DNA from: a virus
Lineage: Duplodnaviria; Heunggongvirae; Uroviricota; Caudoviricetes
Direction: 5' to 3' (one strand)
Virus record (IMG/VR): IMGVR_UViG_2734482784_000003
Length of the DNA stretch: 8,987 nucleotides
Translations under genes and position numbers: made by a program
In this document: positions 1 through 8,987 of the stretch, in pieces
Numbering within the stretch: the first letter of the stretch is position 1
Layout of the letters: every line of letters begins with the position of its first letter
The notes under the pieces: model-generated
The model's input: only the letters and a program-made list of their open reading frames with translations
What the model was told of the DNA's origin: nothing
Databases searched by the model: none

Positions 1-981
1 TTATAACGTCACTCCGCCTTTTAGTGGATTCAGAGCGACGGCATTTTGCAGATAGTCAGGCGCAAGGTGCGCATAGGCCATCGTCTGCTGAATGCTCGCA
101 TGTCCCAGAATCTGTTGCAGTGCGATTATATTGCCCCCATTCATCATGAAATGGCTTGCGAATGTATGCCGCAGGATGTGGGTTGCCTGATTGGGTGGTA
201 TATCAGGTTTCACTCTGCGTAAAATCCCGCAAAATTTCTCATAATCAACTTTGAATAATTTGGCGCTGGCCTCCTCTTTAACTTTTTTCTCCAGTTCCTC
301 AGAAATCGGCACGGTTCGCTTTTTACCGTTTTTGGTTTTCAGGAAGGTAACCCTGCAATTTGTAATCTGTGCTGGTTTTAGCGTGGCAACTTCCGTCCAT
401 CTTCCTCCAGTGCTCAGACATAAAAGCGCGACAAGTAAGTCATCACCAGCCAAAACATTTAACAGTTTTTCGATTTCTGCTTTTTCCAGGAACGTCATTT
501 CAGGGTTGGCCTCCGCCAGTGGCGGCAGTCCGTGAATTGGGTGTTGCCCGGAAAATTCATCCAATTGAATTAATTTTGTGAACATGCCGGATAATCGGTA
601 CATGTCACGGTTTATCGTTGCGGCACTGATACCATCACGTAGTCGCATGGAACGATAATCCATCAAAGCCCTTTTGCTCATCCTGCTCACTGGTATATCA
701 CCTATGCCGCTGATGGTTTTGAGTAGATGATTAAACTCTTTTGTTCCATGCTCGTGGTTTTGCCCGTGATATTTCCACCAGATGTCCAGCAACTCACTCA
801 AAGTCCGGCGGTCTGCTCGCTGGCCTCCCCATTCTTTCTGACTGGCATTGGCGATTGTGTATCGCTCAAATGCTAGTGCTTCAGCTTTTCTTTCGAATTT
901 CCTGCGGATGCGTTTTCCGTCGCGACCGCGAGGTCTAATGTCCACTTCATAGCGACCATCATCGAGCTTCTTAATTGCCAT
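1..981 (-). CDS. int: Tyrosine recombinase / phage integrase (P2 Int-like)
   Basis: Minus-strand ORF 1..1011. The protein from the second Met reads MAIKKLDDGRYEVDIRPRGRDGKRIRRKF, which matches my recollection of P2-family Int N-termini. The C-terminus carries a tyrosine-recombinase signature (HILRHTFASH ... LGH ... Y). Start placed at the ATG at 979-981 because a GGAGGG Shine-Dalgarno lies about 8 nt upstream on the minus strand; the ATG at 1009-1011 has no SD. The stop codon is bases 1-3. Confidence 0.9.
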   Translation of the reverse strand: MAIKKLDDGRYEVDIRPRGRDGKRIRRKFERKAEALAFERYTIANASQKEWGGQRADRRTLSELLDIWWKYHGQNHEHGTKEFNHLLKTISGIGDIPVSRMSKRALMDYRSMRLRDGISAATINRDMYRLSGMFTKLIQLDEFSGQHPIHGLPPLAEANPEMTFLEKAEIEKLLNVLAGDDLLVALLCLSTGGRWTEVATLKPAQITNCRVTFLKTKNGKKRTVPISEELEKKVKEEASAKLFKVDYEKFCGILRRVKPDIPPNQATHILRHTFASHFMMNGGNIIALQQILGHASIQQTMAYAHLAPDYLQNAVALNPLKGGVTL

Positions 982-1050
982 AAGAAAGCCCTCCGGCGCT
1001 GTATTCACCATCTTGGTAGCAAATGGTGAAAATGTAATCTTTATATAGAG

Positions 1051-1344
1051 TTAGCCAATCCTTTTCGCGGAGTGGTTGGACTCTGTTGACTCTGGCCCAA
1101 TGTGCGCGAGAGCCGGTGCGATTTGTCCTGCGTCCGGCGCGGTTTTATCTGTCATAAGCCATAGAGCATATTTTTGGAATGTGGGATGCATAGTGATTTT
1201 TAGCAAAGCTGTGCCACCGGGTTCAAAGTTTCCTCCTTCATATTTTTTAAGTGTGCTTAGCGGTAACTCTATGATTTCACAGAATTTTGATTGGCTTAGC
1301 CCTTCAGCCTCACGCAAGGCCTTAATCTTTTCGCTTAATTTCAT
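1051..1344 (-). CDS. C: Immunity repressor, P2 C-like (HTH, XRE-type)
   Basis: 97-aa minus-strand ORF directly upstream of int and divergent from cox. The N-terminal region (SEKIKALREAEGLSQSKFCEIIELPLSTLKKYEGG) looks like a helix-turn-helix; the C-terminal QIAPALAHIG...S.HS resembles the P2 C protein as I recall it. Size and position match P2 C. Confidence 0.85.
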   Translation of the reverse strand: MKLSEKIKALREAEGLSQSKFCEIIELPLSTLKKYEGGNFEPGGTALLKITMHPTFQKYALWLMTDKTAPDAGQIAPALAHIGPESTESNHSAKRIG

Positions 1345-1480
1345 TTGACATGGTGCCTATATAGGGACTAAATTCCCTCAAAACTGGAACCTATATAGGT
1401 TCCATTGATTTGAGAATAAACCAGCGTCTAAACGGTTTTGAGTGGTTTAGAAAGGGCTGGATCCTATGAGGGTACCATAT
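1345..1480. promoter_or_regulatory. Lysis/lysogeny switch region between divergent C and cox; candidate rightward early promoter (-35 TTGACA 1345-1350, -10 TAAATT 1369-1374)
   Basis: 136-bp intergenic region between the C start (1344) and the cox start (1481). A perfect TTGACA hexamer abuts the C start codon, with an 18-nt spacer to TAAATT. P2-type switches are known to have closely apposed Pe/Pc promoters. I could not pin down a convincing leftward Pc promoter by eye. Confidence 0.45.
1356..1403. promoter_or_regulatory. Two copies of the palindrome CCTATATAGG (1356-1365 and 1390-1399); the second is embedded in a perfect 18-bp palindrome GGAACCTATATAGGTTCC (1386-1403). Candidate operator sites
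   Basis: Read directly from the sequence; centres are 34 bp apart. They sit over and just downstream of the candidate early promoter, between the repressor and cox genes, where C and/or Cox binding would be expected. Confidence 0.45.
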
Positions 1481-1753
1481 ATGGACGCTGAAAATTATGT
1501 GATTCAGTATCCGCTTGATGCGGTTCATGTGGATAAATTTGCTGATTTATTAGGGAAGCCAAAGACAGCTGTCAGTGAAATGGTGAAGGCAAATAAATTA
1601 CCAATTATTGAATTGCGTGATCCTTGCAAACCGAAGGCTCGTGCCGGTGAAAAATGGGTTTTCATTCCTGAGTTTAATCGCGCTGTACGTGAGGCGTTTT
1701 ATAACCGACCGGTTGAACAGCGTGATGCATGGCTTTTGTGGATGGGGTTGTGA
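1481..1753 (+). CDS. cox: Cox-like excisionase / early transcriptional regulator
   Basis: ORF 1466..1753. The protein (…DKFADLLGKPKTAVSEMVKANKLPIIELRDP…AGEKWVFIPEFN…RDAWLLWMGL) resembles P2 Cox from memory. Start chosen at the ATG at 1481 because GAGG at 1468-1471 gives an 8-9 nt spacing, and the resulting length (90 aa) matches P2 Cox (about 91 aa). The ATG at 1466 is an alternative. Confidence 0.8.
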   Translation: MDAENYVIQYPLDAVHVDKFADLLGKPKTAVSEMVKANKLPIIELRDPCKPKARAGEKWVFIPEFNRAVREAFYNRPVEQRDAWLLWMGL

Positions 1754-1755
1754 TT

Positions 1756-1926
1756 ATGAATGAGCCGCGTTGTATTGCTCAGTTATTGCGTAACGAAAGC
1801 CCCAGGGCGATTGACTTCACCATCACCCACGGGAAGGGACGCAAGGGAATCATTATCCGCACCAAAAAACAGAGTCCGTTAAAAAAGGCTCTGACCTTTC
1901 TGAAAAGCCGGAGGGTCTGGAAATGA
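1756..1926 (+). CDS. Small basic hypothetical protein (same position as P2 orf78)
   Basis: ORF 1729..1926. The ATG at 1756 lies 2 nt after the cox stop (TGA 1751-1753) with a GGGG stretch upstream, suggesting translational coupling; the ATG at 1729 is an alternative start. Its stop overlaps the B start (ATGA at 1923-1926). Function unknown. Confidence 0.5.
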   Translation: MNEPRCIAQLLRNESPRAIDFTITHGKGRKGIIIRTKKQSPLKKALTFLKSRRVWK

Positions 1927-2423
1927 CAGTGATGACGCTCAATCTCGTTGAAAAACAGCCAGCAGCTATGCGCCGGATAATTGGCAAGCATCTTGCCGTC
2001 CCTCGCTGGCAGGATACATGTGATTATTATAATCAGATGATGGAACGCGAACGGCTAACGGTTTGCTTCCATGCGCAGTTAAAACAGCGTCACGCAACGA
2101 TGCGTTTTGAAGAAATGAACGACGTCGAACGTGAACGGCTGGTTTGTGCAATTGATGAATTGCGTGGGGCATTCTCAAAACGCCGTCAGGTTGGCGCAAG
2201 TGAGTATGCATATATTAGTTTTTTAACAGTCAGTCAGCGTCGTACTTTATTTATGCATGCCGGATTGACTGAAAAAGAATTCAACCAGCCATACTGGCGA
2301 ATTAATGAAGAATCATGTTACTGGCGTGATGCTTTATTCCGTGCATTACGTGAATTATTCAGCCTGTTTGAGTATGCACCGACAATTCTGACGTCGGTAA
2401 AACCAGAGCAATATCTGCATTAA
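1923..2423 (+). CDS. B: Replication protein B-like (P2 gpB, DnaB-helicase-loader-type accessory replication protein)
   Basis: 166-aa ORF with a GAGGG Shine-Dalgarno 7 nt upstream of the ATG. Its position after cox/orf78 and its length (P2 gpB is 166 aa as I recall) fit P2 B. The identification rests on synteny and size, not a verified alignment. Confidence 0.7.
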   Translation: MTVMTLNLVEKQPAAMRRIIGKHLAVPRWQDTCDYYNQMMERERLTVCFHAQLKQRHATMRFEEMNDVERERLVCAIDELRGAFSKRRQVGASEYAYISFLTVSQRRTLFMHAGLTEKEFNQPYWRINEESCYWRDALFRALRELFSLFEYAPTILTSVKPEQYLH

Positions 2424-2444
2424 ATAATTAACCAGAGTTTTTAA

Positions 2445-2472
2445 CGCACTTAATCGTGCGGGGCTTCTTTTT
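2445..2472 (+). terminator. Weak candidate intrinsic terminator / attenuator after B
   Basis: A 5-bp stem CGCAC(2445-2449)/GTGCG(2456-2460) with a 6-nt loop, followed by GGGCTTCTTTTT. The stem is short, so this is at most a partial terminator. Confidence 0.2.
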
Positions 2473-2486
2473 GCCTGGAGAAAGTC

Positions 2487-2711
2487 ATGCATACAGTTTC
2501 TGAAAACAAGTGCGGTAAATACGCATTACTGCTGCAACAGGCCAGAGCCGAAGCACAGGCCGACGCAGCGACACGCTTTTCTTCTCATCTTGACGCCATG
2601 ATTCGCCATATCACAAAGGCGGAGTTATCCCGCGTGGAGATAGTCGAGCTGCTCAGTCAGGAGTCGGAAAAATTTCACAATATCGGATTGTCTCGCGGGG
2701 AGGTGCTTTGA
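2487..2711 (+). CDS. Hypothetical early-operon protein (P2 orf80 position)
   Basis: 74-aa ORF with a GGAG Shine-Dalgarno 6 nt upstream. Its stop TGA overlaps the next gene's ATG (TGATG at 2709-2713). Codon usage is consistent with the neighbouring phage genes. Confidence 0.7.
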
Positions 2712-3010
2712 TGTCCTGTTCTCATTCAGTTGTATTACTGAATAACGCCTTAAAAATCGCCGTTATGAAAAATGGCGATTTGTCTCTTATTCAACTTTGC
2801 CTTGATAAAGAAAAACGCGACATAACTGAATCTGTTATCGCGATTTATCAGAATGAATTAAACCTCCTGTCTGATGTGGTCAATTTACTTGTTAAACGCG
2901 CTGTATTCCACAAGCAAATTTCCTCAGTGGATGAACTGACAAAATTAACGACAGAACTTGCCAGTTATTGCGCTGATGTATCCAGGCAACTTAACGATAA
3001 AAGGAGCTGA
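2711..3010 (+). CDS. Hypothetical early-operon protein (P2 orf81 position)
   Basis: The track ORF 2708..3010 begins at a TTG; the first ATG is at 2711, with a GGAGG Shine-Dalgarno 7 nt upstream and coupled to the previous stop. About 99 aa. Confidence 0.7.
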   Translation: MSCSHSVVLLNNALKIAVMKNGDLSLIQLCLDKEKRDITESVIAIYQNELNLLSDVVNLLVKRAVFHKQISSVDELTKLTTELASYCADVSRQLNDKRS

Positions 3011-3012
3011 TA

Positions 3013-3237
3013 ATGCCGGACAACGTAGATTTTATTCAGGAACAACAGGCTGAATTACTGGAGCGCCAGATTAACGCGGCAAGGGTAAAACATTGCGGTG
3101 CTTCTGCGCTGGTTTGCGAAGAGTGTGACGCGCCAATACCTGCAGCCCGTCGTGCGGCTTACCCGTCAGCCACGCGTTGTGTTTCCTGTCAGTCAGTCTT
3201 TGAAGCAAAAAACAAACATTACCGGAGAACGGCATGA
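3013..3237 (+). CDS. TraR/DksA-family C4 zinc-finger protein (P2 orf82 position)
   Basis: 74-aa ORF with an AAGGAG Shine-Dalgarno 6 nt upstream. The protein has CxxC-(17 residues)-CxxC (CEEC…CVSC) in a DksA/TraR-like context. Confidence 0.8.
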   Translation: MPDNVDFIQEQQAELLERQINAARVKHCGASALVCEECDAPIPAARRAAYPSATRCVSCQSVFEAKNKHYRRTA

Positions 3238-3509
3238 GTATTCGTATTGAAATTGGCGAACGTTATGTCGTTACCAGTGACAGCTTTCAGTTTATTCTCC
3301 ACGAGAAAAAGAGAGCGGAAAGCGGTAAAAACGCCGGTCAGGAATGGCTGGCGGTGGTTGGTTATTATCCGAAATTAAGCCAGCTCGTTTCCGGCCTGAT
3401 GCATCACGATATTCTGACCGGAAGCGCAAAGTCTTTTGCTGATTTAAACGCGCAGGTTGAGCAACTCAGCAAGCGTTGTTCAGAGGCTTTTGGCTCATAT
3501 GGCCGTTAA
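3234..3509 (+). CDS. Hypothetical early-operon protein (P2 orf83 position)
   Basis: 91-aa ORF. Its ATG overlaps the previous stop (ATGA at 3234-3237); GGAG upstream. Its 3' end overlaps the start of A by 11 nt. Confidence 0.7.
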   Translation: MSIRIEIGERYVVTSDSFQFILHEKKRAESGKNAGQEWLAVVGYYPKLSQLVSGLMHHDILTGSAKSFADLNAQVEQLSKRCSEAFGSYGR

Positions 3510-5778
3510 AGCCTCCGGGCGTTTTGTCCCTCCGTCAGCATTTTCCGCAGGCACCGGTAAGACGTTTGCCGGTGCTTATGCATGGAACGCGCCACGTGAG
3601 GCTGTCGGGCGCGAAAGACCCCTTACACGTGACGAGATGCGTCAGGTGCAAGGTGTTTTATCCACGATTAACCGCCTGCCTTACTTTTTGCGCTCGCTGT
3701 TTACTTCACGCTATGACTACATCCGGCGCAATAAAAGCCCGGTGCACGGGTTTTATTTCCTCATATCCACTTTTCAGCGTCGTTTATGGCCGCGCATTGA
3801 GCGTGTGAATCAGCGCCATGAAATGAACACCGAAGCGTCGATGCTGTTTCTGGCTGAGCGTGACCACTATGCGCGTCTGCCGGGGATGAATGACAAGGAG
3901 CTGAAAAAGTTTGCCGCCCGTATCTCATCGCAGCTTTTCATGATGTATGAGGAACTCTGCGATGCCTGGGTGGATGCGCATGGCGAAAAAGAATCGCTGT
4001 TTACGGATGAGGCGCAGGCGCATCTGTATGGTCATGTTGCTGGCGCTGCACGTGCTTTCAATATTTCCCCGCTTTACTGGAAAAAATACCGTAAAGGACA
4101 GATGACCACGAGGCAGGCATATTCTGCCATTGCCCGTCTGTTTAACGATGAGTGGTGGACTCATCAGCTTAAAGGCCAGCGTATGCGCTGGCATGAAGCG
4201 TTACTGATAGCTGTCGGGGAGGTCAATAAAGACCGTTCTCCTTATGCCAGTAAACACGCCATTCGTGATGTGCGTGCGCGCCGCCAGGCAAATCTGGAAT
4301 TTCTTAAATCGTGTGACCTTGAAAACAGGGAAACCGGCGAGCGCATCGACCTTATCAGTAAGGTGATGGGCAGTATTTCTAATCCTGAAATTCGCCGGAT
4401 GGAGCTGATGAACACCATTGACGGTATTGAGCGTTACGCCGCCGCAGAGGGTGATGTGGGGATGTTTATCACGCTGACCGCGCCGTCAAAGTATCACCCG
4501 ACACGTCAGGTCGGAAAAGGCGAAAGTAAAACCGTCCAGCTTAATCACGGCTGGAATGATGAGGCATTTAATCCAAAGGATGCGCAGCGTTATCTCTGCC
4601 GTATCTGGAGCCTGATGCGCACGGCATTCAAGGATAATGATTTACAGGCCTACGGTTTGCGTGTCGTTGAGCCACACCACGACGGAACGCCGCACTGGCA
4701 TATGATGCTTTTTTGTAATCCACGCCAGCGTAACCAGATTATTGAAATCATGCGTCGCTATGCGCTCAAAGAGGATGGCGACGAAAGAGGAGCCGCGCGA
4801 AACCGTTTTCAGGCAAAACACCTTAACCGGGGCGGTGCTGCGGGGTATATCGCGAAATACATCTCAAAAAACATCGATGGCTATGCACTGGATGGTCAGC
4901 TCGATAACGATACCGGCAGACCGCTGAAAGACACTGCTGCGGCTGTTACCGCATGGGCGTCAACGTGGCGCATCCCACAATTTAAAACGGTTGGTCTGCC
5001 GACAATGGGGGCTTACCGTGAACTACGCAAATTGCCTCGCGGCGTCAGCATTGCTGATGAGTTTGACGAGCGCGTCGAGGCTGCACGCGCCGCCGCAGAC
5101 AGTGGTGATTTTGCGTTGTATATCAGCGCGCAGGGTGGGGCAAATGTCCCGCGCGATTGTCAGACTGTCAGGGTCGCCCGTAGTCCGTCGGATGAAGTTA
5201 ACGAGTACGAGGAAGAAGTCGAGAGAGTGGTCGGCATTTACGCGCCGCATCTCGGCGCGCGTCATATTCATATCACCAGAACGACGGACTGGCGCATTGT
5301 GCCGAAAGTTCCGGTCGTGGAGCCTTTGACTTTAAAAAGCGGCATCGCCGCGCCTCGGAGTCCTGTCAATAACTGTGGAAAGCTCACCGGTGGTGATACT
5401 TCGTTACCGGCTCCCACACCTTCTGAGCACGCCGCAGCAGTGCTAAATCTGGTTGATGACGGTGTTATCGAATGGAATGACCCGGAGGTCGTGAGGGCGC
5501 TCAGGGGTGCATTAAAACACGGTCGGAGAACGCCAAGTCGTCAGCAAAGAAACGGAAGCCCGTTAAAACCACATGAAATTGCACCATCGGCCAGACTGAC
5601 CCGGTCTGAACGATTGCAAATCACCCGTATCCGTGTTGACCTTGCTCAAAACGGTATCAGGCCGCAGCGATGGGAGCTTGAGGCGTTAGTACGCGGTGCG
5701 ATCGTCAATTACAATGAAAAGCAATTTTCATATCCTAGTGTAGATGAGTGGAGTGGGTTTTCTGGTTATTCAGAGTAA
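3499..5778 (+). CDS. A: Replication initiation protein A (rolling-circle HUH endonuclease, P2 gpA-like)
   Basis: The track ORF 3457..5778 starts at a TTG; the first ATG at 3499 gives MAVKASGRFVPPSAF…, which matches the P2 gpA N-terminus as I recall it (about 760 aa). HUH motif HWH at 4693-4701 (…PHHDGTPHWHMMLF…) and a YxxKYxxK catalytic-tyrosine motif at 4846-4869 (YIAKYISK) support a rolling-circle initiator. Confidence 0.9.
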   Translation: MAVKASGRFVPPSAFSAGTGKTFAGAYAWNAPREAVGRERPLTRDEMRQVQGVLSTINRLPYFLRSLFTSRYDYIRRNKSPVHGFYFLISTFQRRLWPRIERVNQRHEMNTEASMLFLAERDHYARLPGMNDKELKKFAARISSQLFMMYEELCDAWVDAHGEKESLFTDEAQAHLYGHVAGAARAFNISPLYWKKYRKGQMTTRQAYSAIARLFNDEWWTHQLKGQRMRWHEALLIAVGEVNKDRSPYASKHAIRDVRARRQANLEFLKSCDLENRETGERIDLISKVMGSISNPEIRRMELMNTIDGIERYAAAEGDVGMFITLTAPSKYHPTRQVGKGESKTVQLNHGWNDEAFNPKDAQRYLCRIWSLMRTAFKDNDLQAYGLRVVEPHHDGTPHWHMMLFCNPRQRNQIIEIMRRYALKEDGDERGAARNRFQAKHLNRGGAAGYIAKYISKNIDGYALDGQLDNDTGRPLKDTAAAVTAWASTWRIPQFKTVGLPTMGAYRELRKLPRGVSIADEFDERVEAARAAADSGDFALYISAQGGANVPRDCQTVRVARSPSDEVNEYEEEVERVVGIYAPHLGARHIHITRTTDWRIVPKVPVVEPLTLKSGIAAPRSPVNNCGKLTGGDTSLPAPTPSEHAAAVLNLVDDGVIEWNDPEVVRALRGALKHGRRTPSRQQRNGSPLKPHEIAPSARLTRSERLQITRIRVDLAQNGIRPQRWELEALVRGAIVNYNEKQFSYPSVDEWSGFSGYSE

Positions 5779-5984
5779 TAAACATAATGTTTTAGATTGG
5801 TTGCATAATGGTAAGGTTGCTGTTTATCTGTATATGTTAATATGATTACGCTACGTACAAATAATCGACATTTCTTTTTTTCTATATATTAATATTGATG
5901 ATTTTACTGGTGGTACAATAAGTCTATGTTGAAATTCGAGAATTGTATTATTAACAATAAAAACTGGTTCTTTTTATTATACAA

Positions 5985-6012
5985 GGACCACCTCCTTAGG
6001 AGGTGGTCTTTT
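5985..6012 (+). terminator. Strong hairpin terminator between convergent A and the cargo gene
   Basis: 10-bp perfect GC-rich stem GACCACCTCC (5986-5995) / GGAGGTGGTC (5999-6008) with a 3-nt loop, followed by TTTTACTGTTT on the plus strand. It lies 6 nt from the stop codon (6018-6020) of the minus-strand cargo gene. The hairpin may act bidirectionally, but the U-tract is only clear on the plus strand. Confidence 0.6.
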
Positions 6013-6017
6013 ACTGT

Positions 6018-8501
6018 TTAACGAGGGTTTCGCGTATAGGTTTCAACTATGTCTGATGCACGTAATTTACATGTGATCAATTGTTCTCTTATAAATATCT
6101 CATCGTGTCGTTTATCACTTGTACAAATGGCCGTGATAAAACTGAGGATAGATGCTTTAAAACGTTCAAGATCATTTATGGTCATTATTCGAGACCCTTC
6201 GTTTAGTGTTGCGGCATATTCAGGCATGTTAGAGTGATGTATCATTATAGGTGTGGCGGTAGCAGTTTGATCATACATGTTTCTGAACCATGCACCCGAC
6301 CCATTTAACTGATTGCAGTCATGCTTACTTATTCTTTCTGCGGTTGCTCCATTTTTGCATTCAATTACTAGATAATTGTTTTCTCCCATTGCCCATAAAT
6401 TGTCAGGTCCTTTACCTGTATCATTTTCTGGCCGTTGGCTACGAAAACCGATCAAATATGCAACTTTTTCGATAGCATCTTCGAAGGGATTCGATGTGCC
6501 CTCGGAGAAAATAAGGTTTTCTATTATTGAATTAGTATGCACAACGACTTGATTCGCCGATTCAAAATTACTTCTGAGATAGGAGCTACATTCCCTGGCC
6601 TGTTCAAGTGCCGCACCATTAAGTCTATTATATGTTACGCCGATTAGTGGTTTTAATACCCGATAGTTATCGTTTGATGCAGACTGAAGCAATATCTGAG
6701 CTTCAGATTTGTCATATAAGTTTACATATTCCGCAGCATGTTCTTTTAGATAACCCTTATAAACTTTGTCAGCTGTACTACTATCATTTTTTAGAGTTAA
6801 AGCGGCTTGTTGAAACATATTTCGTGATGCGAAGTCATATGCCAATCTTTTGTTTATAGTATGCTGGTCAATCTGCTTATTTTCCAATGTTAAGCCAGTC
6901 AATATACCTTTGCTTTTTGAGACCCAGTCAGAATTGCGTAACAGACAATAATCAAGAGCACCTTTGATTGAATCAATAGTTGTATCCGGCAGTATCGATA
7001 CCAATTGCTGTGAAAGTTGAATTTGTGCTTTCGTTGCTGGAGAAAACCTTTCTAAGGAGGAGCCAAGGAAAACAGCGCCATTTAATGCTTTGCCAAGTAA
7101 GATCACTCCGCAGAAGTCGTCGCTTGATCTCACTCCTCGCCCCATTCCTTGTTCAATTTTCTGGATAATTTCATCTTTGGTTTTTTCGCTTCCAAGCAAT
7201 AAGCTTTGTGAGACTTTATCTATTAGTCTACGAACGTCAGGAAGTCCATCTATTACTAATAGACGACATGCGGTATTTGGTAAATCAATACCATCATATC
7301 TATTAACTAGGACTACTAAGCCAACATGTTGTGTCCTTAATTCTTGTACACCTTGATAAATTGTATTTTTATCTAATATTCTGTCTGCAACATCTTGCCA
7401 AAATCTAGTTCTGTAATCGGATGGTACAATTACAACAACATTATGTTTGGAGGATATCTCCTTGCACATAGCTTTGATATCTACATCAGAAAGACTAGGG
7501 TTTATAACCTGAGGCATTAGTATCATTCTATCACCAATATCACCAATTGTTTTTGGTGTTATCGGATTAGAGAGTGATTCATCCGTTATTCCGAAGTGGC
7601 TCGCTAGAATGGATTCATCGACAAGAGTAGCTGTCATGAATATTTTTCTTCTTGCGTTTGATAGGCTTGGGATCATTTGGATTGGTATGCAATGAGGTGA
7701 TATCTCTATTTTGGAAGCACTTACAACGCATTTCGATAATATTAGATTGTCTTTTATTAATGGCCATTTGAAACTCAAGTCATCATGGTCTTTATTTTCT
7801 AACAAGATTGTCATTATATCATTTATGCTTTCTTGCCATTTCCAAAATGGAACTCTCACATAAGCATTTCTATCGCCGGATTTTATCTCTAGTGTTTTTG
7901 CACCAGCTTGTGTCATTAGTGAATTTTCAAAAATTCTGAATAATTTATCATAGGCAGGGTTATTTTTTTGAATGCTAATGGAGAATTGTTCTTCAATTGA
8001 AGAAAGGCAAGCGTGAGCATCGTCAATTATTATAGAACCTATTGGTATTTTTTGTCCATCATCTCCAACGCCAAATGCAGAACGTCCATTAACCACTTTG
8101 AATATATTTGTAACTAAAATTTCTTTACCTGCAATAAATTTGGGGGACCTCTCATCTTGAGTTACAGGTATACCAAGTTGATTAGCCTCCAAAACCACTT
8201 GCTCAACTAGATAGTTGTCAGGAACAACATATACAGCGGGACCTTCTCCTTCATTTATACAGCTTTTAAGAATGATTAACCCAACTGAAGTTTTACCGCT
8301 TCCGGTATTCATTTTTATTACATTGGTTGGGCTTCTCCTTGCTTCATACCATTTTTCCCAGACCTCTGATTGCACATCTCGAGGGTATTGAAATTTGGTG
8401 TCTTTGCTCGGTAGAGCTGTAAATATATCTCGCGGTGGAATCGCTGTGTCGCTATTTACACTGGGCGAAAGCTTGGTTAAATCAAGGAAAAAACCAGACA
8501 T
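6018..8501 (-). CDS. Large SF2 helicase with C-terminal PD-(D/E)xK-like nuclease motif; candidate single-gene anti-phage defence protein in the P2 A-to-cos cargo hotspot
   Basis: 827-aa uninterrupted minus-strand ORF. AGAGGA Shine-Dalgarno 6 nt upstream of the ATG (8499-8501), with an in-frame stop two codons further upstream fixing the start. Motifs read directly: Walker A GSGKT (aa 67-71, nt 8289-8303), motif II IIIDDAH (DDAH at nt 8013-8024), motif III MTAT (nt about 7626-7634), motif VI QGMGRGVR (nt about 7128-7151), and C-terminal GPD…(13 aa)…IECK (D700, E714, K716; nt 6354-6407). The gene is markedly AT-rich: hand counts on a few 60-nt lines give roughly 28-38% G+C, against about 60% in one line of A. 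Confidence 0.85.
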   Translation of the reverse strand: MSGFFLDLTKLSPSVNSDTAIPPRDIFTALPSKDTKFQYPRDVQSEVWEKWYEARRSPTNVIKMNTGSGKTSVGLIILKSCINEGEGPAVYVVPDNYLVEQVVLEANQLGIPVTQDERSPKFIAGKEILVTNIFKVVNGRSAFGVGDDGQKIPIGSIIIDDAHACLSSIEEQFSISIQKNNPAYDKLFRIFENSLMTQAGAKTLEIKSGDRNAYVRVPFWKWQESINDIMTILLENKDHDDLSFKWPLIKDNLILSKCVVSASKIEISPHCIPIQMIPSLSNARRKIFMTATLVDESILASHFGITDESLSNPITPKTIGDIGDRMILMPQVINPSLSDVDIKAMCKEISSKHNVVVIVPSDYRTRFWQDVADRILDKNTIYQGVQELRTQHVGLVVLVNRYDGIDLPNTACRLLVIDGLPDVRRLIDKVSQSLLLGSEKTKDEIIQKIEQGMGRGVRSSDDFCGVILLGKALNGAVFLGSSLERFSPATKAQIQLSQQLVSILPDTTIDSIKGALDYCLLRNSDWVSKSKGILTGLTLENKQIDQHTINKRLAYDFASRNMFQQAALTLKNDSSTADKVYKGYLKEHAAEYVNLYDKSEAQILLQSASNDNYRVLKPLIGVTYNRLNGAALEQARECSSYLRSNFESANQVVVHTNSIIENLIFSEGTSNPFEDAIEKVAYLIGFRSQRPENDTGKGPDNLWAMGENNYLVIECKNGATAERISKHDCNQLNGSGAWFRNMYDQTATATPIMIHHSNMPEYAATLNEGSRIMTINDLERFKASILSFITAICTSDKRHDEIFIREQLITCKLRASDIVETYTRNPR

Positions 8502-8560
8502 TTTTTATCCTCTTACAGGTACATTAGTTTAATTGTTAACGCAGAATTATCATTACCATA

Positions 8561-8590
8561 ACTTGCATTAAGTTGCATTACATTGCATTC
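8561..8590. repeat. Three tandem 10-bp repeats containing TTGCATT (acTTGCATTA / agTTGCATTA / caTTGCATTC)
   Basis: Read directly: TTGCATT begins at 8563, 8573 and 8583, an exact 10-bp periodicity. The repeats lie 60-90 bp upstream of the cargo gene start, in its presumed promoter region, and about 95 bp before cos. Confidence 0.6.
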
Positions 8591-8624
8591 ATAAACGTTA
8601 GCTAGGGGCGAAGTCTGAGGTTTG

Positions 8625-8987
8625 ATGGGCTATGGTGTCCCCTTTAATACGAGGTTGCATCAAAACCGCCCCATGAAGCGGGCGGGCGAGGCGGGGAAAG
8701 CACTGCGCGCTGACGGTGGTGCTGATTTTATTTTTTCAGCGTCTGAGCGCGTCGTGAAGGCGTTTACTTGGCCTGCTGGGGCGTTGGTGTGGCCGGATTT
8801 CCTCGCATGGGATACGGTCACCAGTACCACCGCCACCGCGTATGCCACCGCCCGTGCGCTGGGTCTGCGCGCTAAAATCGACCAGGAGCAGGGCTGGCAT
8901 AAAACGCTGTCCAATGTTCTCCATCAGCCTGGCTACCGGTCGGGCAGATATTTACACGGAAACACCGGTCAAAGTGTCTGGCTTTAA
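8625..8987 (+). CDS. Hypothetical protein (doubtful ORF spanning the cos region)
   Basis: Track ORF 8622..8987 (TTG; first ATG at 8625, GAGG 4 nt upstream); its stop codon is the last 3 bases of the window. Codon usage in the 3' half looks E. coli-like. However, the 5' part overlaps cos and the conserved packaging region, which is non-coding in P2/P4, and in P2 the portal gene Q is expected on the opposite strand here. Low confidence. Confidence 0.3.
   Translation: MGYGVPFNTRLHQNRPMKRAGEAGKALRADGGADFIFSASERVVKAFTWPAGALVWPDFLAWDTVTSTTATAYATARALGLRAKIDQEQGWHKTLSNVLHQPGYRSGRYLHGNTGQSVWL
8685..8703 (+). other. Phage cohesive-end site (cos), P2/P4 type
   Basis: GGCGAGGCGGGGAAAGCAC matches the 19-nt P2/P4 cohesive-end sequence as I remember it. 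The following roughly 50 bp (TGCGCGCTGACGGTGGTGCTGATT.TATTTTTTCAGCGTCT.AGCGCGTCGTGA) also closely matches my recollection of the P2/P4 genome left end. This was not verified by alignment. Confidence 0.6.

Follow-up and report, generated by a model that had tools for sequence, protein, structure and literature searches.

Two copies of the 10-mer CCTATATAGG lie between the immunity repressor gene C and cox of a P2-like prophage, and we conclude, with a probability of roughly 80%, that they are the operators O1 and O2 of the C repressor of the prophage type that includes phages L-413C, R18C and HQ103. What is new here is modest: we place the operators by homology with WPhi, derive a dyad consensus of 16 bp, interpret R18C and L-413C as mutants in both operators, and find that O2 overlaps a conserved hairpin. 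The literature that we searched contained no occurrence of CCTATATAGG in a phage context and no experimental characterisation of these operators.

Results

The window and its switch region

The window, by which we mean the whole stretch of 8,987 bp that was analysed, was identified from its ORFs, Pfam domains and matches to relatives as the early region of a P2-like (Peduovirus) prophage. Its gene order, int-C / cox-orf78-B...A, is that of the P2-type C/Cox switch, in which C and cox are divergent genes and the promoters Pe and Pc stand face to face in a spacer of about 110 to 140 bp. Downstream of cox are orf78, B and several small ORFs, followed by the replication gene A at 3457-5778. As shown in Table 1, the start of cox is ambiguous: the longest ORF is the one annotated in L-413C, and the shorter form is annotated in R18C, HQ103, FSL SP-004 and WPhi, with the ATG at 1481 aligning with the WPhi start.

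The P2 'tin/old' cargo hotspot, which follows gene A, holds an ORF of 827 aa (6018-8501, minus strand) with ResIII/DEAD helicase domains and an end-to-end match to the PADLOC candidate defence family PDC-S28 (E = 0). The relative NC_041848 carries cytolethal distending toxin genes in the same hotspot. A 14-bp inverted repeat, AAGGACCACCTCCT / AGGAGGTGGTCTTT, separates gene A from the 3′ end of the PDC-S28 gene (5983-6011) and is likely a terminator at the cargo boundary.

Table 1. Features of the window, with promoters, operators and cox-boxes as predicted
Feature	Position	Strand	Basis and remarks
Integrase	1-1011	minus	
C immunity repressor, 97 aa, helix-turn-helix	1051-1344	minus	ORF; Pfam HTH_3
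Pe -35, TTGACA	1345-1350	plus	Promoter scan; directly adjacent to the C start codon; in line with the Pe -35 annotations of WPhi and P2
Putative O1, core CCTATATAGG	1356-1365		In dyad GTGCCTATATAGGGAC, 1353-1368; in the Pe spacer; same position as WPhi O1
Pe -10, TAAATT	1369-1374	plus	Promoter scan; aligns with TATATT of WPhi and most family members
Hairpin-forming inverted repeat enclosing O2	1377-1414	plus	RNA fold; predicted 5′ end of the Pe transcript, also within the Pc transcript
Putative O2, core CCTATATAGG	1390-1399		In dyad GAACCTATATAGGTTC, 1387-1402; same position as WPhi O2
Candidate cox-boxes GGTTTTGAG, GGTTTAGAA	1434-1452		Direct repeats exactly 10 bp apart; within the Pc region, 1430-1456
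cox	1466 (95 aa) or ATG 1481 (90 aa) to 1753	plus	Pfam Phage_Cox, E 1e-23

Two symmetric repeats at the predicted Pe promoter

An earlier note on this DNA had described CCTATATAGG as occurring twice between C and cox, and both copies are indeed there, 34 bp apart from start to start. With one mismatch allowed, the window has no further match; dinucleotide shuffles gave a mean of 0.09 matches, and none of 200 shuffles had two. The same note reported a perfect 18-bp palindrome around the second copy. GGAACCTATATAGGTTCC is perfect at 1386-1403, but this is not its full length, as one further base pairs on each side to give the perfect 20-mer TGGAACCTATATAGGTTCCA (1385-1404), and an imperfect extension reaches 1372-1417. 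The first copy sits inside a 16-bp near-palindrome with 7/8 pairs and the second inside a 16-bp dyad with 8/8 pairs. Shuffled sequence reaches a dyad score of 7 or more in 2% of cases and a score of 8/8 in 0 of 2,000. Beyond the core, the two sites share a G at -2 and a C at +13, which yields the 16-bp dyad consensus GNNCCTATATAGGNNC. In a complete relative of 31.2 kb, this consensus was found at the two switch sites only, with up to two mismatches allowed, and no additional repressor sites for looping of the kind used by 186 were found across its 31 kb. A scan also flagged 1385-1404, together with the following TTGATTTGAG, as an intrinsic terminator; we rejected this reading because the T run is broken and the site would lie at about +5 of the early operon, and also because the same hairpin occurs family-wide without a T run.

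The predicted Pe agrees with the consensus at 10 of 12 bases and can be aligned with Pe as annotated in WPhi and P2; its -35 element is conserved in 52 switch variants. Pc was not located by a consensus scan of the switch region. The two copies of CCTATATAGG flank the Pe -10, as the half-sites of P2-type switches flank the -10 or the -35. These half-sites are directly repeated in each characterised case: 8 bp long and 22 bp apart around the Pe -10 in P2, 8 bp and 26 bp apart around the -35 in P2 Hy dis, and 10 bp and 34 bp apart around the -10 in WPhi (PMC1904268). For WPhi, the half-site TATTGGTGAC was defined experimentally (PMC1904268, PMC1904263), and when the two regions are aligned both copies of CCTATATAGG fall on the two TATTGGTGAC half-sites, with the same length and spacing. 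The proposal of operator-like sites in the immunity switch is supported. Since length, spacing and position are those of WPhi, the architecture is the known one and the copies still form a direct repeat, which goes against the earlier suggestion of a different binding geometry.

What sets these sites apart is their internal symmetry. That P2 C acts on direct, non-palindromic repeats, as the note had stated, is documented (PMC2995052), and such repeats are the rule in the characterised classes; here each copy is self-complementary. Because the unit CCTATATAGG is its own reverse complement, 'direct' and 'inverted' are indistinguishable for this pair. The likeness to WPhi is otherwise close, as both have a C protein of 97 aa, a TTGACA -35 that abuts the C start and an O2 inside a hairpin-forming inverted repeat. 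However, TATTGGTGAC is unrelated to CCTATATAGG, the WPhi half-sites are not palindromic, and the WPhi O2 zone has no dyad that scores above 4/8. P2 shares with the window a homologous repressor and the architecture of C, Pe/Pc and cox, but its 8-bp half-sites, GTTTAGAT, are non-palindromic (PMC2995052).

The window belongs to the immunity type of L-413C

The window C is 43% identical to P2 C and 56% identical to WPhi C, and its sole relative in the PDB is P2 C (2xcj/2l49, E 2e-21). It is 100% identical to the C proteins of L-413C, R18C, FSL SP-004 and E. coli EC12. The segment from C to cox is 99-100% identical to those of Yersinia phage L-413C, R18C, HQ103, FSL SP-004, P24B2 and others, and within the L-413C / R18C / HQ103 group the spacer is 98.5-100% identical. 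Phages are placed in one immunity group when their C proteins are at least 95% identical and their spacers the same (PMC3448106). On this measure the type is distinct from both the P2 group (class I) and the WPhi group (class III), whose spacer operators are unrelated to those of the window, and is the same as that of L-413C.

An immunity specificity unlike that of P2, which the earlier note had anticipated, is consistent with these values and with the absence of both GTTTAGAT and TATTGGTGAC from the Pe region; heteroimmunity to P2 is well supported. The note had also named an identical sequence in P2 itself as the observation that would count against it. Canonical P2 (NC_001895) lacks the sequence: the C/operator part of the window finds no match there, and its own spacer holds GTTTAGAT twice, 22 bp apart. 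A match to a record labelled 'Escherichia phage P2' (KC618326/NC_041848) was not counted as a match to P2, as it is actually a different species, Peduovirus magyaro. WPhi immunity was likewise rejected, given 56% C identity and no TATTGGTGAC.

Of 5,426 complete E. coli genomes, about 420 (about 8%) have the switch of the L-413C/R18C/HQ103 type, and the type is probably among the commonest P2-like immunity types in this species. Karlsson et al. reportedly defined the P2-like immunity classes in 2006, and the type of the window is probably among those catalogued then. It is common and has been sequenced many times already; its unusual feature is that each site is itself symmetric.

Two lytic relatives carry changes in both putative operators

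Variation at the sites was followed in IMG/VR with a pattern in which the flanks were fixed and both operators were left as N. Among the 36 contigs retrieved, both 10-mers are invariant, with the exception of one contig that is R18C itself. In the E. coli prophages, 1384-1405 is exact in at least 417 of 420 and 1349-1372 in at least 408 of 420. Polymorphisms in the prophages sampled fall at 1352, 1355, 1373/1374, 1404 and 1426, all either at N positions of the dyad or beyond it. The change at 1373-1374 is common and turns the Pe -10 from TAAATT into TAAATC, TAAACC or TAAACT, which should weaken the early promoter. Of 408 E. coli matches to 1345-1376, 66 have a mismatch, located at 1373-1374 in those sampled.

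R18C has been described as virulent (PMC6823313). Within 721 bp it has just two private changes, one in O1 (1364 G>T) and one in O2 (1390 C>T), and its C is identical to that of the window. By our own arithmetic, the chance of one change falling in each 10-mer is about 4e-4. L-413C, which arose from L-413 as a clear-plaque mutant (PMC3448106), carries C>A changes at 1356 in O1 and at 1402 in O2, the latter at the C of the dyad consensus beside the core, again with an intact and identical C; further changes in this phage are 1373 T>C and Cox P56L. All four operator changes in these lytic isolates are on consensus positions, and they affect both arms (positions 1, 9, 1 and 13). In P2, WPhi and P2 Hy dis in vivo, repression is kept when a single half-site is mutated and relieved when both are (PMC1904268), so two changes per lytic isolate are the expected 'vir' signature. 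A third lytic relative, HQ103, has operators identical to those of the window and a 7-bp deletion in C. When C from an E. coli EC12 prophage was supplied in trans from a plasmid, HQ103 plaques were blocked (PMC10321612). The C of EC12 in RefSeq is 100% identical to that of the window; we assume from the strain name and the gene length of 294 bp that this is the strain used in that work.

A hairpin of the family encloses O2

Around O2, the inverted repeat at 1377-1414 folds at -16.4 kcal/mol on the plus strand (z -5.3) and at -17.9 kcal/mol on the minus strand (z about -5). A hairpin occupies the same place in WPhi, P37 and P2. We collected 52 distinct switch variants from IMG/VR with the C protein as the query, and 40 of them have an equivalent hairpin just downstream of the Pe -10 that encloses the O2 position (z < -2). 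The hairpin loci are L050-L129 (first 76 nt after the C start codon, in the orientation of the window), L001 (1792-1821), L007 (637-670) and L003 (1933-1958). The stems differ among classes, for example AAAAGGT/ACCTTTT, CTCAACTGGTTC/GAACCAGTTGAG and TTTCATTGGGCC/GGCTCAATGAAA, and since the hairpin is kept while its sequence changes, this covariation points to a conserved structure, present in the transcripts of Pe and Pc alike. The mapped O2 of WPhi is in the loop of the equivalent hairpin (our fold and PMC1904268), and in the type of the window the inner stem is made up of the palindromic operator. It is thus best to see the perfect palindrome of 20 bp as an operator on which a family-wide hairpin is superimposed. 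One guess is that the hairpin may act as a stem-loop at the 5′ end of the early mRNA. We considered whether O2 might pair with the distant O1 in the C mRNA leader and rejected this, since the local O2 hairpin is preferred in the fold.

The O2 changes in the lytic isolates also weaken this structure, from -16.4 to -13.8 kcal/mol in R18C and to -10.1 kcal/mol in L-413C. It follows that only the O1 changes argue cleanly for an operator at the DNA level. The O1 change of L-413C touches the only AGG upstream of the C start codon, and the changes in both phages may have effects at the RNA level as well.

A model for repression of Pe

We propose that O1 fills the spacer between the -35 and -10 elements of Pe and that O2 covers approximately the first 25 bases after its predicted transcription start. 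Each site would probably be occupied by one C dimer; we infer both the contact of C with these bases and this stoichiometry. A 16-bp dyad with a flexible TATATA centre is the target expected of a symmetric dimer, with one dimer per site as in C.Esp1396I. With C at O1 and O2 together, Pe would be shut off, and with it cox, B, A and the lytic programme. Lysogeny would thereby be kept, and the lysogen would be immune to phages of the same type, though not to P2 or WPhi.

Alternative readings of the sites

Given that each site fits the dyad GNNCCTATATAGGNNC, a symmetric C dimer could read both arms, with the pair forming what may be called a direct repeat of palindromes. It is also possible, at somewhat less than even odds, that C reads the sites as direct repeats only, with one helix-turn-helix binding specifically (for example to TGGNNCCTATAT) and the other non-specifically, in which case the right arm would be incidental or would serve something else. 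This is the model proposed for P2 C (PMC2995052), and the direct-repeat match here does run on leftwards, where TGGtgCCTATATAGG and TGGaaCCTATATAGG agree at 13 of 16 positions. Moreover, in sister classes only the left part, ATGGAACCTATATGT, is retained, forming a direct repeat with 15 of 16 matches and no dyad symmetry. However, the lytic isolates have changes in the right arm of O1 (R18C, 1364, position 9) and of O2 (L-413C, 1402, position 13), the dyad scores of both sites are above chance, and a second class, L110, has dyad-symmetric sites too.

That the palindromy of O2 and its extension to 1377-1414 mainly encodes an RNA stem-loop, acting on the stability or translation of the early mRNA, the C mRNA or both, with an operator role secondary or absent, is unlikely in our estimation. 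The stability of the stem-loop on both strands, its recurrence with covarying stems and its weakening in R18C and L-413C all speak for a function of the RNA. O1, however, precedes the predicted transcription start of Pe and lacks an extended hairpin, but it contains the same 10-mer and both lytic isolates have a change in it, and the mapped O2 of WPhi within an equivalent hairpin indicates that operator and hairpin can coexist (PMC1904268). The stem-loop is plausible as an added function and unlikely as the sole one. Least probable of all, to the point that we give it very little weight, is that the palindromes are sites for Cox or for a host protein such as H-NS or IHF and not operators of C. 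H-NS silences Pe and binds HQ103 fragments with Pe and Pc in EMSA (PMC10321612), and the sites have an AT-rich core, TATATA, but a protein of low sequence specificity leaves unexplained both the two exact 10-mers and their loss in lytic variants with an intact C. As for Cox, which the earlier note had considered as a binder, P2 Cox filaments spread towards Pe at high concentration, but what the protein recognises is a series of at least six cox-boxes that lie over Pc with a phasing of 10-11 bp (PMC3936717). Phased repeats in the window are found only at the candidate cox-boxes, in a segment (1430-1456) that aligns with the WPhi sequence upstream of cox. The Cox of the window is 82% identical to that of WPhi, where the palindromes have no counterpart, so the sites co-vary with C and not with Cox, and Cox is an unlikely reader.

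Half-site symmetry across the C family

According to the literature, all known classes use direct repeats (PMC2995052). In the switches that we surveyed, direct repeats are found in the type of the window, L071, L110 and WPhi. Inverted repeats, and not direct ones, flank the Pe -10 in L084/L007 (the P37 type), L117, L077, L111, L079, L114, L128 and L097, with 13-14 of 16 positions matching (reached by 0-1 of 300 shuffles) and no significant direct repeat; the inverted pair of the P37 type is GTCCTGACTTAATGAC / GTCATTAATCCAGAAC. L110 has two dyad-symmetric sites in the first 72 nt after the C start codon, GTTCCCTATCTGGAAC and GTTCCTTATCTGGAAC, which have the form GTTCC-N6-GGAAC and are 32 bp apart. 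With inverted repeats in other surveyed classes, the non-palindromic direct repeat may not be what defines the P2-type switch family. The nearest sister classes, whose C proteins are 85% and 72% identical to that of the window, have the clearly non-palindromic direct repeats ATGGAACCTATATGT, which suggests that the reading of both arms is not a conserved property.

P2 C is a symmetric dimer that resembles palindrome binders, and its action on asymmetric repeats is an acknowledged puzzle; C.Esp1396I, a structural neighbour, binds a direct repeat of palindromes with one dimer on each repeat (PMC2995052). C.Esp1396I and lambdoid repressors such as P22 c2 and 434 are symmetric helix-turn-helix dimers on dyads of about 14-18 bp, and the binding in the window would be of this kind. 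However, they have no detectable sequence relationship with the window C beyond the helix-turn-helix fold, and the C.Esp1396I sites are 15 bp apart, compared with 34 bp here. Phage 186, another relative of P2, has as its immunity repressor the CI protein, which binds inverted repeats (PMC1904268), but domain and structure matches show that the window C is not of the 186 CI type.

Discussion

We speculate, tentatively and with more doubt than confidence, that each half-site in the window is a 16-bp dyad with both arms read by one symmetric C dimer, and that the orientation of half-sites is free across the family: direct in P2, WPhi and L071, inverted in the P37-like switches, L077, L079 and L114, and self-symmetric here and in L110. 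If this is true, P2 C on its asymmetric direct repeats would represent a degenerate version of ordinary palindrome binding, and the statement that the C family recognises direct repeats would be overturned. In P2, repression requires both half-sites (PMC1904268).

The immunity type discussed here includes L-413C, a plague-diagnostic phage, as well as R18C and HQ103, which have been studied for therapy or ecology. With the operators known, it would become possible to predict which P2-like phages a given lysogen excludes. R18C and L-413C have an intact repressor gene, and point changes in the two operators offer a simple explanation of why they are nonetheless lytic; the engineering of obligately lytic derivatives would call for changes at four to six bases. 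No co-structure of a repressor with its DNA is known to us for the P2 C family, and with the asymmetric sites of P2 such a structure is difficult to interpret. For a first one, a natural C repressor whose sites are fully symmetric would be the most suitable choice.

Follow-up and report, generated by a model that had tools for sequence, protein, structure and literature searches.

An Hna-family gene as the probable single-gene defence cassette in the A–cos hotspot of a P2-like prophage

RESULTS

The DNA between gene A and cos of a P2-like prophage lies in a known P2 hotspot and is very probably an anti-phage cassette with a single gene, a member of the Hna (helicase-nuclease abortive infection) family. 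The window in which it was found is a stretch of 8,987 nucleotides (IMG/VR record IMGVR_UViG_2734482784_000003), and the features of the segment and its flanks are collected in Table 1. An earlier sequence-only reading had described the segment as a compositionally foreign cargo island that replaces the tin/old segment of P2. In public annotation the product of the gene is called just 'DEAD/DEAH box helicase family protein'.

Table 1. Features of the A–cos segment and its flanks (window coordinates)
Feature	Position	Strand	Basis
Gene A (P2 replication endonuclease), left conserved landmark	3499..5778	+	Pfam Phage_GPA E 1.8e-123; RefSeq CDS maps here
AT-rich non-coding spacer between A stop and hairpin	5779..5982	.	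~28% G+C; ORFs <=33 aa; no Rfam family
G+C-rich hairpin, 13 pairs	5983..6011	.	Terminator-like on plus strand; folding energy
hna, 827-aa SF2 helicase plus PD-(D/E)xK nuclease, Hna / PADLOC PDC-S28 family	6018..8501	-	Homology and motifs
Cassette-specific upstream region of hna	8502..8655	-	Sequence reading; P2 homology absent here
Conserved P2 cos region, right landmark	8656..8790	.	Identity ~90% with P2 and with four more P2-like phages

Composition and borders of the segment

The G+C content of the island (5779-8684) is 36.9%, made up of 28.5% in the spacer (5779-6017), 37.4% in the 827-aa ORF and 39.7% in segment 8502-8680, compared with 48.5% in positions 1-5778 and 58.7% beyond cos (8685-8987). 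The island is thus AT-rich relative to the early operon and the cos region, as the sequence-only reading had it; its figure of about 60% for gene A holds as a local peak but not as a mean, which is 52.9%. In windows of 300 nt the G+C fraction is 0.30-0.42 (mean 0.37) over the island and 0.38-0.58 (mean 0.49) over the left part, with the biggest steps at ~5700 and ~8665. GC3 is 0.286 (28.6%) for the 827-aa ORF versus 0.534 (53.4%) for gene A. AT-richness is not peculiar to this cassette but common to every cargo of this slot, including P2 tin/old.

The only gene in the island is the 827-aa ORF, which is convergent with gene A and opposite in strand to the early operon, again as first described. 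No spacer ORF exceeds 33 aa, a size expected by chance, and an Rfam scan of the whole window at the gathering threshold gave no matches.

The A stop at 5778 and cos at 8685 had been named as the boundaries of the exchange. Both landmarks are exact: the P2 cos 19-mer GGCGAGGCGGGGAAAGCAC, the cohesive-end sequence, is matched without difference at 8685-8703. A single fixed point on the left does not hold, since the left breakpoints in the phages compared fall at 5600, 5685, 5711, 5735, 5751, 5759 and 5840, that of P2 being 5711. The last ~20 codons of A (~5712-5778) are already AT-rich and differ among P2-like phages; in a comparison of C-terminal tails it is the final ~10 residues that vary. 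On the right the breakpoint is sharp and falls at 8656/8657 for P2 and for each of the four other P2-like phages compared. The variable segment, as defined by homology, runs from ~5712-5841, according to the phage compared, to 8655; it therefore starts inside or just past the 3′ end of A and ends 29 bp short of cos. The first 62 nt of the spacer are shared with phage vB_EcoM-569R9, whose cargo differs, and a GC hairpin is present at 8666-8685 inside the cos region.

The hairpin between the two convergent genes lies 7 nt 3′ of the hna stop and ~200 nt 3′ of the A stop. The plus strand folds with an energy of -21.6 kcal/mol (z -5.3) and has a U-tract after the hairpin; the minus strand folds with -18.9 kcal/mol (z -4.7) and has just a weak U-tract. 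The hairpin is probably a convergent terminator. The stable structure behind the earlier claim of a strong terminator insulating the gene is real, and the terminator role is probable.

Upstream of hna, a Shine-Dalgarno sequence AAGAGGA is present at 8508-8514, and three copies of TTGCATT occur at 8563, 8573 and 8583, with a spacing of exactly 10 bp. Scanning the minus strand upstream of hna for the sigma-70 consensus yielded no site, the regional match count being equal to the shuffle expectation, and hand inspection of this region revealed no convincing -35/-10 pair. The promoter is presumed to lie within 8502-8655; consequently, expression of hna in the lysogen is an assumption.

Comparison with P2 and related phages

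The window aligns to P2 (NC_001895) at 96.9% identity over 1755-5711, and the alignment resumes at 8656-8790; nothing between 5711 and 8656 aligns to this genome. P2 carries orf91-tin-old in the slot (3.2 kb, 35% G+C), where the window carries an unrelated 2.9 kb. Four further P2-like phages have the same flanks with other cargo, namely DUF4209, a cytolethal distending toxin, Dcm with paraMORC3, and a Fic/VbhT protein. All of these cargo segments are AT-rich (33-41% G+C). The island itself was found in 0 of 96 matching phage records and in 70 of 5,426 complete E. coli genomes, compared with 2,154 that contain the flanks. These results support the view that the A–cos segment is a swapped-in cassette at a hotspot of P2-like phages. 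They agree with what had been predicted from the sequence: collinear flanks around a non-homologous replacement, an exchange at a hotspot in place of tin/old, and a gene that is cargo rather than core.

This accessory and defence hotspot of P2-like phages has already been described (Rousset et al. 2022, PMC9122126 section 10; also PMC13586616) as a cos-adjacent site between gpA and gpQ in which short systems are exchanged between conserved flanks. The window cassette fits the description exactly, with no difference in kind. Among the P2 loci, Table S5A of Rousset et al. includes a lone 'ResIII/DEAD' gene (entry WP_021570163), which is probably the hna gene described here. The accessible text of Rousset et al. 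2022 and PMC13586616 does not name Hna at the P2 hotspot. In the literature searched, no paper was found to join Hna with P2-like phages.

The 827-aa protein as a homologue of Hna

Judged from its sequence, the 827-aa protein is homologous over its full length to the Hna of Sinorhizobium meliloti, for which biochemical and structural data exist, and has the predicted ATPase and nuclease catalytic residues in place. A phmmer search against the PDB matched residues 60-792 to S. meliloti Hna (10UJ/9YKJ/9YHN) with E 4.7e-121, the family profile matched 3-826 against 2-842 of the same protein with E 4.4e-161, and BLASTP gave 32% identity with E 1e-129. PADLOC-DB 2.0.0 lists Hna as candidate PDC-S28, a term whose literature use we found in one unrelated survey only; the corresponding profile (PDLC04986) scores 1055.7 bits for this protein and 1015.3 bits for S. 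meliloti Hna. Above the Pfam gathering scores, ResIII was the best match (E 8.7e-10), followed by DEAD (E 2.3e-08) and Helicase_C_2 (E 6.5e-06); ResIII and Helicase_C_2 are the Pfam domains given for Hna in PMC11232893.

The helicase motifs comprise a Walker A sequence GSGKT (67-71), DDAH (160-163, motif II) and QGMGRGVR (451-458, motif VI), all of them invariant across the 16 homologues aligned. In the C-terminal nuclease domain, GPD700...E714-C-K716 aligns with GPD713...E727-C-K729 of S. meliloti Hna, in which K729 is catalytic and a K729A mutant is nuclease-dead. D700, E714 and K716 are invariant in the family alignment and lie where the structural model is confident (pLDDT ~80-95). Since only one Cys is found between motifs I (Walker A) and II, the 4-Cys Fe-S cluster of DinG/XPD is impossible there.

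An AlphaFold2 model built from a 16-sequence alignment had a mean pLDDT of 61 and a pTM of 0.37. In a Foldseek search its best matches were Hna structures (9YHN, E 6.9e-46, TM 0.57; also 9YKJ), covering both monomer and dimer, followed by XPD and DinG. Because the helicase core of the model is of low confidence, the fold match mostly repeats the sequence match and is a weak corroboration of it.

The two proteins are alike in being encoded by single genes, in length (827 versus 845 aa, collinear throughout), in an SF2 HEL1/HEL2 helicase with Walker A, a DExH-type motif II and motif VI, in a predicted lack of an Fe-S cluster, in a C-terminal PD-(D/E)xK domain that keeps the catalytic Lys, and in near-equal scores on the same PADLOC profile. 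[quoted passage not shown] In a gapped alignment, the HEL1 dimer loop of S. meliloti Hna (T30/D31/P34), through which ATP-dependent auto-inhibition works, is placed opposite K33-D34-T35-K36...Y39-P40 (ATDKGP versus KDTK..YP here); K33, Y39, P40, R41 and D42 of this segment are invariant within the clade. As the loop residues are not exactly reproduced and overall identity is 32%, the regulation or trigger may differ.

Two other known systems were considered and rejected for the cassette. A type III restriction-modification (Res) assignment lacks an adjacent Mod methyltransferase or any second cassette gene, and the PADLOC MTase_II match is negligible (E 0.0068). Hachiman would call for an adjoining HamA (DUF1837) gene, but hna has no neighbour in the cassette, and the PADLOC matches do not include a HamB model.

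Distribution of the gene

The gene is limited to a minority of P2-like prophages, and mobile elements of other kinds carry relatives of it. The exact protein is encoded in many intact prophages, and the island is 99.6% identical between different P2 backbones. The replication module that bears hna is paired with two different integration/immunity modules, at two chromosomal sites. Gene callers applied to 10 prophages predicted no gene other than hna from A to the portal gene. In a Rouxiella P2-like prophage a 70%-identical orthologue fills the equivalent slot between A and Q; others were found in a Pectobacterium integrase island, adjoining Lamassu-type genes (80%), and in a P. aeruginosa integrative element (54%). 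All three are richer in A+T than the DNA on either side. Homologues 827-834 aa long number more than 3,900. Across Gammaproteobacteria and cyanobacteria identity is ~53%, and ~190 positions, all catalytic motifs among them, are invariant.

DISCUSSION

Proposed action

By homology to its characterised relatives (Sather et al. 2023, as cited in PMC12445080; Hooper et al. [quoted passage not shown] The nuclease of characterised Hna acts on single-stranded 3′ ends only, not on double-stranded DNA. The family phenotype is that infected cells die and yield no progeny, and activation by phage SSB has been reported for an E. coli Hna (PMC10732053). In the lysogen, hna would be made from its own promoter adjoining cos, and the protein would be held as an auto-inhibited, ATP-stabilised homodimer. 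The SSB of a superinfecting phage would release the dimer, upon which the C-terminal PD-(D/E)xK domain of freed Hna would degrade DNA 3′-5′ from single-stranded ends. The infected cell would then die or stall without releasing progeny, and the lysogenic population and its resident prophage would be protected. The early region within the window has no gene for an SSB, and P2 is not known to have one at all, which would let the prophage carry Hna without triggering it.

The cassette can be compared with the orf91-tin-old segment that occupies the same A–cos position in P2. The tin and old genes point leftward as hna does, the two segments are similar in size (3.2 versus 2.9 kb) and G+C content (35% versus 37%), and tin and old are lysogenic-conversion genes for the exclusion of other phages, as hna is by homology predicted to be. 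The action of Tin goes through gp32, the SSB of T4 (Mosig et al. 1997, cited in PMC8987985), and Hna is likewise keyed to phage SSB. The differences are that the segments share no sequence homology, that neither P2 product matches Hna in type (Old being an ABC-ATPase/TOPRIM nuclease, and Tin having no relation to helicases), and that P2 has two defence genes and orf91 where the window has one gene.

Hachiman (HamAB), Nhi, DdmD and ExoDinG resemble Hna in coupling a helicase/ATPase module to a nuclease effector, and several of them are also activated by phage SSB. Hachiman requires a separate DUF1837 HamA, which is absent here, and in Nhi, unlike the window protein, the nuclease is N-terminal and the helicase belongs to SF1. 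The PADLOC models for these systems all score far from PDC-S28.

Alternative readings

The protein might instead be a first-line defence of a restriction-like kind, a nuclease that attacks the DNA of an entering phage directly while the cell survives, in the manner of a type III/IV restriction helicase-nuclease. ResIII is the best Pfam match; NCBIfam has no specific model, and its sole match, below threshold, is a dnd restriction helicase; weak PADLOC matches are to Cas3 and type IV DinG. At 32% identity to characterised Hna, outcomes could vary between clades, and Hooper et al. (PMC13381803) expect diversity among orthologues. We nevertheless consider direct restriction unlikely, as the cassette holds no methyltransferase or other partner gene, and both the restriction of the characterised nuclease to single-stranded 3′ ends and the family phenotype of cell death argue against it. 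A role as a housekeeping accessory of the phage, a DinG/XPD-like helicase serving its own replication, recombination or repair, is very improbable. The gene directly adjoins replication gene A and the origin, XPD and DinG are the next fold relatives after Hna, and in PHROGs the family (phrog_16128) is filed under unknown function with neighbours under DNA metabolism. However, neither P2 nor any of the 96 matching phage records has the gene, and of the 2,154 genomes with the locus just 70 do; it lies on the opposite strand and is foreign in composition; it has orthologues in non-phage islands, adjoining Lamassu-type genes; a single Cys separates Walker A from motif II in its product, which is therefore predicted to lack the DinG/XPD Fe-S cluster; and the validated member of the Hna family is an abortive-infection defence.

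On the far side of cos, the sequence passes abruptly to pieces of the tail genes FI and D, which indicates that the prophage is a deletion remnant. Neither of the two deletion junctions had an exact match in GTDB species genomes, in IMG/VR or in JGI metagenomes, and no complete E. coli genome spanning the junction was found. The degraded state of the prophage around hna, with its two internal deletions beyond cos, would also suit the notion that the island is a dispensable remnant without function, its low G+C a product of decay or mutational bias and its ORF not under selection. This we regard as extremely unlikely: the 2,484-nt frame is intact, the length and catalytic motifs of the protein are conserved among its many homologues, the exact protein occurs in intact prophages, and the island is nearly identical across different P2 backbones. 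There is likewise little chance that the element is a ~10-kb miniature P2 derivative, a satellite-like hitcher with the defence gene as its main cargo that is excised, replicated and packaged by a P2-like helper. In this reading two clean deletions have taken out essentially all head, lysis and tail genes, and what is kept is int for integration, C and cox for immunity, B, A and the origin for cis-acting replication, cos for packaging and hna for defence. If true, this would imply a co-resident or superinfecting P2-like helper and a parallel to P4 with its cos-adjacent defence hotspot.

Significance

Since both the hotspot and the Hna family have been published, the identification of an Hna cassette in the P2 slot is correct but ordinary; it implies no new biology beyond the papers on the two. 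The sequence-only reading had correctly recognised a cassette swap at the cos-proximal hotspot of P2, and the present analysis is a worked confirmation of it. Beyond the public helicase annotation, the cargo can now be named as Hna. The prophages provide a natural E. coli and Salmonella setting for questions of Hna host range, SSB trigger and self-compatibility.

Cassette exchange between gene A and cos

The window represents the arm of a P2-like (Peduovirus) prophage that carries its early and regulatory genes. Gene order was taken from Pfam and from the RefSeq annotation of L003, a 98.8% identical E. coli prophage. Megablast matched 96 phage records, nearly all from P2-like phages of Escherichia, Yersinia and Salmonella, at 94-98% identity. 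The matches span position 1 to ~5600-5750 and resume at ~8656, and none of the 96 covers 80% of the window.

Features of the window and the source of each assignment
Feature	Position	Strand	Source or detail
Integrase	1-981	minus	Pfam + L003 RefSeq
Repressor C	1051-1344	minus	Pfam + L003 RefSeq
cox	1481-1753		Pfam + L003 RefSeq
B	1923-2423		Pfam + L003 RefSeq
Four small early genes	between B and A		Pfam + L003 RefSeq
Replication gene A	3499-5778		Pfam + L003 RefSeq
Hairpin, 13 pairs	5983-6011		-21.6 kcal/mol, z -5.3
hna, 827-aa ORF	6018-8501	minus
Shine-Dalgarno sequence of hna	8508-8514
TTGCATT, three exact copies	8563, 8573, 8583		10 bp spacing
cos-side hairpin	8666-8685	minus	6 bp, all GC, then T-run
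P2 cohesive-end 19-mer (cos)	8685-8703		exact match
Tail sheath gene FI fragment, 128 bp	8790-8917		P2 18216-18343
Gene D, 3' part	8916-8987		P2 23750-23821

The island between the stop codon of A and cos (5779-8684) has a G+C content of 36.9%, compared with 52.9% for A, 48.5% for 1-5778 and 58.7% beyond cos. Within it, G+C is 28.5% in a 239-nt spacer and 37.4% in the ORF. In 300-nt windows the G+C fraction is 0.30-0.42 in the island versus 0.38-0.58 in the left arm, and at third codon positions it is 28.6% in the ORF versus 53.4% in A. The sequence-only reading had described this AT-rich island, with a single gene opposite to the early operon, and was correct on both points; the 60% G+C that it gave for A is a local maximum rather than the mean. 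Composition shifts at about 5700, not at the stop codon of A.

Alignment to P2 (NC_001895) extends over 1755-5711 at 96.9% identity and over 8656-8790 at 89.7%, while 5712-8655 has no alignment to P2, which carries orf91, tin and old at this place. The same flanks enclose other cargo in four further phages: a DUF4209 protein, a cytolethal distending toxin operon, Dcm with paraMORC3, and a Fic/VbhT protein. Conserved flanks around a non-homologous interior in P2 and these four phages support the proposed cassette exchange. In all five comparisons the right breakpoint is constant (8656/8657, 29 bp left of cos). Left breakpoints differ (5600, 5685, 5711, 5735, 5751, 5759 and 5840). The landmarks named earlier as boundaries are exact in position, but the left one is not a fixed edge of exchange. 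The last ~10 residues of the A protein vary among P2-like phages with different cargo. The left recombination zone (5712-5840) extends inside gene A. The tail of A and 62 nt downstream are common to the window and phage vB_EcoM-569R9 despite the latter's otherwise unrelated DUF4209 cargo, which implies nested exchange junctions. Low G+C is a general property of the contents of this slot, at 33-41% in all cargoes examined and 35% in P2's own segment.

The island had also been described as insulated by a strong terminator. A stable hairpin is present 7 nt beyond the hna stop codon and ~200 nt beyond that of A. On the plus strand it is followed by a U-run, of which the minus strand has only a weak counterpart. 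Its terminator role is putative, and it may mainly stop read-through from the early operon. The second, conserved hairpin with its T-run (TTTTGATG) abuts the cos 19-mer. It could prevent leftward transcription on the late-gene side from entering the cargo slot or, alternatively, may belong to the region recognized by terminase.

Identity of the hna product

Pfam recognizes ResIII/DEAD (residues 40-170) and Helicase_C_2 (residues 400-471) domains in the hna protein and nothing in its last 230 residues. The only solved structure matched by sequence was an 845-aa 'Helicase ATP-binding domain-containing protein' (E 4.7e-121), whose entries 10UJ and 9YKJ are cryo-EM structures of S. meliloti Hna, of the helicase-nuclease abortive infection family. 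A profile of 16 homologues aligned with S. meliloti Hna end to end (E 4.4e-161), the pairwise identity being 32% over 751 columns. Using PADLOC, we obtained a full-length match of the hna protein to the candidate system PDC-S28 (1055.7 bits). S. meliloti Hna, its sequence rebuilt from the alignment to the hna protein and checked for length, matched the same model with 1015.3 bits. Since the two score alike, PDC-S28 is the Hna family, and the two proteins fit it equally well.

Helicase motifs (GSGKT67, DDAH160, QGMGRGVR451) and nuclease residues (D700, E714, K716) are at positions that are invariant in homologues of 827-834 aa and ~53% identity from Enterobacterales, Pseudomonas, Legionella and cyanobacteria. 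K716 aligns with S. meliloti K729, and the K729A mutant is nuclease-dead (Hooper et al. 2026, PMC13381803). In the AlphaFold model the nuclease domain is confident and the helicase core weak; its best fold matches were the Hna monomer (E 6.9e-46, TM 0.57) and dimer, followed by XPD and DinG, a resemblance also reported for Hna (Hooper et al. 2026, PMC13381803). With a single cysteine between motifs I and II, the protein lacks the XPD/DinG Fe-S cluster, which fits Hna too.

Distribution and mobility of the cassette

In a distant-mode search of 50,697 phage records, the island gave only a 62-nt match, just past the stop codon of A. The flanks were matched by 2,154 of 5,426 complete E. coli genomes and the island by 70, the latter at an identity of at least 99.7%. 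The island is accessory; these counts contradict the opposite case, a gene that is core across P2-like phages.

Intact P2-like prophages with the exact hna protein are found at two places in the chromosome, beside yegR/yegS and beside cpxP. Across hna-bearing E. coli prophages 1755-8791 is ~99% identical while the int-C-cox module (1-1754) comes in two unrelated types, which indicates one hna-bearing replication arm combined with different integration/immunity modules. The mosaic boundary, at ~1755, separates cox from the B region. One type is integrated next to cpxP, as in the window, and the other next to yegR/yegS, as in P2. A Rouxiella P2-like prophage has a 70%-identical orthologue in the same A|Q slot and relative orientation, a Pectobacterium integrase island an 80% orthologue adjoining Lamassu-type genes, and a P. 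aeruginosa integrative element a 54% orthologue. DNA similarity to these three is limited to the ORF, and in each host the orthologue is AT-richer than its surroundings.

Rousset et al. (2022, PMC9122126) report a hotspot at exactly this locus: among its 18,150 occurrences they count 1,650 gene arrangements, and old/tin serve as the reference occupants. A 2026 NAR study (PMC13586616) confirms the P2 gpA-gpQ hotspot. The single-gene 'ResIII/DEAD' arrangement among the P2 loci of Rousset et al. (2022, Table S5A, PMC9122126) is probably the hna gene. Hotspot and Hna cargo have both been described already.

Deletion beyond cos

Beyond 8790 the window, unlike all relatives, lacks the portal gene Q. 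Instead, the FI and D fragments follow cos, so ~23.5 kb of head, lysis and tail genes are missing. The two junctions, both clean, show 1-3 nt of microhomology. As a remnant of ~10 kb, the element still has int, C, cox, B, A, hna and cos. Searches of complete E. coli genomes, of GTDB species genomes and of the IMG/VR and JGI metagenome collections returned neither junction; the junctions either are peculiar to the source strain or arose in assembly. That the deleted element behaves as a satellite-like hitcher is highly improbable. An open frame of >121 codons (8622-8987, plus strand) runs from just before cos through both fragments to the window end and most likely arose by chance through fusion at the deletions.

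Proposed action of the hna product

Hna is a single-protein abortive-infection system for which expression of a phage SSB alone is the trigger (Sather et al. 2023, as cited in PMC12445080); PMC10732053 likewise cites an E. coli Hna as SSB-activated. In vitro Hna acts on single-stranded 3' ends as a Mg/Mn-dependent 3'-5' exonuclease, restrained by ATP binding through an auto-inhibited homodimer and released by phage SSB (Hooper et al. 2026, PMC13381803). By homology, lysogens would express the hna protein from upstream sequence of the cassette itself; it would stay idle as an inhibited dimer and fire when the SSB of another phage appears. With 32% identity to S. meliloti Hna and dimer-loop residues that are not identical, its trigger and regulation may differ from those of that protein.

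A promoter scan found no consensus promoter upstream of hna, including near the TTGCATT copies. These copies (8563-8589) precede the hna start codon by 62-88 nt and lie in a cassette-specific region; over the whole window the heptamer is no more frequent than by chance. Being helically phased, the copies suggest a site of protein binding or a promoter element.

P2 Tin also acts via the SSB of a competitor, T4 gp32 (Mosig et al. 1997, as cited in PMC8987985). It is tin that hna replaces in the slot. Pfam annotation gave no SSB gene in the early region of the window. To our knowledge P2 has no SSB at all, and this would explain the compatibility of the carrier phage with Hna.

Follow-up and report, generated by a model that had tools for sequence, protein, structure and literature searches.

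The closest described system is Hna ('helicase-nuclease abortive infection'), a family reportedly founded by Sather et al. in Cell Host Microbe in 2023 on the pSymA plasmid of Sinorhizobium meliloti, in a study that is said to have also tested an E. coli Hna. Structures of Hna are available (9YHN, 9YKJ, and 10UJ; Hooper et al. 2026, PMC13381803). [quoted passage not shown] The characterised Hna lacks DNA-unwinding activity, and binding of ATP keeps its exonuclease restrained (PMC13381803). The substitutions R36A/Q39A in SmHna abolish the ATPase and increase the nuclease activity 15-fold, whereas the exonuclease is lost in K729A and reduced in the PDE mutant (PMC13381803). The residues T30, D31, and P34 from a loop of the HEL1 domain of SmHna form an ATP-dependent autoinhibitory dimer interface and compete with SSB. 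According to the Hna paper, the protein has no Fe-S cluster. The efficacy of Hna in S. meliloti is strongly dose-dependent (PMC12445080). The published signature of the family is the combination of ResIII and Helicase_C_2 in a protein of about 830 aa (PMC11232893).

The interval between gene A and cos of phage P2 is a documented defence hotspot (PMC9122126; PMC9519451). In the P2 annotation, the interval is filled by orf91, tin, and old, and the position is a non-essential lysogenic-conversion slot. The window, which is the whole analysed stretch of 8,987 nucleotides, contains the following features at this position:

5779..8655, no strand assigned: low-GC cargo island at the P2 orf91/tin/old hotspot (blastn against P2, GC content, P2 annotation)
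6018..8501, minus strand: hna coding sequence, 827 aa and stop codon, encoding an Hna-family SF2 ATPase with a PD-(D/E)xK nuclease
8685..8703, plus strand: cos cohesive end, identical to that of P2 (exact 19-nt match GGCGAGGCGGGGAAAGCAC; P2 cosL/cosR annotation)

Homology to P2 detected by blastn stops at position 5711 and starts again at 8656. The gene at 3457..5778 on the plus strand is a homolog of P2 gene A (Pfam Phage_GPA, 1.8e-123), and the region of this homolog has 96.9% DNA identity to P2 26290-30246 (blastn). The number of cos matches expected by chance is 0.01. The presence of the gene A homolog on one side and of the exact P2 cos on the other corroborates the hotspot location given in the original prediction. 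The GC content is 0.367 for the island (5779-8655) compared to 0.529 for gene A, and the base composition of the island is foreign. Intact E. coli prophages have the same gene order of A, hna, cos, and portal. From about position 8790 on, the window passes into pieces of the P2 genes FI and D, and not into the portal gene as in the intact prophages, so that this end may reflect either a prophage remnant with a deletion or a chimeric assembly.

The ORF at 6018..8501 on the minus strand starts with ATG and encodes 827 aa, and the RefSeq annotation of near-identical prophages uses the same frame and the same length. Both the ORF and all the motifs previously listed for it are real, each motif being located at the residue given: GSGKT at 67-71 (K70), DDAH at 160-163, TAT at 290, QGMGRGVR at 451-458, and PD-x13-ExK at P699/D700 and E714/K716. 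The island does not contain a partner gene, and the flanks of hna hold only ORFs of at most 45 aa. No conserved neighbour of the homologs was found in the islands of P. aeruginosa and Pectobacterium, where, as on plasmids, the neighbours differ completely. The predicted single-gene status is thus upheld by the lack of a partner ORF in the island and of a conserved neighbour around the homologs.

The intergenic sequences on the two sides of hna contain three putative regulatory elements:

5983..6011, plus strand: GC-rich hairpin of 13 bp in the intergenic space where genes A and hna converge, terminator-like on the plus strand, 7 nt past the hna stop codon
8508..8514, minus strand: Shine-Dalgarno-like AAGAGGA, 6 nt upstream of the ATG, read from the sequence
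8563..8589, minus strand: three AATGCAA repeats with exact 10-bp spacing, upstream of hna and beside a GATAAT -10-like hexamer

It is possible that the AATGCAA repeats are a promoter or operator. A scan of the 184 bp between hna and cos for consensus sigma-70 promoters gave no candidate, and the count of promoter-like sites in the region is no higher than in shuffled sequence. A search of the whole window against Rfam identified no RNA family. Given the dose dependence of Hna in S. meliloti, effective expression from the prophage is putative.

The gene is present in about 70 of 5,426 complete E. coli genomes (about 1.3%), or in about 70 of the ~2,560 E. coli genomes with a cos region of the P2 type. 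Many Salmonella also have the gene. It is absent from P2 and from all 50,697 deposited phage genomes, with the exception of one Salmonella chromosomal contig at 30% identity. Homologs are carried on plasmids and integrative islands of many phyla. It could be argued that the gene encodes a DinG-like helicase for replication, recombination, or repair that serves the life cycle of the P2-like phage itself rather than defence, since it adjoins the replication gene A, the protein has a DinG/XPD-like fold, and PHROGs sets the helicase core near 'DNA helicase' families. However, we consider such a role very improbable, given the absence of the gene from P2 and from the other phages, its occurrence in a small part of the E. 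coli genomes with P2-type cos regions, its foreign GC content, the homologs on plasmids and integrative islands, the non-essential lysogenic-conversion position, and a homolog that lacks unwinding activity. A phage replication helicase and a DinG-like repair enzyme were both rejected on these grounds.

The protein WP_000012516, which occupies the same position between gene A and the portal gene, is identical to the window protein in 824 of 827 residues (99.6%). WP_000012516 is the lone cargo in 13 entries of the P2-hotspot table published by Rousset et al. 2022, where the proteins recorded as lone 'ResIII/DEAD' cargo are WP_000012516 and WP_021570163. The possibility that the gene is an undescribed variant, which had been raised in the original prediction, is not supported. 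The 'ResIII/DEAD' cargo was catalogued by Pfam domains only, without a name, and it is not listed among the tested constructs in supplementary file 3 of Rousset et al. 2022. Hna is absent from the main text of a 2026 NAR survey that covers the hotspots of P2 and P4 (PMC13586616), and none of the P2-hotspot systems reported by Vassallo et al. 2022 is described as a helicase-nuclease. The labels given to the protein so far are 'DEAD/DEAH box helicase family protein' in RefSeq and 'unknown function' in PHROGs.

The placement of the window protein in the Hna family is unambiguous. A phmmer search against the Hna chains of 9yhn, 9ykj, and 10uj aligned residues 60-792 of the window protein to residues 62-806 (E 4.7e-121), and BLASTP against the pSymA-encoded S. 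meliloti Hna gave 32% identity over 751 aa (E 2e-129). The PADLOC profile PDLC04986 (PDC-S28) matches the window protein with E=0 and 1055.7 bits, residues 6-825 aligning to profile positions 2-826 of 831. The S. meliloti founder of Hna matches the same profile end to end with 1020 bits, and PDC-S28 therefore denotes, as a computationally derived label, the Hna-containing family; at the family level there is no difference between it and the window protein. The Pfam matches are ResIII (8.7e-10, aa 40-168) and Helicase_C_2 (aa 400-471), and a search against NCBIfam returned nothing over the cut-offs. About 4,000 homologs of the window protein were found at E<=1e-5, which is beyond chance. The AlphaFold2 model of the window protein has a pLDDT of 83, and its best PDB match in Foldseek is 'Hna Monomer' 9yhn (E 1e-60, TM 0.67-0.68 over 832 columns), followed by XPD, DinG, and CasDinG with E of about 1e-12. 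The profile searches and the structure prediction with Foldseek had been proposed as checks together with the prediction; the former gave the end-to-end match to PDC-S28 and the two Pfam domains, and in the latter the C-terminal region aligns to the NUC domain of SmHna. The earlier view that the protein could not be placed in a named family is superseded, as it is a full-length member of Hna, the same family as PDC-S28. The resemblance to Hna-type proteins, mentioned there in passing, is now a family match by PADLOC, phmmer, BLASTP, and Foldseek, and this strong homology also backs the call of a defence system.

The original prediction had also likened the protein to orphan type III Res subunits. 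The pairing of an SF2 core and a PD-(D/E)xK motif at the C-terminus is also found in type III Res proteins. A Res subunit, or a different helicase-nuclease of the restriction type that cleaves incoming DNA lacking modification, would be consistent with the Pfam ResIII match (8.7e-10) and with a weak NCBIfam match to a dnd restriction enzyme (23 bits compared to the cut-off of 600). However, the island has no methyltransferase or other partner gene, and a modification-independent enzyme without Mod would cut the host chromosome. No restriction-enzyme model of PADLOC or NCBIfam scored above noise for the window protein; PADLOC gave only a match to a model of a Type II methyltransferase (E 0.0068), which is much weaker than that to PDC-S28. 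The structural neighbours that follow Hna are XPD, DinG, and CasDinG, not Res. An identity as a restriction enzyme thus has next to no likelihood, and that of type III Res was rejected because a Mod gene is lacking, the fold resembles XPD/DinG, and the match to Pfam ResIII covers the generic helicase core only.

The domain and motif layout of the Hna-family protein encoded in the window is as follows:

8384..8411, minus strand: N-terminal loop before the Q-motif, about aa 31-40 'PSKDTKFQYP' (mapped by alignment to the SmHna loop)
8370..8381, minus strand: Q-motif residues R41..Q44, counterparts of the ATP-coordinating R36/Q39 of S. meliloti
8289..8303, minus strand: Walker A GSGKT, aa 67-71 (G67, G69, K70, and T71 invariant)
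8013..8024, minus strand: motif II DDAH, aa 160-163 (D160, D161, and H163 invariant)
7128..7151, minus strand: motif VI QGMGRGVR, aa 451-458, inside the Pfam Helicase_C_2 match at aa 400-471
6117..6509, minus strand: C-terminal PD-(D/E)xK nuclease (NUC) domain, about aa 665-795, which aligns with the cryo-EM NUC domain of SmHna
6354..6407, minus strand: nuclease motif P699-D700-x13-E714-x-K716, counterparts of P712/D713/E727/K729 of SmHna

The proposed architecture of an SF2 ATPase core followed by a C-terminal PD-(D/E)xK nuclease is borne out by the profile and fold matches. The residues R41/Q44, K70, D160/D161/H163, Q451, G454, R455, R458, and D700/E714/K716 are invariant across both sub-clades of Hna in all three alignments (A1, A2, and A3); R41/Q44 align to R36/Q39 of SmHna and were recorded as invariant in A1 and A3. 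For P699, invariance is complete in A3 and almost complete in A1 and A2, and G452 and M453 show full or near invariance depending on the alignment. As judged from the aligned sequences, every experimentally tested catalytic residue of Hna is conserved in the window protein.

Taken together, the gene is a member of Hna, a previously described family of anti-phage defences that consist of one protein, and is located in a known hotspot; it is real but ordinary. It is very probable that the gene is an Hna member that forms the only cargo of the A-to-cos hotspot and acts as Hna does. The window protein is most likely an ATP-restrained 3'-5' ssDNA exonuclease that would be released by a phage protein such as SSB, resulting in abortive infection. 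In an uninfected lysogen, the protein would be bound to ATP and its nuclease repressed, as in the homodimer of S. meliloti Hna. [quoted passage not shown] The PD-(D/E)xK domain (D700/E714/K716) would then processively degrade ssDNA in the 3'->5' direction. Because both the replicating phage DNA and the host DNA would be damaged, the cell would die or arrest without releasing phage. The beneficiaries would be the prophage and sibling lysogens, in parallel to the old and tin genes that P2 carries in this slot. The SF2 core would serve as an ATP-binding and hydrolysing regulatory switch and not as an unwinding helicase. The name 'helicase' used in the original prediction is probably a misnomer, because unwinding of DNA is not an activity of the characterised Hna, in which bound ATP restrains the exonuclease (PMC13381803).

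The Hna family separates into two sub-clades, with identities of 27-31% between them and 45-80% within each. The window protein, about 30-32% identical to the biochemically characterised S. meliloti Hna, belongs to the other sub-clade, which includes enterobacterial, Pseudomonas, Legionella, and cyanobacterial members. The dimer/SSB loop T30/D31/P34 of SmHna is not matched in the window protein by alignment: T30 corresponds to K33, D31 to D34, and P34 to K36, with an additional three-residue 'FQY' insertion. Conservation of the TDKGP-type loop is confined to the S. meliloti clade; the clade of the window protein has its own loop motif 'LP-xK..KFxYPRDVQ', invariant within the clade, as are K33 and Y39. 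The N-terminal loop of the model has a pLDDT of about 56, i.e. it is flexible. Because the SmHna dimer loop is replaced in the window protein, dimer autoinhibition and SSB sensing are extrapolations for it, and the distinct sub-clade and different loop mean that we infer its trigger and regulation.

It is possible, but doubtful, that the window protein is an Hna-family defence protein with workings other than those of S. meliloti Hna, its N-terminal loop sensing a phage factor other than an SSB of the T7 gp2.5 type, or its regulation depending on another assembly. The protein might even act directly on phage DNA and not by abortive infection. Such divergence is suggested by the separation into two sub-clades, by the replacement of the conserved dimer/SSB loop residues of the S. 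meliloti clade with another invariant motif, and by the expectation of the Hna authors that orthologs differ in phage-factor recognition. However, the catalytic and ATP-binding residues are all conserved, the overall fold is shared, and a sequence change in a flexible loop is no proof of changed function. Furthermore, a secondary source (PMC10732053) reports activation by SSB for Hna proteins 'from S. meliloti and E. coli'. For the sub-clade as a whole, it is likewise possible, but doubtful, that the clade-specific invariant loop, which would take the place of the dimerisation/SSB-competition loop, responds to another phage cue or supports a restraining assembly different from that of the ATP-dimer/SSB model.

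The family and the hotspot location of this gene are already known, and the significance of the assignment is modest. It provides a functional name, Hna, for a gene of about 1.3% of complete E. coli genomes and of many Salmonella, and adds Hna to the named systems of the P2 A-to-cos hotspot. The point of scientific value is the N-terminal regulatory loop that differs between the Hna sub-clades. The P2-borne E. coli protein would be well suited to address the generality of the autoinhibition/SSB-trigger mechanism, as E. coli genetics and both the T-phage and BASEL collections could be used.

Like the window protein, Hachiman HamAB, Nhi, and AbpAB link a nuclease effector to a sensor that resembles a helicase, and phage SSB has been implicated in triggering them. 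In contrast, Hachiman and AbpAB are two-gene systems, and Nhi is an SF1 protein with another nuclease arrangement; none of the PADLOC models for the three systems scores on the window protein. XPD, DinG, CasDinG (Csf4), and ExoDinG share with it the two-RecA-lobe Rad3-type core with Helicase_C_2 (E of about 1e-12 in Foldseek), and the window protein also matches the PADLOC model typeIV_DinG (2.5e-12). The identity to XPD/DinG-type SF2 proteins is 10-15%, and the resemblance is limited to the core, with TM of about 0.35. Unlike XPD and DinG, the window protein does not have the 4-Cys Fe-S domain (HD1 insert) or its cysteine positions, the sole cysteine between Walker A and motif II being C81, at a variable position. 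ExoDinG is similar to Hna in being a 3'-5' ssDNA exonuclease without DNA unwinding, but its exonuclease is an N-terminal DnaQ-like domain, whereas the nuclease of the window protein is the C-terminal PD-(D/E)xK domain.

P2 Old and Tin occupy the same slot, have the same minus-strand orientation away from cos, and share the anti-phage role in lysogenic conversion; Old is, according to the P2 annotation, also an ATPase-linked exonuclease. However, there is no sequence relationship to either protein and no PADLOC match to Old, which is an ABC-ATPase and TOPRIM protein. S. meliloti Hna differs from the window protein in its sub-clade (30-32% identity), in its loop, which is three residues shorter, in a seven-residue insertion before Walker A that is absent from the window protein, and in its location on a symbiotic megaplasmid rather than in a P2 prophage hotspot. 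Nevertheless, both are mobile-element-borne single-gene systems of about 830-845 aa with the domain order HEL1-HEL2-NUC. They have the Q-motif R/Q, Walker A, DDAH, and motif VI, the conserved PD...ExK residues, and no Fe-S cluster cysteines, they match the same PADLOC HMM with >1000 bits, and Hna is the best structural match of the window protein.

The 827-aa product of hna is a recognisable member of the already named and structurally solved Hna family, and not the unplaced variant that the original prediction had allowed for. Pfam detects only generic helicase parts in it (ResIII 40–168, DEAD, and Helicase_C_2 400–471); the PADLOC model PDC-S28 (PDLC04986) matches it end to end (E=0, 1055.7 bits). 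A sequence search of the PDB yielded one strong relative, an 845-aa protein titled 'Helicase ATP-binding domain-containing protein', in entries 10UJ, 9YHN, and 9YKJ (E 4.7e-121, residues 60–792 of the window protein aligned to 62–806). The entries 9YHN and 9YKJ are Sinorhizobium meliloti Hna solved by cryo-EM (Hooper et al., Nat Commun 2026, PMC13381803), and the sequence of 10UJ is identical to theirs. The founding gene, taken from pSymA (L002:2815–5352), encodes a protein 32% identical to the window protein over 751 residues (BLASTP, E 2e-129). Because the founder also matches the PDC-S28 model, with 1020 bits, PDC-S28 and Hna denote a single family. The window protein agrees with the published Hna signature of ResIII and Helicase_C_2 in about 840 aa (PMC11232893).

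An AlphaFold2 model of the window protein, calculated with 35 homologs (pLDDT 83.1), has as its best PDB match the 'Hna Monomer' 9yhn (Foldseek E 1e-60, TM 0.67), followed by both Hna dimer chains and then by XPD, DinG, and CasDinG at about 1e-12. The proposed resemblance to Hna thus holds in both sequence and predicted fold. The predicted C-terminal nuclease is borne out; in the model, D700 begins the second strand, and E714 and K716 close the third. The other suggested resemblance, to an orphan type III Res subunit, is in practice excluded: the island has no Mod gene, the match is limited to the generic helicase core, and the closest folds of the predicted model are XPD/DinG rather than Res.

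The motifs GSGKT (67–71), DDAH (160–163), TAT (290), QGMGRGVR (451–458), and P699/D700-x13-E714-x-K716 are located at the residues originally assigned to them. In residue alignments with S. meliloti Hna and homologs of five phyla, R41, Q44, K70, D160/D161/H163, Q451, G454, R455, R458, and D700/E714/K716 are invariant throughout, and P699, G452, and M453 are invariant in part of the alignments and nearly so in others. Conserved residues of the window protein align with residues of S. meliloti Hna tested experimentally. Mutation of R36/Q39 removes the ATPase activity and raises the nuclease activity 15-fold, mutation of P712/D713/E727 lowers the nuclease activity, and mutation of K729 abolishes it (PMC13381803). 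Between Walker A and motif II there is a single, variable cysteine; an XPD/DinG-type Fe-S cluster is absent, as reported for Hna.

The window covers the early part of a P2-like prophage, with the following features.

1–1011, minus strand: integrase
1051–1344, minus strand: HTH repressor
1466–1753: cox
gpB homolog (no Pfam family; recognised by its 96.9% DNA identity to P2)
Early region, before gene A: DUF2732, DUF5405, DksA/TraR zinc finger, second DUF5405
3457–5778: replication gene A (Pfam Phage_GPA, 1.8e-123)
6018–8501, minus strand: hna, 827 aa, sole large ORF between gene A and cos
8685–8703: cohesive end (cos), 19 nt, exact P2 copy
8685–8790: match to P2 1–107
8790–8917: interior of tail-sheath gene FI (P2 18216–18343, 99.2%)
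8916–8987: interior of gene D (P2 23750–23821)

With gene A and an exact cos both located, hna is confirmed in the A-to-cos cargo position, which in P2 itself is occupied by orf91, tin, and old (P2 annotation). The 2.9 kb island has a GC content of 0.367, compared with 0.529 in gene A, and no ORF in its flanks exceeds 45 aa, in line with the prediction that hna lacks a partner gene. Positions 1755–5711 are 96.9% identical in DNA to P2 26290–30246. This homology ends 67 nt short of the end of gene A, which places the hotspot's left recombination boundary within the 3' end of A; the final ~20 residues of the A protein read ...VNYNEKQFSYPSVDEWSGFSGYSE in the window and ...VNYDGKKFTYPVADEWPGFSTVMEWT in P2. 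The integrase/repressor/cox module (1–1754) is not of P2 type: the integrase gene has only patchy 70–80% DNA similarity to P2, and none was found over C or cox. The phage is P2-like with other immunity and integration specificity. In E. coli WP2-W18-CRE-03, a near-identical prophage is inserted beside cpxP.

Intact prophages have the gene order A, hna, cos, portal, whereas the right end of the window (8790–8987) does not run on from cos into portal gene Q. The double junction of cos, FI, and D is shared by no complete E. coli genome. The right end reflects either extensive deletion, leaving a prophage remnant with int-A-hna-cos, or a chimera produced in assembly. At exactly 128 bp, the FI piece has a length equal to k+1 for an assembler with k=127.

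The three AATGCAA repeats with exact 10-bp phasing (8563–8589, minus strand), ~60–90 nt upstream of the hna start and just 5' of the -10-like hexamer GATAAT, could be an operator or promoter element; a consensus promoter scan called nothing there. Between the convergent A and hna, a strong 13-bp hairpin with seven GC pairs (5983–6011), 7 nt past the hna stop codon and with a T-tract on the plus strand only, may end both transcripts.

About 4,000 homologs were found at E<=1e-5. An identical protein is encoded on 156 contigs, and its 90% cluster takes in Salmonella members on at least 1,000. Among 5,426 complete E. coli genomes, about 2,560 have some match to a P2-type cos region and 70 carry the island. 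The position of hna in the P2 hotspot is already catalogued: the P2-hotspot table of Rousset et al. 2022 lists the M10 allele WP_000012516 (824/827 identical) 13 times, as 'ResIII/DEAD' cargo on its own. The allele is absent from the tested constructs given in supplementary file 3. In PHROGs the product is phrog_16128, 'unknown function'.

The protein is unlikely to be a helicase for phage replication or repair, given the patchy occurrence of hna among P2-like prophages, its foreign GC content, and its wide distribution on non-phage mobile elements. P2 lacks the gene, and so do all deposited phage genomes (tblastn, 50,697 records), the sole match being a Salmonella contig at 30% identity. Plasmid-borne homologs are all less than 60% identical to the window protein. 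Distant homologs reside in unrelated mobile contexts, including a P. aeruginosa integrase/RepC element, various plasmids, and a Pectobacterium integrase island that adjoins Lamassu-like genes. No neighbour is common to these loci, which fits a self-sufficient single-gene module. On three contigs (loci L005 4894–5535; L007 399–1040 (Pectobacterium); L006 4888–5535), the Pectobacterium hna, which is 80% identical, is directly preceded by an ORF of 213–215 aa with no Pfam match; this ORF is missing from the P2 island. On Rhizobium sp. NLR16a plasmid p2 (L011 1–2075), a gene pair for an AAA ATPase and a UvrD-helicase, which looks like Gabija, directly precedes an hna of the S. meliloti clade, an arrangement that agrees with the reported association of Hna with defence islands.

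Homology to Hna and the end-to-end PDC-S28 match make the defence interpretation sound. The S. meliloti protein is a processive, Mg2+/Mn2+-dependent 3'-5' ssDNA exonuclease that does not unwind DNA (PMC13381803). ATP binding favours a HEL1-mediated homodimer with a disordered, inactive nuclease domain; at the dimer interface, competition from the T7-gp2.5-like SSB of phage 5A frees the nuclease activity even with ATP present. The protein owes its toxicity to this activity, and the outcome is abortive infection (PMC13381803). According to a secondary source, SSB activation has been reported for S. meliloti and E. coli Hna (PMC10732053). By analogy with these homologs, the window protein would be held in ATP-restrained surveillance in the lysogen until a superinfecting phage supplied a replication protein that activates it, leading to K716-dependent ssDNA degradation and then abortive infection. 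No early-region ORF of the window belongs to an SSB Pfam family, which would help the prophage not to trigger its own system.

The Hna family has at least two sub-clades, with 27–31% identity between them. The S. meliloti clade, sampled from Rhizobium, a Pseudomonas plasmid, Niallia, and Spirosoma (45–64% identity within), has the N-terminal loop 'LDRx(T/S)(D/E)KGPL-RxxQ'. The window's clade, sampled from Pectobacterium, Rouxiella, Methylophilaceae, cyanobacteria, P. aeruginosa, and Legionella (50–80%), has 'LP-xK..KFxYPRDVQ', which is three residues longer. The loop segment is flexible in the model of the window protein (pLDDT about 56). Since the loops differ between the clades, the mechanism is least secure at two steps, autoinhibition through the dimer and what the trigger is. 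That the trigger or the regulation is specific to the clade is a tentative reading, rather doubtful at present. The dimer interface loop T30/D31/P34 of S. meliloti Hna (Hooper et al., PMC13381803) corresponds to K33, D34, and K36 of the window protein; it is kept in the S. meliloti clade only, whereas the window's clade has its own invariant motif, a difference that leaves membership of the Hna family unaffected.

Follow-up and report, generated by a model that had tools for sequence, protein, structure and literature searches.

Open reading frame across the cos site of a defective P2-like prophage of Escherichia coli: a probable by-product of late-gene deletion

The 8,987 nt analysed here as one stretch (hereafter the window; IMG/VR record IMGVR_UViG_2734482784_000003) were compared by blastn with phage P2, for which NC_001895 served as reference. 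The P2 early genes were found in the order int-C-cox-B-...-A, and window 1755-5711 corresponds to P2 26290-30246 with 96.9% identity. The leftmost part with int, repressor and cox (1-1753) shows patchy 70-80% nucleotide identity to P2 and no match over C and cox, a divergence which is consistent with another immunity type and another attachment site (cpxP-fieF), as in the intact relative described below. A helicase gene is carried as cargo (Table 1), the cos-adjacent locus between A and Q being a known P2 defence hotspot (bioRxiv 10.1101/2021.01.21.427644). Between this hotspot and the position of the late genes lies a cos site of the P2 type with the exact 19-mer; a 55-bp conserved cos sequence is common to P2 and P4 (PMC2231350; PMC9594776). 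No counterpart of the complete late block from Q to D was found in the window or in the extended loci. At the right end, outside the window, we found ogr and attR in two of the extended loci (L002 and L003), and a direct repeat of 43-47 bp stands at both ends of the element, which measures about 10.4-10.5 kb from attL to attR. None of the Rfam families matched across the 10.5-kb element.

Within the conserved cos block we also noted a G+C-rich inverted repeat, CCGCCC-GCTTCATG-GGGCGG (8666-8685), directly left of the cohesive-end sequence. On the minus strand it is followed by a T run, and by scan it is terminator-like.

Table 1. Features around the cos site of the window, and breakpoints in gene D of the window and of other P2-like remnants. 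Positions refer to the window unless another element is named, and the fourth column refers to P2 (NC_001895).
Feature	Position	Strand	P2 position	Identity to P2	Remarks
Cargo helicase, 827 aa, DEAD/ResIII/Helicase_C_2	6018-8501	-			Intact; stands where P2 has old and tin
Chimeric ORF, 120 aa plus stop	8625-8987	+			From translation and P2 mapping
P2-type cos/packaging region	8656-8790	.	33546-33593 plus 1-107		Intact
Cohesive-end sequence, 19 nt, GGCGAGGCGGGGAAAGCAC	8685-8703	.		Exact (cosL/cosR)	Inside the plus-strand ORF
cos-proximal DNA	8685-8790		1-107	88.8% (blastn)	
9-mer GGGGCGTTG	8778-8786		23737-23745		Once in the window, left of J1; once in P2, left of the D breakpoint
Junction J1, GGCGTTGGTGTGGCCGGATTTCCTCG	8790-8791		~107 joined to 18216		cos-proximal DNA joined to FI; 2-bp microhomology TG
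Internal fragment of tail-sheath gene FI, 128 bp, aa 189-231	8790-8917	+	18216-18343	99.2%	
Minus-strand frame, 63 codons	8872-8987 in the window; opens at window-equivalent 9063	-			Antisense to the D and FI fragments
Junction J2, GCTGTCCAATGTTCTCCATCAGCC	8916-8917		18343 joined to 23750		FI joined to D; 2-bp microhomology GT
Start of retained 3' D fragment	8916-8987	+	23750-23821	98.6%	
D breakpoint, L021			23463		
D breakpoint, L019			23485		
D breakpoint, L018			23654		
D breakpoint, L020 (18AR0366)	7664-7666 of L020		23726		
D breakpoint, K-12 PR-X (L010)	NC_000913.3 ~2167811		~23742-47		
D breakpoint, L008	10095-10103 of L008		~23745-48		
D breakpoint, window	8916-8917		23750		
D breakpoint, L016			23884		
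D breakpoint, L017			23917		

The last three bases of the window (8985-8987) are the TAA of a plus-strand ORF. Read from ATG 8625 it has 120 codons and the stop, in agreement with the first-pass annotation, which described an ORF of 121 codons passing through cos to the window edge; read from TTG 8622 it encodes 121 aa. The public gene call on the source contig gives an identical 120-aa product, and the edge of the window was evidently set at the stop codon of this called gene. A second public call, the 104-aa 'hypothetical protein PU58_16355' of GCA_000798535.1, starts at Met17. The G+C content of the ORF stretch is 58%, against 45% for the whole window.

Three pieces of different origin make up the ORF: 55 codons from cos-region DNA, about 43 in-frame codons of FI and 23 codons read from D in another frame. 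The first 55 codons are supplied by a 69-codon frame that is open over cos in intact relatives too. A codon begins at window 8790 in FI and in the ORF alike. The FI piece is translated in its native frame; it reads WPDFLAWDTVTSTTATAYATARALGLRAKIDQEQGWHKTLSN, and ORF residues 56-98 match FI aa 189-231, with identity to P2 checked for aa 189-230. From 8916 the ORF runs through D out of phase, the native D frame running from 8917, and the TAA follows 23 codons on. The length of the ORF is due to ancestry, without selection on the ORF itself, because about 43 codons are real FI frame and the first 55 are open in intact relatives.

The blastn search placed three P2 blocks to the right of cos, and these abut one another. 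In a megablast against 50,697 phage records, the part of the query spanning window 8790-8917 matched the 'tail sheath protein FI' of P2-like phages, and no record covered at least 80% of the query in one place. The deletion at J1 corresponds to P2 108-18215 and takes away Q, P, O, N, M, L, X, Y, K, lysABC, R, S, V, W, J, I, H, G, fun(Z) and the 5' part of FI. The deletion at J2 corresponds to P2 18344-23749 and removes the 3' part of FI, FII, E, E', T, U and the 5' 82% of D. Altogether about 23.5 kb (P2 108-23749) were lost to the right of cos, save the small FI piece. In the extended loci P2 23750-24288 continues unbroken, comprising the 3' end of D and ogr with its terminator, and is followed by a 213-aa ORF and attR. 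One of the two readings put forward in the first-pass annotation was that Q is absent or rearranged and that a different gene follows cos, a case that would add another change to the prophage. Q is indeed absent, and its loss by the two deletions is such a change, but what follows cos is a 128-bp fragment of FI and the end of D.

The exact 120-aa product was found on 6 contigs. Both junctions occur, with 0-2 mismatches, in two NCBI E. coli assemblies and in three Logan assemblies; the window is 100% identical to positions 151-9137 of one of the latter (L003, from SRR31030571), and the contigs with the element differ by 0-2 mismatches over 6-10 kb. The junctions might in principle be assembly artefacts, that is, a chimeric contig of a normal prophage, and there is something to be said for this, as the source contig terminates in att repeats and both junctions were absent from the 50,697 phage records and from 5,426 complete E. 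coli genomes, J2 also from the species-representative genomes and IMG/VR, and J1 from the JGI metagenome contigs. Yet the two junctions are shared by at least five assemblies from different samples and pipelines, and in two NCBI isolate assemblies the element lies within host DNA. In GCA_946061845.2 (L002) the order is cpxR-cpxP, element, fieF-pfkA-sbp-cdh-tpiA, and in GCA_000798535.1 (L009) the element is likewise followed by fieF-pfkA. Since independent assemblies show both junctions, with host DNA at the flanks, we rule out an artefact, which we regard as extremely improbable. The exact pair of junctions is thus new, being absent from every collection searched outside the few assemblies; the kind of event is ordinary.

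A single indel distinguishes the window and L003 from three other contigs, namely a T homopolymer at window 5882 in the A-helicase intergenic region (T7 versus T8). This may be a sequencing or assembly difference.

The first-pass annotation had also considered that the plus-strand ORF is antisense to the 3' end of the portal gene Q, which would run past the window on the minus strand. It had pointed out a minus-strand frame which is open from the right edge down to a TAG at 8872-8874, near the expected Q stop, and this observation holds: the TAG sits 187 nt after the start of cos, the P2 Q stop is at P2 187-189, and in the intact relative Q ends 189 nt after cos. The match in position is nevertheless a coincidence, because the TAG lies antisense inside the FI fragment. 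The stretch in question is 99% identical to FI and D, and Q gives no match. A tblastn search with P2 gpQ over the 20-kb extended locus L002 returned chance matches only (E of 0.22 or higher), and the same query recovered a 99% identical Q in the intact relative. Extension of the minus-strand frame, proposed at the time as a check for a portal product, gave 63 codons closing 76 nt beyond the window and nothing resembling a portal protein. With homology mapping, tblastn and the extended frame all against it the portal reading is ruled out, and we see virtually no chance of an antisense Q.

We then asked whether the plus-strand ORF could be a gene. Its sole match in Pfam is Phage_sheath_1 (PF04984), over aa 48-98 with 24.4 bits, under the cut-off of 31.4, and the match spans only positions 84-124 of the 168 in the profile. 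With 43 of 396 FI residues and a score under the Pfam gathering threshold the product cannot be a sheath protein. In a large protein search one identical cluster was found, which is the 104-aa version from Met17. The remaining matches fall into two classes: tail-sheath proteins, aligned over the FI segment only, and calls of 69-89 aa without Pfam domain, aligned over residues 1-56 only. No homologue of the whole ORF lacking the shared junctions was detected in this search, and wherever a match spans the full length it is an identical copy from the same deletion derivative. Conserved homologues elsewhere, together with a short minus-strand frame that is not portal-like, had been expected earlier if the ORF were a plus-strand gene; the minus-strand frame is short and not portal-like, but independent homologues of the ORF were not found.

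The second class of matches is informative about the first 55 codons. In the alignment the block from Met17 to Val44 is invariant, and this block is the cos DNA itself. Upstream of Met17 the N-termini are unrelated among prophages, and the C-termini vary, some of them being frame-shifted. In P2 the position of Met17 is a GTG, and a 1-nt indel follows downstream. The DNA of the intact relative shares the ATG and has a frame of 69 codons with its stop just ahead of the Q terminator. Within the conserved block four sites vary, and at each of them the change would alter the amino acid. On sequence grounds this is the pattern of a conserved DNA signal rather than that of a protein under selection. 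Further, the P2 annotation treats the cos region that holds the first 55 codons as non-coding, and PGAP/RefSeq has no annotation at the position of the ORF among the 30 complete E. coli genomes listed.

It should be noted that in intact P2-like prophages ORFs of 69-89 aa are called repeatedly over cos, and they form many clusters (an example lies at 12066-12275 of L006). The part which they share, MKRAGEAGKALRA.GGADFIFSAS.RVV, is the cos DNA read in one frame, and their ends are variable. These calls are likely to be an artefact of annotation that keeps recurring.

A scan for promoters gave no sigma-70-like site ahead of the ORF. A GAGG stands 4 nt 5' of ATG 8625, and given this motif translation of the ORF would be possible, provided that a transcript reads through. 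One could therefore imagine that a new gene has arisen in the chimeric ORF and is expressed as a small protein with a 43-aa sheath-derived segment, which might for example hinder tail-sheath assembly of superinfecting P2-like phages. The start codon with its GAGG, the fact that gene finders call the ORF, the exact 43-aa FI piece inside it and an in-frame fusion of the cos ORF to the end of D in an independent remnant (L008) all speak in this direction. However, a promoter-like site is missing upstream, the first 55 aa are encoded by DNA kept as a packaging signal and not as a protein, the tail is D out of frame, the sheath fragment stays under the Pfam domain threshold, PADLOC gives no match, and the ORF is confined to a single near-clonal lineage. 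We consider a newborn gene very unlikely. The ORF is most likely a spurious, deletion-made chimera and, as far as can be predicted, no functional gene. It was suspected from the beginning that the ORF might be an annotation artefact, and this is probably so, although as a chimera left by deletion and not for the reason then given. We suggest that the 120-aa or 104-aa 'hypothetical protein' is treated in annotation as a deletion-made pseudo-ORF, and that the label of the locus should name a defective P2-like prophage containing pseudogene fragments of FI and D.

The element could be compared with an intact prophage, that of E. coli WP2-W18-CRE-03 (NZ_AP021914.1), which shares with it the cpxP-fieF site, the att repeat, the 827-aa helicase, the cos variant, ogr and the 213-aa gene. 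The lengths of int, C, cox, B and A are equal in both, and one small DUF5405 gene is one codon shorter in the remnant. The WP2-W18-CRE-03 prophage has a complete late block, with about 31.1 kb between the att repeats, against about 10.4-10.5 kb in the remnant. The two are 98.85% identical from attL to cos, 96.9% over the FI piece and 99.86% from the D fragment to attR; around cos (window 8560-8791) the identity is 99.6%. In the remnant int, C, cox, B, A with ori, the helicase, cos and ogr are all intact, and the loss of the late block looks recent because every retained gene is intact. Virion production by the element is lost.

Taken together we are confident that a P2-like (Peduovirus) prophage lies between cpxP and fieF of E. 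coli, that the window covers its early half, and that almost its whole late block has been lost. This confidence applies to the claim as a whole, namely that the prophage is decayed, that Q is deleted and that the plus-strand ORF is an accidental by-product of the deletion. What the remnant still offers its host would most plausibly be immunity and phage defence.

Because 2-bp microhomology is found at both junctions, we infer that the late block was lost by illegitimate, microhomology-mediated recombination. Two histories could be envisaged. The first would be one complex event, a template switch or end joining in which the 128-nt FI piece was copied in as filler; the second would be two successive deletions, FI::D and then cos::FI. 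The two-deletion history is plausible since FI::D or FII::D deletions arose independently in at least five other E. coli remnants. None of the 5,426 complete E. coli genomes has J1 or J2 alone as a single-junction intermediate, and either history may apply. In either history the open frame of the cos block would have been joined in phase to FI and then out of frame into D, up to the TAA. The 9-mer GGGGCGTTG, which occurs near both breakpoints (Table 1), may have brought the two ends together.

The helicase cargo has a full-length match to the PADLOC candidate system PDC-S28 (1056 bits) and is of equal length in the remnant and the intact relative. Defective P2 elements that keep near-identical defence genes have been reported (bioRxiv 10.64898/2026.02.27.708500), and the present element is a further case of this already described pattern, in which a decayed P2-like prophage keeps its defence cargo, immunity and replication genes and has lost those for the virion.

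The 213-aa ORF lies on the plus strand in the interval between ogr and attR, outside the window (10936-11577 of L002), and the remnant shares it with the intact relative. It has no Pfam domain and matches the C-terminal two thirds of PADLOC PD-T4-10_B with E = 1e-34. The ogr-att end may therefore harbour a second gene for cargo or defence.

A similar architecture was found in L008 (Logan SRR15714226 contig 67, 1-11042), an unrelated P2-like prophage which has independently come to consist of early region, cargo, cos and the 3' part of D onwards. Its integrase and repressor differ from those of the window, it adjoins a radical-SAM gene, and its cargo comprises a 388-aa protein and two Ser/Thr kinase-like proteins. 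In L008 cos and about 90 nt are joined straight to D via GCGG, and the in-frame fusion so formed is 103 aa long (P0117).

Retention of a cos site in an element of this size raises the idea that the remnant would be a helper-dependent, mobilisable 'mini-P2' of P4 size, packaged via cos by a co-infecting P2-like phage. Intact int, cox, B, A/ori, cos and ogr and an attL-attR size of about 10.4-10.5 kb would suit such a life, and so would the architecture shared with the second, unrelated remnant L008. P2 terminase requires closed circular DNA together with the 55-bp cos sequence, and plasmids of 5-10 kb that carry cos go into P4-sized capsids (PMC2231350; PMC9594776). If this were true, a superinfecting P2-like helper could spread the PDC-S28 helicase cargo. 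Any single deletion of the contiguous late block would, however, give the same architecture, and the element has no gene for capsid size or for manipulation of a helper. The copies are near-identical and both host-flanked ones sit at one chromosomal site, which does not support horizontal spread, and the junctions resemble random microhomology events. Mobilisation by a helper therefore seems very unlikely to us.

The likeness to P4 and P4-like satellites is that these, too, are about 10-11 kb long, with an integrase of their own and a P2-type cos beside a defence-gene hotspot. Unlike P4, the remnant would replicate by P2 A/B, and helper manipulation of the sid/psu/delta/epsilon type is absent from the called genes. 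All of these are homologues of P2 early genes, apart from the helicase cargo, ogr and the one 213-aa ORF, and none of them is a P4-type alpha primase-helicase, sid/psu, delta or epsilon gene. Judged from its sequence the element is a deleted P2-like phage without P4 genes, and our verdict is ordinary prophage decay.

Deletions of 4.3-5.5 kb joining FI or FII to D were found in L016 (MS20649), L017 (EC9), L018 (ET881), L019 (3908) and L021 (AS19). Each has microhomology of 2-13 bp, and where FI is the partner it is joined at P2 18406-18687. Like the window, these remnants (FI joined to D in L016-L019, FII to D in L021, which is of the E. coli B type) show a short-microhomology fusion to the 3' part of D and have kept ogr; unlike the window, each has other breakpoints, they retain varying head and tail genes, and the cos::FI junction is absent. 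With the window this makes six cases, and it seems that the F operon is often lost in the decay of P2 prophages.

The D breakpoints of nine independent remnants are given in Table 1. Four of the nine fall within 26 nt (P2 23726-23751), by the inverted repeat GCAACG-GGG-CGTTGC (P2 23732-23746), and the other five are elsewhere in the last 500 nt of D. The left partners of the four clustered breakpoints all differ, being the att core, cos with about 90 nt, FI and Q. P2 23726-23751 may be a deletion hot spot, in a sample that is biased, as the searches were seeded with D and the window and the spread listing covers abundant classes only. A scan of the species-representative genomes for D truncations returned 5 loci, of which 2 are of the K-12 type and 3 have D extending upstream of the K-12 breakpoint. 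The possible clustering would be of modest interest for studies of prophage decay.

Two possible causes of the clustering were rejected. A pseudo-ori in D for gpA, the rolling-circle initiator, agrees with the P2 ori 20-mer in only 12 of 20 bases; P2 contains more than 40 sites with an equal or better match, and shuffled genomes contain about 11 sites matching at 13/20 or better. A pseudo-att site for Int was set aside as a general cause, the core match of 9/14 being weak and the integrases of the three elements differing; the K-12 junction does abut the att core.

Among classical cases the closest is the K-12 cryptic prophage PR-X (yegZ-ogrK, NC_000913.3 2167183-2167811), a P2 remnant which resembles the window element in having kept the 3' end of D, ogr and attR, and its D fragment begins within about 10 nt of that of the window. 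It differs in that all else is lost and D abuts the att core, at the yegR-trhP site with a P2-type att, whereas in the window element the early region is complete and the cargo gene and cos have been kept.
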